A stretch of DNA of 64,000 nt from a virus (lineage: Duplodnaviria; Heunggongvirae; Uroviricota; Caudoviricetes), in IMG/VR virus record IMGVR_UViG_2703718817_000003; one strand, 5' to 3'. A program made the position numbers and the translations under genes. Position 1 is the stretch's first letter. Each line of letters begins with the position of its first letter. Under the pieces are notes generated by a model. It was given only the letters and a program-made list of their open reading frames with translations. It made no database searches and had not been told where the DNA came from. This document shows, in pieces, positions 1 through 64,000 of the stretch.

Positions 1-1
1 C

Positions 2-208
2 CGCAACCTGGTCAACGCTTACCGGATACCCACTGATACGCATGAGTTTTTGACGCCAGAGGGGGTATTGTCGCGTCGTACTATTGTGGCCTTATCTCCC
101 TTCATGAATGCCTTTACCCTGATGATGTCGGAGGCTGAACACCGAGGAAAACGCTGGTATCACCCAAGGATGGGACAATTCCAGGTGATCGGTTGGGGAG
201 GCGAGTGA
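2..208 (+). CDS. 3' fragment of a Rha-family regulator/antirepressor-like gene, truncated by the window edge; ends at TGA 206-208
   Basis: Frame-2 translation RNLVNAYRIPTDTHEFLTPEG...KRWYHPRMGQFQ parallels the C-terminal part of the 41191-42132 protein (CRNLVNAYRIPTDTHEFLTPDG...KRWYHPRMGLFQ); DNA roughly 80-90% identical by eye. Confidence 0.5.
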   Translation, partial: RNLVNAYRIPTDTHEFLTPEGVLSRRTIVALSPFMNAFTLMMSEAEHRGKRWYHPRMGQFQVIGWGGE

Positions 209-405
209 TGGACATCATGCAGGCGGTAAAAAAAATCAGGGAAGGACAGGCTGAAGTGTGCCGCCGTAAAGCATGGAGTGTTGGTATATGGATCTGGCCT
301 GATAATTGCTCTACTACCGGATGGTTTTGTATTAATGGATGCCAGATCCGGGAAGTCGATTTATCGATGGCGGATGCAGTCGGTAATGATTGGATCGTAA
401 CTTGA
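208..405 (+). CDS. Small DUF2829-like (Tad2-family-like) domain protein; ATG 208 overlaps the upstream stop (TGATG)
   Basis: ORF track 193-405 (TTG) with in-frame ATG at 208; product MDIMQAVKKIREGQAEVCRRKAWSVGIWIWPDN...NDWIVT resembles the C-terminal domain of the 41191-42132 protein and the DUF2829 pattern (K-x-RR-x-W ... DW-I-V). Confidence 0.4.
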   Translation: MDIMQAVKKIREGQAEVCRRKAWSVGIWIWPDNCSTTGWFCINGCQIREVDLSMADAVGNDWIVT

Positions 406-436
406 AGTGTGATGCCCCGGCCTGGCCGGGGCTTTT

Positions 437-922
437 TCATGCCTCATTAGTTGAGGTTGCTGCGTCTCCGACAGGTAACAGAGCTGTATTGCGTGGTTCG
501 CCAGCAGGCCAGCGATAGCCAGACACTCTTGATGTTGGGAATGCGCGAATATTAACAGCATCCCCCTGGTTCCCACCCAAGACAAGCAGATCGCCATTGG
601 CGCGGCGTCCGACAACAAAGCCTACATGCCCACCGCCTGCGCGAGTAAATACAACGATACATCCGTATGCCGGTGTATCTAATTTCTCGCCCCAATCCAG
701 ATAGGATTTTGCCGACTCAAATCTTGTTGAGCGGATACCTACACGTTCCAGCATTGCACCAACAAATGCAGCGCACCACGGCGTTTCGTCGTCTTTAATT
801 CCGCTGCGCTTAATATCCCGCCAGAACTGGACGATCTCAGGATTGTGTTTCGCTCCTTTTATTTCGGTGACTCCAATATTTTTACGGGCCTCAATAAGCC
901 AACGAGGTTCATTGTTTGCCAT
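437..922 (-). CDS. CHAP/NlpC-P60-like cysteine peptidase domain protein (TIGR02594-like)
   Basis: 161 aa ORF; Cys in TPWCAAFVGAM and His in GGGHVGFVVG are spaced as in CHAP-type peptidoglycan amidases. Confidence 0.45.
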   Translation of the reverse strand: MANNEPRWLIEARKNIGVTEIKGAKHNPEIVQFWRDIKRSGIKDDETPWCAAFVGAMLERVGIRSTRFESAKSYLDWGEKLDTPAYGCIVVFTRAGGGHVGFVVGRRANGDLLVLGGNQGDAVNIRAFPTSRVSGYRWPAGEPRNTALLPVGDAATSTNEA

Positions 923-1059
923 ATATTTCTCCCGGTCATGGGTTAATAAGTAGGCAAACTATGGTGAGTATATGATTTTGACGGTAGTATCGTTCATCCC
1001 TGAAAATAACATTCTCCATACCCTCTCAAACCGTACCGCTTAAGGCGGATTTAACGGTT

Positions 1060-4000
1060 TTGAGGGGGCTTCCTTTGGACAAAATAATTGATTCAATTAG
1101 CCAGGCCACCAGCATTGGGGCGCTGATTGAAATTGTTAGTCGGTTGCATAAACCGCGAGCTGTAGTGACCTTTGGCGTTAAGAAAGTCGATGGCGTCAGT
1201 ATTCAGAAAACACGCCGGGCAGCAAACAACGCCGCAGTAAATCTTCTTAATTCCCTTCCGCCTGGCTTCGATGGGGCGAAATTAACTGACGAACAGCGTC
1301 AGATTCTTGCCGGGTATACCGGTGAAGGCGGCCTGACAGATGGTGAGGGCAGCCAATACGAATACTATACGCCACAGTTTATGGCAGAAGGTATATGGGA
1401 TCTCTTCGGCGACTACGGTATTGATAGCGGTCACGTACTGGAACCGTCAGCAGGCACAGGTATTTTCCAGGAGACAAAACGGCAGGGCATGATAATGACC
1501 AGCGCCGAACTGTCTCCGATCTCCGGTCGAATAAACCAGCTTTTGCACCCGGAAGATGATGTGAATATCGGGGCGTTTGAGGCGCTGGCGGCGAAAGATG
1601 CAATGTATGACCACGCAGTTGGTAACGTACCGTTTGGCGAAGGGCGTTCCGGCGTCGCCGGGCTTGATCCGGCATATGCAAACGAGAAGAACGTTGGCAA
1701 TTATTTTGTGCTGCGCACGATCGACAAGGTTAAGCCTGGTGGACTAATTGTATTGGTGGTGCCGAATGGCATGACCGATGGTACGAAATACAAAAAATTG
1801 CGCGATAAAGTCAGCCGTAAAGCGGAATTTTTGGGCGCGCATCGTATGCCTTCTGGTACGTTCAGCGAATCCGGTACAGATACCGTGGTGGACGTATGGG
1901 TATTGCGTAAACACCCGGAAACCTTCCTGGAGATGATCCCCGACACGGATGATGCAACGCTCAAATCGGCAAACGTCCTTTGGGATACCTTCCTCAAAGG
2001 GAAATGGTTTACAACCGAAGGGAAGCGATTTGTTTACGGCGACATGGAACGCACCAGCTTCCGCAATACCCTGGTGGTGAAAAAGGACGGTCGTGTATCC
2101 AATGAGTCGATGAAAACCGCGTTATCACGCCGCTTTGAAAGCCGTATTAATTGGGATTTGCTCGGAGTAACTACCCAGGCATGGCAGGGCGCAAAAGTAG
2201 GGGATAAGCGTCTTGTAGGCGGTATCTGGCATGAGTTTGATGGCCTGAAATGGGTTAAGGACACGACAACCAAATCCTCCGCGCTTGATGTAAGTCGATA
2301 TGGTGTTTCGACGTTTGGCGATCTGCAGATCGCGTTCCAGTCAACAAACGGGATTCTGGCTTTGTCATGGGACCAGATATCGGCGATCGCGTCCGACTAT
2401 CCATCGGTTGTCAGTGATGAAGTGGCAGCAATGATTCGCTTTGCTGGCAAACAGCGAGAAAAAGACAGGGAGCGCGTTATGCGCGGTGCACTGATAGGTC
2501 AGTTGATCAACAAGGCACTTGATTTGCGTAACCTGGGGGTGAACGTTGATGACAAACTGGCAGATGCATCCCGCCTGGCGGCAGCAGAAGTTGCGAAGTA
2601 TGGACCACCGCACGCGATTAAGCTGAATGGGCTTGCAGAAGCTGGAGCTAAAAACTGGATGACGTTCACTGGCAATGTGAAACAGGATGGTTCCACTTCT
2701 GACCTTCTGGCAGGGCGACTTGATGTAACGGATGGTGCTGCCGGTATTGACTTTACACGTCCGGAACAAGTGATAGCACATCTTTTCAGTGATGTAGCCC
2801 TTTATCCTATAACGCTGGGCGACTTTCGTGAGGCGTTTGCTGGTGAACTGCCAGAGGACGACGACGCGGCCCTTGAATACCTGGCGAAATTTGATGATAT
2901 CGCTATTGATGGGTATGGCTGCCTGCTGCCGATGGACCGCGCCACCAGCGGCGATATTGCAACCAAAACAACATTGCTGGTGGGCTGGCGTGATGCGTCA
3001 ACAGGTGAACAGAAAGCGAACTTTGAGCGTCAGTTGGCGAAAATCGAAGAGAAACGCATTTTCACGCCACTAAATAAAGTCACCGTTAATCTGAACGCCC
3101 GCTGGCTGGATCGCCGCTTGATAAAAGAGTTCCTGGCAGAGCAGGGCTATGACGAGTTTAAGTACACTGAACCTGATCTGAAGGTCGTCGATGGCATTCT
3201 GGTATCTCCGGACGATTACGAAGGTAAGGACGGGGTATTTACCGGCTATCAGCTACGAACCGTAAACGGCAAAAACGGGAATGAGTTCAAGAAGGCCAAC
3301 AATAAAGACGGCTTCCTGAACCAGTTAGAAAACTACCTGAACGGTGTTAAACCGCGTGGGCAGAACGCTAACGAGTACCTGGATAAAATTGCTCAACTGG
3401 AAGTTAGCTTTAACGACTGGTTACGCACCCACCCGCAGGCGGATCAGATAGCCCGTGACTATAACGACGCATTCAATGGCTTCATTCCGTTCACGCACTC
3501 TAACGCACCGCTTGGCCTGGAAGGGATTAGTGGAAAGCGCATTCCTCTGACTTATCAGAATGAAGAAGTTCGTCGCTTGTCAGAAGATGGGCGCGGCATC
3601 ATGGGATTTGGTACCGGGCTGGGTAAAACCACGACCGCGCTTGCGCTTGAGGCGTATAACTTCGAAACAGGTCGTACTAAACGCACGTGTATTGTTGTTC
3701 CGAAGGCGGTTTATCAGAACTGGTATCACGAGGCACAGAGCTTCTACAGTGCTGATGCCTTCGCCAATATGATGTTTATCGGTCTGGATGAAGTTCGTGA
3801 TGAAGACGGCAATATTCTGACCGCGCCGGTGCTTGATGAAAATGGCGAACCCCGCCTCGACAGTAACGGGCAGCCTCTTACCAGAAATGTTGTGAAAGAG
3901 TCCGCCAGCGCCGTTATCGTTCAGCGCATGAACATGATCCCGTCGTCAAATTGGCGAACGGTCATCATGACAAAAGAACAATTCGCGTCTATCCCGCTAC

Positions 4001-7000
4001 GAGAAAAAACCATCGAGGAGAACTCACAGCAAGCTGTCTTTAATGCTGTGGAAATGGGGCGTCTTGACCTGGCGTCTGGTAAACACCGTGATGCGCAGAA
4101 GAAGAACAAGATTAAGGATCAGGCCGCGAATACCGGTACAACGAAGAAGCAGAATATCCCGTACTTTGAGGATATGAACTTCGATAGCGTGATTGCCGAC
4201 GAGGGGCATAACTACCGCAACTCCTTTAATGCCGGGCGTGAAGCGGGACAACTGGCATATTTGCCTAACCCGGCAGTATCCAAGATGGCCCGCGACATGG
4301 CTGTAAAAGCTGCGTACATGATGAAACGCAACAACGGGCGTGGTGTAGTCATGCTGACGGCAACTCCGCTGGTGAACAGTCCGATTGATGCCTTCAACAT
4401 GCTGTCTACTGTCATTCCGCAGGAAGAGTGGATGCGCATGGGCATTATTACGCCGGATGATTTCGTTCGCGTGTTCGGCAAAACAGCCACAGTTCAGGTT
4501 CAGAAAATTTCCGGTGAGGTGGAAGAGAAGCAGGGGCTGGTGGGCTTCCAGAACCTTGATGGTCTGCGTGGTATTTTCCACCGTTGGACCACTCTGAAGA
4601 CTGCCGCAGATGTCGGAGCGACGGTTAAAATTCCCGACATCATCGAGAACACCTTGCAGATCCCGATGACAGGGGAGCAGGAGGCTGCTTATGAAGAGCT
4701 TCGTAAGCGTGCTCAGGAGTTAAGTCGCAATGATGAGCTGACAGTCGATGAAAACGGGCATATCACTAACGACAAACCGGATGATTTCATCTTCTCCATC
4801 ATCCGCGACATGGATAAGGTTGCTATAGATCCGGATCTGTATGCCAGTGCGATTACATTCCAGTTCCCCGTTGAGCTTGCAGACAAGGTAAAAGCTATTG
4901 CGGATGCCCTGCCAAAAGTCGCAGGCGGTAAAGTGGCAGATGATGCAGACGAGGCCGAAGAAGACGGCGCTGGTGGACTGGTCAGTACGCGTACCAGCAA
5001 GGTAGTGAAGACCACCTTTAGTGAACATCCGGCGCATGTTGAAATACGCGCCAGCATTGAACTGGAAGCTGAAATACTGAAGGCCATTGCTGCCGCCGGG
5101 ATTGATCTGCAGCAGGTATCACACCCCATCCCGCCGAAGTATGCCGCGCTGATCGAAAACCTTCGTGAAGGTTTGAAGAACGGTAAACAAATTGTCTTCA
5201 TTGATGAAAAAGCCCAGCACCAGAAGCTGCGCCGTATTATCGCCAGTGCACTGCAAATGCCGGAGCAGGAGATAGGCATTATCAATGCGACGACCGTTAG
5301 CCAGGCTGGCGGCATCAAGCTGAAGAAGGTGAATAAGCCGACTGAACCTACTCCGAATAAAAACGGTGAATACAAAGAAGGGGCATGGGAAACCTACTAC
5401 AGCAAACTTGCCCAATATGAGGATTATCTCTCAGCTAAAAATGATGCTGGCCTTGAGGGTATGGAAGGCATTGCCGCCGACTATAACGAAGGGCGCACGC
5501 GCATCATTATCTGTAACAAGAAGGCTGAAGTAGGTATTAACCTGCATATCGGGACAACCGATATCCACCACCTGACACTACCCTGGACACCAGCCAGTAT
5601 CGACCAACGAAATGGGCGCGGTGCGCGCGTAGGTTCACCGCAAGAGAAGGTCAATGTTCACTACTATTGTGGCAAAGGCACATTCGACGACTTCCGTCTG
5701 GATACGCTGAAACGTAAGAAAGACTGGATCAAGATGGTGATGACCTCCGACATGTCAGAGATCGCCAATGGTGATGCGGATGATGCTGATGAACGCGCCA
5801 TTATGCTGGCGGCAAACCCGGAAGAACGCCGCGCAATCATGGCTCGCCAGGCGCAAGAGCGCGAAGAACGTCTGAAACTGAAAGCACAGCGCGAGGCCAA
5901 CAATGCTCTCGATATCTACCTGAAAGCGGCAAACGCCGCTGGAAAAGATATCGGCATGATGGAGACAGAACTGAAAAGCGCGATGGAACAGATAGAGTAT
6001 TACCAGCGAAATCTTGACGACCTGATAAAAGCGGGTACGAACAGGAATGGGCAAAAATTCGCGCTTGAGCAGTTGAGTAGCTACAGAAAACGTGCGCGGG
6101 TGCTGCGGTTTGCGATCACCAGGGCAAAAGACGCGGATACCATAATGAAACGCTCTCGTGGTGATGTGGAGCGAGCTATTAAGTCTGGTGTGCTGGATAT
6201 CAGTATCGATGTTATTCAGAACCCACAGGAATATATGCGCACTGACAAGAATATCCTGTTGCATAAAGGTAGTTATTACCGTGCAGTCATTGATGATCGC
6301 GAAACAACAGCGATTGTCCGGGTGGAAAAAATTGACGGTGAAAAAGCACAATACCTCTGCCGTATCGCCTGGCTGGATAGAGCAAGTCGTTACGCTCGAT
6401 CACCGGGGTCAATCGTTACATTGCCGTTTGACTCTGTGATTGAAGCGGTAACTTTTGAAGAGGGGGTAGCTGAATCGCGCGCAACGGCTGCGCGTGGTGT
6501 TCAGTGCCACCAGCTATCAACAATACTTACTCGCGATCAGTTCTATGATGCTATTCGCAATGGGGTAATGAATGTTATTGCTGGTAAACCTGGTAATGCA
6601 TGGGGCGGTGGGTCAGCTATTAAATACTGGGCATATCGCACAGATGATGGTCAGATCGCGCTGTCATCGGCCTATGATGGCGTGATAGGCCAAAAAATCG
6701 GGCGAGCATCGGATATAGCACCTGAACGATGGATATATCCAGATGGCAACGATGAGGCGCTGAAGCGTGAAGTGGCAAAAATACAAGCCAGTGATAACCC
6801 GCTGAATATCGTGGACGGCGAGGGATTCCTCCAGGCATTGTATGGGTATGATTACATCCAGGGAATGCAGGCATGGGGCGCACAGGCAACGATGGATGAT
6901 GTTGTCCAGGAGTTCGAAAACTGGATGGCTGGGCGTGGTCTGTCAGGTCGTTCGCTTAATAAAGTCACTTCTGAAGATATTCTTAGCTTGTTCCGCAAAC

Positions 7001-7911
7001 CGTCCGGAGAAGGTCTGGAATCATTCTGGAGGACCGTGCTGGCATACCGTTTATTCAAGGGCAGAATGAAAGCCTTTAGCAATATCGATGATATTGAACG
7101 GATGTTTAATCAGGTCAAGATCGCGAAAATTAAGACGAAGATCGAAAAAACACGTTCTGCGCTGGTGGCCTGGCGCGATGCATTGTTTGAGCAATATAAA
7201 TCACTCAGTGATGCAGATGGATGGGCGGCATTGGAACAGTTGGCGAATAATGGGGTAGATGGAGCGAAACTCGCCATAGTCCAGGCTGATAACCCCCTGG
7301 AATCACCGGCAGCACAGTGGATTAAGGTGGGGGCTGTCATCAATGCATTTGATGAAAAACACATTAGTAAGGACGATTTTGCTGATGCTGTTTCTGTTAA
7401 TCGCCTGGTAGAAATGGCTACCCGCCGCGCCCGTGAGTTGAAAGACGGTGACTATGTGAATGAGTTGCCGGATGCGCTCAAATCAGCAACGTGGCAAGAC
7501 TATGTATCGCTGAAAAACGGCGGGGCCACCGAATCAGAGATCGCGGAAAGGCTTGAACAGGCTGAAAGCAAAAGAGAAGAGCAGGCGGCAGTGGCTGAAG
7601 CCAGAGCTGATGAAGCGGCGAATGATGACTATATCATTGTGGTTAATGATAAGCCGATTCGCGCTAAGGCGCGTGTTCGCGGGCGCTGGTGGAGTGTCAG
7701 CGAGGACGTCGGTGCGGTTTATCTCATTGCCGACCAACCTGGTTCCTCGACAATACGGAACGCCAAAGACGCGATTAAGAAGATTGGCGGGCGTTTCTGG
7801 AATTTTGAAGCAAACCCGGTTGCTGATGTGAACTTTGACCGTCCGGCATGGATGGTATCTACGCGTTACTCGGTAGATGAACTGCGTAAAATAATCGCCG
7901 ATGCGGCCTAA
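1060..7911 (+). CDS. darB: DarB-like giant antirestriction protein: N-terminal N6-adenine methyltransferase domain plus SNF2-type helicase domains
   Basis: 2283 aa ORF. AdoMet motif LEPSAGTGIF and catalytic-like NVPFGE near the N-terminus; Walker A GFGTGLGKTTTA, DEGH box (IADEGHNYRN) and helicase motif VI QRNGRGARVGS. Size and architecture match P1 DarB. Start (TTG at 1060) is uncertain. Confidence 0.8.
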   Translation: MRGLPLDKIIDSISQATSIGALIEIVSRLHKPRAVVTFGVKKVDGVSIQKTRRAANNAAVNLLNSLPPGFDGAKLTDEQRQILAGYTGEGGLTDGEGSQYEYYTPQFMAEGIWDLFGDYGIDSGHVLEPSAGTGIFQETKRQGMIMTSAELSPISGRINQLLHPEDDVNIGAFEALAAKDAMYDHAVGNVPFGEGRSGVAGLDPAYANEKNVGNYFVLRTIDKVKPGGLIVLVVPNGMTDGTKYKKLRDKVSRKAEFLGAHRMPSGTFSESGTDTVVDVWVLRKHPETFLEMIPDTDDATLKSANVLWDTFLKGKWFTTEGKRFVYGDMERTSFRNTLVVKKDGRVSNESMKTALSRRFESRINWDLLGVTTQAWQGAKVGDKRLVGGIWHEFDGLKWVKDTTTKSSALDVSRYGVSTFGDLQIAFQSTNGILALSWDQISAIASDYPSVVSDEVAAMIRFAGKQREKDRERVMRGALIGQLINKALDLRNLGVNVDDKLADASRLAAAEVAKYGPPHAIKLNGLAEAGAKNWMTFTGNVKQDGSTSDLLAGRLDVTDGAAGIDFTRPEQVIAHLFSDVALYPITLGDFREAFAGELPEDDDAALEYLAKFDDIAIDGYGCLLPMDRATSGDIATKTTLLVGWRDASTGEQKANFERQLAKIEEKRIFTPLNKVTVNLNARWLDRRLIKEFLAEQGYDEFKYTEPDLKVVDGILVSPDDYEGKDGVFTGYQLRTVNGKNGNEFKKANNKDGFLNQLENYLNGVKPRGQNANEYLDKIAQLEVSFNDWLRTHPQADQIARDYNDAFNGFIPFTHSNAPLGLEGISGKRIPLTYQNEEVRRLSEDGRGIMGFGTGLGKTTTALALEAYNFETGRTKRTCIVVPKAVYQNWYHEAQSFYSADAFANMMFIGLDEVRDEDGNILTAPVLDENGEPRLDSNGQPLTRNVVKESASAVIVQRMNMIPSSNWRTVIMTKEQFASIPLREKTIEENSQQAVFNAVEMGRLDLASGKHRDAQKKNKIKDQAANTGTTKKQNIPYFEDMNFDSVIADEGHNYRNSFNAGREAGQLAYLPNPAVSKMARDMAVKAAYMMKRNNGRGVVMLTATPLVNSPIDAFNMLSTVIPQEEWMRMGIITPDDFVRVFGKTATVQVQKISGEVEEKQGLVGFQNLDGLRGIFHRWTTLKTAADVGATVKIPDIIENTLQIPMTGEQEAAYEELRKRAQELSRNDELTVDENGHITNDKPDDFIFSIIRDMDKVAIDPDLYASAITFQFPVELADKVKAIADALPKVAGGKVADDADEAEEDGAGGLVSTRTSKVVKTTFSEHPAHVEIRASIELEAEILKAIAAAGIDLQQVSHPIPPKYAALIENLREGLKNGKQIVFIDEKAQHQKLRRIIASALQMPEQEIGIINATTVSQAGGIKLKKVNKPTEPTPNKNGEYKEGAWETYYSKLAQYEDYLSAKNDAGLEGMEGIAADYNEGRTRIIICNKKAEVGINLHIGTTDIHHLTLPWTPASIDQRNGRGARVGSPQEKVNVHYYCGKGTFDDFRLDTLKRKKDWIKMVMTSDMSEIANGDADDADERAIMLAANPEERRAIMARQAQEREERLKLKAQREANNALDIYLKAANAAGKDIGMMETELKSAMEQIEYYQRNLDDLIKAGTNRNGQKFALEQLSSYRKRARVLRFAITRAKDADTIMKRSRGDVERAIKSGVLDISIDVIQNPQEYMRTDKNILLHKGSYYRAVIDDRETTAIVRVEKIDGEKAQYLCRIAWLDRASRYARSPGSIVTLPFDSVIEAVTFEEGVAESRATAARGVQCHQLSTILTRDQFYDAIRNGVMNVIAGKPGNAWGGGSAIKYWAYRTDDGQIALSSAYDGVIGQKIGRASDIAPERWIYPDGNDEALKREVAKIQASDNPLNIVDGEGFLQALYGYDYIQGMQAWGAQATMDDVVQEFENWMAGRGLSGRSLNKVTSEDILSLFRKPSGEGLESFWRTVLAYRLFKGRMKAFSNIDDIERMFNQVKIAKIKTKIEKTRSALVAWRDALFEQYKSLSDADGWAALEQLANNGVDGAKLAIVQADNPLESPAAQWIKVGAVINAFDEKHISKDDFADAVSVNRLVEMATRRARELKDGDYVNELPDALKSATWQDYVSLKNGGATESEIAERLEQAESKREEQAAVAEARADEAANDDYIIVVNDKPIRAKARVRGRWWSVSEDVGAVYLIADQPGSSTIRNAKDAIKKIGGRFWNFEANPVADVNFDRPAWMVSTRYSVDELRKIIADAA

Positions 7912-7947
7912 CAGATAAGGAGCGGCCCCAACCGGGGCCGAATTTGA

Positions 7948-8382
7948 ATGACGACATTAATTGACACTGTAAAACCGACGGAATCCTACCTTGAGGACAT
8001 TTTGCCGCAGGCGCTCAATGGCAGGAGTGAAGAGGCGTTTCTGGATGCATATCTGGATGGCATGGCGGAAAGGCTGAAAAGAGATCCACAGCTTTATCAT
8101 CTTTATGGGCCGTGGTGGCCTGCGCTTAAAACGTTATTGCTGGAGCGCGGCGACATATCATTTGGACAAGTTGTAGATAGTGATGTGGCAGAAATCTACA
8201 AAATGAGTCGCCCGGCGCTTACGGTTTTAGCCGGGCATCTGTATTCGAGCGATCGCCTGGAAAATGACGCGGTATACAATCCCGTTCATGCTCTGGAAGT
8301 CGCGCCTTATGCTGATGATACAGAGCCATACGTATACACAAGTTACGACGAGTCTATAGAGAAATATCGAATCGTGGGGTAG
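7948..8382 (+). CDS. hypothetical protein
   Basis: 144 aa ORF immediately after the darB-like gene; no recognised motif. Confidence 0.5.
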   Translation: MTTLIDTVKPTESYLEDILPQALNGRSEEAFLDAYLDGMAERLKRDPQLYHLYGPWWPALKTLLLERGDISFGQVVDSDVAEIYKMSRPALTVLAGHLYSSDRLENDAVYNPVHALEVAPYADDTEPYVYTSYDESIEKYRIVG

Positions 8383-8384
8383 CC

Positions 8385-8645
8385 ATGCGAAAGAATCGTA
8401 GGTTTACGATCGACGACTTAAAAGCGTACTCACAAGGGAAGGGATACGCCCTTGAATACCACCGTTATAAGCGGGTATTTACCCTGCGGCATATAGAAAA
8501 CCCTTCGAAATGGGGATGGATTTATTTTCCGCACACTGACGATAAGCTGGTGGGGCTTGTTGATGATTTATCCTATGAAGGATGGATGATTGCTATCGAC
8601 AAGGCGGTTACGGAAATTAACGAACCGGATAAAATAAACCATTAA
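8385..8645 (+). CDS. hypothetical protein
   Basis: 86 aa ORF, 3 nt after the upstream gene. Confidence 0.45.
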   Translation: MRKNRRFTIDDLKAYSQGKGYALEYHRYKRVFTLRHIENPSKWGWIYFPHTDDKLVGLVDDLSYEGWMIAIDKAVTEINEPDKINH

Positions 8646-8831
8646 AAATAACAAGTTGGGTAAATGACATACAATTTACCCGGCTTGTTGACCCGCATCA
8701 CCATTTACTCTAAAAACAAGTCCGACCTGTTGCATCCGCTTATCTCTTCAGTAGTATTCCCCTCGGTTTTGATAAAACTAACGCTCTTGTTATTATCGTT
8801 TTCATGATTTCAGGAAGTTTGTGTTAGAAAT

Positions 8832-9278
8832 TTGATGCGAAGACGCAGGCATCATAGTGCGTATTCTGAAATATCCCCGCACGCTGCTGCACTAAGAGAG
8901 TTAGAAAGAAATCCTGACTTATTAAAACGGAATTACGAACATTACGAACAGGTTCGCGTTCTGGATTGGCTGTATCGCAACATGCGATACGTGTATGAGC
9001 ACACACACTCAACACCGAACGGCGGCCTGAGAGGCAAAAGGACAGCCATTAAGATGGTGGCAGAAGGTCAGAAGAAGGGCTATCCGGACCTTTCTATTGA
9101 CCTTGCTCGTGGTGGGTATCACGGAATGCGCATTGAGATGAAGCACGGGAGAAACCGTCTGACTCCCGAACAGCTCGTCTGGATGACCCGCCTCACGGAA
9201 GCAGGCTATTACTGCTTTGAGGCGCGCAGTGCCGATGAAGCCATAAAAGCTATCACGGAATATGTAAATCTTGATTAA
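8832..9278 (+). CDS. VRR-NUC domain nuclease-like protein
   Basis: 148 aa; GYPDLSIDL...EMKHGRNRLTPEQLVWM fits the VRR-NUC (PD-(D/E)xK) pattern G-x-PDL ... E-x-K ... Q. Confidence 0.55.
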   Translation: MMRRRRHHSAYSEISPHAAALRELERNPDLLKRNYEHYEQVRVLDWLYRNMRYVYEHTHSTPNGGLRGKRTAIKMVAEGQKKGYPDLSIDLARGGYHGMRIEMKHGRNRLTPEQLVWMTRLTEAGYYCFEARSADEAIKAITEYVNLD

Positions 9279-9292
9279 ACGGAGAAATAGTT

Positions 9293-9493
9293 TTGCGTTT
9301 ACTTAACGTGGCTGAACTTATCCCTGCCGGTGCTAACGTTGTTGCTCGTCGCTGCTCATGGCCTCATTCTTTCTGTATAGAGCTTAAAAAGATGGATGAT
9401 GGGGCATTAGAAGCCCGAAACATAGTTACCGGCGACAAGGTATGCATTACCCCGGAAAGCGCGAAAGCCAATGATTGGGAGTTTGTTCATTGA
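9293..9493 (+). CDS. hypothetical small protein
   Basis: 66 aa ORF in the same operon orientation. Confidence 0.3.
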   Translation: MRLLNVAELIPAGANVVARRCSWPHSFCIELKKMDDGALEARNIVTGDKVCITPESAKANDWEFVH

Positions 9494-9801
9494 GCAGAAA
9501 ACACCACGTAAATCTGACGTTTGCTGATGACGCCGGAAGAACCAGAAGCATAACCATGAAAGTTGCTTCCAGGAAAGTAACCGCTCCACTTATACGAGAG
9601 GCCGTAAGTGAACTTGATATGAGTGAGAATGCAGCTCTGTTATCGGTAAGCTGGCTTGGGAAAATGACGGATCAGGAATACTCGGATGGTATACCCCACG
9701 GTGAGCGGCAGATAGTAAAGCGCGCGTTTAGAATTTCAGAGGTAGTTGTCGTACTGATAGCTTTGATTTATATGGCATACATGCTACTCCAACACGTCTA
9801 A
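9475..9801 (+). CDS. hypothetical protein with C-terminal hydrophobic segment
   Basis: 108 aa ORF; C-terminus VVVLIALIYMAYMLL is membrane-like; followed by a terminator. Confidence 0.35.
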   Translation: MGVCSLSRKHHVNLTFADDAGRTRSITMKVASRKVTAPLIREAVSELDMSENAALLSVSWLGKMTDQEYSDGIPHGERQIVKRAFRISEVVVVLIALIYMAYMLLQHV

Positions 9802-9810
9802 ACGGTCATA

Positions 9811-9836
9811 AACCCGCCAGTTGGCGGGTTTTTTGT
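9811..9836 (+). terminator. Rho-independent terminator
   Basis: CCCGCCA-GT-TGGCGGG stem followed by TTTTTTG. Confidence 0.6.
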
Positions 9837-9875
9837 TGCCTGAGTCTTTTTATTGAAATTGCATACTAATAAAAT

Positions 9876-9890
9876 ATGTTAGAAAACTAA
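9876..9890. promoter_or_regulatory. Operator-like motif ATGTTAGAAAACTAA upstream of the 9911 gene
   Basis: Member of the recurring motif family ATGTTAGAAAATTAA (see findings). Confidence 0.45.
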
Positions 9891-9910
9891 TTTCAAGAAA
9901 GGGAACAAAC

Positions 9911-11119
9911 ATGAGTCAGCAAGTAGAATCATCAAGCCTGGAGATCATCTCAACCGCAATTGAAACGCTGCGGACACAAATCGCGCTTATACAGAAACGA
10001 AATCCGGGCGATGACCTGTCAAAGCGACTGCATGAGAGCGTCATTGCCACTACAGATAACCTGGTGGCGGAAATCAACCAGCTCCTTGATGATGGGGCAG
10101 TTGATTACAATAAGCTGGTGGATCAGTTTGAGGAGTATCAGCAAGCCGTTAATGATGGCTTGATCCGTTTTTCTCAAGTCACTGGTGTATCAGCGACAGT
10201 TGAAAGCCTGGGGGATGCAGTTAATCAATTTGCCGCGAATATGCGTAATGAGATCGGCAATCTGGAGGCGCGTCTTGAGCAGGCAAATACACTGCGCAAA
10301 TCTGCTGAAGTCGATTTGAGTCGTTACAAAAAAGACTATCCGCCAAGCCTGACAAAACGACTGGATGTTGCGGAGAAAGATAACCGCACGCTGAAAAGAG
10401 AGCGTCGCGAACTAAAAGAGCGTTTAACCAAGCTAAATCAGCAATGCGTTGAGTATCAAGGCGAACTCGTCACACTGCGTAAAAAGTTAGCAGCGGCGCA
10501 GAGCATTATTGAAACATTGAAACGAGAGTGCTCAGAGCTTGGTCATGATCTGAATCGCGCCTGTGGCATGGGGCAAAGGCCAGAGACATTCCCGCTAATG
10601 TATGACGGAAGAGAAGCTATTGCCTATATCCATGAGTTTCCGCATGGTCTGGTCGCGGAGACTGGGCAACGTGGCGAAGCGTTGCTGACGGCAAATTACC
10701 ATCAGCAAATCAGAACCAGCCGCCTGCTGACGATGGATGTGATCCCGTCAGTATGGGGAACGCCGCTTTACTACCGAATTCCTGGCTTCGAAACTGACTG
10801 GAATACCGACATAGACGAATGTCTGGCAGATAAAATTATGGCGTACCTTGAAACGGATTTTCCACGCTTGCATCGCCGGATTATGGACTCTAAGGATGCA
10901 CCGATCGACGAATTGAAAATGCGTCCAGAGACGTTGGAGGCAATCAAGCAGACTGAGTTTGATACAGTGTTCAGTGTGGCCTGCATTCCAAGCAGCTTTC
11001 ATGAAAGCATTCCGTTCATGCAGGGCGATCGCCGTCAGGAAATAATTGATGCTTGCCGGGTATGGGCGAACGAGTGGGATAAGAAGAACGGTGGAGTTGA
11101 AAATCTTTACGGGAAATAA
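9911..11119 (+). CDS. hypothetical protein, N-terminal coiled coil
   Basis: 402 aa ORF with good ATG context (gaaagggaacaaacATG); heptad-rich N-terminal half; bracketed by operator-like motifs. Confidence 0.55.
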   Translation: MSQQVESSSLEIISTAIETLRTQIALIQKRNPGDDLSKRLHESVIATTDNLVAEINQLLDDGAVDYNKLVDQFEEYQQAVNDGLIRFSQVTGVSATVESLGDAVNQFAANMRNEIGNLEARLEQANTLRKSAEVDLSRYKKDYPPSLTKRLDVAEKDNRTLKRERRELKERLTKLNQQCVEYQGELVTLRKKLAAAQSIIETLKRECSELGHDLNRACGMGQRPETFPLMYDGREAIAYIHEFPHGLVAETGQRGEALLTANYHQQIRTSRLLTMDVIPSVWGTPLYYRIPGFETDWNTDIDECLADKIMAYLETDFPRLHRRIMDSKDAPIDELKMRPETLEAIKQTEFDTVFSVACIPSSFHESIPFMQGDRRQEIIDACRVWANEWDKKNGGVENLYGK

Positions 11120-11120
11120 T

Positions 11121-11152
11121 ATGTTAGAAAATTAAAATTGTTTTTCTAACAT
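11121..11152. promoter_or_regulatory. Inverted pair of operator-like motifs (ATGTTAGAAAATTAA ... TTTTCTAACAT)
   Basis: Near-perfect palindrome directly after the 9911-11119 stop. Confidence 0.5.
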
Positions 11153-11980
11153 ATTGATTATGGGGTTAACTTAACATAGAATTTTTCGTGCTGGTGGGGA
11201 GCTTCCCATGTCGCTTGCGGGTTTGATAGTCACTTCATTGTCTTTCCCCACCAGCATCAAACAAATTTAAGTGTTAGAAAGTAAATTTTAAGGTAAGGGA
11301 AAGCTCCGGCACCGTGCAAATACATGCCCGGCAGGTTTAGTGCGTAAAGTGGCTTCAGCGAGAGCATTTTACGGAGTAAACGACAGTGACTTGAGCCACG
11401 GAAGGTCTTTTTATGGTGTTCATTGATGATGATCTGGCAGTGAGTATGTTAAGTGGGCCAGGCTGCATCGGGTCATCATCAGTGCACATCCTCAACGTTA
11501 AGGAGGCGCAGAGTTGGGTTTTCCTCTTATTTTGCTGACTCTGAGTCTCCTTAACGTTGCGGTAATGCACCTATGCGGATGTGGCCTTGCATTGTGTCTT
11601 GAAAGAATGGGGTAAGGCCGGGGATATCCCCAGGGGGAGGCACCCCCGCTGCAACGAACAGCCACAGACGGCAGTCGAGTGATGGAAACGTGCAAAGACT
11701 TTAAACCTCGTTACGGCTGGCGTGGCAAACGCGACAACCGAGACAGAGCGGTGACGGGCGGAGAGAGAGCCGCTTCAAGATAAAAGCCGACTATGGATTC
11801 CTTTCTGCGGGCCTTTGAAAGTGAATCTTGCTCAGGCAGTCGGCTTTTATGTTGATACGTAGCGATAGCCGCGACAGGCGCGGCGGCAAGTATGGCGGGG
11901 TAGTGACTCCTTCCCCCTTATGACGCCGATTTGCCAGGCTGGCCATACGCCTAAGTGGCAATACCGCGAGTGGGATATTT

Positions 11981-12006
11981 GCCCACCTTCGGGTGGGTGT
12001 TTTTTC
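11981..12006 (+). terminator. Rho-independent terminator
   Basis: CCCACC-TTCG-GGTGGG stem followed by TGTTTTTTC, inside an ORF-free region. Confidence 0.55.
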
Positions 12007-12466
12007 AGGGTTTTCGTCATGGTTAGCGACTTTGCGGCGGTTTAGAACCCGACCATTAAAGTAAATGCAAACGATGATCTGATGATGGTAGCGGCCTAAG
12101 AAGCCTGACGCCACGGGGTATGAGTCGTCCCCCGTCAAAAAATCGACCGCAGAGTGTCCCCGTCTGTGTATTAGGGAACGGGGAGGCATAACAGGCAAGG
12201 GCGCTGGTGTGATTAACCAGATGAATGAGAAGGGTCAGGTCTTTCTGGTCAGCGCCCTTACCTGTTACGTCCTTACCGCGTAACAGCCATTGGTTAATGG
12301 CTTTCTGGAATAATGTCTTGTAACGGGTATATCCCGTCATGCTGAAGGCGCTAATCACGCTGGAAGCCAGGGTTATGCATCCCCTGTTACCGAATTGCAG
12401 CCAGGGCGCGGTGCGCCGAAAAGCATACGGAGGTGGAAGCCCTCGCCGGAGACGTACCCGGCAAGT

Positions 12467-12543
12467 GATGGTGTAGCTCAGTAGGATAGAGCAGCAGCCT
12501 TCTAAGCTGTCGGTCGGTGGTTCGAATCCACCCACCATCGCCA
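12467..12543 (+). tRNA. tRNA-Arg (anticodon UCU)
   Basis: Manual cloverleaf: acceptor GATGGTG/CACCATC, D-arm GCTC...GAGC, anticodon loop CTTCTAA, T-arm GGTGG-TTCGAAT-CCACC, encoded CCA. Confidence 0.8.
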
Positions 12544-12548
12544 ATTTA

Positions 12549-12635
12549 GGGGAGTTAGTCCGTAGGGGTAGCGGGGTAGACTGTAAATCTACTGTCATTG
12601 CGACTCGGATGGTTCGACTCCATCACTCCCCACCA
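12549..12635 (+). tRNA. tRNA-Tyr (anticodon GUA), class II with long variable arm; D-arm atypical
   Basis: Acceptor GGGGAGT/ACTCCCC, anticodon arm GTAGA-CTGTAAA-TCTAC, variable arm TGTCATTGCGACTCG, T-arm GATGG-TTCGACT-CCATC, CCA encoded. Confidence 0.6.
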
Positions 12636-12639
12636 AATT

Positions 12640-12715
12640 GCCGGTTTAGCTCAGTTGGTAGAGCAGTCGCTTTGTAAGCGAATGGTCAGCGGTTCGATCC
12701 CGTTAACCGGCACCA
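12640..12715 (+). tRNA. tRNA-Thr (anticodon UGU)
   Basis: Acceptor GCCGGTT/AACCGGC, D-arm GCTC-AGTTGGTA-GAGC, anticodon loop TTTGTAA, T-loop TTCGATC, CCA encoded. Confidence 0.85.
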
Positions 12716-12903
12716 ACACAACAGGTAAGGGTATTTTGCGACATCGGAGATCGCCGAGCTTGGCAGAGGGTTCGAATCCCTACGAAGTACCCTTGCCGTT
12801 GTGATGAATGCACAGGCTGATGTGCCGCAACTACAGTAGTGCGCGCTTTGCGGGGCTTGCTACAACCCTGTGTCGGAGTTCAGCACCGACCATCACAATC
12901 ACT

Positions 12904-12990
12904 GGAGAGTAGGGAGCATGGTGCTCAAGCGGTCTTGAAAACCGTCCCATTGCGCAAGCGATGATGGTTCGATTCCATTACTCTCCGCCA
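12904..12990 (+). tRNA. tRNA-Ser-like (anticodon UGA), class II; D-arm noncanonical
   Basis: Acceptor GGAGAGT/ACTCTCC plus GCCA; anticodon arm GCGGT-CTTGAAA-ACCGT; long variable region; T-arm GATGG-TTCGATT-CCATT. Confidence 0.55.
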
Positions 12991-13419
12991 GCGCAACGTT
13001 AAGAGTATTTGGCTAATTAAGCGAATGCCGGAAGCAGAACCGGATCACCAAATGCGTACAGGCGTCATCGCCGCCCAGTCAGCCAAATGCTCTTACCATT
13101 GCGGTGAATGCGGCTAAGCGCACGCGGAACAGTTAAAACAGTAAAGGTGGTCTTTTTACTGGCGTAACGAGCATCCATAAGTGATCCGGCGTTAATTGTT
13201 AACTGGTTAACGTCACCGGGAGGCACCCGGCACCGCAACCTAACAGCAATGGCGTTTTGTCTTAAAAGGTGGCTGCAAGTGATGGATTTTTGGGCGTTTG
13301 CCGATAAAAACCCGGAGTGGACATTATTGTTTCTGCTGGTGGTTGCATACGGGGTAGAGCAAGCGGCAAAAGCCTTACGCGGTTCTGGCAAAAAGCGTAA
13401 GCGTAATTAACAGTAATCT

Positions 13420-13495
13420 GGCCCTTTAGCTCAGTGGTTAGAGCGGGCGACTCATAATCGCACGGTCACCGGTTCAAGTCCGGTAGGGGCCACCA
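13420..13495 (+). tRNA. tRNA-Ile2-like (anticodon CAU, lysidine type) or tRNA-Met
   Basis: GGCCCTTTAGCTCAGTGGTTAGAGC...CTCATAA...GGTTCAAGTCCGG...AGGGGCCACCA; closely resembles enterobacterial ileX from memory. Confidence 0.75.
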
Positions 13496-13949
13496 CATTT
13501 GGTTGTAACACGGCGTATGGCACATGCGTCGTTAGCGGTCTGGTGTAGCTGTTAGGTGCCTTACTAACACTGCATGGGCACACCAGGTAGCCGGAATGTG
13601 CAAGTCACCGTTGGAGGGATAGCGGACTCAGGGACTCACCATCCTGGCGATTCGGTGTGACAGCCGGAATAGCACGGCGTACAACAGGAAAAGGTGTTTA
13701 ATTAATACGAGCGCCTTCTCCGTTGTGGTAATTGCGGCTATGCGCTCGTGACGAAGCCATTTTCATTCACTACGTTCTGATAAGTGTCGTCGCCGGGCGT
13801 GGCTAACCTGGCAGGTGGAGGCACCACCGCCACAACTCCTTTCAATTCATCATATAGCCGCTCAGGCTGTAACCCTTAATTAATACGAAGTTACGACGTC
13901 ACTACCGGTTCAGCCGGGGGATAGTCGCGCGTGTAAAAAAGGAGACGTT

Positions 13950-14525
13950 ATGTTAACGGCGAACGATAACGCGTATTCAGAAGATGATCTCGTTTTGAGT
14001 GACTTTATAGGGCGACGAGAATGCTGGACGCAAAAGCGCGAGGAGCTTTATGCAGCGTTAGTTCGTAAAGGCGTCAACATCGAAACCGCACAGAACGGTG
14101 ATATGACAGTGGTAAGTGTTGGACTGCACGGCGTAAGCGTGTCAGCAATCAATCATGAGCCGTACATTGCGTTATCCGAGTCAATGGTAAGGTTAGTTAA
14201 GTTCCTGAAGTACACAGAAGCGAATAACGTGCTCATCGCCAAAAAGAACATCCCGTTCTCATCGGCCTTTTACTGGATGATGAAGGGGCTTGATGCCCGG
14301 CGAACATCATGGCCTAAAGGGAGCTATATATCGATGCTCCGTGGCAGTGTTGGCAGCAAAGAAAAGCTCGTCGAATTCCTGCCGGAAGAGGCATTCGATA
14401 TTGTTGAAGGTTGTGATGTGATGGTTATGCCTCGCCTGGTAATGATGAATGGGGATTTACAGGCACAGACAGACTGGTTTGCAACTGGTGTTGATATTAT
14501 CGCTACTGACTGGGAGGTTTTTTGA
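13950..14525 (+). CDS. hypothetical protein with C-terminal DUF2829-like domain
   Basis: 191 aa; C-terminal FSSAFYWMMKGLDARRTSWPKGSY...TDWFATGVDIIATDWEVF has the W...RR..W...DW-x-V pattern. Confidence 0.5.
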   Translation: MLTANDNAYSEDDLVLSDFIGRRECWTQKREELYAALVRKGVNIETAQNGDMTVVSVGLHGVSVSAINHEPYIALSESMVRLVKFLKYTEANNVLIAKKNIPFSSAFYWMMKGLDARRTSWPKGSYISMLRGSVGSKEKLVEFLPEEAFDIVEGCDVMVMPRLVMMNGDLQAQTDWFATGVDIIATDWEVF

Positions 14526-14905
14526 TGTACGAGGCTACTAAATTACGCATTGAGGATGCGATGCACATTGGTTGGGACATCATCACCTGCAAGATAACAT
14601 CATGCAAGGCTACACGCACAGACGCCGGACACAAGAGCACAATATCAGGTTATGTCGTGATGTCAGTCAGGAGTGTGCGCATACGCTTCAGATGGAAAGC
14701 CTGCCAGGTTACATCATCAATGCCGCTTACCGTCGAGCAGGATTACTTATGCTTACCTGAAATAGACGGAGCGTTGCTGGTGGGTAATAGTGGTCGAAAA
14801 GCCGATTTTGAAGCCAGTCTGAAGATGGCCCAGACGGTGATCAACAAACATAAAGGGAAGTGGGAGGCAAAAGTTAAGCATGTTGTTCGTTTATCCCGCT
14901 GGTAG
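14522..14905 (+). CDS. hypothetical protein
   Basis: 127 aa ORF overlapping upstream stop by 4 nt (ATGA). Confidence 0.45.
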   Translation: MMYEATKLRIEDAMHIGWDIITCKITSCKATRTDAGHKSTISGYVVMSVRSVRIRFRWKACQVTSSMPLTVEQDYLCLPEIDGALLVGNSGRKADFEASLKMAQTVINKHKGKWEAKVKHVVRLSRW

Positions 14906-14936
14906 TGTTAGTAAATTAATATTAATTTTCTAATAC
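14905..14936. promoter_or_regulatory. Inverted pair of operator-like motifs (GTGTTAGTAAATTAA ... TTAATTTTCTAATAC)
   Basis: Palindromic copy of the recurring motif between the 14522-14905 gene and the pacAB operon. Confidence 0.45.
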
Positions 14937-15012
14937 ATCATGTTTTTGACAGTCTTCTCAGTATTAACAAGCTGATTATCATCCCCTCGGTCTTTTTCTA
15001 TCCGGGGGATAA

Positions 15013-15405
15013 ATGGAGCAAATCAGTAGCGCCGAAATAGCGGATATCATGATCAGGGCTGACTGCTATCTGACGGTCACCGAAATCACCAGCCGTGCAA
15101 AAGCACAATATCCTCACCTTCATGTGTCGCGCGTAAACGTAAATAACATCATACGTTTTTTTGTTCGTTCCAGTCGTGCCATTTGCGAAATAGACGACCG
15201 CGTATACCCCCGGAAATATTGGTTACATGGCCTGAATGGATACCAGTTCAAGGTGCGCGGGCGCACTCCTGAATTCGGTCGGCTGTTGGTGAAAAACACC
15301 AACCGAAAGATAGAAGCTCAATTACGAAAGGAGCAGCGTCAGTTGGTGGCGATGACTAACCAGCTATGGAACGCCGCTGTGAAAAAACGTGAGGCTTCCC
15401 TATGA
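15013..15405 (+). CDS. hypothetical protein upstream of pacA (position of P1 lpa)
   Basis: 130 aa ORF overlapping pacA start by 4 nt; function inferred from position only. Confidence 0.4.
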   Translation: MEQISSAEIADIMIRADCYLTVTEITSRAKAQYPHLHVSRVNVNNIIRFFVRSSRAICEIDDRVYPRKYWLHGLNGYQFKVRGRTPEFGRLLVKNTNRKIEAQLRKEQRQLVAMTNQLWNAAVKKREASL

Positions 15406-16766
15406 CGTTAATTAACTGGGAAGCGCATCGAGCTAAGTTCCTGGAGTTAAGAGAAGAAACCGGGATCACCATAAAAGAATATTGCGAGCAGCATGACCTC
15501 AGCTTTAACACCGCCAGAAAGCATCTCAATATGAAAAAAAATGAGGTTAAGGCGAAAGCAAAGGCTGCCGGGAAAAGTACAAAACAGCGCGCAAAAAGCA
15601 GCGCCACCGGCTCAAAAAAAGAGCAAAAAAAGGCTGATAAAAGCACAGAATTTACAAAAACTGACAAATCGTTAGCTGGTGGACGGTTCCGCGCCATGCC
15701 GCAAAAACAAAATGCGGATCACAAAGAAAAGCCAAGTAATAACAACAAGATACACAAGGATGTGAAGGGATCATTTTGTGATGAAATGGGAGAAATGATC
15801 CCTAAAAGCAGCGAAAAAGCCCAACGAAACAAGGGATCATTGCAAATGATCCCTGACTCATCAGCTCAAAGCGCCACTTTGCCTGCCACCAACGTCGCCC
15901 GTGAGATGATGAAGAACGGCGCGACTGAACATTTACGACTTGCGATACAGATGGCGCAGGAACGAGCAATTCAGTATCAGGCCATCGTTGACCAGGAAGC
16001 GGAGCGACTACAGGAAGAGATTGACGCCCTCGGCGATACACAGCCAGAGGGGATGCACCCAGGGCAGCGTCTTCTCGGCCTAATAAGCGATGCGGCCTAC
16101 TACATGAATGACTTTATCAGTAGGTTGGCAGCCATCTACCAGACCGAGCAGAAGCTACGCCAGGGGGATGAAAAACTTGCGCAGGGCGCGCGTCAGCAGG
16201 CATTCAGGGAGGCTGAGGCCAGAGAAAAACTGGCGATTGCCCGCCTGCAGGCCGAGCAGCGTGGCAAGGAGATTGAGTATCGCATTGGCGCTGACGCACG
16301 CGCCGCCAGGGTTATCGCCGCCGCTATACGTATGCGTGAGCGCGAGGAGCTGGACGATATAGGCGTAGCTGAATATATCGAGCGGCAGGGCGTCAGTGTC
16401 CCAGCTATCCTGGCGGCACGAGCGGCAAAAGCGATCTCACTTCTGGAGCCTCCGGTTTCTGACGTTAACGATGTTGATGATGAGCAACTGGATAAAGAGG
16501 CGAAGCAGTTTGCCGAGCAACAAGCTGGACTACCACAATGGCTTGCACAACGCCGGGCTGAAGTAGCGAAAATCGTTGATAGGCTTGGGATGGGGGATTA
16601 CGACCGGAACGGAGAACGTAAAGCCGGTGAATTTGAGGCCAATGATGAAGACCTGAATATAGACCCTTCCGCCACGGCTGATATCTACGGTGATTATGAC
16701 GCGGGGGATACCGGTTTTGATGCTGTAGATGACGAGATTGTGATAGACCAGCCGGAGGATGACTAA
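15402..16766 (+). CDS. pacA: Terminase small subunit PacA-like
   Basis: 454 aa; N-terminal HTH-like segment; lysine-rich linker; acidic C-terminus; translationally coupled to the large subunit (TAATG); contains a GATC cluster. Confidence 0.65.
   Translation: MTLINWEAHRAKFLELREETGITIKEYCEQHDLSFNTARKHLNMKKNEVKAKAKAAGKSTKQRAKSSATGSKKEQKKADKSTEFTKTDKSLAGGRFRAMPQKQNADHKEKPSNNNKIHKDVKGSFCDEMGEMIPKSSEKAQRNKGSLQMIPDSSAQSATLPATNVAREMMKNGATEHLRLAIQMAQERAIQYQAIVDQEAERLQEEIDALGDTQPEGMHPGQRLLGLISDAAYYMNDFISRLAAIYQTEQKLRQGDEKLAQGARQQAFREAEAREKLAIARLQAEQRGKEIEYRIGADARAARVIAAAIRMREREELDDIGVAEYIERQGVSVPAILAARAAKAISLLEPPVSDVNDVDDEQLDKEAKQFAEQQAGLPQWLAQRRAEVAKIVDRLGMGDYDRNGERKAGEFEANDEDLNIDPSATADIYGDYDAGDTGFDAVDDEIVIDQPEDD
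15765..15855. other. Candidate pac site: four GATC-containing elements in alternating orientation inside pacA
   Basis: GGGATCATT (15769), AATGATCCC (15797), GGGATCATT (15835), AATGATCCC (15848) within about 85 bp; P1 pac is a cluster of Dam-methylatable hexamers inside pacA. Confidence 0.45.
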
Positions 16767-18274
16767 TGGCTGGTGGTCGTAAGATTAAGTGCGTCACCAG
16801 TGATCCACGTTGGCGCGATATGGTTATCAGGTATCGATACAACTTTACCCAGGCGGTTGTCGATATTTTTGGGATGTTCCCCTCCCATCAGCAGCAGCAG
16901 ATCATTCAGTCAGTGCAGGAGACGGGGAGCAGGACGACCGTTACGTCCGGACACGGAACGGGTAAGTCATCCCTTACCGCGATGTTGCTACTAATTTTTA
17001 TGATCCTGTTCCCCGACGCCCGCGTCATTATTGTTGCGAACAAAATAGGCCAGGTAAAAACAGGCGTATTCAAATACGTGAAACAGTTTTGGGCGAATGC
17101 TGTTAAGCGCCACGGCTGGTTACAGACCTATTTTGTCCTGTCTGACACCATGTTTTATGAGCGTTCCCGTAAAGGGATATGGGAAGTGCTCTGTAAAGGT
17201 TATCGACTCGGTAACGAAGAGGCACTGGCGGGGGAGCACGCGGAGCATTTACTGCTAATCCTTGATGAAGCATCGGGCATATCCGATAAGGCGATTAACG
17301 TCATGACGGGGGCGTTAACGCAGAAAGATAACCGTATGCTCATGCTTTCCCAGCCTACGCGTCCAAGCGGTTACTTTTATGAATCCCACCATTCAAGGGC
17401 AAAGGCAGAAGGCAATCCGGAAGGAGTCTGGACGGCAATAGTCCTTAACTCTGAAGAATCTCCATTCGTTGAACCGAGCTTTATTCGTGAGAAATTGCTG
17501 GAGTACGGCGGCAGGGATTCGCTGGAGTACATGGTTAAGGTGCTGGGCCAGTTCCCGCGTGCAATTAACGGGTATTTGCTTGGTCGTGATGAGTGCGACC
17601 GCGCCGCACGGCGTAAAGTGTTGCTGGAGAAAGATTGGGGCTGGGTAGCGACCGCTGACGTCGGTAATGGTCGCGACAAATCGGTGCTCAATATATGCAA
17701 AGTATCCGGTTATCGTGAGAAACGACGCGTTGTGAACTTTAAGATACTGGAGATGCCAGGCACTATGGACCCGTTGGCTTTTGCCGACTTTATCTATAAC
17801 GAATGCACTCCTGATAAATACCCGAACATCACCATTGCTGTGGATGCTGATGGCTTTGGTTCAGATACGTGTGCGCAGCTTGTCCGCCGTGGTGCTAATC
17901 CCGTTCGCATCCGTTGGGGTAAGCCTATGTTTGCGCTAAGAGACAGAGAACGCTTTGTCAATCAGCGTGCTTACGCCAATATTATGGCAGGGGATGCCAT
18001 TAAATCAGGGCGTATGCGTATCGATAGTGACCCCAAAACCGCAGATCAGGCATCAAAAATCCCGTATATGCTTAACGAAGAAGGGAAGGTAGCGATGATG
18101 CGCAAGGAGCACATGCGGCAGAAGTTAAACATCAAGTCGCCGGACAGATGGGATACCTACTGCTTCACTATGCTGGTGGATTACGTGCCTGCTAATGAAG
18201 ACATTGGCGCAGAACTCGCAACATTCCGCGATCAGGTGTTGGCAGAAGTGGATATTCCTGATATTGACATTTAA
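16766..18274 (+). CDS. pacB: Terminase large subunit PacB-like
   Basis: 502 aa; Walker A TSGHGTGKSS; acidic motif LLLILDEASGI; position after pacA. Confidence 0.8.
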   Translation: MAGGRKIKCVTSDPRWRDMVIRYRYNFTQAVVDIFGMFPSHQQQQIIQSVQETGSRTTVTSGHGTGKSSLTAMLLLIFMILFPDARVIIVANKIGQVKTGVFKYVKQFWANAVKRHGWLQTYFVLSDTMFYERSRKGIWEVLCKGYRLGNEEALAGEHAEHLLLILDEASGISDKAINVMTGALTQKDNRMLMLSQPTRPSGYFYESHHSRAKAEGNPEGVWTAIVLNSEESPFVEPSFIREKLLEYGGRDSLEYMVKVLGQFPRAINGYLLGRDECDRAARRKVLLEKDWGWVATADVGNGRDKSVLNICKVSGYREKRRVVNFKILEMPGTMDPLAFADFIYNECTPDKYPNITIAVDADGFGSDTCAQLVRRGANPVRIRWGKPMFALRDRERFVNQRAYANIMAGDAIKSGRMRIDSDPKTADQASKIPYMLNEEGKVAMMRKEHMRQKLNIKSPDRWDTYCFTMLVDYVPANEDIGAELATFRDQVLAEVDIPDIDI

Positions 18275-18296
18275 AAGCCCCGGCGATTCGGGGCTT
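18275..18296. terminator. Bidirectional hairpin terminator between convergent pacB and the 18312-19349 gene
   Basis: AAGCCCCG-GCGATT-CGGGGCTT, A/T runs on both sides. Confidence 0.5.
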
Positions 18297-18311
18297 GTGG
18301 GTGGTTTGCGA

Positions 18312-19349
18312 TTACCAGAGTTTTGCCGCGTACATCGTTTGTGTGAATGTGTACCCATAGCGTTCTTCAACGCTTTTACCGTATTTTTTCCTGGCTTCAG
18401 TAAGGCGGATGCCTGTCAGGTCATCGCCGGAGGCAATCATAACTTCCAGTAGTTCCAGGTCCATTTTATCCAGCCTTGCCATTGCATCTTTAGCCTCTTG
18501 AATTTTCCGGCTAACGATCTGGTGTATGGCTGGATCGGCTTCGGCCAGCATTTTATCTGATTTGTTTTTTAAACTCTGATTGCGGATATCAATGTTTCTC
18601 AGGATATATGACTTCACGACATAGCTTGGCTGCTGCTTTTCCAGATCACGAACCCGATAAAGGTCAAATTCGCCGAGAAGTCCGCACGGAAGCGGTTTAA
18701 TGCCAGTGTAAATGGTAAGGGTACGGCGCTCACCAACGTTGTTAACAACGGGAATCTCTGTGTTTGCTTTTCTTGCAAAGATCAGCGCACCGTGCGCACC
18801 CACTCGGAAGCGTGAAAGTCCATTGTTGCCCTCGATATTGGTGGTAATCACCACATCGGTATAACCTTCTTTTCTTGCGCGGTATACCTCGCCCTCACGT
18901 TCAGCGGCGAAGAATCTGCGTTCTTCTTCAAGCGCACCGACAACCTGTGAAAATATCCTGTTTTTCATGCTTTTCTTTATAGTTTTATCGTATTTTTTCA
19001 GCAGGTCTTCGCGCGTAAATGTTCTCGTTGTGGTTGCGCTTTGCATAACGATATGCGTACTCTGATTAGTATCCTCAACAATGAATGGGATCGGTAAATA
19101 AACCGACTCAACAATGTTTGAGGCTTTGTCATCATCCTTGCGACACAGATCAACAAAGGCTTTCCATTCGGCTATGCATTTTTCAGCTTCTTCTAATACA
19201 GCCGGATCATGTGTTAATGCAACATGGCGAAATTCCTCGCCAACATAACTGGTATCATGGAAAACAGAGTTTGCGACCACCAGCTCTTTCCACCGTTCGG
19301 CGGTTTGCAGGAACCGTTTGTACTCATTCTCGATCGACTTCTTACTCAT
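18312..19349 (-). CDS. hypothetical protein; candidate C1-like immunity repressor by position
   Basis: 345 aa from ATG at 19349 (MSKKSIENEY...); the longer track ORF to 19637 is rejected. Lies between pacB and the lox-like site/cre, the position of c1 in P1; operator-like motif at 19364-19378 directly upstream. Confidence 0.4.
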   Translation of the reverse strand: MSKKSIENEYKRFLQTAERWKELVVANSVFHDTSYVGEEFRHVALTHDPAVLEEAEKCIAEWKAFVDLCRKDDDKASNIVESVYLPIPFIVEDTNQSTHIVMQSATTTRTFTREDLLKKYDKTIKKSMKNRIFSQVVGALEEERRFFAAEREGEVYRARKEGYTDVVITTNIEGNNGLSRFRVGAHGALIFARKANTEIPVVNNVGERRTLTIYTGIKPLPCGLLGEFDLYRVRDLEKQQPSYVVKSYILRNIDIRNQSLKNKSDKMLAEADPAIHQIVSRKIQEAKDAMARLDKMDLELLEVMIASGDDLTGIRLTEARKKYGKSVEERYGYTFTQTMYAAKLW

Positions 19350-19363
19350 TATTCCTACTCGAT

Positions 19364-19378
19364 TTAGTTTTCTAACAT
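19364..19378. promoter_or_regulatory. Operator-like motif TTAGTTTTCTAACAT upstream of the candidate repressor gene
   Basis: Recurring motif family; consistent with autoregulation. Confidence 0.45.
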
Positions 19379-19545
19379 AAAAGTCCTGTGACAAATTTAT
19401 GCTGAATAACAAGGTGAGTAAAGGATAAAACCGCTTTTTTTTGATTGTTCCTATTAGAAAATGTAGCCAGGAACGGCTACCGCATGGCTGACGGATTTGC
19501 GAAGTGATCTGGTCGGTGTTTTTTTGGGAAAAAAGCCCCGATTCC

Positions 19546-19575
19546 AACTTTAAATAATTGGCATTATTTAAAGTT
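19546..19575. other. lox-like recombination site candidate (perfect 13-4-13 palindrome, readable as 11-8-11)
   Basis: AACTTTAAATAAT-TGGC-ATTATTTAAAGTT, 155 bp upstream of the Cre-like gene; arm AACTTTAAATA matches 8 of 11 positions of the loxP arm AACTTCGTATA. Confidence 0.4.
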
Positions 19576-19728
19576 AGGCTATAATCTCCAGTAAACAGGT
19601 AGTATTGACAAGGATGAAAAATCATGCCTCGAATCAAAGGCTTGAATTTTGAAAATTAACTTATAACTACCCTGTCAGTTTTCTATTTTTCATGTAGCGT
19701 TATCTGTATATAGAGGTTTAATAGTTTC

Positions 19729-20757
19729 ATGGGTGAACTAGTTATCTCCGGCGGTTCTGGTGGTTTTCTGCGCGATATTGGCACCGAATACCAGGAAGCT
19801 GCAAAAAACTTTATGCAGTTCATGAACGACCAGGGAGCTTATGCCCCAAATACGCTTCGAGATCTCCGTCTGGTGTTTCATTCCTGGGCGCGGTGGTGTA
19901 ACTCGCGCCAGCGCCCCTGGTTCCCGATTACGCCGGAAATGGCCCGCGAGTATCTTCTCCAGTTGCATGAGGCCGATCTGGCTTCGACCACCATTGATAA
20001 GCACTATGCCATGCTTAACATGCTGCTTTCGCAATGTGGCCTCCCGCCGCTCTCGGACGATAAAAGTGTGTCTCTGGCCATGCGGCGCATCCGGCGCGAA
20101 GCGGCAACGGAAAAAGGCGAGCGAACAGGCCAGGCTATACCGTTGCGGTGGGATGATCTGAAATTGCTCGACGTGTTGCTGTCCCGTTCCGAGCGGCTGG
20201 TGGACCTGCGCAATCGGGCGTTTCTCTTCGTGGCATACAATACCCTGATGCGTATGTCAGAAATCTCGCGCATCCGCGTCGGAGATCTGGAACAAACAGG
20301 TGACACTGTAACGCTGCATATTTCACACACGAAGACCATCACGACCGCCGCCGGACTTGATAAGGTGCTTTCTCGTTACACTACCGCCGTACTGAACGAC
20401 TGGCTGGAGGTGTCCGGACTTCGAGAACATCCGGACGCGGTGCTATTCCCGCCAATACACCGCAGTAATAAGGCCAGAATCACGACAACGCCCCTTACTG
20501 CACCTGCAATGGAGAAAATATTCAGCGATGCCTGGGGGTTGCTGAACAAACGAGATGCCACGCCGAACAAAGGAAGATACCGGACGTGGACAGGCCATAG
20601 TGCGCGTGTTGGTGCGGCAATTGATATGGCTGAGAAACAGGTGTCAATGGTCGAGATCATGCAGGAAGGCACATGGAAAAAGCCCGAAACACTTATGCGA
20701 TATTTGCGCCGTAGCGGGGCATCCGTTGGTGCAAATAGTCGCCTGATGGATTCATAA
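19729..20757 (+). CDS. cre: Cre-like tyrosine site-specific recombinase
   Basis: 342 aa; colinear with P1 Cre as recalled (WFP...E...REYLL, AYNTLMRMSEISRIRVGDL, GHSARVGAAIDMA, C-terminal catalytic region). Confidence 0.9.
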   Translation: MGELVISGGSGGFLRDIGTEYQEAAKNFMQFMNDQGAYAPNTLRDLRLVFHSWARWCNSRQRPWFPITPEMAREYLLQLHEADLASTTIDKHYAMLNMLLSQCGLPPLSDDKSVSLAMRRIRREAATEKGERTGQAIPLRWDDLKLLDVLLSRSERLVDLRNRAFLFVAYNTLMRMSEISRIRVGDLEQTGDTVTLHISHTKTITTAAGLDKVLSRYTTAVLNDWLEVSGLREHPDAVLFPPIHRSNKARITTTPLTAPAMEKIFSDAWGLLNKRDATPNKGRYRTWTGHSARVGAAIDMAEKQVSMVEIMQEGTWKKPETLMRYLRRSGASVGANSRLMDS

Positions 20758-20758
20758 A

Positions 20759-20773
20759 TTAATTTTCTAACAA
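20759..20773. promoter_or_regulatory. Operator-like motif TTAATTTTCTAACAA just after the cre stop
   Basis: Recurring motif family; precedes the 20830 operon. Confidence 0.4.
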
Positions 20774-20829
20774 TCTTTTTAGACAGTGCATTTTAATGTA
20801 AAGTACCCTCGCCTATTGCGGAGGGTACT

Positions 20830-21174
20830 TTGCACAATCGTATTACGGAATCAAAACGCTTCACTGTTGACGGTTACACCATAACCTTCACTGCGGGCGT
20901 TAAGCGCGACCAGGCGGTCGTGGTGTTCGGTGTTATGACCGGACTTGATGCCGTTCCCGTATTTACCCTCGAAAAAAACTGGCGAAATCTGGAGGAAGCT
21001 GAACGCTACGTCCGGAAAGTAACCGTCATTGCTGCTGAAAAACTCCTGGCCCACTATCAGGAAAATTATCGCGCTATGACCGAGAAAATTAACCATGTTT
21101 TCACTCGCCCCACCAGCGGCTTCATTGCCCCTGATGCGAATGCCGGGCGCTATCCGGCAAGGGGGCGCAAATGA
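20830..21174 (+). CDS. hypothetical protein (cre-adjacent)
   Basis: 114 aa ORF. Confidence 0.45.
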   Translation: MHNRITESKRFTVDGYTITFTAGVKRDQAVVVFGVMTGLDAVPVFTLEKNWRNLEEAERYVRKVTVIAAEKLLAHYQENYRAMTEKINHVFTRPTSGFIAPDANAGRYPARGRK

Positions 21175-21659
21175 AAACTTACTACCCATCTCTGAACTGC
21201 TATCCAACCACTAATCCTGAGCTGTCAGGGAAACTTCTGTCCCTCCTGGCTGATAGTCCTGATGAATGGCATAAGCCTGGTGATATCAACACACAGTTCC
21301 CTGAGTACGGGTGTATCCGCACCCGAAATGAGCTGAAGAACCTCATTGCTCACGGTTTTGTCCGTCACCGTAGCGGGAAAGGCTATCAGTTGGCTATCCC
21401 ACAAGGAGAGGCAAGAGAACTCTTTGGCTATCGAGAAAGCCAGACGCAAGCGCGGGTGATCGCAGAAATTATCCGTAATGGCAGCGTCTATGCCCGCAAA
21501 TTCTGGCTGTCTGGCGGTGGCGATGCATCACAGTTCTTGCGTGCTGTGCGATCGCTGGAGGAACAAGGTGTAATCGAGAATACCTGCGTCTCCGTTCCGA
21601 CCGCTCCGCATATCAAACGCCGGATTTATACATTTACCCGGAGAGCTAAAAAGCAATGA
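21171..21659 (+). CDS. hypothetical protein
   Basis: 162 aa ORF, 4-nt overlaps with both neighbours. Confidence 0.5.
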   Translation: MKTYYPSLNCYPTTNPELSGKLLSLLADSPDEWHKPGDINTQFPEYGCIRTRNELKNLIAHGFVRHRSGKGYQLAIPQGEARELFGYRESQTQARVIAEIIRNGSVYARKFWLSGGGDASQFLRAVRSLEEQGVIENTCVSVPTAPHIKRRIYTFTRRAKKQ

Positions 21660-22150
21660 TTAACGTGAAAGTGAAACGCCTTCATCCGGCGGCAAAACTC
21701 CCCGTTTACGCCACCGCCGGATCGGCGGCGATGGATTTTGTTGCTGTTGAAATAACGCCTGGTATCGATAGCAATGGCGCTATTTCCTCAAGCTGGTGGG
21801 TGCATACCGGCCTCGCTATGGCGATCCCTCCTGGCTGGTGTCTGAAACTTTATCCTCGTTCCGGATTGGGCTGCAAAAAGCATACGCGCCTGGCTAACTG
21901 CGTAGGAATTATCGACGCCGATTATCGCGGTGAAATCATGGCAAAACTGATTACAGATCCTGGTGGTGAAGGTGTTTGCCTCAAGCCTGGAATGGCGGTC
22001 ATGCAAGGCATTTTTGAGCGTGTTGAACCGGTATCGCTGGTAGAAGTTGATGAACTCGATGAAACAGAGCGAGGTGCTGGTGGCTTTGGTAGCACATCGG
22101 AAGACCGCATTGAAATCAAGCGTACACCGCTTCAGTACGAAAAGTTTTAA
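21656..22150 (+). CDS. dut: dUTP diphosphatase (dUTPase)
   Basis: 164 aa; motif 3 GIIDADYRGEI and C-terminal motif RGAGGFGSTS. Confidence 0.8.
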   Translation: MINVKVKRLHPAAKLPVYATAGSAAMDFVAVEITPGIDSNGAISSSWWVHTGLAMAIPPGWCLKLYPRSGLGCKKHTRLANCVGIIDADYRGEIMAKLITDPGGEGVCLKPGMAVMQGIFERVEPVSLVEVDELDETERGAGGFGSTSEDRIEIKRTPLQYEKF

Positions 22151-22164
22151 GTAGAGGAAAGATT

Positions 22165-22851
22165 ATGGCCAGCACTTTTCAGGTGTTCCCCAAATACAAA
22201 AGCCACAGCATCATTCGGGCATCGAAAATCAAAGATATTGTTATTGTCGGCGAAGCTTATGCGCCCATTTTTGGCAGTATCGAAGTCGTGGAGCCAAAAG
22301 GAATGACGCTTCGTGTTGATGGTGTGTTCTTGGAAAAATTCCGACCGCAAATAGGAGGATATCTCGTCACTGCTGAAAATGGCTATCTGGTCTATGTGCC
22401 AGAGAAAGCATTTGAAAAATGCTATAGCCGGGTTAACGACGCCTCCGAAAATGGGGTATCGCTCAGCATTGAAGGTCACAATGGGGTGACATTCATTACA
22501 GCCAGGGACGTAACTATTTCTGCAGGCGGTATCGCTACTCTACAAGAAGAAATCGACCTTGAAGCAGCCGACTTTTCTGACGCGCTGATGTGGCTGAAGG
22601 ATGGCAAGAAAGTTGCCCGGCGCGGGTGGAATGGCGAAAACCAATTCTGCTGGCTGGTTCCAGACAAACAGGGCGCTTCAAGACTAACCCCTATAAAACA
22701 TGCCATCAATGGAGAGCTTGAAATCAATTTCGACTCTCCTCTTGCTCCTTATGGTACGCATTTCGCTTTGAAAAATGCACAAGGTGTAGTTGTTCCGTGG
22801 GTGCCTTCAGTTGGCGACCTGCTGGCCTGTGACTGGTTTGTTGTGGAGTGA
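22165..22851 (+). CDS. Two-domain protein with C-terminal DUF2829 (Tad2-family-like) domain
   Basis: 228 aa; C-terminal FSDALMWLKDGKKVARRGWNGENQFCWLV...VVPWVPSVGDLLACDWFVVE matches the DUF2829 pattern as recalled. Confidence 0.55.
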   Translation: MASTFQVFPKYKSHSIIRASKIKDIVIVGEAYAPIFGSIEVVEPKGMTLRVDGVFLEKFRPQIGGYLVTAENGYLVYVPEKAFEKCYSRVNDASENGVSLSIEGHNGVTFITARDVTISAGGIATLQEEIDLEAADFSDALMWLKDGKKVARRGWNGENQFCWLVPDKQGASRLTPIKHAINGELEINFDSPLAPYGTHFALKNAQGVVVPWVPSVGDLLACDWFVVE

Positions 22852-22857
22852 TTTAAC

Positions 22858-23655
22858 GTGGAAAATACCAAGAACATTCAATATCGCCTGCGTAACGGCC
22901 TGCTGGTGGATGTAAACGATGATATGTCCCTGCCCTTTGCCACCATTGAGCGAACCATCCTTACATACCTGGGTTTAGACGAAGAGTTAGATAGTGAGAA
23001 TGGCATTGCTATCTGGCGTGACGGAAAAACGGGAGTCAGACGTTTTATTACGGCAAGAGGCATTCAGTGCACACAGGAAGAATTGTTTGAACTGGCGCAG
23101 TCTTATGGATGCATCGCGTTAGATCCCCTGCATGACCCAGCCATAGCGCAACAACTCATTCGAGAGCTGTCGCTTTCGGTCACGCCAATAATCTTCCGCC
23201 AGGGAACCTTAACCGGCACATGGCGTGTAGAACGCATCTCTAAATATCAGCCATATAATATCCATTTGAACGGCACTATTACTGGTGTGGATCAACCAGT
23301 AGCAGGTGAAAACAAAGACCTGGAACTTGCAGTAATGATGGCTGCTTGTCGCGTGCTTGGCCTGGGCAAGCAGATGTTTATCCATTTCCCAAACGGCGCG
23401 GAAGGCGAAGTAGAGCTGATTTCCTGCGACTTTTCCTTAACCTGGATGCTTGATGAATTCCTGGACAAAACAGTATTCCGTGCTGAAGAACTGGATATGT
23501 ATGTCACCTCAAGTATTCCTAATGACGTGAAAGTTGAGGCCATCGCTACAGCCAGGGCGAAATGCCGTGCGGCGATTGCAGAACAGGCCAAAGAAGAACA
23601 GTCCGATGAAGTCGCGGCAGATGTGGAAGCAGAGGATGCTGATGCTGACGCCTAA
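22858..23655 (+). CDS. hypothetical protein with acidic C-terminal tail
   Basis: 265 aa; GTG start; C-terminus EEQSDEVAADVEAEDADADA. Confidence 0.5.
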   Translation: MENTKNIQYRLRNGLLVDVNDDMSLPFATIERTILTYLGLDEELDSENGIAIWRDGKTGVRRFITARGIQCTQEELFELAQSYGCIALDPLHDPAIAQQLIRELSLSVTPIIFRQGTLTGTWRVERISKYQPYNIHLNGTITGVDQPVAGENKDLELAVMMAACRVLGLGKQMFIHFPNGAEGEVELISCDFSLTWMLDEFLDKTVFRAEELDMYVTSSIPNDVKVEAIATARAKCRAAIAEQAKEEQSDEVAADVEAEDADADA

Positions 23656-23735
23656 AAGCAAGAAATTAGCTGGCTGACAGCAGAAAAAATCATTGAGTGA
23701 TAGTAGGAAGCCCGCTTGGTTGAGCGGGCTTCTTT

Positions 23736-24116
23736 TCAAATATTGGAACCATATAGTTCACGTAGTTTTTCCGCTACTGAAGATACGGGGATTTCACCAG
23801 TTGCAGCCCCCACCGCAAGTTCCACCAGCACGGGAGAATCATATACCTGTATACCGTTACGGCGTAGAAATAGCAGCGCACTGTTTAGCGCGGTACGCTT
23901 ATTGGCATCATTGAATATATGCCCTCTCGCAGTAGCCACCAGGTAGGTGGCGGAGACTTCGAAAAGGCCGGTGATCTCTTCGTAGGCAACTCTGGCCTGA
24001 ACTCTCCCGATAATGGCCTCTGCCCTACCCGGATCTGACATTCCCGGCAGGCCGCCGTAGCGGTTTATATTCGCATCATGAAGCGCAATAAGTTCTTCCG
24101 GTGATATATGCCTCAT
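23736..24116 (-). CDS. doc: Doc toxin (Fic-fold kinase) of the phd-doc addiction module
   Basis: 126 aa; near-identical to P1 Doc as recalled ([38 protein letters not shown]). Confidence 0.9.
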
Positions 24117-24337
24117 TATCGGTTAACCAGTTCCTTGTTAGTGGAGTCCAGGGTGTCAAACAGGGATGCAAATTCAGCATCCAGCGCCGCTTTTTTGTAG
24201 GCTTCGAAAGTAGCCTTGCTGACAATTACTGCTGGCTCACGGCCTCTGCGGGTGATTTCAACCTCTTCACCGGCTTCAACATTGTTGAGCACTTCAGAAA
24301 GGTTGCCACGCGCGGTACGGAAGTTAATGGATTGCAT
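24116..24337 (-). CDS. phd: Phd antitoxin
   Basis: [49 protein letters not shown]... matches P1 Phd as recalled; ATG at 24337 preferred over track start 24343; stop overlaps doc start. Confidence 0.9.
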
Positions 24338-24409
24338 AAACACCTCGTGTACTCGTTATGTGTACACAATTATAAACTTCACAGGCATAAAGCACCAGCA
24401 CTTTGCAGC

Positions 24410-24799
24410 TTAAATAACCGGACAATCATCAAATTCCCCACTCCGGGCATCATTGATGATGTGAGTGATCACGCCAAACACAGCATTGCTACCAGTATAT
24501 CCATCATCATCCACTGGCAACGCCTCTTTCTTCCCGGTGCTTAAATCTTCCAGGTGCTGGCTCGGATGCTTCCGGTATCTCTTTATGCGATATTCCCCCT
24601 CTATAGCGCATACAAGCAGTGAACCATCAACCGGAGTAAGTGAGGAATCAACCACCAGCAAAGCACCTTGCAATATTCCCTCACGGTGATGGCTGTCTGC
24701 CGCCCGCATGAAGTAGGTCGCTGAAGGATGTCTGATTAGTTGCTGATCAAGAGAAATACGGCTCTCTGCATAATCCGCCGCAGGAGAAGGGAAGCCCAT
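24410..24799 (-). CDS. humD: UmuD-like SOS mutagenesis protein (HumD-like)
   Basis: 129 aa; LexA/UmuD-type peptidase fold (...VVDSS...GSLLVCAIEGEYRIKRY...); gene order hot-lxr-humD-phd-doc as in P1. Confidence 0.75.
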   Translation of the reverse strand: MGFPSPAADYAESRISLDQQLIRHPSATYFMRAADSHHREGILQGALLVVDSSLTPVDGSLLVCAIEGEYRIKRYRKHPSQHLEDLSTGKKEALPVDDDGYTGSNAVFGVITHIINDARSGEFDDCPVI

Positions 24800-24898
24800 A
24801 GCGTTTTACCTCAATGATACTGTTTATTCATACAGTATACATTGAAAAGGCATAGTTTGTGAAAGCGGGGTTTGTACGCGCGCCACGCTGGGGGCTAA

Positions 24899-25249
24899 TC
24901 ACATTGGTGGCGTGAACGTGCCATTCATATATTGCAAAATGCTTGACTCGATTTTTTCATTAAAATCAGAATGATGCTCCTCAAGGACAAAGCGCGCCTT
25001 ATTGTTGCGCACAATAACCTCCGCCAACGGCTTAACCAGAGATGTGGAGTTAGAGATTTTCTCGGCGCGCTCTACATCGCTTTTAAACGTTACGATGAAG
25101 TGCTGGTGGCCTGGTGACCGGCGACACAACATGCGTCGCACTTCCACGGTATCTTCACGGCCTTGAGTATGTACAGGAAAGCTATCGACCACCGCTGTAT
25201 TGGTGCGGATTGTCTGCATAGAACGCGTGTTGTCGTGATAGTTAAGCAT
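24899..25249 (-). CDS. hypothetical protein (position of P1 lxr)
   Basis: ORF 24899-25291; start placed at ATG 25249 (MLNYHDN...), which has a GGGGGAG Shine-Dalgarno and avoids overlap with hot. Confidence 0.45.
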   Translation of the reverse strand: MLNYHDNTRSMQTIRTNTAVVDSFPVHTQGREDTVEVRRMLCRRSPGHQHFIVTFKSDVERAEKISNSTSLVKPLAEVIVRNNKARFVLEEHHSDFNEKIESSILQYMNGTFTPPM

Positions 25250-25274
25250 GTTTAATGTCTCCCCCATCTTGCCG

Positions 25275-25526
25275 TTATTTTTTTGGTGCATCCTCGTTCT
25301 GATACACCGGATCGCTCCCTTTTGGCAGCAGGAGGCTTAACTGCCGGTAGTGCCGTAGCCGTTCCATGAAATAGGCGCGCAGGTTTTCCGGTTGCTCACG
25401 GGCCACCTGCTCTGCAATCACAGGTATATTCAGTCGTTCTTTGTAAGCAACGCCGCTGGCGGCAAGGTCTACGTTCACCTTGTCTCGCTCTTCCTGGCTT
25501 TTAGCTGCTATATTTCGATCTGACAC
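25275..25526 (-). CDS. hot: Hot: homolog of DNA polymerase III theta subunit (HolE)
   Basis: 83 aa; [43 protein letters not shown] parallels E. coli HolE as recalled. Confidence 0.8.
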
Positions 25527-25558
25527 AAGAAACCTCCCGGAGTTAGTGGATCAGGCAC

Positions 25559-25909
25559 ATGCACAATAACGTTCTCAATGTTAGCCGTTCAATTCAGACA
25601 ATCAGAGACTGCACCAGTGTGGTGGCATCAATCCCATTGCGAAACAGCATAGACGAACTGCAAATTCGTGTATTGAATCTGAATCAGGCTAATAAGCAAT
25701 TGCGCTTTATTTTGACGCTGAAAAGTGAAACAGAGGGGATAAAGCACAGCGTAAAAGTATTTTCTGAGGCCATTCTGCTTAATGGGAAGCTCCGGCATCT
25801 GGTAAGGCCAGAACGTCAATATCCTGACGTCCTGGCGCGTGAAAAAGACCTTCTTTCCGAAGTTCAGAATAGGGTGATCGATTTCGTTAAATGCCACCCA
25901 CTACAATGA
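25559..25909 (+). CDS. hypothetical protein (uncertain; only plus-strand ORF in a minus-strand block)
   Basis: 116 aa ORF, largely overlapped by the antisense ORF 25628-25897. Confidence 0.3.
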   Translation: MHNNVLNVSRSIQTIRDCTSVVASIPLRNSIDELQIRVLNLNQANKQLRFILTLKSETEGIKHSVKVFSEAILLNGKLRHLVRPERQYPDVLAREKDLLSEVQNRVIDFVKCHPLQ

Positions 25910-25965
25910 TTTGTAGTAACCAGGGGTACTGCGGGTAGCCAAAACTACAAGCTCACCAGTCATCA

Positions 25966-26781
25966 TTAATACCGGCATTCATAGCATGAGTATCTCCACT
26001 GTTCATGGTCAAAGCACCAGAATGCTTCCCTGGGCAGATTGTGTTTGTTCATTAGCGCCAATACTTGCGTAGGCGTATTCGCGGGAATTTCTGGTAGTAA
26101 AGCCTTCGCCATTTCATGAACCAACATGGCATCAATGACGCCTAGCGTATGGCCTGCCTTAATCTTTAATGCAGTTTCAAGATAGCTCCTTTCCAGAGTT
26201 GTGCTTACTCTTGGCTTCGGCACCTCTTGTGGATGAGTATCCAGACGGTTGCCAGATTCATAGGCTACCCGCAGCCAGTGCATGAATGTTTCAGTAGACA
26301 CACAACCGCAGTCCAGGTCGATTTTTTCGCGTTGTTGCCCCAGCCATTGCTCAAAATTTAACTTATTGGATGCTTCAAGAGCCTCTTCGTATTGTTTGCG
26401 CGAAATTATTTCCGTGTATTCCTCGCGATAAAGGTTACTTATCGGAAGCCTGACCTCAAGGCAAAAATTGCGCCCACACGGGCTTTTCGCTGGATCAGAG
26501 CCAAAAGCAAAGAAACCATATGATGGTTCACAGCAGTCCTCTCTAACCATGCGACAATCGAGCATATCATCAGGCCACCCTCCACGCTTTGGCAGCTCCT
26601 GCACCAACAAGTCAATCAGCTTTATACTCTCACCGTCTTTGCAGGTTGCTAACGCTATTTGGGCAAGCTCCAATACCTCATCTGCCGTGTATCCAGCGCC
26701 GTGTCCATACATTTCGATGCGTGCAATAATCTCTGATATGCGGAATTTAGTGATTTTAGTCATAGTTTTATTTCCTTGCAT
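25966..26781 (-). CDS. hypothetical protein, Cys-rich
   Basis: 271 aa; several CxxC-like pairs; no recognised domain. Confidence 0.5.
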   Translation of the reverse strand: MQGNKTMTKITKFRISEIIARIEMYGHGAGYTADEVLELAQIALATCKDGESIKLIDLLVQELPKRGGWPDDMLDCRMVREDCCEPSYGFFAFGSDPAKSPCGRNFCLEVRLPISNLYREEYTEIISRKQYEEALEASNKLNFEQWLGQQREKIDLDCGCVSTETFMHWLRVAYESGNRLDTHPQEVPKPRVSTTLERSYLETALKIKAGHTLGVIDAMLVHEMAKALLPEIPANTPTQVLALMNKHNLPREAFWCFDHEQWRYSCYECRY

Positions 26782-26969
26782 GGTTCGCCTTTACGGCATA
26801 CAGCTACACGGTCATTTCTTACATTAACCACTGTCACCGTTCCGTCATCACATTGAATAACGATGAAAGGGTGTTCATTCTCTTTTGTGCAATGTTGCTG
26901 TTCTCCAGCCATTGCAGCCGGAGGAGCAAATAGCGCCAGAACAAATGCCAACCTTAAAAAATGCTTCAT
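26760..26969 (-). CDS. small secreted Cys-containing protein
   Basis: 69 aa; signal peptide MKHFLRLAFVLALFAPPAAMA; overlaps downstream gene by 22 nt. Confidence 0.45.
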   Translation of the reverse strand: MKHFLRLAFVLALFAPPAAMAGEQQHCTKENEHPFIVIQCDDGTVTVVNVRNDRVAVCRKGEPCKEIKL

Positions 26970-27210
26970 TTGGCCTTATCCGTTATCAAAATTGGAATAT
27001 CCGTTATCACGAGCGTGATATCCGTTATGAAGGGGGTAATAAAATTACTTAGTAATACCCTCCTCCAGACTGAACGCCAGCGATAACCCAGGCTGCAAGA
27101 AGCGTAAATCCACTCCCAGCTTCACATTCAAGCGTTCCCCATTCAACACCACCAGCCAACAAAACAAATAACAAACAAAAAAGTAATCCAAAATTTCTTT
27201 CTGTTTTTCA

Positions 27211-27510
27211 TTATGGTTGACTCCAGTTATCTTCAATAACAATGCTCAATCTTTGTAGCCATTCTGCTAACTTCAGCATTGCTTCTCTTTCGCTTAAACC
27301 ACGAGGGAAATCATCAAGCGATATTGTTGGCTTGAAATTCCCGAAATTATCCATTTCAACGGTCAGATTTTGCTCCAGCACGGTATTCCTTACGCGGCTA
27401 TTGTGCCGGAGCAAATATACTGAGCGCGATTTATTGGTTTTGTGGTCTAGCTTATATTCGGTAAGTATCATATGGCTTCTGCCATGATTATTACCGCGCC
27501 ACATAATCAC
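27211..27510 (-). CDS. hypothetical protein
   Basis: 99 aa ORF. Confidence 0.4.
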   Translation of the reverse strand: MIMWRGNNHGRSHMILTEYKLDHKTNKSRSVYLLRHNSRVRNTVLEQNLTVEMDNFGNFKPTISLDDFPRGLSEREAMLKLAEWLQRLSIVIEDNWSQP

Positions 27511-27516
27511 TCCGTG

Positions 27517-27918
27517 TTAATAAGAAAAGTAGACCGTTGCGACTCTGTTATATTGATCGAACGAAATAGCATTTACTTCATAGCTGGTGGGTATCTTTTC
27601 GCCAAGAATGTAACCAGGCCATGATTTCCACGGAATTTCTGCTCGTTCGTCATGCCACACTGCGCAACCAAGAGAACCGACCGTCTCTCCATACCGTTTT
27701 CCGCAAGTAACAAAGCCTATATTTGGCTTATCTTGCGTGACTGCTACAGTGGTAGTATTTGCGGATGCATTGATTGCAGTGCGTTGCTCCTGCTCGCTTG
27801 CGGCTGAGGCGCTAATTGCTGCCGTTGTTGCGGCGGTTGCAACAATAACCGATGCATGTGATAAATGGCAGGCAGATAACATTGCCAGAAAAATAATAGT
27901 TCTCCGAAATTTAGCCAT
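27517..27918 (-). CDS. secreted protein (signal peptide)
   Basis: Start chosen at ATG 27918 (MAKFRRTIIFLAMLSACHLSHA...); Ala/Thr-rich linker then Cys-containing domain. Confidence 0.45.
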   Translation of the reverse strand: MAKFRRTIIFLAMLSACHLSHASVIVATAATTAAISASAASEQEQRTAINASANTTTVAVTQDKPNIGFVTCGKRYGETVGSLGCAVWHDERAEIPWKSWPGYILGEKIPTSYEVNAISFDQYNRVATVYFSY

Positions 27919-28094
27919 TGATTTACCCTTTATTGCGAACATATTTAGCTGTGTGTTGCCGATGCGCGGAGATTCTCTTATATCAATTCCACGCGCTCTG
28001 CTAACGAGCAATCCAAATAATCATCCGGATGCTTGTCGGTGTTATTAATGATGCGAATCCTCAAATCTTTTCACCTTTGAGGATAAGTTGCAGG

Positions 28095-28773
28095 TTAGCC
28101 ACGGTTAACTCCTTGCTGTGTGGCGTCGAGTAATAAATCCCACAACCGCTGAGAGCAATTTCCGCATGTACAGCGTTGACCCACAACGTTTATCGCGTTG
28201 CTGATTTCCGGCGTTACCTGTTTAGGAACCATAACCCAACCATCCGGAGTTACCGGAAGCGAGAACGGCAGCACATCTCTGTGAACAAGTTTTTGCTGTG
28301 ACAGGTTATCCAGAACTTTCTGTACTGCTGCATCACCGAATACACCAAGCGCATCTGCCATAACTCCTACAACCTGATAAGCCTCAGCGCATACCGTGGA
28401 TAAACCATCCGGAATTACCGGAGAGTTGCCTGCCAGTCTACGCAAAACAGTCTTAACCGCCTCAATACGGTCATCATCGCAACTTTCCAGCGTATCTATG
28501 CGATCGAGCATGATGATGGCGTTATCAATATCAGGATTGCCGGTCCACTCATTACCGCGATTGGATTCGGCAGCCTGGTTGCCGCGTACTGGTTGATTCT
28601 CGGCTTTACCCTGTCTGTCGTCGCTGCATGAATGCCCTTCCAGCCAGACCAGTGCTTGTCGCATGAAATACGCAATATGCTTGCCGTGGTAATCGTCTTC
28701 ATCGATGTGAAAAGCGATACTGCGGATATATTCAATTGCGTTTTCAATGGCCTCCGGCGTTATCGGTGCTGAC
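28095..28773 (-). pseudogene. 3' portion of a gene split by the IS2 insertion
   Basis: Reading frame stays open from 28664 up to the IS2 boundary at 28773 and is in phase with the 5' portion at 30105-30477 once one CTGAC copy is removed. Confidence 0.6.
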
Positions 28774-28784
28774 TGGATTTGCCC

Positions 28785-29690
28785 CTATATTTCCAGACAC
28801 CTGTTATCACTTAACCCATTACTGGCCTGCTGCCGCAGATATTCCCGTGGCGAGCGATAACCCAGTGCACTATGCGGATGCCATTCGTTATAATGCTCGA
28901 ACGCCTCTGCAAGGTTCTTTGCTGCCGTTAACCCGTCTGGTTTAGGCATGATACTGATGTAGTCACGCTTTATCGTTTTCACGAAGCTCTCTGCTATGCC
29001 GTTACTCTCCGGACTCCGCACCGCCGTGTTCTTCGGTTCAAGCCCCAACATCCGGGCAAACTGCCGTGTTTCATTAGCCCGGTAGCATGAACCATTATCC
29101 GTCAGCCACTCTACTGGAGACGCCGGAAGCTCGTTGCCGAAGCGGCGTTCCACCGCTCCCAGCATTACGTCCTGTACTGTTTCACTGTCGAAGCCGCCCG
29201 TAGTGACTGCCCAGTGCAGTGCCTCACGGTCACAGCAGTCCAGCGCGAACGTGACTCGCAGTTTTTCTCCGTTATCACAGCGGAACTCGAACCCGTCAGA
29301 GCACCATCGTTGATTGCTTTCTTTCACGGCCACTTTGCCAGTATGTGCCCGTTTCGATGGCGGTACAGCGGTTTTTCGCTCAAGCAACAGCGCATTCTGG
29401 CGCATGATCCGGTAAACACGTTTGGCATTGATCGCAGGCATACCATCAAGTTCGGCCTGTCTGCGAAGCAGCGCCCATACCCGACGATAACCATACGTGG
29501 GCAGCTCTCCGATAACATGGTGTATACGGAGAAGCACATCCGTATCATCTGAGTGACGGCTGCGGCGACCATCTTTCCAGTCATCGGTTCGTCTGAGAAT
29601 TACGTGCAACTGCGCACGCGACACCCGGAGACAACGGCTGACTAAGCTTACTCCCCATCCCCGGGCAATAAGGGCGCGTGCGCTATCCAC
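28785..29690 (-). CDS. insD: IS2 transposase OrfB (InsD), DDE integrase core
   Basis: 301 aa; IS3-family catalytic region (...[25 protein letters not shown]...[14 protein letters not shown]...). Confidence 0.85.
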
Positions 29691-30013
29691 TTTTTTGCAC
29701 GCCCGTATTCAACGGCTTCTTTAAGGAGTTCATTTTCCATCGTTTTTTTGCCGAGCAGGCGCTGGAGTTCTTTAATCTGCTTCATGGCAACAGCAAGTTC
29801 AGAGGCAGGAACGACCTGCTCTCCTGCGGCCACAGCAGTAAGACTTCCCTCCTGGTATTGCTTGCGCCAGAGAAATAACTGGCTGGCTGCCACACCGTGT
29901 TGCCGGGCAACAAGGGAGACCGTCATTCCCGGTTCAAAACTCTGCTGAACAATAGCGATCTTTTCCTGTGTAGTACGCCGTCTGCGTTTCTCCGGTCCTA
30001 AGACATCAATCAT
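29648..30013 (-). CDS. insC: IS2 transposase OrfA (InsC), HTH
   Basis: [53 protein letters not shown]...; start at ATG 30013 with GGAGAG Shine-Dalgarno. Confidence 0.85.
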
Positions 30014-30104
30014 CTGCTCTCCAATGACTAGTCTAAAAACTAGTATTAAGACTATCACTTATTTAAGTGATATTGGTTGTCTGGAGATTCAGGGGGCCAG
30101 TCTA

Positions 30105-30477
30105 CTGACATATTTTTATTTTGGAGTGCCAAGACGCGGCTGGCATCCTCTACGCCTTTAACTGCATCTGCGCAGTAGTTATAGCGATTGCATTCCACTA
30201 ACTTCTGCTTGAGATTTTCAATTGCTTGTGCGACATCAGCCTGCAATTCCGGAACTGGCGGAGTGGCATATAACGGCACCCACTTTGGTGCTTTATCCCC
30301 GACCGAACGCTGATACCAGTCACCCGGTTTGTATTCATAAAAATCACCAACTGGCTCTGCTTCCAGAGATGCCAGCGCAATTTCATAAGCACGGCGCTCA
30401 ATATTGTCTCGCACGTCCAGACTGCCTATGCGCTCTTTGATTTCTTTAATCAGTTCTTTGTCGGTTAAAGTGGTCAT
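30105..30477 (-). pseudogene. 5' portion of the gene split by IS2
   Basis: 124 native codons (MTTLTDKELIKEIKERIGSL...) then read-through into the IS2 end; see finding. Confidence 0.6.
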
Positions 30478-30487
30478 AAATTATGCC

Positions 30488-31021
30488 TCAGTTGTATCCG
30501 ATTGGATTAACCGCAACAATAACGCCATCCGCGAACAAATCTTTAATGAGGTGTTCGCTCGGCTCGCCTTTTTCGTACTCTTCAATAAGGTAAGTGTCTC
30601 CATCCTCATTGATATAAACTGGAAGAATGGAACCGTTGATGAAGTAGGTTCCGTTGTTATCGAGGATTTTTGCCTCGGCGATTTGTTTTTTGGTAAAACG
30701 ATCTTCTTTTTTCAAAGTTGCCATATCTGTTTCCTTATGTGGGTTAATTTTATTGTGTAGCTTCCTGAATGGGGTCCACACTATATCGATATACAGTTCA
30801 ACTAACGGTTCAAATACTTTCCCCATTAGAACAGTCACTAATATTGAGGCTATTGGTATCAGCAACACGAAAAACAGAATGATAAACAGCAATTCTAGTG
30901 CTCTACTCTTTCGCGGATATTCTTTTCTGAATAAAGTGGGCATTTCCTCCCCATTAAATGCCTCAATGATTTCTCCAGTGTTTTGCGCTGCACCTGAATT
31001 ATCTTTAAATCCTTCTTTCAT
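30488..31021 (-). CDS. membrane protein, hypothetical
   Basis: 177 aa with one strong transmembrane segment (LLFIILFFVLLIPIASILVTVLMG). Confidence 0.45.
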   Translation of the reverse strand: MKEGFKDNSGAAQNTGEIIEAFNGEEMPTLFRKEYPRKSRALELLFIILFFVLLIPIASILVTVLMGKVFEPLVELYIDIVWTPFRKLHNKINPHKETDMATLKKEDRFTKKQIAEAKILDNNGTYFINGSILPVYINEDGDTYLIEEYEKGEPSEHLIKDLFADGVIVAVNPIGYN

Positions 31022-31716
31022 CGTTTGCTATCTTCCTCACACCCAAGATATGAAAGAGATGTAATTGCTTTTGCACGGAAACCACCAACCTTGCTAAGTG
31101 CGCTTTTAAGTGCGTCAAGGTCAGATTGTGATTTGATCATGAAAGTTAACCGCGCAATTCCAGACATAGAGTCAGAACCATTCACTGCGTTGTAGTGATA
31201 TATGTATCGGGTGACTGATTGAGTCACGCCCTCCTGCTGGTGGTTTATATTGGCGTCCTGTCTTGTGTTGGCCTGCTCCAACTCTTCGATACGTTCAGCC
31301 ATCGCAGCACACTCTTCAAAGTTGCTTAATGCTTTTCGCTCCGATTCAGCGCATTGTTTTTCCAGTTCTGCTATGCGCTTACCTCCATCCGCGATTACTC
31401 CCTCGTAATGCTCGCGCTGCTCGTTGAGTTTTGATTTTGCCGACTCCAGTTGTTTTGTTAGTTCCACAATACGGCAAACATCGTTGATACGCGTTTCCTC
31501 TAATGCGTTGATCTCATCCAGTAGTGCCAAAGCAACCTTGGGATTAAAGGCAGCAATAAATTCAGCGTTGTTTTTCAGAACGTGTTGCGCAATGGCCTGA
31601 CTACTTAGTCGGACCTCATAACCACGTGCGCCACGGTGTGGTTTATATGAGTCCCAGTCTCCCCACGTTGCTTTCACTGCCGCCTCACGCAGTGCCTGGT
31701 AATTAATTTCGCTCAC
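31018..31716 (-). CDS. Ead/Ea22-like coiled-coil protein
   Basis: GTG start; N-terminus [15 protein letters not shown] shared with the 31703 and 37245 paralogs; coiled-coil centre. Confidence 0.55.
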   Translation of the reverse strand: MSEINYQALREAAVKATWGDWDSYKPHRGARGYEVRLSSQAIAQHVLKNNAEFIAAFNPKVALALLDEINALEETRINDVCRIVELTKQLESAKSKLNEQREHYEGVIADGGKRIAELEKQCAESERKALSNFEECAAMAERIEELEQANTRQDANINHQQEGVTQSVTRYIYHYNAVNGSDSMSGIARLTFMIKSQSDLDALKSALSKVGGFRAKAITSLSYLGCEEDSKR

Positions 31717-32161
31717 TGGTTGCCTCCTTATTAATCAGTTTATACAGGTGCACCACAGTCACAGAGAGTGCATCCATCGCTCGTTTATCCAGGCGCGGGG
31801 CCAGAGCAACCAGTTCATTTATTGCAATCTGAATACGCTGCTCCGCCGCCAGCGTCGCGCGATTGCTCTCCAGTTCTGCAATTCGGCACATGGCATCAAT
31901 ATTTGCGTCTTCCAGGCGCTTAATTTCGCCCAGTAGCGCCAGCGCAACTTTTGGTGGGATAGCCGCGATATAACGGGCATTGGCACCAGCGTTTCTCAGC
32001 CCATCAATACCAGGCCAGTCAATAAAGTATCCGCAATGCCTACCCTCAGACGTGCGCGCAGGATAAATGCCGTTATGACCCGGCAAAATATATGCTACCC
32101 ATTCATCTTGCGTTGCCTGTTCCGCCGCCTCGCGCAGTTCTTGATAGTTAATTTTGATCAC
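31703..32161 (-). CDS. Ead/Ea22-like coiled-coil protein
   Basis: GTG start; N-terminus IKINYQELREAAEQA; coiled coil CRIAELESNRATLAAE. Confidence 0.55.
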   Translation of the reverse strand: MIKINYQELREAAEQATQDEWVAYILPGHNGIYPARTSEGRHCGYFIDWPGIDGLRNAGANARYIAAIPPKVALALLGEIKRLEDANIDAMCRIAELESNRATLAAEQRIQIAINELVALAPRLDKRAMDALSVTVVHLYKLINKEATSERN

Positions 32162-32414
32162 TGGTTGCCTCCGCTTCCCACGTTTTCAGACTTTCACCAC
32201 AGAACGGGCAAAATGAAATTCGAATCGGCGATTTAGAAAACTCGCCTGACCGCAGCATGATCAGGTCTTGTGAATGAATTAATGCATGGTTATAGATTTT
32301 GTATTTCAGCAGACCTTTTCGCGTCGTGTATTCAGCGTCATGTTCCAGGGATTGCGTCAACGCCGCGCACGGTTCTATCTTGTTGCCATTAATTTGGCAT
32401 TTTGACTCACTCAC
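32148..32414 (-). CDS. small zinc-ribbon-like protein
   Basis: Start placed at GTG 32414 after GGAGG (SESKCQINGNK...); C-terminal CPFCGESL plus upstream Cys residues. Confidence 0.4.
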   Translation of the reverse strand: MSESKCQINGNKIEPCAALTQSLEHDAEYTTRKGLLKYKIYNHALIHSQDLIMLRSGEFSKSPIRISFCPFCGESLKTWEAEATSDQN

Positions 32415-32650
32415 TGGTTGCCTCCTTTGCGGAGTTGCGCTGCGATGCACGAAAAAAAAGACTCCCGAGTATGACAGTTAAGAGCTGGTGCGAACGCCGC
32501 GTTAAGAACGGCGGCATCACAGCCGTCATCAATATAGAGCGCAATTTTTTTCTCCAGGCGCGCTTTGGCTTCCTGCAACTGCATACCCCGGCACGCACGC
32601 GGGATATAATCAGCAATTTGAGCGATAGCTTTTTCGTTCTGTTTAAACAT
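32411..32650 (-). CDS. hypothetical protein ending in QLRKGGNQ
   Basis: 79 aa; C-terminus [10 protein letters not shown] shared with the 36213 and 37727 proteins; stop overlaps downstream GTG (GTGA). Confidence 0.45.
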   Translation of the reverse strand: MFKQNEKAIAQIADYIPRACRGMQLQEAKARLEKKIALYIDDGCDAAVLNAAFAPALNCHTRESFFSCIAAQLRKGGNQ

Positions 32651-32846
32651 GCTTCACCTCGATAGGCTTGATGGTGTCTAACAGCAGTCGGCGGCGCGTA
32701 TTTTCTGCAAAATGGCGGCGTCCAGTTTCTTTGTGGTAAAACTCGTTTTTGCCAACGACCCACATCCGCTCTGTTTGGTGCAGTTTTTTTACCTGCGGGC
32801 CATCTTTGGTGATCACGGTACCGGTATGGGTTTTTACGATTGTCAT
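32643..32846 (-). CDS. hypothetical small protein
   Basis: 67 aa ORF, 8-nt overlap with downstream gene. Confidence 0.4.
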   Translation of the reverse strand: MTIVKTHTGTVITKDGPQVKKLHQTERMWVVGKNEFYHKETGRRHFAENTRRRLLLDTIKPIEVKHV

Positions 32847-32895
32847 GCCACTACCTATTCGAACAGATGAACGAGATTTGATGCATACTCACGGT

Positions 32896-33624
32896 TTATT
32901 CCTGAATGCGCTTAAACTCGATTACCCACACCCAGGGATTAGCGTTCCAGCTTTCTTCACCATAGATGGATTCCCACAGGCGCTGGAACGCAACCTTGGC
33001 CATTGCGAAATCCCCCTTGGGAGTAAGGAATGTTCCCGGGTGATCAGGGAGCAAACTTCCAGCAGGCGGAACGCCCTCATCCCTTGCATCGCATTCGCTG
33101 ATATCGTTCAACCGCTCAACGCGCACGTTGGTAATTTCCAACAGGATGCGTGATGCCCATCGCGGCATGTGAATTGATGGACGCCACCCACCATCAAACT
33201 TTTCATTCACAGTGTGAGGTTTCCAGTCGGCATCATCGGGTATCGACCATAAACCGTAATCACCAGGCTTTTGCTCACAACTGGCCCGATAAATCCTTGC
33301 TGCGTTCTTCTCATCGCCACGACAAAGGTTGTCGTTCCAGTCCACACTGCAACCATCTTCATTGCCTAATATCGCCCATGTTTCACGAACCCAAATTCGA
33401 TCGCCGACGATACCAAAGGGGCAATTGAAAACACTGCTTACACCATCAGCCCCGTACCACTGAAAACCTGCACCAATTTCCCTAACCATCACTGGTGCTT
33501 CTGGACCAACTTCCGCAGGCTGATTTTTCATTATCCGCCGCGTCTGCGTTTTCCTTCCTTCGAGGATGGCTCGGACCATCTCATCGTTAAAAATCATCCC
33601 GCGTTCTTTCATTTTTTGATCCAC
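32896..33624 (-). CDS. ASCH-like domain protein (hypothetical)
   Basis: 242 aa; N-terminal FNDEMVRAILEGRKTQTRR resembles the ASCH/PUA-like signature (ILxGxKTxTxR). Confidence 0.45.
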   Translation of the reverse strand: MDQKMKERGMIFNDEMVRAILEGRKTQTRRIMKNQPAEVGPEAPVMVREIGAGFQWYGADGVSSVFNCPFGIVGDRIWVRETWAILGNEDGCSVDWNDNLCRGDEKNAARIYRASCEQKPGDYGLWSIPDDADWKPHTVNEKFDGGWRPSIHMPRWASRILLEITNVRVERLNDISECDARDEGVPPAGSLLPDHPGTFLTPKGDFAMAKVAFQRLWESIYGEESWNANPWVWVIEFKRIQE

Positions 33625-33628
33625 ACCA

Positions 33629-34624
33629 TCAGTTATTGAACGTGATCACTCCGCGCTCGATGGCGAAGTCGAAAAGCTGGTTGGCGGCTACGTAAAGGCG
33701 TATGCCATGTGCTTTTTCCCATGCCCGGACATCGTTTTCTGCGCTTCTGGCGCATTCATCGCAAAGAGGAACGGCCCAGCGATCGTGTTCGTTTAACGAG
33801 CGGGCGCGGTACATGAACGGGTGATTAACTTTGCCTCCGCATCCGATGCACGGACGAGAAATCACAAACCGGAGATAAGCCGGGCTTTTACCGAGAACCG
33901 CTTTTGGTCGGCGCATATACAGCAGGCCGGAATCCTCATCTACAGACAGGTTGACGATCTGCTCTGCGGTTATGTCCACCAGCTCACGGGTGCTGTGCTC
34001 CCAGGTGATATCCGATTCTTTCAGTGTGCCGGTAGGGATTTCCTGTTTTGGCTGACAAAATGCAATGCGACCGGCTTCATCTGGCAGCTCGTCTTTCAGA
34101 TTCCGGCGAATGGCCCAAAAAGTGAGTTCAACCATGCTCAGATCGCGTTCTGGCGGTAGTTTTAACTCGCTCGCAGCCCAGTTCATAACCCAGTTGGCAC
34201 GATTCAGGGATAACTGGTCATCCAGCTTGCCGTACCCCTTCATCATGTATTCCGCATCATGCTTCCAGCACAGGCGAACGGCAGAGCCGTTATAGAAATG
34301 AGTGGTTAGCTGGTGGCTGCAATCGCGCTTATCGTGCGCCTGGCAATCGTGGATATTGGAACTTACCCAATGAACAAGCGAATCTTCACCGCCTAATGCG
34401 TTAAATACGCGCTCGCTTTGAAAAAATGCTTTCAGAGACTGGTTGGCAACCAGCGAATAGTTCAGATCCACTACGCCATCTGGCGTGTTTTCAGCCTGTT
34501 CGCGCGGAAGTGGAGAGATAATGAAACGGCGACCTGCGCCAATGTAGTTGCTGGTGGGCTTGTCTACCGGAAAGACAGCCACACCAGCTCCGTTTACGAA
34601 ATGAGGTGTGATTATTGCACTCAT
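33629..34624 (-). CDS. hypothetical protein with C-terminal Cys cluster
   Basis: 331 aa; CIGCGG...PLCDEC suggests a zinc-binding module; first gene downstream of an operator-like palindrome. Confidence 0.5.
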   Translation of the reverse strand: MSAIITPHFVNGAGVAVFPVDKPTSNYIGAGRRFIISPLPREQAENTPDGVVDLNYSLVANQSLKAFFQSERVFNALGGEDSLVHWVSSNIHDCQAHDKRDCSHQLTTHFYNGSAVRLCWKHDAEYMMKGYGKLDDQLSLNRANWVMNWAASELKLPPERDLSMVELTFWAIRRNLKDELPDEAGRIAFCQPKQEIPTGTLKESDITWEHSTRELVDITAEQIVNLSVDEDSGLLYMRRPKAVLGKSPAYLRFVISRPCIGCGGKVNHPFMYRARSLNEHDRWAVPLCDECARSAENDVRAWEKAHGIRLYVAANQLFDFAIERGVITFNN

Positions 34625-34665
34625 AATGTATACCGACTCTGTTTTGTTCCGAGCGGTAAAATAAT

Positions 34666-34697
34666 ATGTTAGAAAATTAAAATCAATATTCTAACAC
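34666..34697. promoter_or_regulatory. Inverted pair of operator-like motifs (ATGTTAGAAAATTAA ... ATATTCTAACAC)
   Basis: In the gap between the ppp gene stop and the 33629-34624 gene start. Confidence 0.5.
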
Positions 34698-34728
34698 GGT
34701 TTTGAGTGCATAAACGATGTGTTCAGGA

Positions 34729-35445
34729 TTACGGCTGGCCTCCCTTCACCTGCTTTAGCGTCAGATTTCCGCAAAAAACCGCGCCAGTGTCTATGTAGTG
34801 CTGGTTCCAGAAAGATTTCGGGCTGTTTACTGGCGTATGCCCGAAAATAAAGCTATCTGCACCAGTGATCATTCCACCAACACCATCAACCGCGTCATAA
34901 AATCGCTCACGCCGCCAGGTAACATTGAGATCGCTAACAGGTTTACCAAACTGGTATTCGTTATCAGGATAGTCGGCATGGGCTATAACGATAGTTTCAT
35001 GCCCGGTGTTCAACTCAATGATATAGGGTAAACGTCTTACCAGCTCCACCAGCGCCCTGGCTAATATTTCCCGATCAGCGTCCAGCATGAAGAACCATTG
35101 GCCGCCATTCATTAGCCAGTTATTCACGTTGCCTGCGGGGCTTAACGCATCGATCATTAATCGCTCGTGGTTTCCCATAACCGACCGAAACCAGGGCATC
35201 TGCAATAGCTCCAGGCATTCAACATTTTCGGTGCCGCGATCGATAAGGTCGCCAACCGATATCAGTAAATCCTGTGTCGGGTCAAAGTCCACACGATGAA
35301 GTTCAGACATCAATCTGGTGTAGCAACCATGCAGATCACCAACAACCCATATGTTTCTGTAGCCTGAACCATCAATACTGCTATATAAATTCACTTCATG
35401 CAGCGCCTGGGTCATGCGGCAACCTTCTCCCGCAGCCAGATACAA
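34729..35445 (-). CDS. ppp: Ser/Thr protein phosphatase (lambda PPase/calcineurin-like; P1 Ppp-like)
   Basis: 238 aa; metallophosphatase motifs GDLHG, GDLIDRG, GNHE. Confidence 0.8.
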
Positions 35446-35723
35446 ACCGGGCCATCTTCAGTGTCATGAATAGAGCCAACAAACCATCCTTCGCCCTCTG
35501 GTCGCTCTGGTTCCCAGGCGGCAATATCGGGACCATCTGCGTCCAGATTAAAATGATCTTCATCCATACTGCGAATAGTCCACTGAAGATTATTTTCCTT
35601 CATCCAGGCGTCAAATTCCTCAGTGGATATATATTCACGACCTGCGCAAAACTTTTCATACTCCGGATGTGTCCAGCAGCCATATTCATCACGTTCTACC
35701 GGCATTTCTTTAATGATGCTCAC
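35412..35723 (-). CDS. hypothetical protein
   Basis: 103 aa ORF in operon context. Confidence 0.4.
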
Positions 35724-35944
35724 TCTTCATCCTCCAAGTCGGCAACGGCCTCCATCACATCAGAACCGCGAATAACCTCAAAAGCACGGCAGGCCATTTC
35801 AAACACCTGTTGTTCTTGCGGATGCGGTGACTCCCAATACTTAAAACCAGGTCGATGCTCGTAACCCAACATGGAATAAAAATCGCCAGCAAGCTCAATC
35901 GCGGCATCAACAAGTTCGCGATTTGTCATCGTCTGTTCTGTCAT
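35720..35944 (-). CDS. hypothetical protein
   Basis: 74 aa ORF; 4-nt overlaps with both neighbours. Confidence 0.4.
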   Translation of the reverse strand: MTEQTMTNRELVDAAIELAGDFYSMLGYEHRPGFKYWESPHPQEQQVFEMACRAFEVIRGSDVMEAVADLEDEE

Positions 35945-36216
35945 TTTGTTTTCTCCTGTCTGAACATCACTATCATCAGGTCGCCTTTTGTCGCTATCCT
36001 GGCTGTTGTACCTGGTTCAATGCGGCTAAGCTCAAATGCGTCATAGAACGCTTCTAATGCCTTCTGGCGTAGTTCCTGTTTGCGCCGTTTTTTCCACTGT
36101 TTCAGGAAAATGGAACCCAGCCATCGCCATGTACGGGACATGATGTAAAGCCAACCGAGAAGTGCCAGACCGGTATTTAGGAGCGTATCGATCGTTATTG
36201 TCGTGTCGATATTCAC
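35941..36216 (-). CDS. small membrane protein
   Basis: 91 aa; GTG start in the conserved GGAGGCAGCCAGTGA junction; hydrophobic N-terminal half. Confidence 0.45.
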   Translation of the reverse strand: MNIDTTITIDTLLNTGLALLGWLYIMSRTWRWLGSIFLKQWKKRRKQELRQKALEAFYDAFELSRIEPGTTARIATKGDLMIVMFRQEKTK

Positions 36217-36923
36217 TGGCTGCCTCCTTTGCGAAGCTGTTCAGCAATACTTACGCATATCTCTGCGCCTCTAATCAGCCCCGGAACGTTCTTGTTTGGC
36301 CCAACTTCACCATCGACAAAATCAATCATCGCGTTACGAGCCATATCCACGCCCTGCGCACGTACTTCAGCCAGGAAAGCATCGGTGGCTGGGGTATCAA
36401 CACGGATACTGTCGCGCAAGATGAAAAATGCATTGAGCATTCCAGTCTCTGGCACTTCATCCTGATGCTTCTCATACGCATCAAGAGCCTTCATCATCTC
36501 AGCTCCGAATGGTTGAGGGTGCACAGACTTCAGCTCCGCATTCTCCGCCGCCAGCACCGCGCGTTCGCTCTCCAGTTCTGTAATGCGCCGTCTTGCAGCA
36601 TCCAGTTCAATCGACAATTTTCCCAACTGCTCTTTATGCTTCTTGTATTCCTGATATGCGTGCCAAGACTGACCTTTGCGCACACTATCCGTGATATCAG
36701 TAATCTGTTCTGGTGTTAGCGTGGTCAGTGGCTGTGCTGGGAAAATCAGCACTTTCCCGGCATCCCAATCAAAACCCACCTGAATTGACTGAACCTCAAC
36801 TGATGGTGTTGAACCGATGCGACCAGGCGAATGAACAACGATCGTTACATCCATATCGCGACGATGGCTGTGGTTGTTGGACAAAATACGATTCACCAAC
36901 TCAGAAAATTTGGAAAATTTCAT
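36213..36923 (-). CDS. Ea22-like coiled-coil protein ending in QLRKGGSQ
   Basis: Start placed at ATG 36923 ([10 protein letters not shown]...), overlapping the upstream stop (ATGA); coiled coil [30 protein letters not shown]. Confidence 0.5.
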
Positions 36924-37276
36924 GCTGATTCCCTTTGCTCTTCCAGGATAATGTTGTTGCAATCTTTCACGCACTCGTTGCAGATGAAAACGTTGTCCCC
37001 GGCAATTAACTTTTTAACGGTGTGCTGGGATTTGTTGCAGAAGCTGCAATAAAGCGTTGGACTGGCTGATACGGATGGTGCGCCAGATGTCAGCCGCGCG
37101 ATGTCGTTCTTGCGACGCAATATCACACGGCTGCACTCGACCAGCATCTCCGGGGATATATCCTCCTCCGTGGCGAGCGCCTCCAGACGTTCGAGCAAGC
37201 GAAATACTTTTTCCCGGGTGATTGCAGAATGCGATGTGGTCATCTCACTCTCCTTTGAGGCGAATGCCTGTTGCAA
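36920..37276 (-). CDS. ClpX-type zinc-finger domain protein
   Basis: 118 aa; C-terminal [26 protein letters not shown] matches the ClpX zinc-finger pattern. Confidence 0.5.
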
Positions 37277-37730
37277 TGCTGTTTATGATGCTGTCAGTGC
37301 ATGGGGTAGAAAGCTGGGCATCTCCAGCAATTTTCATGACCTCAACATCTGCATATCGAATACCGAGGTGTATCAGACCGGCTATGCCTGACTTAAGCCG
37401 AGCATTTTCCATAAATAGAACCTTTGCCCGCTGTTTTTCTGCTTCAAGCTCAACGCGCAGCTTCCCTACCGTTAGCGCAATATCCTCGTTCTCCTGGTCG
37501 CGGCGTTTGATGTATTGCTGGTTTCTTTCCCGTTCATCCAGTAGTGCCAGCACGGTTTCTGGTCCGGCCAGAAATTTGAAGGCGTTGAGCGCATCAATAT
37601 CCACACCGTAATCTTTAAGTTCCTGTTCACTTAACAAATCATCATCAGCTGGCAACATTAACAGGCGTTCCATTGCTGGAATTGCACGTTCCGCCGCCTC
37701 ACGCAGTGCCTGGTAATTAATTTCGCTCAC
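37245..37730 (-). CDS. Ead/Ea22-like protein
   Basis: GTG start overlapping upstream stop; first ~50 bp of gene plus junction identical to the 31018-31716 paralog. Confidence 0.55.
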
Positions 37731-38401
37731 TGGTTGCCTCCTTTGCGAAGCTGGGCAGCGAACCTATCAGCTGCATCCGCGCAAGCAGAAGCAACGGAAT
37801 CAAAAAATGGATCATCTCCTGTATCGCGCATCGTCAAAGCGAATGCCTCCACCCCTTGTGCCTGTATTTCTACAAGGGATGCCTTAGATGTAGTGCTTTT
37901 CGCCTCGCCTAATTCGTTATGAGCGATGTTCGCTATACATGCGATGTCTATATCTGGATGATTAATTGGGCAATGGCTAAGAATTGCCTCAAGTGCTGCT
38001 TTTTTGCTTTGGCATTCCGCCACCAGCGCCCCGCAATTGCTTTCCAGCTCTGCAATACACTTTTTAGCGGCCTCCAGCTCAACACGCAGATTCTCAAGCG
38101 TTAGAGCCTTCTCCACGTTCTCGTCCAGCAGTTCAATCACATCAGGATCGCTACCATCAACTACTGATATGCGCGAATTTTTGTAATGCTCGTCAGCATA
38201 AGTTCGTCCAGTTTTGAAGCATCCGTCATCCTCCATGCCGGAACAGGCATAAACAACATGTGATCCAGATATGCGCTGCATTGACATTTCCTCGCCACAA
38301 ACAGGGCATTTAGGCGCTGGTTTCGGTGAATAACGTTCACGTAACGGATAGTAAAGCTCGATCTCCGCCAGTTGCTCTGGCGTTAAACCTTCAGACTTCA
38401 T
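37727..38401 (-). CDS. zinc-ribbon / coiled-coil protein ending in QLRKGGNQ
   Basis: 224 aa; N-terminal CPVCGEE...C...C ribbon; coiled coil; shared C-terminal domain. Confidence 0.5.
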   Translation of the reverse strand: MKSEGLTPEQLAEIELYYPLRERYSPKPAPKCPVCGEEMSMQRISGSHVVYACSGMEDDGCFKTGRTYADEHYKNSRISVVDGSDPDVIELLDENVEKALTLENLRVELEAAKKCIAELESNCGALVAECQSKKAALEAILSHCPINHPDIDIACIANIAHNELGEAKSTTSKASLVEIQAQGVEAFALTMRDTGDDPFFDSVASACADAADRFAAQLRKGGNQ

Positions 38402-38708
38402 GTACTCTCCTTTCGAAATAAACGTACTGATTAATCATTCCCAGGGGCATTTCGAGTTTTTCTGCGATCTCACGGCGGGGAACACCACACTGATGAAGCT
38501 GCCGCGCCAGTTCTATATCGCTCTGCCGGTATTTGGCTGACTGGTGAAAGTCTCCTTTCAGAATCATGCTGATCCGCAGTTGCCGCGCTTTAGTCCTGAC
38601 AGCACCACCGGTACGCCCGATCAGTCTCCCAATACCCTCGACTGTCATAGTCCCGGCGCACTGGCGGAGCATCATGATTTCTGCCCTTCCCCATCCCCGC
38701 CAGCTCAC
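38391..38708 (-). CDS. helix-turn-helix protein (hypothetical regulator)
   Basis: 105 aa; two HTH-like segments. Confidence 0.45.
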   Translation of the reverse strand: MSWRGWGRAEIMMLRQCAGTMTVEGIGRLIGRTGGAVRTKARQLRISMILKGDFHQSAKYRQSDIELARQLHQCGVPRREIAEKLEMPLGMINQYVYFERRVHEV

Positions 38709-39316
38709 GCAGAACTCCTTCTAACCAAAAGAACGCCATCTTCAGAAACAATGTTGCAGGACTTCAGGTAATTCATTGCTACTTTCGGTAATGGATTCTT
38801 TGGATCGGCGTTTGCCAGGGATTTCGATAACCTCATGATAAATTTGATCATTACCTTCTGACGGAGCTTGTGCTCATGAGATGCAGACAGGTAATAGGAA
38901 ATGGTATGGGCTAAACGCTCACGAAGCTGTTCTGTGCCGTGATATACAGCAGCGATATCACGCAGTGCATTGACCAGTTCCCGGTAAATATGCGGAGCAA
39001 CCTGGCATTCAATGTTGGTTGGTGACTCATAAATTACATTCAGCCCCAGCTTTTGAGCCAGCTCGTGCTCTGCACGAGCGCCAACTGATTCCTCCCACCC
39101 CTTGAGCAAATAGACCGCATTAGCCGAACGCACCATTGCAAGGCAAATATCCATGTATTCGCTCTCGCAGAGGCCAGCAGGTAACAGCGCCGGATTCAGA
39201 ACAATATGCCCTACCTCCATCAGCTCTTTTGCTTTCGAAAAAAACGCTGTGCGGTTGTAGTCGGGATAACCAGTCATCGGCCCTGCGATGTAAATTTTCA
39301 TAATGCGTTTTGACAT
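38705..39316 (-). CDS. DUF4406-like (nucleoside 2-deoxyribosyltransferase-like fold) protein
   Basis: Start placed at ATG 39316 (MSKRIMKIYIAGPMTGYPDYNR...), overlapping the upstream small ORF stop. Confidence 0.5.
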   Translation of the reverse strand: MSKRIMKIYIAGPMTGYPDYNRTAFFSKAKELMEVGHIVLNPALLPAGLCESEYMDICLAMVRSANAVYLLKGWEESVGARAEHELAQKLGLNVIYESPTNIECQVAPHIYRELVNALRDIAAVYHGTEQLRERLAHTISYYLSASHEHKLRQKVMIKFIMRLSKSLANADPKNPLPKVAMNYLKSCNIVSEDGVLLVRRSSA

Positions 39317-39471
39317 CAAAGTTTCCCCAGGAACGTTACGCAAAAGTTGATGAGAGCAAAGAGTTCAATGCCCAGCTCAAACAACGCCAGGACAGTGAAA
39401 AACAGGGCATATAGCAACCCAATTTCTGTACCGGATTGCTGGTGGATTGCACTTATTGCGACAAGCATCAT
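39316..39471 (-). CDS. small hydrophobic protein (51 aa), first gene downstream of the 39512 operator
   Basis: Not in ORF track (<60 aa). ATG 39471 preceded by AGGAGG; product MMLVAISAIHQQSGTEIGLLYALFFTVLALFELGIELFALINFCVTFLGKL; TGATG coupling to next gene. Confidence 0.35.
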   Translation of the reverse strand: MMLVAISAIHQQSGTEIGLLYALFFTVLALFELGIELFALINFCVTFLGKL

Positions 39472-39511
39472 GACCTCCTGATATAGCGTCTGAAAAAAGT
39501 ATCTTCATTTT

Positions 39512-39543
39512 GTGTTAGAAAATCAATTTTGATTTTCTAACAC
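39512..39543. promoter_or_regulatory. Near-perfect operator palindrome GTGTTAGAAAATCAA-TT-TTGATTTTCTAACAC in a divergent promoter region
   Basis: Best-formed copy of the recurring motif, between the minus-strand operon head and the Ref-like gene. Confidence 0.55.
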
Positions 39544-39587
39544 GTTTGATCAACCATAGCGGCGATGTAGACAAACCGGGTATTTCT

Positions 39588-40163
39588 ATGAAGCAAAGCT
39601 ATTGGGAGAAACAGACACAAAAAGCCCTGCAAAAACTGGCTGATCCGAAATGGCGGGAGGAACAAAGGGCAAAGCGTCTTCAGCAAGCTCAACGCCTGCA
39701 GCAGCGTGCGCGAGAAAAAGCCGCATCGCCTGAATATCGGCAAAAGAAAATTGAAAAAGCGAAGCAATATGAACAGCGAAGAAAAGAGAAGGCCGCTTCT
39801 GCTCCTGTCAAAAAAACTCGCGCGTCACGCGGCCTGAAAGGCAGAACACTCACAGCAGATGAGCGCCGGATACAAACTGCCATCGGTGCTCTCCCCTGCA
39901 TTGCCTGCCATATGCACGGACAGCATAGCCCTGTGGTATCCCTGCACCACATCTTCGGAAGAACAGCAGAGAACGCGCATAAATACGTCCTCCCTTTGTG
40001 TAAATGGCACCATCAACACGCAGCGCCAGCAGAGATCCGCGAGCAATACCCCTGGTTGGTTCCTGTTCATGCTGATGGAAAAATAGGCGGCAAAGCAGAT
40101 TTCAGGCGGCACAATGCTGATGAAATGACGTTGTATCAGATGGTGACTGAATTAATAAATTAA
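39588..40163 (+). CDS. ref: Ref-like HNH endonuclease (basic disordered N-terminus plus HNH/His-Me finger)
   Basis: K/R/Q-rich N-terminal ~75 aa; C-terminal CIACHMHGQHSPVVSLHHIFGR...LPLCKWHHQH HNH-type motif; alternative TTG start at 39546. Confidence 0.55.
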   Translation: MKQSYWEKQTQKALQKLADPKWREEQRAKRLQQAQRLQQRAREKAASPEYRQKKIEKAKQYEQRRKEKAASAPVKKTRASRGLKGRTLTADERRIQTAIGALPCIACHMHGQHSPVVSLHHIFGRTAENAHKYVLPLCKWHHQHAAPAEIREQYPWLVPVHADGKIGGKADFRRHNADEMTLYQMVTELIN

Positions 40164-40174
40164 TTTTCTAACAT
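40160..40174. promoter_or_regulatory. Operator-like motif TTAATTTTCTAACAT overlapping the ref stop
   Basis: Recurring motif family. Confidence 0.4.
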
Positions 40175-40494
40175 TTTAAGTTGAATTGTGAGATCCGCCG
40201 TTGTACATTCACAACCGATTGGTACACCGGTCAACTTTTTGAGACAAACCGTTTGGTTTTTCGTATGATTGCCGCCGCCATACCAATGGCGGTGCAATAT
40301 AGGTGGCTGAAAAGCCCCCGTTGACTCACGGTGTTCCAACCTTTATTGCGCCGCCACCAGACCGTGGAACAGTCGATGGCGGCTCCGAAAGCAAGGAGTC
40401 ACTACACTATGAACAGCTACTGTCTTTTCCCATCACTCGTTATCCGCCACTCACGCGATAATCTGCATTCTTTACTCGCGCTGGGGGTGTCAAA

Positions 40495-40662
40495 ATGACC
40501 GTTCGCTATCTCAACTTTCAAATCCAGAACATCACTGGCGGTTGCTATGACTGGTTTGTCACTCTCGGAAAAGAAGTGATCACCGGAAAGCTGGATGAAG
40601 TGAAAGCTAAAGCAATGGCCTACGCCTGCAAGCAAGCCCAAAAGAAGAAAAGAAAAGCATAA
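40495..40662 (+). CDS. small basic protein (55 aa), hypothetical
   Basis: Not in ORF track; MTVRYLNFQIQNITGGCYDWFVTLGKEVITGKLDEVKAKAMAYACKQAQKKKRKA; followed by a terminator. Confidence 0.3.
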   Translation: MTVRYLNFQIQNITGGCYDWFVTLGKEVITGKLDEVKAKAMAYACKQAQKKKRKA

Positions 40663-40763
40663 TAAAACACACAGTTGCGCCCTGGCATTATCGTGGGGTA
40701 TATTTCTACGGCACCTTAGAAAAACGGGTGCCGGGATTGGAACCCCGGATAATGTCAAAGGCG

Positions 40764-40796
40764 ACACAGACGCCGAAAGCGTCTTTTTTTGTGTCA
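40764..40796 (+). terminator. Rho-independent terminator
   Basis: GACACAGACGC-CGAAA-GCGTCTTTTTTTGTGTC. Confidence 0.6.
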
Positions 40797-40975
40797 TGCC
40801 ATCGCGCAGCCATACGTAGCGTTTAGCTCAGAGATCAATGGTAGTGCTGGCTGGGCTGCCGAAAGGCAGGCCGGTTCCCTTTGACGCCGGTAGTTCCAAC
40901 CCAGTCAGTGCTACCGCCATTGAGATTGGAACCTCACGCGGTAGCTCCTTAACTTAGTCAAAGGAGGCTGCCAAT

Positions 40976-41191
40976 ATGGCTACTATCCCCACCCCAACTC
41001 ATTCTGAATTTATCTGGCGTTTCTATTCCTGCCAAAAACACCTCTATATCTGCGTCATGGCTGCTACCGAAGCAGAAGCGCGCTCATACCTTCCCGAAGA
41101 ACCCTGCATTTTTGCTGCTCGCTTCACTCTTGATGCGATGGAGATCCTCAATTACTGGAATCTGCCGATGAACTGCGTGGAGGTGCACTGA
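40976..41191 (+). CDS. hypothetical small protein
   Basis: 71 aa ORF with AAAGGAGG Shine-Dalgarno; coupled to the next gene. Confidence 0.45.
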   Translation: MATIPTPTHSEFIWRFYSCQKHLYICVMAATEAEARSYLPEEPCIFAARFTLDAMEILNYWNLPMNCVEVH

Positions 41192-42132
41192 TGAATCTGT
41201 CCATCTCTCAAAAAGCGACAATGACCAGTATTGAAATCGCGGAACTGGTAGGTAAGCGTCATGATAATGTGAAGCGTACCATTGAAGTATTAACTAAAGG
41301 TGGTGTCATTCAATTTCCTCAAATTGAGGAAATTGAAAATAAACAATCAGTTGGCCCTCGTCGATTTTCCAAGGCTTACATCTTTGAAGGCGAACAAGGC
41401 AAGCGTGACAGTATCATTGTCGTTGCGCAGCTCTCTCCGGAATTCACCGCCCGGCTGGTGGACCGCTGGCGCGAACTGGAGAATGCCAGGGGACCGTTAA
41501 AATCAAAAGCCGAAATCCTGGCTGAAATGGCGCAAATGCATCTTGAGCATGAACGCCGGATCAACGCTGTTAATGCCCAGGTAGCCGAAGTATCGGCACA
41601 AGTGTCCAAAGTCGCTGAAACCGTCGAGCAGATCAAGAAAGGCAACATACCAGAAGGTTACATTGGCTATCGCCAGTTAGCGGCGAAATGCGGCCTGACT
41701 GAAGCCAAATGCCGCAACCTGGTCAACGCTTACCGGATCCCCACAGATACGCATGAGTTTTTGACTCCCGACGGTTTGCTTGCGCGACGCTCAATTGTGG
41801 CCCTGGCCCCCTTCCGGAAAGCCTTTAAGCAGGTGATGTCGGAGGCAGAACCACGTAACAAACGCTGGTATCATCCCAGGATGGGGCTATTTCAGGCCAT
41901 TCACCATCCTGTGCCTGAAAGTCCAAAGGCAAACCTGTCGTTGCATACCGCCAGAGAGAAGATTAAAACAGGGTATGCAACCGTATGCCGTCGAGCATCC
42001 TGGCCTGAAAGTGTCTGGGTATGGCCCGAAAGAGGCTCACGGAAAAACTGGCGCACCATTCGCGACGGCAAGATCTGTGCGATTGATTTACAGCCAGAAG
42101 ATGTAGCAGCGACCGACTGGATTGTTAGTTAA
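41191..42132 (+). CDS. Rha-family phage regulatory protein (antirepressor-like) fused to a C-terminal DUF2829-like domain
   Basis: 313 aa; N-terminal TSIEIAELVGKRHDNVKRTIEVL matches the Rha signature; central coiled coil; C-terminal ...VCRRASWPESVWVWPE...ATDWIVS. Confidence 0.6.
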   Translation: MNLSISQKATMTSIEIAELVGKRHDNVKRTIEVLTKGGVIQFPQIEEIENKQSVGPRRFSKAYIFEGEQGKRDSIIVVAQLSPEFTARLVDRWRELENARGPLKSKAEILAEMAQMHLEHERRINAVNAQVAEVSAQVSKVAETVEQIKKGNIPEGYIGYRQLAAKCGLTEAKCRNLVNAYRIPTDTHEFLTPDGLLARRSIVALAPFRKAFKQVMSEAEPRNKRWYHPRMGLFQAIHHPVPESPKANLSLHTAREKIKTGYATVCRRASWPESVWVWPERGSRKNWRTIRDGKICAIDLQPEDVAATDWIVS

Positions 42133-42170
42133 TAGATTTGCCCCGGTCATGCCGGGGCTTTAACTACTAA

Positions 42171-42509
42171 GTGACCGGACACAGCAAAATGTATGCCACG
42201 AAAAAAATTGATTTCACTTATTCTTCCGCCACAATTGAGCGGCGCTTCACCCTCATTAGAGAGTTGGAACTGTCAAAAGTCTGGTATCAAATTCTACTGG
42301 ATGAAGAGTTCTCACTGATGATAATGGCTGAAAAAGAAGCAATGCCGAATGACCGGCATAAAGTCATTGCCAGCCTTGACCTGGTGACAAACAGATACTG
42401 GGAGACAGAGGAACTGCGTGAAGCGGGAGTAATTCGTGACCTGATGGAGAGTTCCGTTCCCCGCCGCTATCGTGCGGGAAACGAAATCTCCGTGATTAAA
42501 GGGGCTTAA
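42171..42509 (+). CDS. hypothetical protein
   Basis: 112 aa ORF. Confidence 0.4.
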   Translation: MTGHSKMYATKKIDFTYSSATIERRFTLIRELELSKVWYQILLDEEFSLMIMAEKEAMPNDRHKVIASLDLVTNRYWETEELREAGVIRDLMESSVPRRYRAGNEISVIKGA

Positions 42510-42898
42510 AGCTCACCAGCACGCTGTTTTTCAAGCGTAGATTTAACATTGGGCGCTTTCCCTTTAAAAGAATGGAAAGTGCCACATTTTTCTGTTTTAA
42601 CCTCGCGCAGAGCTTCGCCATCGGCATTCTGCCATTGATGAGATAACGTCATATCACCACGAGAAGGAACATCCAGCGAGTACAACGTGTAAGTTCCCCC
42701 CATCTCGGCATACTCCTGGAACACATAGCTCATTACGTCAGATTCAGTTTTCCGGTGCGCGTTATCGACCTTATTCCCATTCAGAAATATGGCGTTCGGA
42801 TAGATTTTTATATCAAACCTACCGCACTTCACTTGTAAATTCCCGGCATGAGCGATCAAAGGGAAAGCTGCCAATAAAGCAATAGCTAATCTTTTCAA
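42506..42898 (-). CDS. secreted protein (signal peptide), hypothetical
   Basis: 130 aa; MKRLAIALLAAFPLIAHA signal peptide. Confidence 0.45.
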   Translation of the reverse strand: MKRLAIALLAAFPLIAHAGNLQVKCGRFDIKIYPNAIFLNGNKVDNAHRKTESDVMSYVFQEYAEMGGTYTLYSLDVPSRGDMTLSHQWQNADGEALREVKTEKCGTFHSFKGKAPNVKSTLEKQRAGEL

Positions 42899-42918
42899 TT
42901 CTGCCTCCGCTGCGTAAC

Positions 42919-43539
42919 TTATTGCCCGTATTGTTTACACCATTGCTCTGCCATTTGTGGGGCTAAAGGCCCAGCCACTGCGCTGTATTCTGCTGTTTTG
43001 CTTTGCACGCATGAGGCAGATGGTTTTTTATTGCGCTGTTCCTTGAGTTGTTTTTCATAGGCAACGATGGCATCGAAACCAGCTACATCTTCCTCCCTCA
43101 TGAACCCTTTCTTGATCAGAAACTGCTGACCTTCCGGCACCAATGCTAGAGCATACAACGGCTGCAACAGCTCCCCCAATCCTTCCCGGCTATAAACTTG
43201 AAACTGCATCCAGCTTTTACTTAACGCTGTCATAGTGTCTTTGGTGGAATAGCCAGCCTTGCGTATAGCCTTGTCTAATCGATCTGCTGAATACGCAAAC
43301 AAACAGAAATCGCCCTTTCCTGTAAACCCCGGTTCAACCGGTTGCAACGTGATATTTTCTTTTTCGCAAAAGTCTATAAATTCATCAGGTCTATCGGTTT
43401 TATAGTCCCGCAATACCTTCAGTCCAGCCTCATACTTTGCAGGTAACGCGCCTGCATAGGCAGCATTAAGAGAAACTCCCCCCAATATAACCGCGAGCAC
43501 TGCTCCCAAAACCCTTAACTTCACAAAACCATCCTTCAT
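42919..43539 (-). CDS. secreted protein (signal peptide), hypothetical
   Basis: Start placed at ATG 43539 (MKDGFVKLRVLGAVLAVILGGVSLNAAYA...). Confidence 0.45.
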   Translation of the reverse strand: MKDGFVKLRVLGAVLAVILGGVSLNAAYAGALPAKYEAGLKVLRDYKTDRPDEFIDFCEKENITLQPVEPGFTGKGDFCLFAYSADRLDKAIRKAGYSTKDTMTALSKSWMQFQVYSREGLGELLQPLYALALVPEGQQFLIKKGFMREEDVAGFDAIVAYEKQLKEQRNKKPSASCVQSKTAEYSAVAGPLAPQMAEQWCKQYGQ

Positions 43540-43804
43540 GTAAAAAAACTGAAGTTTTATGTTACAAAAGCAAACATGTACGCCAAAATGACCTAGGCCA
43601 AATTCAGCGCGAATAAAAAATTCAAAAAAATTGTTGACACTATTCTGGAAATCACAATCTGGACAAAATCCATTACGCAAACGGCTCCCGTTGAAGGTTC
43701 TTTTGACGACTAACTTTCAGCCGATGCGCGGTAGGGAGTCATAACGCCAAAGCAGGCCGCCATGTGCGGCCTTTTTTTGTGCCTGCTATCGTGGAGTAAA
43801 AGCC

Positions 43805-44458
43805 ATGCAAAAGATCGCAATATTCAGCCTTTCTACTAACAAGCCGCTGATGGCTACAGCAGTCCTGAAAGACGGCGCGCTTGTAATTGACAAAGTAAAG
43901 CCCCTCCCTGCATCTGCAATTGAGCAAAAACGAAAAATTCCACCAGCAATTGCCGAGCTGCGTAAAAGTGAATTTAAGGTGCTGGTTGACGAAATCACGC
44001 CAACCATTTCAGCCGGTACAGGGGCCAGTCAGGTAACATTAAAAACACGGCACGCCGACGGCAGAGCGGCGATCATTGTCGGCATGGAGAGATACCGAGA
44101 GCTGAAACTACAAAGACTGCTATCCCTGCCTGACAAGAACAAAGGGGCATTCGAGATCCCCGACTCTATCGTCGATACCGAATACAACGGCAACGGTGAA
44201 GAGGTTTATCGAGTTAACTGGCAAGATATCCGACCAGAGCACATCCTGATGATTCTGTGCTGCTATGCAACGGTATACCACAATGTTGCCAGCGCGGATT
44301 ACCTGAAACAAATGACAGGAGCGGTAGAGAAAGAAAACAAAGCAGGGATAATGGCCTCGTTCCTGTCAATTATCAGCGATCAAAAAGCTAAAGCAGGAAA
44401 TACCCAACCAAAATCGCTGGCCGGGCAAGTAATTGATGAAGATACGGTGATACTTTAA
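43805..44458 (+). CDS. hypothetical protein
   Basis: 217 aa ORF preceded by a hairpin terminator-like element. Confidence 0.5.
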   Translation: MQKIAIFSLSTNKPLMATAVLKDGALVIDKVKPLPASAIEQKRKIPPAIAELRKSEFKVLVDEITPTISAGTGASQVTLKTRHADGRAAIIVGMERYRELKLQRLLSLPDKNKGAFEIPDSIVDTEYNGNGEEVYRVNWQDIRPEHILMILCCYATVYHNVASADYLKQMTGAVEKENKAGIMASFLSIISDQKAKAGNTQPKSLAGQVIDEDTVIL

Positions 44459-44794
44459 TCAACTCAGTAGCTTTGTTAACTCCCTTAATACAAGGTAGAA
44501 GAGTAACAAAAACACTGACGTGGATACCTGCTGAGTTAAAGAAGCACTAATGAATTTATTCAATAAATCAATCAGCTTATTAAAAATATTCATCTTTTCG
44601 AATCCATTCGATCGGTAAATAACACCCAGCTCACTATCGAGCTGGTCCATGCCTTAAGATTAATGAAAGTCACTTGTTGACAGTCAATAAATTCCAGGGC
44701 GGCGAAAAAACTCTGTCTATACGGATAGTGCTTGCATTTTGCTCTTTCTGCGTGTAGCGTATATACACAGGTTACACGCACGAATGGAATTATT

Positions 44795-45076
44795 TTGATT
44801 AAGTCATTTCGCCATAAAGGGCTTGAACGCTTTTTCAAGACAGGTTCAACCGCAGGCATTCAGGCCAAACATGCGGTTAAGCTACGCATTCAATTGACTG
44901 CGCTTAATACAGCTAAACGCCCGGACGATATGTCTGCGCCTGGATGGGAATTGCACCCTCTAAAGGGGGCGGACCTTAAAGGTCACTGGGCAATATCGGT
45001 AAACGGTAACTGGCGACTTACCTTCCGATTTGAAGGAGAAGACGCAATTCTAGTTGACTATCAGGATTATCATTGA
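44795..45076 (+). CDS. higB: HigB-like (RelE/ParE superfamily) toxin
   Basis: [39 protein letters not shown]...[41 protein letters not shown] matches the plasmid-killer HigB pattern; start uncertain (TTG 44795 or upstream ATG 44732). Confidence 0.7.
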
Positions 45077-45084
45077 GGAACACT

Positions 45085-45366
45085 ATGAGTCGTATGCATA
45101 ATCCCGCGCATCCAGGCGCGGTTCTTCGTGAATATTTGGGAGACATGTCAGTCACAGACGCCGCTGCTGCATTAGGCATTACTCGCACGGCGCTTTCCCG
45201 AATTCTGAACGAAAAAGCAGGTATTTCTGCTGATATGGCACTTCGTCTGGAGTCCGCTCTTGGAACCAGTGCCGAAATGTGGACCGGTATGCAATCCCAG
45301 TATGAGCTTTGGGTTGCTTCGCAAACCACTCGCCCAAACATCCGTCCATTATTTTTCCACGCATAA
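45085..45366 (+). CDS. higA: HigA-like HTH antitoxin
   Basis: [66 protein letters not shown] matches the HigA antidote pattern; toxin-first order typical of higBA. Confidence 0.7.
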
Positions 45367-45458
45367 TTTCACAGCGTCACCAAGCCAGGTGGCGCTGCTT
45401 TCTCGCATTTCACACCCTGCATACAGTTCCCCCCAGGTTATGACTGTGAGGAACTGTT

Positions 45459-45788
45459 ATGAGTTACAGCAGGCTCGACGATCGATGCATTGAAGACGAT
45501 GTGCTGCGCGCACTATTCCATCAGGAGATGATCAAGCGGGTATCGGAGTATCACTCCGATAATTTCCAGTACACGATAAAAATTGATGAGGTTTATCGCT
45601 CAGACCTGGCGGCCTATCGCGCCTATGGCAACGCTGATTTGCGCTGGGTATTTCGCGTGCTGGTGGGCCATGAGTCAGAAATGGAAGAAATGCCGGTCGG
45701 GACAACGTTAACTCTTCCTGACGCAGCATGGCTAAGAAACAAGATTCGCGATTACGCTGGCTCGGCACCGGAGATAGAAAATGCCTGA
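45459..45788 (+). CDS. hypothetical protein
   Basis: 109 aa ORF overlapping the next gene by 8 nt. Confidence 0.45.
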   Translation: MSYSRLDDRCIEDDVLRALFHQEMIKRVSEYHSDNFQYTIKIDEVYRSDLAAYRAYGNADLRWVFRVLVGHESEMEEMPVGTTLTLPDAAWLRNKIRDYAGSAPEIENA

Positions 45789-46986
45789 CTTCCTGAAAAA
45801 TCAGGACGGGCGATATATCACTGACGGCCTGTCCTCTAAGGATTTCACACGCGTATTTGAACTCATCAGGAAAGAGCAAAACCGCAAACGCCGCCAGGCG
45901 CACAGGACACTCACGCCGGGCAGGCTTAGGAATAAATCAGCCGAAGACATTCTTAAGCTGGGGAAAAAGAAAGGCGGCACGTTCTTTACGCGTGACGATC
46001 TGAAAGGCTTCGAAAAGCTGCGAAGCAAAGCTCGCGAAAAATACGACAGCAAGACGGCTGGCATTACATACGCACAACTGGTAGCGTCCAGCCAGGCTAT
46101 CGATATTAAGCGAGCAAATAACGCCGTAGACGACGGTTCTGGTATCAAAAGAGCTACGCCCGTATCTCTTCGTCACAATGTGATTAATATCCGCGTGGAA
46201 GCGTCCGATATATCCGTTCACCAGCACCACATTGTCCGGGTACGTTTTGAAGAATGGGATCAGATGGTCGATGACATCGCAGAAGACGATAAATCAGCCC
46301 TGAAAGTCACAAAATCACTGTGTGCCGGGCGAGTGTCTTTCGATTGTGACTGCGGTCGCCATCAATACTGGTATCGCTACATCGCCACTGCGGGTAACTT
46401 TGCCCTGGCCCCGCCAAAAGAATACGCCTATCCAAAAGTTCGCAACCCTAAGCTGCAAGGCGTCGCCTGTAAACATGTGATCCACTCAATGACACGACTA
46501 CAGTCTGCCAGTTGGCAGATGAGTATTGCTCGCGCCCTGCAAAAAGCTGCAACGCAAGTTGCCTTTGGTGACGATCGCCGCCGCACGACAAAACACTTCA
46601 CAAAAGAAGACGAGAAGGCGTTCAATCGAAACCGTAGCAGCAAAACGAATGTTGAGGCAGCTAAACGTGAATGGAAGCTCTATCAGAAACGCCAGGCCGC
46701 TTTAAGCTCAAAACTGGCAAAGGACAACGGTAAGATCGACAAGCTGCGCGACCAACTGACCAGGGCCAGAAAGTTATCCGACGCACAGAAAAAACGGGCA
46801 GCGGCAAAAGAAGCTGCTTTGCAACGGGAGAAGCAGAAAAACAAGGAACTTCAGCAACGCCTTGCTGATCAGTTCGCACTGAAGAAGCAGGCGTTCATTG
46901 ATGCGCTTGTTATGGCAGGAACACCACCAGCACAAGCCGAAAAGATGTTCATGGCGTATGTGAAGAACAACGTAAAAAATGTATAA
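45781..46986 (+). CDS. SWIM zinc-finger-like protein with basic coiled-coil C-terminus
   Basis: 401 aa; CDCGRHQYWYRY...CKHVIH fits the CxCxnCxH SWIM pattern; K/R/Q-rich coiled coil at the C-terminus. Confidence 0.5.
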   Translation: MPDFLKNQDGRYITDGLSSKDFTRVFELIRKEQNRKRRQAHRTLTPGRLRNKSAEDILKLGKKKGGTFFTRDDLKGFEKLRSKAREKYDSKTAGITYAQLVASSQAIDIKRANNAVDDGSGIKRATPVSLRHNVINIRVEASDISVHQHHIVRVRFEEWDQMVDDIAEDDKSALKVTKSLCAGRVSFDCDCGRHQYWYRYIATAGNFALAPPKEYAYPKVRNPKLQGVACKHVIHSMTRLQSASWQMSIARALQKAATQVAFGDDRRRTTKHFTKEDEKAFNRNRSSKTNVEAAKREWKLYQKRQAALSSKLAKDNGKIDKLRDQLTRARKLSDAQKKRAAAKEAALQREKQKNKELQQRLADQFALKKQAFIDALVMAGTPPAQAEKMFMAYVKNNVKNV

Positions 46987-47187
46987 GTGTTTGCAAGGAC
47001 ATGAATAGTACACTATTATGATGGTGAAGGAATGGTACATGTTGAACCAAACCTTCGAGGATGCAGCAGACTGAAGAAATTCAGACATCCCGCAACCAGC
47101 TATCATAACAGGTCAAACCAGTTGTGATACTTGGTCAAGGCAAAGTCCGGTAATGGCGTTCTGAATACCAGAAAATAATTTCTGGCG

Positions 47188-47217
47188 AAGCCCACCTTAA
47201 GGTGGGCTTTGTTATTT
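47188..47217. terminator. Bidirectional Rho-independent terminator
   Basis: AAGCCCACC-TTAA-GGTGGGCTT with T-rich tracts on both sides, between convergent genes. Confidence 0.6.
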
Positions 47218-47751
47218 TGGTGGCTTAGGAAGCGGTTTGTTCCTTAACAGATTGTATGCGATTGCGAAAAACTTCACTGACCTGCCATTTGGTTTTTCTG
47301 ATACCGGGTAGGCGCTAGTGATGTGTAACCGCAACTTTTTCTTTTCCCTGAAAGCCTTAAACGCAACAAAATAATACTCCTTGTTACCCTCCCCAATATT
47401 TACCTCAATAACGGCATAGCTTCCGTATCCGGCATGGATCACCTTACCTTCCGACAATGACAGAATTGCCTCTTTTAAGTGAAGTTTGGCAAGATTATAG
47501 CGACGCTCACAAAATGGACGAGACTCTTTAGGGGCGTGGTACATTAACGCCAGTTTCTCTTCCTCAGTCTGGTGTGCATAGTCTTTTGTGAAGCAGTGAA
47601 AAGAGTACGTAACCCAAAAGCGATACTCTATCGGTTGCTTTCCTTCTTGTTGCTGAACAAACACAGCCTGATGAGCATCAAGAAATGACAAATCACGAAT
47701 AACACCATCAGGGTGTTCAAATGCTCGCCACTTTTCAACTTCCTGACTCAC
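47212..47751 (-). CDS. hypothetical protein
   Basis: 179 aa ORF. Confidence 0.45.
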   Translation of the reverse strand: MSQEVEKWRAFEHPDGVIRDLSFLDAHQAVFVQQQEGKQPIEYRFWVTYSFHCFTKDYAHQTEEEKLALMYHAPKESRPFCERRYNLAKLHLKEAILSLSEGKVIHAGYGSYAVIEVNIGEGNKEYYFVAFKAFREKKKLRLHITSAYPVSEKPNGRSVKFFAIAYNLLRNKPLPKPPK

Positions 47752-47890
47752 TGTCTCTCCTTAAATTTCAACCGAGCAATGATACCGCACCTCTGATAGT
47801 TTTCGCCTCCCCAATCTACATAAATCTCCTGTCAGCAAACAAATCACAATCTCCCGAAAATCTTCCTTTCGATACCTGATAAATCGACCT

Positions 47891-48697
47891 TTGAGGACGC
47901 TTATGGGCCGTTTTGATGAATGGCTTGCTGATGATGCAAGCCTGATGAGAAAGGGAACAGAACATGACAGCACGCAGAGAGAAGAGACAACGACGGTTGA
48001 AGCGAATGAAGGAAGCACAACGGAAAATGGGAAGGTCAGTACAGGGCCATTCAGTATTCTGGAAGAACGCGCTGCCACCGAAGCAGATAGCCGCCATGAT
48101 AATTGGTCTGATAATGCTGGTGACTCTGTTACGGAAGTGATTGAACCTGACATCGCTCCCCTACCGGCATCGCTCGCTAACAGAGAACCAAACCAGCAGC
48201 TTAAAACCCGATATAACGGACACAAAGCGTTCAACGACCAGATCCGCGCCGATTGGATGCTCATTATTGAATCAAGCCCTGACGCATTCGAGGCGCTTTT
48301 ATATCGCCCGGCTGATGGCACCTATGGCGTCGTAAACGATGAAACAGGTGAAGAGTCATTCACGCAACTGGACAACAACCAGCGTGAGCTTACCTATCTG
48401 GAACCGGAAATCGTATACGTCCTGGACAACCCGGACGGAAGGGATTCGTTTCATGCCATTGATGCCGATGGAGAACAGGATGGTCTTGCTGATGAAGTGC
48501 TAATCCTGCGTATTGCTGCAAACAACGTACCTGTTGGTTCAATCCTGGAATGGAACGAAGAAATGGCGAATGGCCTCGCCCGCCGCTGGTGGTACGTGCA
48601 CCGAATCTTCAGCTACGGAACACAACACGTCGGCTCCCTTTATTACTGCATCCCGGCCAGGAACTTTGATACCACTCAAAACGGAGTGATCGAATGA
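47891..48697 (+). CDS. hypothetical protein (probable virion/baseplate operon member)
   Basis: 268 aa; first gene of a coupled plus-strand block ending in the gpV-like spike gene. Confidence 0.5.
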   Translation: MRTLMGRFDEWLADDASLMRKGTEHDSTQREETTTVEANEGSTTENGKVSTGPFSILEERAATEADSRHDNWSDNAGDSVTEVIEPDIAPLPASLANREPNQQLKTRYNGHKAFNDQIRADWMLIIESSPDAFEALLYRPADGTYGVVNDETGEESFTQLDNNQRELTYLEPEIVYVLDNPDGRDSFHAIDADGEQDGLADEVLILRIAANNVPVGSILEWNEEMANGLARRWWYVHRIFSYGTQHVGSLYYCIPARNFDTTQNGVIE

Positions 48698-49461
48698 CAT
48701 CCAACAAAACTCTCCTGTCCCGCATTGGCGAGTGGCAGACAACGCGTACTGGAAAATTCCAGACAACTGGTCTGGAAAGAGTGGATAACGCTTTTGCTAC
48801 GCTAATCAGCGACATTTTTTCTGACGTAACGCTGGTGGAACCAGCAAAAGAAGAAAGGCGCTTTGCATCATTCCTGAGTCGCCCACCAGCGGAGCGTGTT
48901 TATGTTGCCCGTTTTGATAACGCGGTCGAGTTCCTTAAATCGGTTCGCCGTGCTAATGCCGGGCAAGGGAGAAAGCCAGAGAATCCGAACATTAATCGCG
49001 ATGCGCTCCCTCTGATTAATATCTCGCGCTCAATGGATATCAGCTATATCAACAATGACCAGCAGATAGACCGCAAAAGCTGTGATCACTTCTGCGAACC
49101 TGGCAGCGGTATGCCTTTAGTAGCCCTGGAATACACCCAGGCAAATCTGACGTATGACGTTACGTTAATGGCGACGGATAAGGCGACCATGAGTCTGATG
49201 TGTAATTCGCTAGGAGCACGTCTTCGCTTGATGGCAGGAACGCAGTTTGAAGCAACAACCCCGCTGGTACGAGTACCCGTCCCGCTAATTTGCGCGATTC
49301 AGGATGCTAAAGACATCAGTTTTACTGATGTTTCAGCCCCAATTGGGGAAGAGCGTATTTATGCTGCACAAACGGCAATTAGTGTTATAGCAGACGTGAT
49401 CACCGCCTGGGAGCTGGACGCGAAACGAATTATTACTGAAACCTCTCTGAGAATGGGGTAA
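48694..49461 (+). CDS. hypothetical protein (baseplate operon)
   Basis: 255 aa; 4-nt overlap with upstream gene. Confidence 0.5.
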   Translation: MTSNKTLLSRIGEWQTTRTGKFQTTGLERVDNAFATLISDIFSDVTLVEPAKEERRFASFLSRPPAERVYVARFDNAVEFLKSVRRANAGQGRKPENPNINRDALPLINISRSMDISYINNDQQIDRKSCDHFCEPGSGMPLVALEYTQANLTYDVTLMATDKATMSLMCNSLGARLRLMAGTQFEATTPLVRVPVPLICAIQDAKDISFTDVSAPIGEERIYAAQTAISVIADVITAWELDAKRIITETSLRMG

Positions 49462-49464
49462 GCC

Positions 49465-50445
49465 ATGTCCCAGGAGCTACAGCAATACTTTCTACAGTCC
49501 GTTACCATCAACGGAAACAAAGTACCCAGGGAGTGGATATTCACTGCCGTATATGTGGAAAAGGCAAACCTGCGTGCACCATTGCTGAAACTGGAAATTC
49601 ACGACATTACCGGCACCATAATTGATGACTGGAAAACAAAATACGGCGCAGCACTGGTTGCAGAGATGGGAGATCCACAAGGCAATTCAGGCACGTTTAA
49701 AACAACTTTTTTCGTAACATCTGCGGTGCTGGCTGGTGATGTCATCACGGTCATTGCAGTCAGTGAAGACGTTCGGATATTTAAGATCCCCGCTATACGG
49801 GCTAACCTGCATACAAATAAAACGCCTGATACCATTTTCAAGACGTATACCGGTACACTGAAAATCGCCTCCAGCGCATTGAAACGAAGCTGTACGTACC
49901 ATCTTTCCGCCGGGGAAAAACCCTCCAAAATGCTATCTGAAATGGCCCGCGACAAAGGCGCTTTATGCTGGGCCTGCCGTGGTCAGTTTAACTTTTATAC
50001 ATTAGCTGACCTTATGAAAGCCAAACCATCATTCACCTATGAAGGGAACAACCCCAGGGCGGAATACACGATTTCAAAAATGAGGCTTATACAGCAAGAG
50101 TATGCCGTTACGGCAAATACTCAGTATCGATTTACCGGCTATTCAATGACTGAAGGCTATGTCGAATATGGCGATAGCTCACTTCCAATACGCTATATAT
50201 CCGATCCGGATATGGAAACTCTGCGCAATATGCAATTGTCGCTCGTACCCAAAATGGATATTGAGGTCGCGGGTAATCCCGACATCACGCCGGGAATGGT
50301 TATTGAGATCCTCGTGTATCGTTACGACCAGGAAAATAAGCTGGACGAATCGTTGCCTCGTAAGCTGTTGGTGAAAAACGTAGCCCATTTTGAGGACCGG
50401 ATCGGATATACAACACGAATGATATTAGGAGTACCCAACCAGTGA
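49465..50445 (+). CDS. putative tail/baseplate protein (gpD-like position)
   Basis: 326 aa; immediately upstream of and overlapping the gpV-like spike gene. Confidence 0.45.
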   Translation: MSQELQQYFLQSVTINGNKVPREWIFTAVYVEKANLRAPLLKLEIHDITGTIIDDWKTKYGAALVAEMGDPQGNSGTFKTTFFVTSAVLAGDVITVIAVSEDVRIFKIPAIRANLHTNKTPDTIFKTYTGTLKIASSALKRSCTYHLSAGEKPSKMLSEMARDKGALCWACRGQFNFYTLADLMKAKPSFTYEGNNPRAEYTISKMRLIQQEYAVTANTQYRFTGYSMTEGYVEYGDSSLPIRYISDPDMETLRNMQLSLVPKMDIEVAGNPDITPGMVIEILVYRYDQENKLDESLPRKLLVKNVAHFEDRIGYTTRMILGVPNQ

Positions 50446-51119
50446 AACGCAGAGCGCAAATCGTAGGGACCAAACACCCTGCCGGACTTATGCGAGCGCA
50501 GGTCCGCATACTGCCTGACTGGAACGGTGTACCGGATGAAGACCTCCCATGGGCAGAGTATCAAATGCCTATCGGTAACGCCTTTACACCTACAGTCAGC
50601 GGCGATTTAGTCTGGGTAGAATTTCCTTATCTGGATGCTAAAGGCAGGATAGACACGCGCCGACCTTTAATCGTTGGTGCGGCGCAGGATGCCCCAGGAG
50701 GCGTACCAAATGTGCCTCCGGAAGCCTCCGGACAAGGAAGTGGATGGTCGCCAGAAGAAGTTGATGGTGCTCCTGCCCGCCCCCAGTTTTCGGCGACTGA
50801 AGATTTTGTTATTCACCGAAACAATATCCTTGAGGTCAGAACGGCTGGCGGTGGCTATGAAATAGCAAACACCGCCGCAGGATCAAGGATAGGGATGAAC
50901 GAATCCGGCCAGATTTACATAATCGGCCCGGCGAATATAGTGCTTAATGCTGGAGGTGAGGTTAACGTCAAATCAAGCAGCAAAACCAATGTATCCTCTG
51001 ATGGAGACGTTAATGTAAAAGGCAGCAATGTAACCGTCGCCGCTGATGGTGATATAGCCCTGAAAGCTGGTGGCGCGCTAAAAGCAACAGCGAGCAATTT
51101 CTCCTTTGTGAAGGGATAG
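50442..51119 (+). CDS. Baseplate spike protein, gpV / Mu gp45-like (OB-fold plus beta-helix)
   Basis: 225 aa; N-terminal GLMRAQVRILPDWNGVPDEDLPWAEYQMPIGN...GDLVWVEF; C-terminal repeats NVKSSSKTNVSSDGDVNVKGSNVTVAADGDIALKAGG. Confidence 0.6.
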   Translation: MKRRAQIVGTKHPAGLMRAQVRILPDWNGVPDEDLPWAEYQMPIGNAFTPTVSGDLVWVEFPYLDAKGRIDTRRPLIVGAAQDAPGGVPNVPPEASGQGSGWSPEEVDGAPARPQFSATEDFVIHRNNILEVRTAGGGYEIANTAAGSRIGMNESGQIYIIGPANIVLNAGGEVNVKSSSKTNVSSDGDVNVKGSNVTVAADGDIALKAGGALKATASNFSFVKG

Positions 51120-51133
51120 CAAAATGCAAAACT

Positions 51134-51165
51134 GTGTTAGATAATTGAGTTTTATTTTCTAACAC
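51134..51165. promoter_or_regulatory. Inverted pair of operator-like motifs (GTGTTAGATAATTGA ... TTATTTTCTAACAC)
   Basis: Directly upstream of the rdgC-like start. Confidence 0.5.
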
Positions 51166-51178
51166 AGTTTTGCGAAAC

Positions 51179-52084
51179 ATGAGATTAGTCGCCTTTAAAA
51201 ACATATACGTCTATCGCCTTGCCCGCGAAATTAAACTGGACTCAACCACCGTTAGTGATGCCTTAAGCCAATTCACATTCACTCCATGCGCATCACAAGA
51301 AATGGCAAAAGTCGGATGGGTGCCGGTTCTGGCTGACAACCTGATCCATGAATACCACGGTTTTCTACTTCTCCAGCAACAGCGAGAAATTAAGCTCCTG
51401 CCCTCTCATGTCATTAAGGAGGAAGTGCAGAAAAAAGTGGAAAAGCTCGAAAATGAGCAATCTCGTAAGCTGAAGAAGTCGGAAAAAAACACCCTGAAGG
51501 ATGAAGTTCTCCACTCTTTGTTGCCTCGCGCATTCACTCGCAAATCATTGTCGCGAATCCTTATTGATCGCGACAACTATCTGGTCTTCGTAGAAGCTTC
51601 CAGCGCCAGAAAAGCAGAAGAAATGCTGGCGCTCTTACGTAAATCACTTGGCAGCCTGCCAGTGATTCCATTCACGCCGATAGAACCGCTCGAAATGACT
51701 ATGACCGAATGGTTCAAGTCAACATTTCCTCAAGGCTTTAAAGCAGGCGAAGAAGCCATATTGAAATCGCTGTTCGATGACGGCGGCGCAGTTCGTTGCA
51801 AGAAAGTAGACCTACAGTCAGAGGAAATAATGACTCATATTGAAGCCGGAAAAGTTGCAACAACAGTTGCAATCAACTGGCAGGACCGCGCGACCTTCAG
51901 GTTAAACGATGATATGAGCATCAAAGCACTGACGTTTTGCGATGATCTCTATGACCAGAACGATGACATCGACCGTGAAGATGTTGCCCAGCGATTTGAT
52001 GCTGACTTCATTCTGTTCACAAGCGAATTATCCGCGATGTTTAGCTCGCTGGTGGAGGCCATTGGCGGTGAAGCAGAGCATTAA
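51179..52084 (+). CDS. rdgC: RdgC-like recombination-associated protein
   Basis: Colinear with E. coli RdgC as recalled (FKNIYVYRL, LKDEVLHSLLPRAF, LALLRKSLGSLPV, IEAGKV, DQNDDIDREDVAQRFDADFIL); ATG 51179 preferred over TTG 51170. Confidence 0.8.
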   Translation: MRLVAFKNIYVYRLAREIKLDSTTVSDALSQFTFTPCASQEMAKVGWVPVLADNLIHEYHGFLLLQQQREIKLLPSHVIKEEVQKKVEKLENEQSRKLKKSEKNTLKDEVLHSLLPRAFTRKSLSRILIDRDNYLVFVEASSARKAEEMLALLRKSLGSLPVIPFTPIEPLEMTMTEWFKSTFPQGFKAGEEAILKSLFDDGGAVRCKKVDLQSEEIMTHIEAGKVATTVAINWQDRATFRLNDDMSIKALTFCDDLYDQNDDIDREDVAQRFDADFILFTSELSAMFSSLVEAIGGEAEH

Positions 52085-52100
52085 TAACCGACCGCTGGCG

Positions 52101-52748
52101 GTGAGTCTTTGTGATTATACAGGGAATATGGTTTCCCCCTGGCTGGAACACGGCATTGATGCAGTCATTGTCGATCCGCAACACCAGGAGTCCGGCAGCC
52201 AATTGATGGAGTCAGGTGCTGTACTCACACGTATCAGCGCAATTATTGACAGTGATGAGGTCTACAATTTCCTTCGGAAAAATTTGCACAGAGTTGTATT
52301 TTTAGCCGGTTTCCCTCCATGTACTGACCTGGCTGTATCTGGCGCACGCTGGTTCGCAGATAAAGCGAAAAAAGATCCGGTTTTCCAGTTCAAAGCAATG
52401 CAGGTTGTCTGGCAGTGTTACGACATTGCAAAGATGATTGGTTGCCCGTACATGATTGAAAACCCGGTCAGCCAAATATCGACATTCTGGCGTAAACCTG
52501 ATCACATATTCCATCCTTATCACTTCACTGCATATTGCAAGGAAGACAATTACACCAAAAAAACATGCCTGTGGAGCGGACAAGGATTCATCATGCCAAC
52601 TCCGCGAATCGACGAGTCGTTAGGTGATCCAGACAACCGAATACACAAGGCACCGCCAGGACCTGAAAGAGCGAATTTTCGTAGCGCAACACCTTACGGT
52701 TTTGCAAGAGCTGTATTTGAAGCAAATAAGGAGGGAATCCGTGGCTGA
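52101..52748 (+). CDS. Short DNA (cytosine-5)-methyltransferase-like protein
   Basis: Motif IV-like GFPPC...SGA and motif VI-like YMIENPV; shorter than typical C5-MTases; GTG start inferred. Confidence 0.45.
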   Translation: MSLCDYTGNMVSPWLEHGIDAVIVDPQHQESGSQLMESGAVLTRISAIIDSDEVYNFLRKNLHRVVFLAGFPPCTDLAVSGARWFADKAKKDPVFQFKAMQVVWQCYDIAKMIGCPYMIENPVSQISTFWRKPDHIFHPYHFTAYCKEDNYTKKTCLWSGQGFIMPTPRIDESLGDPDNRIHKAPPGPERANFRSATPYGFARAVFEANKEGIRG

Positions 52749-52815
52749 TATTGGTGCTAAATTTATTTCTTATAGCGACAATCATCGTCCTGCGGCGGAA
52801 GCCACTATCAACCAT

Positions 52816-53658
52816 ATGCGACGTATTCGCTCGGAGGACGAATTTGATCGCCCCGTCTTTAAGTGGGTCGGCGGCAAATTTTCTGCACTGCCCATTATCT
52901 TCGAACACCTGCCCCACGGAAAACGGTTGATAGAACCTTTCGTTGGAGGTGGCGCTGTTTTCACTAATGCCGGATTTAAAAGCAACCTGCTGAACGATAT
53001 CAATAATGACCTGATTAACTTCTATCAGACATTGCAGCGTGAAGGGCATTCTCTTATCACACTGGCATATCGTTTTTTTCAGGATTACAACTCTGCTGAT
53101 GCATTTTTGAATGTTCGCAATGCATTCAACAATGGTGCTTATGATTCTCTTCACCATGCGGCGGCGTTCCTGTATCTCAATCGTCATTGTTTTAATGGCG
53201 TCACTCGCTATAACCGTAAAGGAGAGTTCAACGTCGGATATGGAAAGCAGAAATCTCCCTACTTCCCTCTCGCGGAAATGGAGGCGTTCCTGGATGACGA
53301 TATTTCAAAGTATTCGGAGTTTGTGTCCGGCGATTTTGCTGGTGTAATTGAGGCTGCCGGGAATGATGATGTGATTTTCTGCGATCCCCCCTATGAACCA
53401 TTGCCTGACACTACCGGATTTACAAATTACTCAGGGCATAGCTTTAGGTTTGAAGATCAACAACGGCTGGTGTCACTGCTGGTGGATGCCCACAGACGCG
53501 GAGCGAAAATTGTGATAACAAACAGTGGTGCGCCTAACATTCGCGAACTTTACGTTGGCAATGGCTTCAAGGTGTATCCTATGCCATCCCGTCGCTCTGT
53601 ATCCTGTAAAGCATCAACGCGAATGATAGCTAACGACATTATAGCCACGCTTAATTAA
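52816..53658 (+). CDS. dam: Dam-family DNA adenine (N6) methyltransferase
   Basis: FKWVGGK, EPFVGGGAV, NDINNDLINFY and catalytic DPPY; alternative in-frame GTG start at 52741. Confidence 0.8.
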   Translation: MRRIRSEDEFDRPVFKWVGGKFSALPIIFEHLPHGKRLIEPFVGGGAVFTNAGFKSNLLNDINNDLINFYQTLQREGHSLITLAYRFFQDYNSADAFLNVRNAFNNGAYDSLHHAAAFLYLNRHCFNGVTRYNRKGEFNVGYGKQKSPYFPLAEMEAFLDDDISKYSEFVSGDFAGVIEAAGNDDVIFCDPPYEPLPDTTGFTNYSGHSFRFEDQQRLVSLLVDAHRRGAKIVITNSGAPNIRELYVGNGFKVYPMPSRRSVSCKASTRMIANDIIATLN

Positions 53659-53660
53659 GA

Positions 53661-53683
53661 AAAGCCCCATATGGGGCTTTTAT
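53661..53683. terminator. Bidirectional terminator
   Basis: AAAAGCCCCAT-ATGGGGCTTTTAT perfect palindrome. Confidence 0.6.
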
Positions 53684-53793
53684 AACATCAAACAAGCACC
53701 GTTACGGTACACTAATAACACCATTCTGGTACTAAAAAGGAACCAAAGCAGCCTCAAAATAACACATGGAACCAAAACGGTGTTATTCCGGCG

Positions 53794-54081
53794 TCATTTT
53801 GTATCCTCAGACTCTGCAAGCATGAGGATAGCATGGCGGATCATATTCAATTTGCTGCGATTATGCTTTTTGCTTAACGCATCAAGTACCTGGTACTCGT
53901 ATTCATTGAAGCCAACACGAATGGATTTAAAATCACGTGGGGCGTCCTTATCGAGCACTTTGTTGTCTTCTGGTTGCTCACCCGGCACCAAATCAGCTTT
54001 GCTGGCAAAAGCCTCAATTCGGCGTTCAAGATCGAGGTCTTTTACTTCGGGGGCTTTTACCGATTTACGAGGCTTAATCAC
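53794..54081 (-). CDS. ParG-like ribbon-helix-helix centromere-binding protein (type Ib partition)
   Basis: 95 aa; C-terminal RHH-like FKSIRVGFNEYEYQVLDALSKKHNRSKLNMIRHAIL; follows a small ParA-type ATPase gene. Confidence 0.55.
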   Translation of the reverse strand: MIKPRKSVKAPEVKDLDLERRIEAFASKADLVPGEQPEDNKVLDKDAPRDFKSIRVGFNEYEYQVLDALSKKHNRSKLNMIRHAILMLAESEDTK

Positions 54082-54715
54082 TTAATAACTCCTTAACCAA
54101 CATCTGGATTTCACCTTTAGCTTTCCCGTTGTCCATCTCAACAACGCCCTTCCCTTCAGCCATACAATCGCGGTAAACCTTGCGATCGCGAATGATGGTT
54201 TTCAGCAACTTCAGTTGCGGATATTCAGCAAGGTACTCTTTGGCCTCATTGGCTTCATTCACAACCGGATTGGATGGGGCCATTGTTAAGACTGCGCACG
54301 CCTTAATGCTAGGATTAGGCATCAGATCCAAAGCCTCTTCAAAGACTTCAACAAAATGCGCCAGCGTGTCTAAATCTGGCTGAGATGGCCTGAATGGAAC
54401 AAGCAAAACATCCGCCGCAGTAATACCGGTGCGCATCTCTTTGCTATCACGACCAGCGGTATCAACAACCACAAATTCATAACGCTTGTCCAGATCAAGA
54501 AGTGTTTCACGAATATTCCCAAACTTCTGGACGCAATGAATTACTGGAGAAACCTCTGCCGCATTACGGTCCGATGCCCAACGGGCAGATGTTCCTTGCT
54601 TATCTGCATCAAGTAGAACTACGTCCTTATTTGCGCGGGCAAGCTCCGCACAAATGTTTACGCTGGTGGTTGATTTGCCACAGCCACCTTTTTGGCTGGC
54701 TACCAATATAATCAT
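54074..54715 (-). CDS. parA: ParA/ParF-type partition ATPase
   Basis: 213 aa; deviant Walker A SQKGGCGKSTTS; Walker B VVVDTAG. Confidence 0.85.
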   Translation of the reverse strand: MIILVASQKGGCGKSTTSVNICAELARANKDVVLLDADKQGTSARWASDRNAAEVSPVIHCVQKFGNIRETLLDLDKRYEFVVVDTAGRDSKEMRTGITAADVLLVPFRPSQPDLDTLAHFVEVFEEALDLMPNPSIKACAVLTMAPSNPVVNEANEAKEYLAEYPQLKLLKTIIRDRKVYRDCMAEGKGVVEMDNGKAKGEIQMLVKELLSD

Positions 54716-55000
54716 ATCCGTTCCTCGGTGTTATTTTGGTATCAAAATGGTTCCAAACAGAAGCCTTATTGATGCGGTTTTGGCTCTATAGTGGAGTCAC
54801 TATGCTTTGCAAAAGTATAACACTAAACACTCTAAATTTGCCCTCTGTTGCATCCTGTTTAACACGAAATCAGCCTCAAAGTGGAACCAGACACAAAACA
54901 GCACCATAACAACACCGTTTTGGTACTAAAAGAACACCAAATTAGAACCATAACAGTATAAAAAAGGCTGCAAATTGCAGCCTTTGAAGATGTAGATTTG
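54716..55000. repeat. Repeat-rich centromere/operator-like region upstream of parA
   Basis: Repeated GGTACTAAAA, GGAACCA/TGGTTCC and AACACC motifs (54726-54757, 54871-54938); related repeats recur downstream of the parG-like gene at 53720-53790. Confidence 0.4.
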
Positions 55001-55366
55001 TTAATCAGGGAGTGAGTTTGCCAAATTCTGTGCAGAGCGGCTTTTCGAAACGCCAGGTTTTTTAACATCCGCTGAGGCAGAGGGGTTTCCTTCAGGGTTT
55101 TCCCGAACTTCAGGCGAAATTTCAAGAAATGAAACCAGCATTTTTCTGATCACTTCAGGGCTATTATCACCGGATAAAAGCGATGCCAACATGGGAGGTA
55201 ATCTGCTATCAACCTCGCCAAGAGCGATACCTGCAAGCATCGCTGTGCGCGCCATATCATTGCGATCTCTTAATGGATGGCCCTCAAGTTTTGCATCAGC
55301 ATATTGCTCACTGGCGTTAAGACCAGGACGAAGATAAAACAATACTTTTCGACGTTCCTGAGACAT
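55001..55366 (-). CDS. parR: ParR-like centromere-binding adaptor (type II partition)
   Basis: 121 aa ORF immediately downstream of the ParM-like gene. Confidence 0.5.
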   Translation of the reverse strand: MSQERRKVLFYLRPGLNASEQYADAKLEGHPLRDRNDMARTAMLAGIALGEVDSRLPPMLASLLSGDNSPEVIRKMLVSFLEISPEVRENPEGNPSASADVKKPGVSKSRSAQNLANSLPD

Positions 55367-55376
55367 GGCAACCTCA

Positions 55377-56336
55377 TCAACCGATAGATTTTAGACCATA
55401 GACAAGAGCAAGTTGTGGATCATCAGCAACGAAAAACCTATCGTCACGAATGTTTACCTGCTCACGGATAGCATCAGCAACAAGCGGCGCGCCGCCACCA
55501 ATGACCATAACATGCGTGTATCCTTTGAAATCACTGATCACATCCAGTACGCGTGTACGGAGTCGTTCTATGCTTGACGAAATGGCTTTCTTAACATCAT
55601 CAATAGCAGACGGATCGTTAATATTGTCGGTCAAATAATCCTCATCATCACGATTAATGATTAATTGATCGACATTATAATTAGAGGTTTCGGTATTCGC
55701 TTTTGCAAGTGCCTGTCTGACCTCTTTAGTTACCAGCGAAACGCCGAGATTAGAATCGCCAAATACGCGAGAAACGGCGGTCATTTGCCCGGCGACCATC
55801 GACACATCCAGAGTAGTCCCACCAAGATCAACAATAAGCACAGAATGCGCTGGCACAAGGCTGTCGCACAGACCGATCCCTGCGGGTATTGACTCCGGGC
55901 GCACAGTCACTTTTTTGATAGTAAAAACCTGACCTTTGTTAAGGGTGACTGGTCGCATCAGGCTGGCCTTTTTCCGCTCAATATTTTTCATGTTGTATTG
56001 TGCGTCGTCGTCATAAAACTCTGCCAGTGGCAACGTGACAACTATTTCCACTTCTTGAGGCTCAATGCCACTTGTAAGCAGGGCATGATGAACAGCAAGC
56101 ACATTAAGCGGGCTGTATTGCCATTCAACGTTATTCGTCGGCAGCACATCCGGCGAGATCAAGTCATATGAATATTTTTCGTCATCAATGATGTAGTTAA
56201 ACGGCTTTCCTGCGCCAAATGTGGCGGACCATCCACGTTTAAAACTGTTCGGACAGATATGGGTTCGAGTTTCCCCGTCTTGTTCCCACAGCATTTTGAT
56301 ATTGGTAGAACCATCGTCGATAAAAATGCGCATCAT
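55377..56336 (-). CDS. parM: ParM/StbA-like actin-type segregation ATPase
   Basis: Start at ATG 56336 (MMRIFIDDGSTNIK...); actin-fold phosphate motifs (IFIDDGSTN, VLIVDLGGTTLD, VMVIGGGA). Confidence 0.75.
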   Translation of the reverse strand: MMRIFIDDGSTNIKMLWEQDGETRTHICPNSFKRGWSATFGAGKPFNYIIDDEKYSYDLISPDVLPTNNVEWQYSPLNVLAVHHALLTSGIEPQEVEIVVTLPLAEFYDDDAQYNMKNIERKKASLMRPVTLNKGQVFTIKKVTVRPESIPAGIGLCDSLVPAHSVLIVDLGGTTLDVSMVAGQMTAVSRVFGDSNLGVSLVTKEVRQALAKANTETSNYNVDQLIINRDDEDYLTDNINDPSAIDDVKKAISSSIERLRTRVLDVISDFKGYTHVMVIGGGAPLVADAIREQVNIRDDRFFVADDPQLALVYGLKSIG

Positions 56337-56393
56337 ATTGCTCCACTTCTGAGACACATTTGAGAAAGAATTGAATTTTATATGAGAAAACAA

Positions 56394-56585
56394 AATAAGA
56401 CCAGAAGTTAGATAGCGTAAAAAGCATCAAACTAGAGACGTAAAAGAGACACAAAAGAGACTTAGATGATACATGATGTACCCACGATACCCATTTGAGA
56501 CAAATCAGAGACAAATATGAGAAGTAAGAAATCTGAAGAGTGAAAATCACAAAGTGGAGAAGATTTAAGAAAAAGGAGGTGTTAG
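56394..56585. repeat. parC-like iteron array upstream of parM
   Basis: AGAGAC-containing units at roughly 11-bp spacing (tagagacgtaa aagagacacaa aagagacttag ... tttgagacaaa tcagagacaaa). Confidence 0.5.
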
Positions 56586-56870
56586 ATGAGTGCAATAGCG
56601 ACCAGTGACACAGTTTGTTCTGGTCATGGAGGATTCCCTCCGCGACCTGTAGCAGAAACAGTTTCCTGGTTTACCGTAAATGGAAAGCCAGTGGTTGTAG
56701 ATGGGGGAGCGTTCCCCAGCCATACAGACGGAAATAGCGCGCACCCCGGATCAGCCGTATCGACGCGCTCATGGTTTGCAATAGGCGGAAAAGGAGTTGT
56801 TTGTGTGGGAGATCCCCTTTCTTGTGGCTCAGTCATCGCCAATGGTGAGGCAATTTTTCAGGTGTCATAA
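56586..56870 (+). CDS. PAAR-like spike-tip protein
   Basis: 94 aa; Gly/His/Cys-rich with repeated motifs (GHGGFPP..., VVVDGG, HPGSAV, CVGDPLSCGS); strong AAGGAGG Shine-Dalgarno. Confidence 0.45.
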   Translation: MSAIATSDTVCSGHGGFPPRPVAETVSWFTVNGKPVVVDGGAFPSHTDGNSAHPGSAVSTRSWFAIGGKGVVCVGDPLSCGSVIANGEAIFQVS

Positions 56871-57664
56871 TGCTTGATTCAATCGCTGAAGTTAATGCAT
56901 TCAAAATTCTAAATGCATCAGGCACAACTACGCCTGCATCTATCACGCTAAGTAAAACAGCGTCATCCAATGCCAGTTCTCTGGAAGAGAATATCCAGGC
57001 TCTTATCCTGAAGGATAAAGCATACCCGGCGTCGGTGGTTTCATGGGTCAATCAGCTTTCTGTCTTTTCAGAACAACTGAAAACTGTCAGTGCAGAAGCA
57101 ACCAATTTAGCCGACTCGCTGTCTCCGTATACTTCGCCAACTGAATTACTTCAGATGAAAATTGGCTGGGAATGTTACGTCAAAGGTAATGAGTTATCTC
57201 CTGCGCCAGAATTTGCTCTCGTAACAGTTATGGGAGATACCCTGCATCCGCAATCGCTTATTGACGCGTTGGCTGCATTTGAACTGGTGCCAATCACTTC
57301 AGCCATGGCCGCTATAAATGCAAAAGTTCAGGCGTCAAGCGGGGAGGCTTCAGGCAACGGAAGTTCCACCGGAACAACACAGCAACCAGCACTAACAGAA
57401 GAAGAGATCAAAGCACTAAAAGACGCTGTGGAAGCAGCAACAGAACAAATAAATGCAATAAACAACACGAGCAGTAGTCTCTCAACACTTGCACAGCAAG
57501 TTAAGGACTCTACCGGAAAAGCCAAACAGGGACTGGAAAATGCTGTAGCTATTACGTTAACCGGTTCTCTACTGGGCGATGAAGTAATGAGTCCGGCAAT
57601 CAGTTTGATCATGCCACAAGGTGTAATCGATGCGCTCCAAAGCAACACTAAAAAGGAATCATAA
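56870..57664 (+). CDS. hypothetical protein
   Basis: 264 aa ORF, ATG overlaps upstream TAA. Confidence 0.5.
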   Translation: MLDSIAEVNAFKILNASGTTTPASITLSKTASSNASSLEENIQALILKDKAYPASVVSWVNQLSVFSEQLKTVSAEATNLADSLSPYTSPTELLQMKIGWECYVKGNELSPAPEFALVTVMGDTLHPQSLIDALAAFELVPITSAMAAINAKVQASSGEASGNGSSTGTTQQPALTEEEIKALKDAVEAATEQINAINNTSSSLSTLAQQVKDSTGKAKQGLENAVAITLTGSLLGDEVMSPAISLIMPQGVIDALQSNTKKES

Positions 57665-57734
57665 CCACACCATTTAAGCCCATAAATGGTTACAAATTGG
57701 TACACATATCACACCAACAAAAAATCTGAAGAGG

Positions 57735-58193
57735 ATGGTTTTGAAAAAGATAATTTTGATAGTAGTTGCGCTTTTAGCCATTTATGGAATTTACCGTACT
57801 ACGGCGGCAGTTATCGATCACATCAGGTATATCCGTTCCCTGGAAGACTCAAAATCACAACTTGAAAGCGAGAACAACACGCTTTCTACCGCATTGCAGT
57901 TAAGTGAAAAATCGCGATCTGCCATGATGGCTGAAAACGAAAGAATTAAAACACTGGAGAAGGAGTACCAGCGCAAAACAGCAGAACTGAATACCAGCCT
58001 GATCAAACAACGGGAGGAAAGCCAGAATGAAATCAATCGTCTTGAAACTGCGTTACGTAATGCCGGGGTTAATGATGTGCGTGTGCCTGATGACGTTATC
58101 AGGATGCAGCGGGAACGGGCAAAAGAAATCAATCAGCGTGCCAATGCAAATTACCGTAGAAGCCACCAGCAAACCGCAGGGAAATCTGATTGA
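57735..58193 (+). CDS. i-spanin (Rz-like): N-terminal transmembrane anchor plus periplasmic coiled coil
   Basis: 152 aa; KKIILIVVALLAIYGIY membrane segment then heptad-rich region. Confidence 0.55.
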   Translation: MVLKKIILIVVALLAIYGIYRTTAAVIDHIRYIRSLEDSKSQLESENNTLSTALQLSEKSRSAMMAENERIKTLEKEYQRKTAELNTSLIKQREESQNEINRLETALRNAGVNDVRVPDDVIRMQRERAKEINQRANANYRRSHQQTAGKSD

Positions 58194-58359
58194 TTATACC
58201 CCTTGCATAGTGCCAGAGGACACACCTGTGCTGTTAAACAAGTATCCGGCATACACTGAACAGTTATTCAGCACTATCGATGAATGCAACCAACGAAATG
58301 CACTGAATAACCAAAGGAACAGGGAAATTTGGGAAGGGAAGGGGGATCACGGCTCCTGA
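58027..58359 (+). CDS. o-spanin (Rz1-like) lipoprotein, overlapped with the i-spanin gene in another frame
   Basis: ATG 58027 after GGAGG; lipobox LMTLSG-C; starts inside the i-spanin gene and extends past its stop. Confidence 0.45.
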   Translation: MKSIVLKLRYVMPGLMMCVCLMTLSGCSGNGQKKSISVPMQITVEATSKPQGNLIDYTPCIVPEDTPVLLNKYPAYTEQLFSTIDECNQRNALNNQRNREIWEGKGDHGS

Positions 58360-58829
58360 AGCCAGATATCCTGGCTGTCAGCTTCTTCAAAACCGTGACA
58401 GACGTTAAAGTCACTCAAGCGATACTGGCGCTGACGGCCTCTATTTCGCTCATGCCAATGCATATATCCACCGGCAAATGCCAGCGGACAATCGCTATAG
58501 TCGATGTAGCCAATACCATTACCCAAACGCGCTTCGCGCGCCCCGGCTTTCCAGGACAGTAGAAAAGAGTCACGATCTGCCAGCATGACTACAAAATCAT
58601 CTGGATCGCCTATGCAGTGAAGAATGCCTGCCTTGCATAACTGTTTGAGTGCCTTAGACTGGCTCAGGATGTCTTCACCGTAATACTGAAAACAATCATC
58701 AACAATAGCGGGATAGCCAGCGGGTGGATTCAGGCTGGTTGGTATAGCTGACGCGATAGCCAGCATTAAACGATATTGTGTTTTCGATGGGTTCGCGTGA
58801 CTCATGTTTCCTCTACTCACTGTCTCCAT
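58347..58829 (-). CDS. hypothetical protein
   Basis: 160 aa ORF. Confidence 0.5.
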   Translation of the reverse strand: METVSRGNMSHANPSKTQYRLMLAIASAIPTSLNPPAGYPAIVDDCFQYYGEDILSQSKALKQLCKAGILHCIGDPDDFVVMLADRDSFLLSWKAGAREARLGNGIGYIDYSDCPLAFAGGYMHWHERNRGRQRQYRLSDFNVCHGFEEADSQDIWLQEP

Positions 58830-59209
58830 GCATTTTTCAGCTCCGGAATATCAGCCATTTCCACTAACTTCCGAAGCCCCGCGCTGACCTTCCCATTACC
58901 AACCGCAGCAAGCCAATCCCTTACTGACTTCGGCATATAAAGAGTGGTCGTTACAGGATCTTCCACTCTTACAGGCGTGCCAATTTGAGGCCACTTAACA
59001 GATGCCAAAACGTCAGAAGGCGGGGTAAGCGCGGGAACATTAAGAATAGCCTTTCCTGAATGGAGAATCACGATTCGTTCAGCCAGGGAAAGAATGTCTC
59101 TTTCAGTAAGGATTGATGACAGTTGAGCTTCTACAAGGCATCTGCTGCTTGTATTCAGAGAATGGCTTTTAGCACCATTTTTGTATGAAACGAAGATCTT
59201 GTACGCCAT
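58817..59209 (-). CDS. hypothetical protein
   Basis: 130 aa ORF; start faces the operator-rich region at 59211-59290. Confidence 0.45.
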   Translation of the reverse strand: MAYKIFVSYKNGAKSHSLNTSSRCLVEAQLSSILTERDILSLAERIVILHSGKAILNVPALTPPSDVLASVKWPQIGTPVRVEDPVTTTLYMPKSVRDWLAAVGNGKVSAGLRKLVEMADIPELKNAWRQ

Positions 59210-59224
59210 TTGTTCTAATGTTTT

Positions 59225-59290
59225 ATGTTAGAAAATTAAGATTAAAACATACTAACACAAGATTGTTAACGAAAATTATTTTTCTAATGC
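59225..59290. promoter_or_regulatory. Cluster of operator-like motifs in a divergent promoter region
   Basis: ATGTTAGAAAATTAA (59225-59239), AACATACTAACAC (59246-59258) and TTATTTTTCTAATGC (59277-59290). Confidence 0.5.
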
Positions 59291-59368
59291 TATTGACTAA
59301 ATAACAAAGTGAGTATTGTCACCTCGTCAAAAGAATCTTCACGCCGCGCCCGAATTTAGGGTTTAACC

Positions 59369-61066
59369 GTGAACAAGAACATTGAGCCAGCTCGTAAGCG
59401 CGAGCGCGAGATTATGAATCGGGCGGCAAGCGTCATGGCTATGACCGTCGATCCAACCACTGATGCTGCCGGTAACATGATTGCCGACAACGAAGTGATG
59501 ATGGCTAACCTGGAAAAAGCTATCCAGAAAGAGCCTATGTTTGAAGGCGTTGAACCAGAAGCAGCTCGCCAGATCATTGGTAGCTGGGCCATGTCTATTC
59601 ATGAATACAAACGCCAGTATGGGCATTATCCGGCAAGCGATGTATTAGCCAACGCCCATGTAGCACTTGAGCGCCTGATGATGGAGTCCGCTAAAGAGAC
59701 TCATGAAGGCGCTGGCAAAGCCATGTTTGAATCAGTAGCCAAGGACATGCGCACCTCCGATGGTGTAATGAAGGTTGCACAATATGCCGCACTGATCCTG
59801 CCTGCTTCTCTCGGCGCAGCCACCAGCGACGCATGTACGTTTATCCCTTGTGATCGTGATGAAACCAATATTTACGAGCTGACCAACGTTGCTGGTACAA
59901 AATTCGGTACATTCGAGCAGGGCGATGAACTGAACATGCAGTCTGCTGGAGTGTATTCGCAGATGAAACGCCTGTACATCCTGACCGAAAAAGGAGATGG
60001 CAGCAAAACCACCTTCCAGTTTGATATCCAGAACTTCGAAGGCCAGGCCTGCCCACTGCGCCAGGGCTACAACAAACTGCTGATTAACCGCAAACCGTCC
60101 AAAGTAGATGATGGTGACGGCAACCTGTATTTCAACGACAAAGACGTCAACGGCAACTCTTTCTCTGTGACGGCAAAGGTTCGATACGATACCGGCGTTA
60201 TCGATATCACCTTTAATGAAGCACCAGCAGAAGGCACAGAAATCGCTGTTCAGGTTGAAATCAACATTGAACGCAATCCGAACCTGATACCTGTCATTAA
60301 CCAGTCCATGCGCAATTACGCCCTGCGCCCGTCGGAGTACGTGATCGCATCCGAACATACGGTTATGGCTGCATCTGACCTGAGCCGTGAACACGGACTC
60401 GAACTGGCAGCATTGCAATTCTCTGCAATGCGCAACTGGATTTCCCACGAAATCGATATGATGCGCCTGCGCACTCTGGTATTCCACACCGTTTACGGTC
60501 GTGAATTTGATGTGGCACTGCCAGAAGCGCAGAACTACGAGTCGTGGGTTGGTTTAATTCGCCATGTTGTGAACGCGCTGTCACAGGAGATGGCTGACCG
60601 CACCCTGACTACCGGTATCCGTGGTGGCTTTGCTGGTGGCGATGCTGCTAACTTCCTGCGTTCCTTACCGCCGCAGCACTTCCAGTTGGCACCGGGCTAT
60701 GTACAGTCGCCGTACATTCAATACATCGGCACCCTGTTTGGTTCCATTCGTATCTACGAAGTGCCGAAGCCTATCTGCAAACAATTCCAGAAATATGGCT
60801 ACGACTTCGGCCTGGACGACATCTATTTCTATGGTCGTGGCGAAGGCATTGGTAAAGCAGGCCTGGTCGCAGGTGATGCTGTGCCTGCTATTCCGTATGT
60901 CCACGAAACAAATCCAGCCCTGGTGAACCGCACCACTTTCTGGGGCAAAGCAATCAACGATGTGCATCCGCGCAACGGTGAGAACTATTTCACTCGCCTT
61001 CGCCTGACACGTTCGAAAGAAGGTGCGATTGACATGTTGAGCGGGCAAATCAACGAAAAAAAGTAG
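59369..61066 (+). CDS. putative major capsid protein (P1 gp23-like by size and position)
   Basis: 565 aa ORF (GTG start) heading the structural block before the Ig-like and sheath genes; assignment is positional. Confidence 0.45.
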   Translation: MNKNIEPARKREREIMNRAASVMAMTVDPTTDAAGNMIADNEVMMANLEKAIQKEPMFEGVEPEAARQIIGSWAMSIHEYKRQYGHYPASDVLANAHVALERLMMESAKETHEGAGKAMFESVAKDMRTSDGVMKVAQYAALILPASLGAATSDACTFIPCDRDETNIYELTNVAGTKFGTFEQGDELNMQSAGVYSQMKRLYILTEKGDGSKTTFQFDIQNFEGQACPLRQGYNKLLINRKPSKVDDGDGNLYFNDKDVNGNSFSVTAKVRYDTGVIDITFNEAPAEGTEIAVQVEINIERNPNLIPVINQSMRNYALRPSEYVIASEHTVMAASDLSREHGLELAALQFSAMRNWISHEIDMMRLRTLVFHTVYGREFDVALPEAQNYESWVGLIRHVVNALSQEMADRTLTTGIRGGFAGGDAANFLRSLPPQHFQLAPGYVQSPYIQYIGTLFGSIRIYEVPKPICKQFQKYGYDFGLDDIYFYGRGEGIGKAGLVAGDAVPAIPYVHETNPALVNRTTFWGKAINDVHPRNGENYFTRLRLTRSKEGAIDMLSGQINEKK

Positions 61067-61195
61067 CAGTGGCGAACGTGTCAGTTTCACCAACGGCAAT
61101 TGAAGTAAACGAAGGTGAAACTATCGCCGCGAGCACTTCAAAGACACGAAAAACACCCAAAAAGAAGTAAAACCAGCCCCTGAATAGGGGGCTAT

Positions 61196-61486
61196 ATGGA
61201 GGAAAAAATGGCTGATATCAAAGTAACTATTACCCCACCAAATGCGACAGATAAAACTTTCACTGTCGAATCCGATCATCCGGAAATTGTGAGAGTTGAT
61301 GGAACCACATGCACCGCAGTATCTGCTGGTACTGCGGTACTAACCATCAAAACTACAGATGGAAATAAAACCGCAACGTGCACTGTAACGGTTAATGAAG
61401 CCGTAGTAAGTGTCGACTCTGTCAGCGTTGATCCGTCAACCAAAGAAGTGACGGTAGGTGACAGCTTCACGGTCGGCGAAGCCTGA
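61196..61486 (+). CDS. Ig-like (Big_2-type) domain protein, possible virion decoration protein
   Basis: 96 aa; beta-sandwich pattern TFTVESDHPEIVRVDGTTCTAVSAGTAVLTIKTTDGNKTATCTVTV. Confidence 0.55.
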   Translation: MEEKMADIKVTITPPNATDKTFTVESDHPEIVRVDGTTCTAVSAGTAVLTIKTTDGNKTATCTVTVNEAVVSVDSVSVDPSTKEVTVGDSFTVGEA

Positions 61487-61488
61487 TA

Positions 61489-61522
61489 AAAGCCTCCCCA
61501 TGCAAATGGGGAGGCTTCTCTC
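61489..61522 (+). terminator. Hairpin terminator/attenuator
   Basis: AGCCTCCCCAT-GCAA-ATGGGGAGGCT followed by TCTCTCAT (weak T tract). Confidence 0.4.
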
Positions 61523-61551
61523 ATCCGCTCGATAAAGAGGAAAAGAGCAGC

Positions 61552-63207
61552 ATGAATAAAATTGGTTTTTCTGTTGGTCAGGCTGCGGGCGTTGCGGTAG
61601 CGGACGTTAATGCCGATGCTACTCTGACTAACACATCTGGCGGTGCTTCCGTCTTTGCCGGGCTGGTCATTTCCCGCAGAGGGGCGCCAGGTAAGGTTTT
61701 GCAGGTTACAGCAGCCAACTATCAGAGCGTGTTAGGTTCACCTCTTCACCCGCGCACCGGGGCCGCATTTGAACCATATCGCCACGTTGAACGCGCAGTA
61801 AAAGGCGGCAGCGGTTATGTGGTTCGCGTATGCGCAAAAGACATGAAAGTACCGGGCATTGCCGTTTCTGTTCAGGCCAAGTCGAAAAGCACTAAGTCTG
61901 CAAAAACTCTGCAAATTGCTCCGACCGAAGCAACGGTAAACATCGGCGATACACTGACCGTTCGTGCCGTTTCTGGTGCCACTTCTACGGTAACTTTCGC
62001 TGCAAGCGAAACACCTGAAATTTCCGGCAGTGAACTGGCTATTTTCTACATAAAGGACGGTGATGCTTCGACAAACCGCACGTTATCACTGACCCGTGAG
62101 GACGAAGAAAATGACCTGTTCACTCTGGAACTGAAAGAGACACAGACCGATGGTTCTGTAGAAACTCTGGAAAGCTACCAGGTTTCTTTCGATCCGGATG
62201 CAACGAACGATATGGGCCAGCCAGCATGGATTCCTGCGTTGTTAGAAAGTCAGTCCACCAGGCTTGGAGCTGTACTGGCTGATGGTGCCGAAGACTCCGC
62301 TCACTTGCTGACTTTCGAAGATGTAGCGTTTGAAGGCGGTACAGATGGCGATCTGTCCTCAATTGACGCTGATGATTATCTGAAAGCGTTAGAGGTTCTC
62401 GAAGCGTCAGAAGTTAATTATACCGCGCTGCTTTCTCTGGGCTGCTACGACGCATCCGTGCTGGCAAAAATCAATTCGCTGGCAGAAGACGTTCGCGTGG
62501 ATATGTTCTACGACCTGAAATGTGCTCAGACTGGTGAAAACGCTATCGCAGAAGCTAAATCACATGGTTTCGGCAAATCCCACCAGGCTGCACGTTATCA
62601 CTTCCCGTACTCATGCCGTGACACTTTCAGCGGTATGAATGTGGTTTACGGAATCAGTTGCGACGCATTTGTGGCAAAAGCGAAAGGCGTTGCGCTTGTG
62701 TCTGATGTAGGCGGCTGGCATTACGCCCCGGCTGGTCTGTCTCGCGCAATCATTGATCGCCAGAACATCACCAGACTCTCCGGGATTGGCACAATCGATC
62801 GTGAAGCGTATGTAACCGCTCGTATTAACCCTGTAAGCGTTGCAGCGGATGGTTCTGTCTACATCGACGACTCCCTGACGACATACAGCAAAAATAACCA
62901 TCTGCGATTCCAGCACGTTTCATCACTGATGAATGCAATTGCCCGCAATTTCTATGAAGTTGCTCAGGCAATCAAGCATGAACCTGATGGCGTAACGCAG
63001 GAAAGTCTGACTAACGCACTGACAGATCTTCTGGACCGTTTTTATGCGGCTGGTGCGCTGGTTACACCACGCGATGAATCTCAAGGTTCAGACCCTTATG
63101 TGGTCAAGGTAACTCAAAAAGACATCGACTTGTGGGAAGTGGAATGGTCCGTGTGCCCAACAGGCACTGCTCGTCGAATCCTCGGCAAACCAATCCTGAT
63201 GCGTTGA
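61552..63207 (+). CDS. Tail sheath protein with an inserted Ig-like domain
   Basis: 551 aa; C-terminal region has the contractile-sheath pattern (GWHYAPAGLSRAI, ARINPV, HEPDG, WEVEWSVCPTGTARRILGKPILM); internal Big_2-like segment. Confidence 0.55.
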   Translation: MNKIGFSVGQAAGVAVADVNADATLTNTSGGASVFAGLVISRRGAPGKVLQVTAANYQSVLGSPLHPRTGAAFEPYRHVERAVKGGSGYVVRVCAKDMKVPGIAVSVQAKSKSTKSAKTLQIAPTEATVNIGDTLTVRAVSGATSTVTFAASETPEISGSELAIFYIKDGDASTNRTLSLTREDEENDLFTLELKETQTDGSVETLESYQVSFDPDATNDMGQPAWIPALLESQSTRLGAVLADGAEDSAHLLTFEDVAFEGGTDGDLSSIDADDYLKALEVLEASEVNYTALLSLGCYDASVLAKINSLAEDVRVDMFYDLKCAQTGENAIAEAKSHGFGKSHQAARYHFPYSCRDTFSGMNVVYGISCDAFVAKAKGVALVSDVGGWHYAPAGLSRAIIDRQNITRLSGIGTIDREAYVTARINPVSVAADGSVYIDDSLTTYSKNNHLRFQHVSSLMNAIARNFYEVAQAIKHEPDGVTQESLTNALTDLLDRFYAAGALVTPRDESQGSDPYVVKVTQKDIDLWEVEWSVCPTGTARRILGKPILMR

Positions 63208-63250
63208 TTTATCTTCCCCGCTGAAACGCGGGGATGAATGAGGTTTCCTA

Positions 63251-63997
63251 ATGAAAAACTATTCTGTTGTTGATCCATTCATGCGCGCGCTATTTGCAGG
63301 CAAAACAGCCGATAACGCAGATACAGCCATACTGGAAAGCGCCAAAGATTCTGGTTGTTTTGAAAGTGGCGATAACGCCATCCTGGAAAGTGCCAAGAAT
63401 GGAACCGATGGCGCGGATATCGAAGCCGCAATGATGGAAGCGGTGGAATCCCGTGCACAAAGTGACATCCGCAGTCTGGCAGCTTCAATGCTGGCGAGCT
63501 GGGTAGAAGATGGCGACCCTGAAGCGGATTCATTTGATGCGCTGGCAATCACAATGGCTGGCCTGGCCGACATTGACGAAGACACAGAACTGACCGACGA
63601 ACAGGTTGACGCATATAACGACGCACTCGCGGCGTTGGCTAACGCGGCTGTGGCCCTGGGCGCTGATCAGGACGACGTCACCGAGATGATCGATGACGAA
63701 GATGACGCGGCAGCAGAACGCGTATTTGACGCACTGTCAGAAAGCGATAGCGAAATGATGGAAGAAGCCATTGCAATTTACACCGTTGCTGGTGGCAATA
63801 CAGCAATGCTCGAAGCTGTAAGCAAAAAAGTCGTCCGTGATGGCAAGGTTACTATCATCCGCAAACGCCCGCGCCCGCGTCGCATGACGTCCTTACAAAA
63901 GCAGGCGCTGAAAAAAGCGCGCCTTAAGGCGCATACGTCGATAGCTAACACTCGCCGCCGGAAGTCTATCCGCATTCGCAAAAAACGCGGCCTGTAA
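63251..63997 (+). CDS. hypothetical acidic protein with strongly basic C-terminal tail
   Basis: 248 aa; D/E-rich body and C-terminus RKRPRPRRMTSLQKQALKKARLKAHTSIANTRRRKSIRIRKKRGL. Confidence 0.5.
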   Translation: MKNYSVVDPFMRALFAGKTADNADTAILESAKDSGCFESGDNAILESAKNGTDGADIEAAMMEAVESRAQSDIRSLAASMLASWVEDGDPEADSFDALAITMAGLADIDEDTELTDEQVDAYNDALAALANAAVALGADQDDVTEMIDDEDDAAAERVFDALSESDSEMMEEAIAIYTVAGGNTAMLEAVSKKVVRDGKVTIIRKRPRPRRMTSLQKQALKKARLKAHTSIANTRRRKSIRIRKKRGL

Positions 63998-64000
63998 TTA

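Follow-up and report, generated by a model that had tools for sequence, protein, structure and literature searches.

Adjacent ParMRC and small ParA/ribbon-helix-helix cassettes on a D6-like phage-plasmid

Genes of the locus

The window analyzed here, a 64-kb stretch of DNA, belongs to a D6-like plasmid-prophage (phage-plasmid), a relative of Escherichia coli phage D6, and has a 92.8-kb sister plasmid with which it shares 99.4% identity. On the minus strand, four intact ORFs at the positions given in an earlier note on this DNA form a complete type II ParMRC system and a type Ib-like pair of a small ParA and a ribbon-helix-helix (RHH) protein, adjacent on one replicon (Table 1). That the two modules are of different types, as that note had proposed, is borne out by Pfam, by structure matches and by a model of the RHH protein. 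Read along the minus strand, the order is parC iterons, parM, parR, a terminator, a repeat array, a candidate extended -10 promoter, three operator-like repeats, parA, the gene for a 95-aa protein, a second repeat array, and a terminator. The cassettes lie contiguously among P1-like phage genes, with dam and rdgC on one side and homologues of upfC and upfB on the other. The terminator between parR and the parA array is strong, and parMR and parA are therefore likely to be separate transcription units; it is kept in all D6-like variants examined, even beside unalignable flanks. A search of positions 53000-57200 against Rfam at E values up to 1 returned no RNA family.

Table 1. Positions in the window of genes and cis elements of the two cassettes
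Feature	Position	Strand	Basis or description
Likely bidirectional terminator	53660..53681	both	Perfect 11+11 palindrome AAAAGCCCCAT/ATGGGGCTTTT; common to parA operon (-) and convergent dam (+)
Downstream array, putative second centromere-like site	53695..53790	-	Five hexamers at 53695-53739, two at 53768/53779
Candidate centromere-binding protein, 95 aa	53794..54081	-	RHH model, ParA linkage
parA, deviant-Walker-A partition ATPase, type Ib-like, 213 aa	54074..54715	-	Pfam, ParF structures, phrog_164
Promoter-proximal operator-like block	54727..54755	-	GGAACC, GATACC, AACACC (minus strand), 11-bp spacing
Candidate extended -10 element of parA (TGTTATACT)	54814..54822	-	Read by eye; absent from consensus-scan list
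Distal upstream array	54883..54950	-	GGT(G/T/A)(C/T)(C/T) hexamers, 11-bp register at 54900-54944, plus one at 54883
Intrinsic terminator of parMR transcript	54960..54985	-	10-bp stem, 5 G-C pairs, then T run
parR (stbB), predicted type II centromere-binding adaptor, 121 aa	55001..55366	-	Pfam, pB171 ParR structure, phrog_8671
parM (stbA), actin-like segregation ATPase, 318 aa	55377..56333	-	Pfam, R1 ParM structures
parC-like centromere and parMR promoter region	56351..56530	-	11-bp iterons, GTCTC core (GAGAC on plus strand)

ParM matches StbA_N (2.4e-69, 232.8 bits) and the ParM C-terminal domain (9.8e-56, 188.6 bits) in Pfam as well as the R1 ParM structures (E 1e-110, 54% identity), and the ATPase aspartate motif (IIDLGG/D170) is conserved; its start was set at the second ATG, 7 nt past a GGAG RBS. 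The parR gene begins 10 nt past the parM stop, and its product matches Pfam Plasmid_stab_B (3.1e-14, 53 bits against a cut-off of 25), the ParR of pB171 (PDB 2jd3, 3.9e-7) and phrog_8671, a partition protein family. The ParM domains and aspartate motif, the ParR gene downstream and the iterons upstream together point to a type II ParMRC system.

The small ParA exceeds the Pfam cut-offs for AAA_31, CbiA and MipZ, belongs to phrog_164 (ParA-like partition protein, 9e-56), and finds its best PDB match in the TP228 ParF structures (3e-18, full-length alignment). It carries a deviant Walker A motif (QKGGCGKS) together with VLLDAD and FVVVDT and has no N-terminal DNA-binding (HTH) extension. It is 43 to 45% identical to IncI- and pB171-style partition ParAs. 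With 158 bits against the NCBIfam equivalog NF041546 (ParA_partition), whose cut-off is 180 bits, it appears from its score to be a relative of this group and not a member.

The 95-aa gene starts with GTG and overlaps the parA stop by 8 nt. Its product gave no direct sequence match in Pfam (including ParG), NCBIfam or the PDB, the last searched at E values up to 10; against the pB171-type ParB of the IncI-gamma/K1 plasmid CP082591 the BLASTP E value was 2.1, and with the IncI-type partner there was no alignment. Judged by sequence, it is not a ParG homologue. A simple homologue search returned close relatives only, and the wide set came from an exhaustive HMMER search; an AlphaFold2 model from 8 close sequences alone reached a pLDDT of 58 and was set aside. 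The protein models as an RHH fold with a basic N-terminal tail (MxKxR, with R5 nearly invariant), a helix at residues 16 to 30, and the C-terminal ribbon-helix-helix at about residues 52 to 92.

With a 13-sequence alignment as the query, related loci were found in diverse gammaproteobacteria, and ParA lay directly upstream of the 95-aa homologue in 24 of 25 unrelated genomes or loci (57 to 70% identity among the ParA orthologues); neither ParM nor ParR was found within 3 kb of the homologue at any of the 25. The pairing of ParA and the RHH protein is thus an obligate one across the family. The description of the pair as ParFG-like holds for its architecture, a small ParA without an HTH followed directly by an RHH partner with a flexible N-terminal tail, but not for its sequences, since ParA is closer to that of the pB171-style double locus (43%) than to ParF and the 95-aa protein resembles neither ParG nor pB171-type ParB.

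Iterons, hexamer arrays and promoters

The iteron array ahead of parM that had been noted earlier is real: the 257 bp preceding parM hold six copies of GAGAC, where 0.12 would be expected. It spans about 56351-56530, however, and not the 56394-56585 first given, the last 55 bp or so of which are the upstream region of a divergent PAAR gene. The copies form two sets of three units with 11-bp spacing (56497/508/519 and 56435/446/457) and a 40-bp start-to-start gap between the sets, and two or three degenerate units (56351/362/384) lie beside the parM RBS. The parC region holds the densest 120-bp window of GAGAC in the 64 kb, and in the sister plasmid phased chains of this motif occur only at the corresponding parC position.

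Related repeats on both sides of the parA operon, another observation of the earlier note, take the form of GGT(A/G/T)C(C/T) hexamers in an exact 11-bp register (starts at 53695/706/717/728/739, 53768/779; 54727/738/749; 54900/911/922/933/944). The boundaries had to be revised: the downstream array begins at 53695 and not at 53720, and the upstream repeats fall into two blocks. The distal upstream array contains a 44-nt repeat that is 75% identical to 53704-53747, and a TTTGAGGCTG box at 54871-54880 recurs in the downstream array. The proximal, operator-like block ends at the parA RBS GAGGAA (54718-54726) and is conserved in D6 and in the related locus L008. Between the two blocks, GTGTT repeats (54818-54832) overlap the candidate -10 element, whose TGnTATACT is common to the window, D6, L035 and L036 despite differing neighbor sequence; at about 54783-54812 there is another sigma-70-like pair, TTGCAA-16-TATAGA.

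Chains of at least three phased hexamers occur in the window only at the parA operon flanks and in the sister plasmid only at the par locus. Shuffling the window 200 times gave a mean of 0.055 such chains and none with five sites, but the in-window statistics are partly circular because the motif was defined from the same locus. The independent test was family-wide: across the ParA-RHH family, the operon flanks show a 35- to 47-fold enrichment of phased chains, although under strict criteria they are found on a given side in only 8 to 9 of 21 unrelated family loci. D6, L008, L035, L036 and L037 have downstream arrays of the matching motif class although their sequences cannot be aligned, as do about 9 of the 21 unrelated loci. 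Variants with unalignable intergenic DNA keep both the motif class and its placement on the two sides of the operon. Arrays of short repeats adjoining the operon, as putative centromere and operator, are what a type Ib system would have.

The flanking arrays were also considered as replication iterons, a role that was rejected since the RepB iterons (TGAGGGCAAATCTTACACC) are unrelated and about 11 kb away. An apparent third binding cluster at 1873-1992, with six motif hits, was dismissed because the hits are out of the 11-bp register.

Conservation and probable working of the two cassettes

Comparison with related phage-plasmids, which the earlier note had suggested, finds both modules in about 109 to 113 D6-like plasmids (113 with parA and the RHH gene, 109 with parMR, at an identity of at least 80%). 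Both cassettes are under purifying selection, with a dN of 0.038 and a dS of 2 to 2.9 for parM (against D6 and L008) and a dN/dS of about 0.055 for parA (against D6). ParR and its iterons differ jointly between D6-like alleles (GTCTC versus (A/T)TCTCA), which is expected of a working protein-site pair. In CP069647 only parR is listed in this region, probably through frameshifted or pseudogene calls in the assembly.

We read the region as the segregation locus of a D6-like prophage, in which two complete partition cassettes follow one another on the minus strand, each transcribed on its own, and give this reading a probability of roughly three in four. By analogy with R1 and pB171, ParR dimers would bind the GTCTC iterons placed around and after the parMR promoter, and the bound ParR would both repress this promoter and build a segrosome capping ParM filaments, whose ATP-driven growth would push sister plasmids apart. 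In the other cassette, RHH dimers may coat the 11-bp-phased hexamers, which would lie on one face of the DNA. The three hexamers over the 5' UTR and RBS of parA would serve autoregulation, and the arrays upstream of the promoter and just downstream of the operon are laid out much like parC1 and parC2 of pB171 par2. With its basic N-terminal tail, the RHH protein would stimulate nucleoid-bound ParA-ATP, leaving the plasmids evenly spaced over the nucleoid. Each cassette would stabilize the prophage, and their contributions to stability are probably additive or dependent on conditions, as they are in pB171 and pINV; redundancy between them is plausible.

It is unlikely that only one cassette is a working partition system and the other a redundant passenger or a decaying remnant of recombination. 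In the window neither cassette is damaged, purifying selection on both is strong, both keep their cis repeats and are retained in the D6-like plasmids counted above, and ParR and parC have co-diverged and not decayed. There are nevertheless signs that one can be done without: in the D6-like record CP115379, parA and the RHH gene are undamaged but parM is apparently frameshifted or truncated, so that some lineages may manage without the type II module unless this is an assembly error, and deleting one of the two systems of pINV or SCP1 has little effect in the laboratory (PMC6519299; PMC13245405). The allele patterns also point to cassette-level recombination in which parMR and parA-RHH modules reassort, and are hence separable units.

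Still less likely is that the ParA/RHH pair serves something other than plasmid partition, the RHH protein as a transcriptional regulator and the ParA-like ATPase in another role, be it prophage or lytic gene control, another cargo, or plasmid interference. ParA/MinD-type ATPases position many kinds of cargo, the RHH family is of "unknown function" in PHROGs and has no curated family, and ParA is under the NCBIfam equivalog cut-off; moreover, the "cop" listed in the pYU39_89 partition locus may be the 95-aa gene, which would hint at regulation (PMC6799933). However, a two-gene cassette with adjoining phased repeats is the standard type Ib layout, and the identity of ParA to IncI- and pB171-style ParAs is to partition proteins. 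Other plasmids carry homologous ParA-RHH cassettes: in one case the directly neighboring gene encodes a RepB initiator, and another case is a Marinobacter plasmid of 13 kb. PADLOC gave no meaningful defense match (a single weak P-loop match), and since the arrays are confined to this locus on the sister plasmid, no dispersed regulon is apparent.

The replicon fusion raised in the earlier note, with each of two replicons bringing its own partition system, is similarly improbable: the occurrence of the type Ib cassette alone on other plasmids, once beside the gene of a RepB distantly related (28% identical) to D6-like RepB, and the view that other multi-par plasmids arose by inter-plasmid recombination (PMC13245405) would suit it, but the only plasmid initiator annotated in the sister plasmid is RepB, whose gene lies outside the window some 11 kb away from these cassettes, a lytic RepL being present as well and a second replicon being absent from the annotation, the cassettes are contiguous among phage genes, and the allele patterns are those of small cassette-sized exchanges and not of cointegration.

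With two tandem cassettes as the preferred reading, a tentative extension, which we think rather doubtful, is that they are independently exchangeable modules of partition specificity, and that reassortment of parMR/parC alleles with parA-RHH/array alleles, the latter falling into classes of 80 to 99% nucleotide identity, creates a combinatorial code of partition incompatibility. If this were true, such a code would allow related D6-like phage-plasmids either to live alongside one another and resident plasmids or to oust them, and a prophage with two systems of different mechanism would be protected when a co-resident element titrates one of them.

Phage-plasmids like D6 are widespread among E. 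coli, Shigella and Salmonella, and their stable low-copy carriage depends on loci of this kind. The "hypothetical" orf61-type protein is now placed in a predicted family of RHH centromere-binding proteins with strict linkage to a ParA, and the probable centromeres mapped here offer targets for work on stability, incompatibility and curing.

Comparison with known partition systems

Dual segregation systems on one replicon had been called unusual, a view that does not stand: pB171 and pINV are experimental precedents, and a 2026 survey counted 971 PLSDB accessions in which a type I-RHH and a type II system occur together, and more than one par system in about 19% of par-bearing plasmids (PMC13245405). 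The combination of type II and type Ib is already known and common, and the general picture is unchanged. The pINV plasmid of Shigella flexneri likewise has a type I and a type II system on one replicon, ParAB and StbAB, both functional and partly redundant, but its type I system is P1-like (type Ia, with an HTH ParB) and its two loci are about 90 kb apart (PMC6519299). In our case no large P1-type ParA or ParB is present in the full annotation of the 92.8-kb sister plasmid, as the earlier note had supposed for this replicon; the D6 region shown has none either, and the D6 record lists only StbA, StbB and a "possible ParA".

ParG of TP228 has a flexible N-terminal tail and a C-terminal RHH, an arrangement that the modeled 95-aa protein appears to share. 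The ParA size class and the short repeated boxes upstream of the operon are also as in TP228 ParFGH. The differences are that the partner does not match ParG in sequence, that ParA stands closer to the pB171/IncI type, that a second array lies downstream of the operon, and that the motif and its 11-bp periodicity are not the same.

The parC of R1 has 11-bp direct repeats in two sets (5 + 5) that bracket a core of about 40 bp. The window resembles R1 parMRC in its ParM (54% identical, aspartate motif kept), in the order parC-parM-parR, and in having 11-bp direct iterons in two sets around a core of about 40 bp. It differs in having 3 + 3 clear iterons with two or three near the RBS, in a ParR closer to the StbB/pB171 ParR family, and in an iteron core that varies among D6-like alleles.

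Adjacent type I and type II loci are carried by pB171 (PMC6519299), whose par2 has been used experimentally with parC1 and parC2 flanking parAB (PMC4270457). We compared this layout through plasmid CP082591, which has the same divergent layout, as a stand-in for pB171. Shared with it are the adjacency of type II and type Ib, a ParA of 43% identity with an RHH-type partner gene overlapping or abutting parA, repeat arrays upstream and downstream of the type Ib operon, a ParM of 42% identity and a ParR of 33% identity over the N-terminal 75 residues. In the pB171-type locus the operons are divergent and share one common regulatory/centromere region (PMC6519299), whereas those of the window are in tandem, with a terminator between them and their own unrelated repeats. 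The candidate centromere-binding protein has no detectable similarity to pB171-type ParB, the repeats are GGTACC-like hexamers at 11 bp and not TCATA/ATCACA-type boxes, and the host replicon, unlike pB171, is a tailed-phage plasmid prophage.

A further close counterpart is phage D6 itself (MF356679), in which orf58 to orf61 are the same four genes in identical order, annotated as StbA, StbB, "possible ParA partitioning function" and hypothetical; in the D6-like pYU39_89 the partition system is listed as "cop, parA, stbB and parM" (PMC6799933). The window differs from D6 in its downstream array because it is without glnS, which follows orf61 in D6, and it carries another parR/parC allele, with GTCTC iterons and a ParR that is 58% identical to that of D6 and conserves the C-terminal tail NLA(N/D)SLPD.

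Two adjacent modules of different types

Two adjacent partition modules of different types had been proposed for this replicon in the earlier note, and the identities of the genes bear this out, with ParMR lying next to a type Ib-like pair of ParA and RHH genes. All of the par genes are on the minus strand, where their 5' to 3' order is that of the first rows of the table. ParM matches both Pfam ParM domains and shares 54% identity with R1 ParM, including the catalytic IIDLGG/D170 motif, and ParR scores above the Pfam Plasmid_stab_B threshold and matches the pB171 ParR structure 2jd3. ParA is a 213-aa deviant-Walker-A ATPase (motifs QKGGCGKS, VLLDAD, and FVVVDT) whose closest solved structure is TP228 ParF (3e-18); PHROGs labels it a ParA-like partition protein, and its 158 bits fall below the 180-bit cutoff that NCBIfam sets for the ParA_partition equivalog. 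The note is also right that P1 ParAB is missing, as no P1-type ParA/ParB is present in the annotation of the sister plasmid (complete, 92.8 kb). The only plasmid initiator annotated there is RepB, about 11 kb from the par locus and beyond the end of the window. Replicon fusion, suggested as a possible origin, finds no support.

Features of the par locus and of the variants discussed in the text
Feature	Position	Strand	Remarks
AT-rich region with 11-bp iterons	56351-56530	-	upstream of parM
parM	55377-56333	-	Pfam and R1 ParM matches
parR	55001-55366	-	Pfam Plasmid_stab_B, 2jd3
Strong intrinsic terminator	54960-54985	-	between parR and parA unit
Repeat array, upstream-distal of parA	54883-54950	-	phased hexamers
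Candidate extended -10 element	54814-54822	-	parA promoter
Three further repeats reaching into RBS	54727-54755	-	5' UTR of parA
parA, small	54074-54715	-	deviant-Walker-A ATPase
95-aa gene, overlaps parA	53794-54081	-	predicted RHH
Second repeat array, downstream of operon	53695-53790	-	phased hexamers
Perfect palindromic terminator	53660-53681		common to parA operon and convergent dam
Differing parR/parC allele	window 55001-55366, 56351-56530; locus L001 (phage D6) 5208-5546, 6516-6785
glnS	locus L001 (phage D6) 2069-3730; locus L008 (CP069886) 1-1230		absent at window ~53660-53700

Divergent from the parC region is a PAAR-domain gene (56586-56870, plus strand), a homologue of P1 upfC, and its promoter has to share the approximately 55 bp adjoining the outermost iterons. 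Just upstream and convergent with the par operons (51170-53658, plus strand) are genes for an RdgC homologue, a putative cytosine methylase, and a Dam-family methylase; the longest dam ORF in the window, at 344 aa (GTG start), exceeds the CDS of 305 aa given in the sister-plasmid annotation.

The 95-aa protein had no direct match in Pfam, NCBIfam, or PDB sequence searches, and its PHROG family is labelled "unknown function." An exhaustive profile search with the protein gave about 125 cluster representatives, most of them 65 to 100 aa long. The alignment of this family displays a near-invariant M-x-K-x-R at the N terminus, followed by a short helix and, toward the C terminus, a conserved block. 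The proposal that this is an RHH protein is supported by the AlphaFold2 model built from the family alignment (pLDDT 86.9), by the RHH Pfam families matched by 17 to 21 of 70 members, and by a weak match of the family profile to CopG. The kinship to ParG was, however, overstated, as sequence comparison detected no homology of the protein to ParG or to pB171-type ParB. Since 24 of the 25 loci compared, which come from diverse gammaproteobacteria, have a ParA (57 to 70% identical) directly upstream of the RHH homologue, and none of the 25 has ParM/ParR within 3 kb, we regard the type Ib cassette as an autonomous, widespread two-gene module; in one plasmid the pair adjoins a RepB gene. Its placement beside ParMR characterises the D6 lineage. 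The predicted RHH assignment of the family, which includes D6 orf61, and its strict linkage to ParA in the loci compared are additions made here.

Phased repeats at both modules

GAGAC, which reads GTCTC on the coding strand, has six copies within 257 bp upstream of parM versus 0.12 expected. The copies make up two triplets with exact 11-bp spacing that lie 40 bp apart start to start, and degenerate copies adjoin the parM RBS. The parA operon is flanked by GGT(G/T/A)(C/T)(C/T) hexamers, in either orientation and in an exact 11-bp register; five of them are upstream-distal, three overlie the 5' UTR, and 5 + 2 are downstream. Chains of at least three phased hexamers occur only at the parA operon in the 64-kb window, while 200 shuffles of the window gave a mean of 0.055 chains and none with five sites, and the sister plasmid has phased chains of the two motifs at the par locus only. 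The hexamer motif was derived from this same locus, so the independent test is the comparative one. In 21 unrelated family loci, the operon flanks show a 35- to 47-fold enrichment of phased chains. In phage D6, CP069886, NZ_CP115379.1, AP027414, and a further D6-like variant, the operon likewise has arrays of this motif class to either side, also where the intergenic DNA is not alignable. The observation of the earlier note, including the related repeats on both sides of the operon, is correct and statistically solid, and this map of phased arrays is new here. A reading of the flanking arrays as RepB iterons was rejected, as these iterons are unrelated.

Both arrays contain the exact 10-bp box TTTGAGGCTG (minus strand, 53749-53758 and 54871-54880), which adjoins a stretch of 44 nt with 75% identity from one array to the other, and this common sequence suggests that the arrays arose by duplication. 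In D6, the upstream box is degenerate, and no box of this type was seen in the downstream flank.

Conservation and reassortment of the cassettes

The par region is 85% identical to that of phage D6, 97.5 to 99.4% identical to six non-mobilizable Escherichia coli and E. marmotae plasmids of about 90 to 94 kb, and 94.8% identical to a seventh, with 122 plasmids matched overall. The comparison with related phage-plasmids advised in the earlier note found parA and the RHH gene in 113 plasmids and parMR in 109 (at least 80% identity). Purifying selection on both modules is strong (parM, dN 0.038 versus a saturated dS of 2 to 2.9; parA, dN/dS about 0.055). The genes are annotated in D6 as StbA, StbB, "possible ParA partitioning function," and hypothetical, and the partition system of the D6-like pYU39_89 has been given as "cop, parA, stbB and parM" (PMC6799933).

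The parA-RHH cassette is found too on NZ_CP021720.1 (216 kb) and NZ_MK356558.1 (169 kb), both much larger, with two matching places on the latter; these plasmids may have arisen as cointegrates that join a D6-like element to another plasmid. In NZ_CP069647.1 (94.8% identical), the par region has parR as its sole listed CDS, and rdgC is cut short; both features probably reflect an indel-rich assembly rather than biology. In locus L035 (NZ_CP115379.1), at 4350-5415, parM is seemingly frameshifted, leaving a 261-aa ORF without the first ~58 residues and with no CDS listed; the gene is a pseudogene, or else the assembly is in error. There, parR, parA, and the RHH gene are intact.

Compared with D6 and CP069886, amino acid identity is 93% for ParM, 96 to 100% for ParA, and 96 to 98% for the RHH protein but just 58% for ParR, whose C-terminal tail NLA(N/D)SLPD is kept between alleles. 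The iteron core is GTCTC in the window versus (A/T)TCTCA in D6. Judged from these sequences, the changes in ParR and in parC have gone hand in hand, as a functional protein-site pair would be expected to show, and the allele difference among D6-like sublineages looks like a partition-specificity (incompatibility) switch. AP027414 is 100% identical to the window over parMR and 93.9% over parA-RHH, while CP069886 is 99% identical over parA-RHH and about 80% over parMR, and these opposite patterns indicate that the cassettes recombine as separate units. This evidence for independent reassortment is new here. In D6 and many D6-like plasmids, dam and the RHH gene have glnS (glutaminyl-tRNA synthetase) between them; the window lineage is without it, and its downstream array differs correspondingly.

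Proposed mechanism and known systems

The first cassette would act as R1 ParMRC does: bound to the iterons, ParR would keep the parMR promoter repressed and link plasmids to growing ParM filaments. The second cassette would resemble pB171 par2 or TP228 ParFGH, with RHH dimers bound to the phased hexamers on one DNA face at both arrays. Autoregulation would act through the proximal units and GTGTT units overlapping the -10 element, and nucleoid-bound ParA would be stimulated by the basic N-terminal tail of the RHH protein. Experiments with pB171 par2 have used parC1 and parC2 flanking parAB (PMC4270457).

The earlier note regarded dual systems as unusual, which overstates their rarity: pINV has two functional partition systems (PMC6519299), and a 2026 PLSDB survey counts type I-RHH together with type II in 971 accessions, and more than one system in about 19% of par-bearing plasmids (PMC13245405). 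The closest known system is the double par locus of pB171. In an IncI-gamma/K1 plasmid with the pB171 layout (CP082591), parMR and parA-CopG are divergent, whereas in the window the two are in tandem with a terminator between them and unrelated repeat sets, and the binding protein and repeat motif differ from the pB171 type. The locus is an uncharacterised example of an already known double par type.
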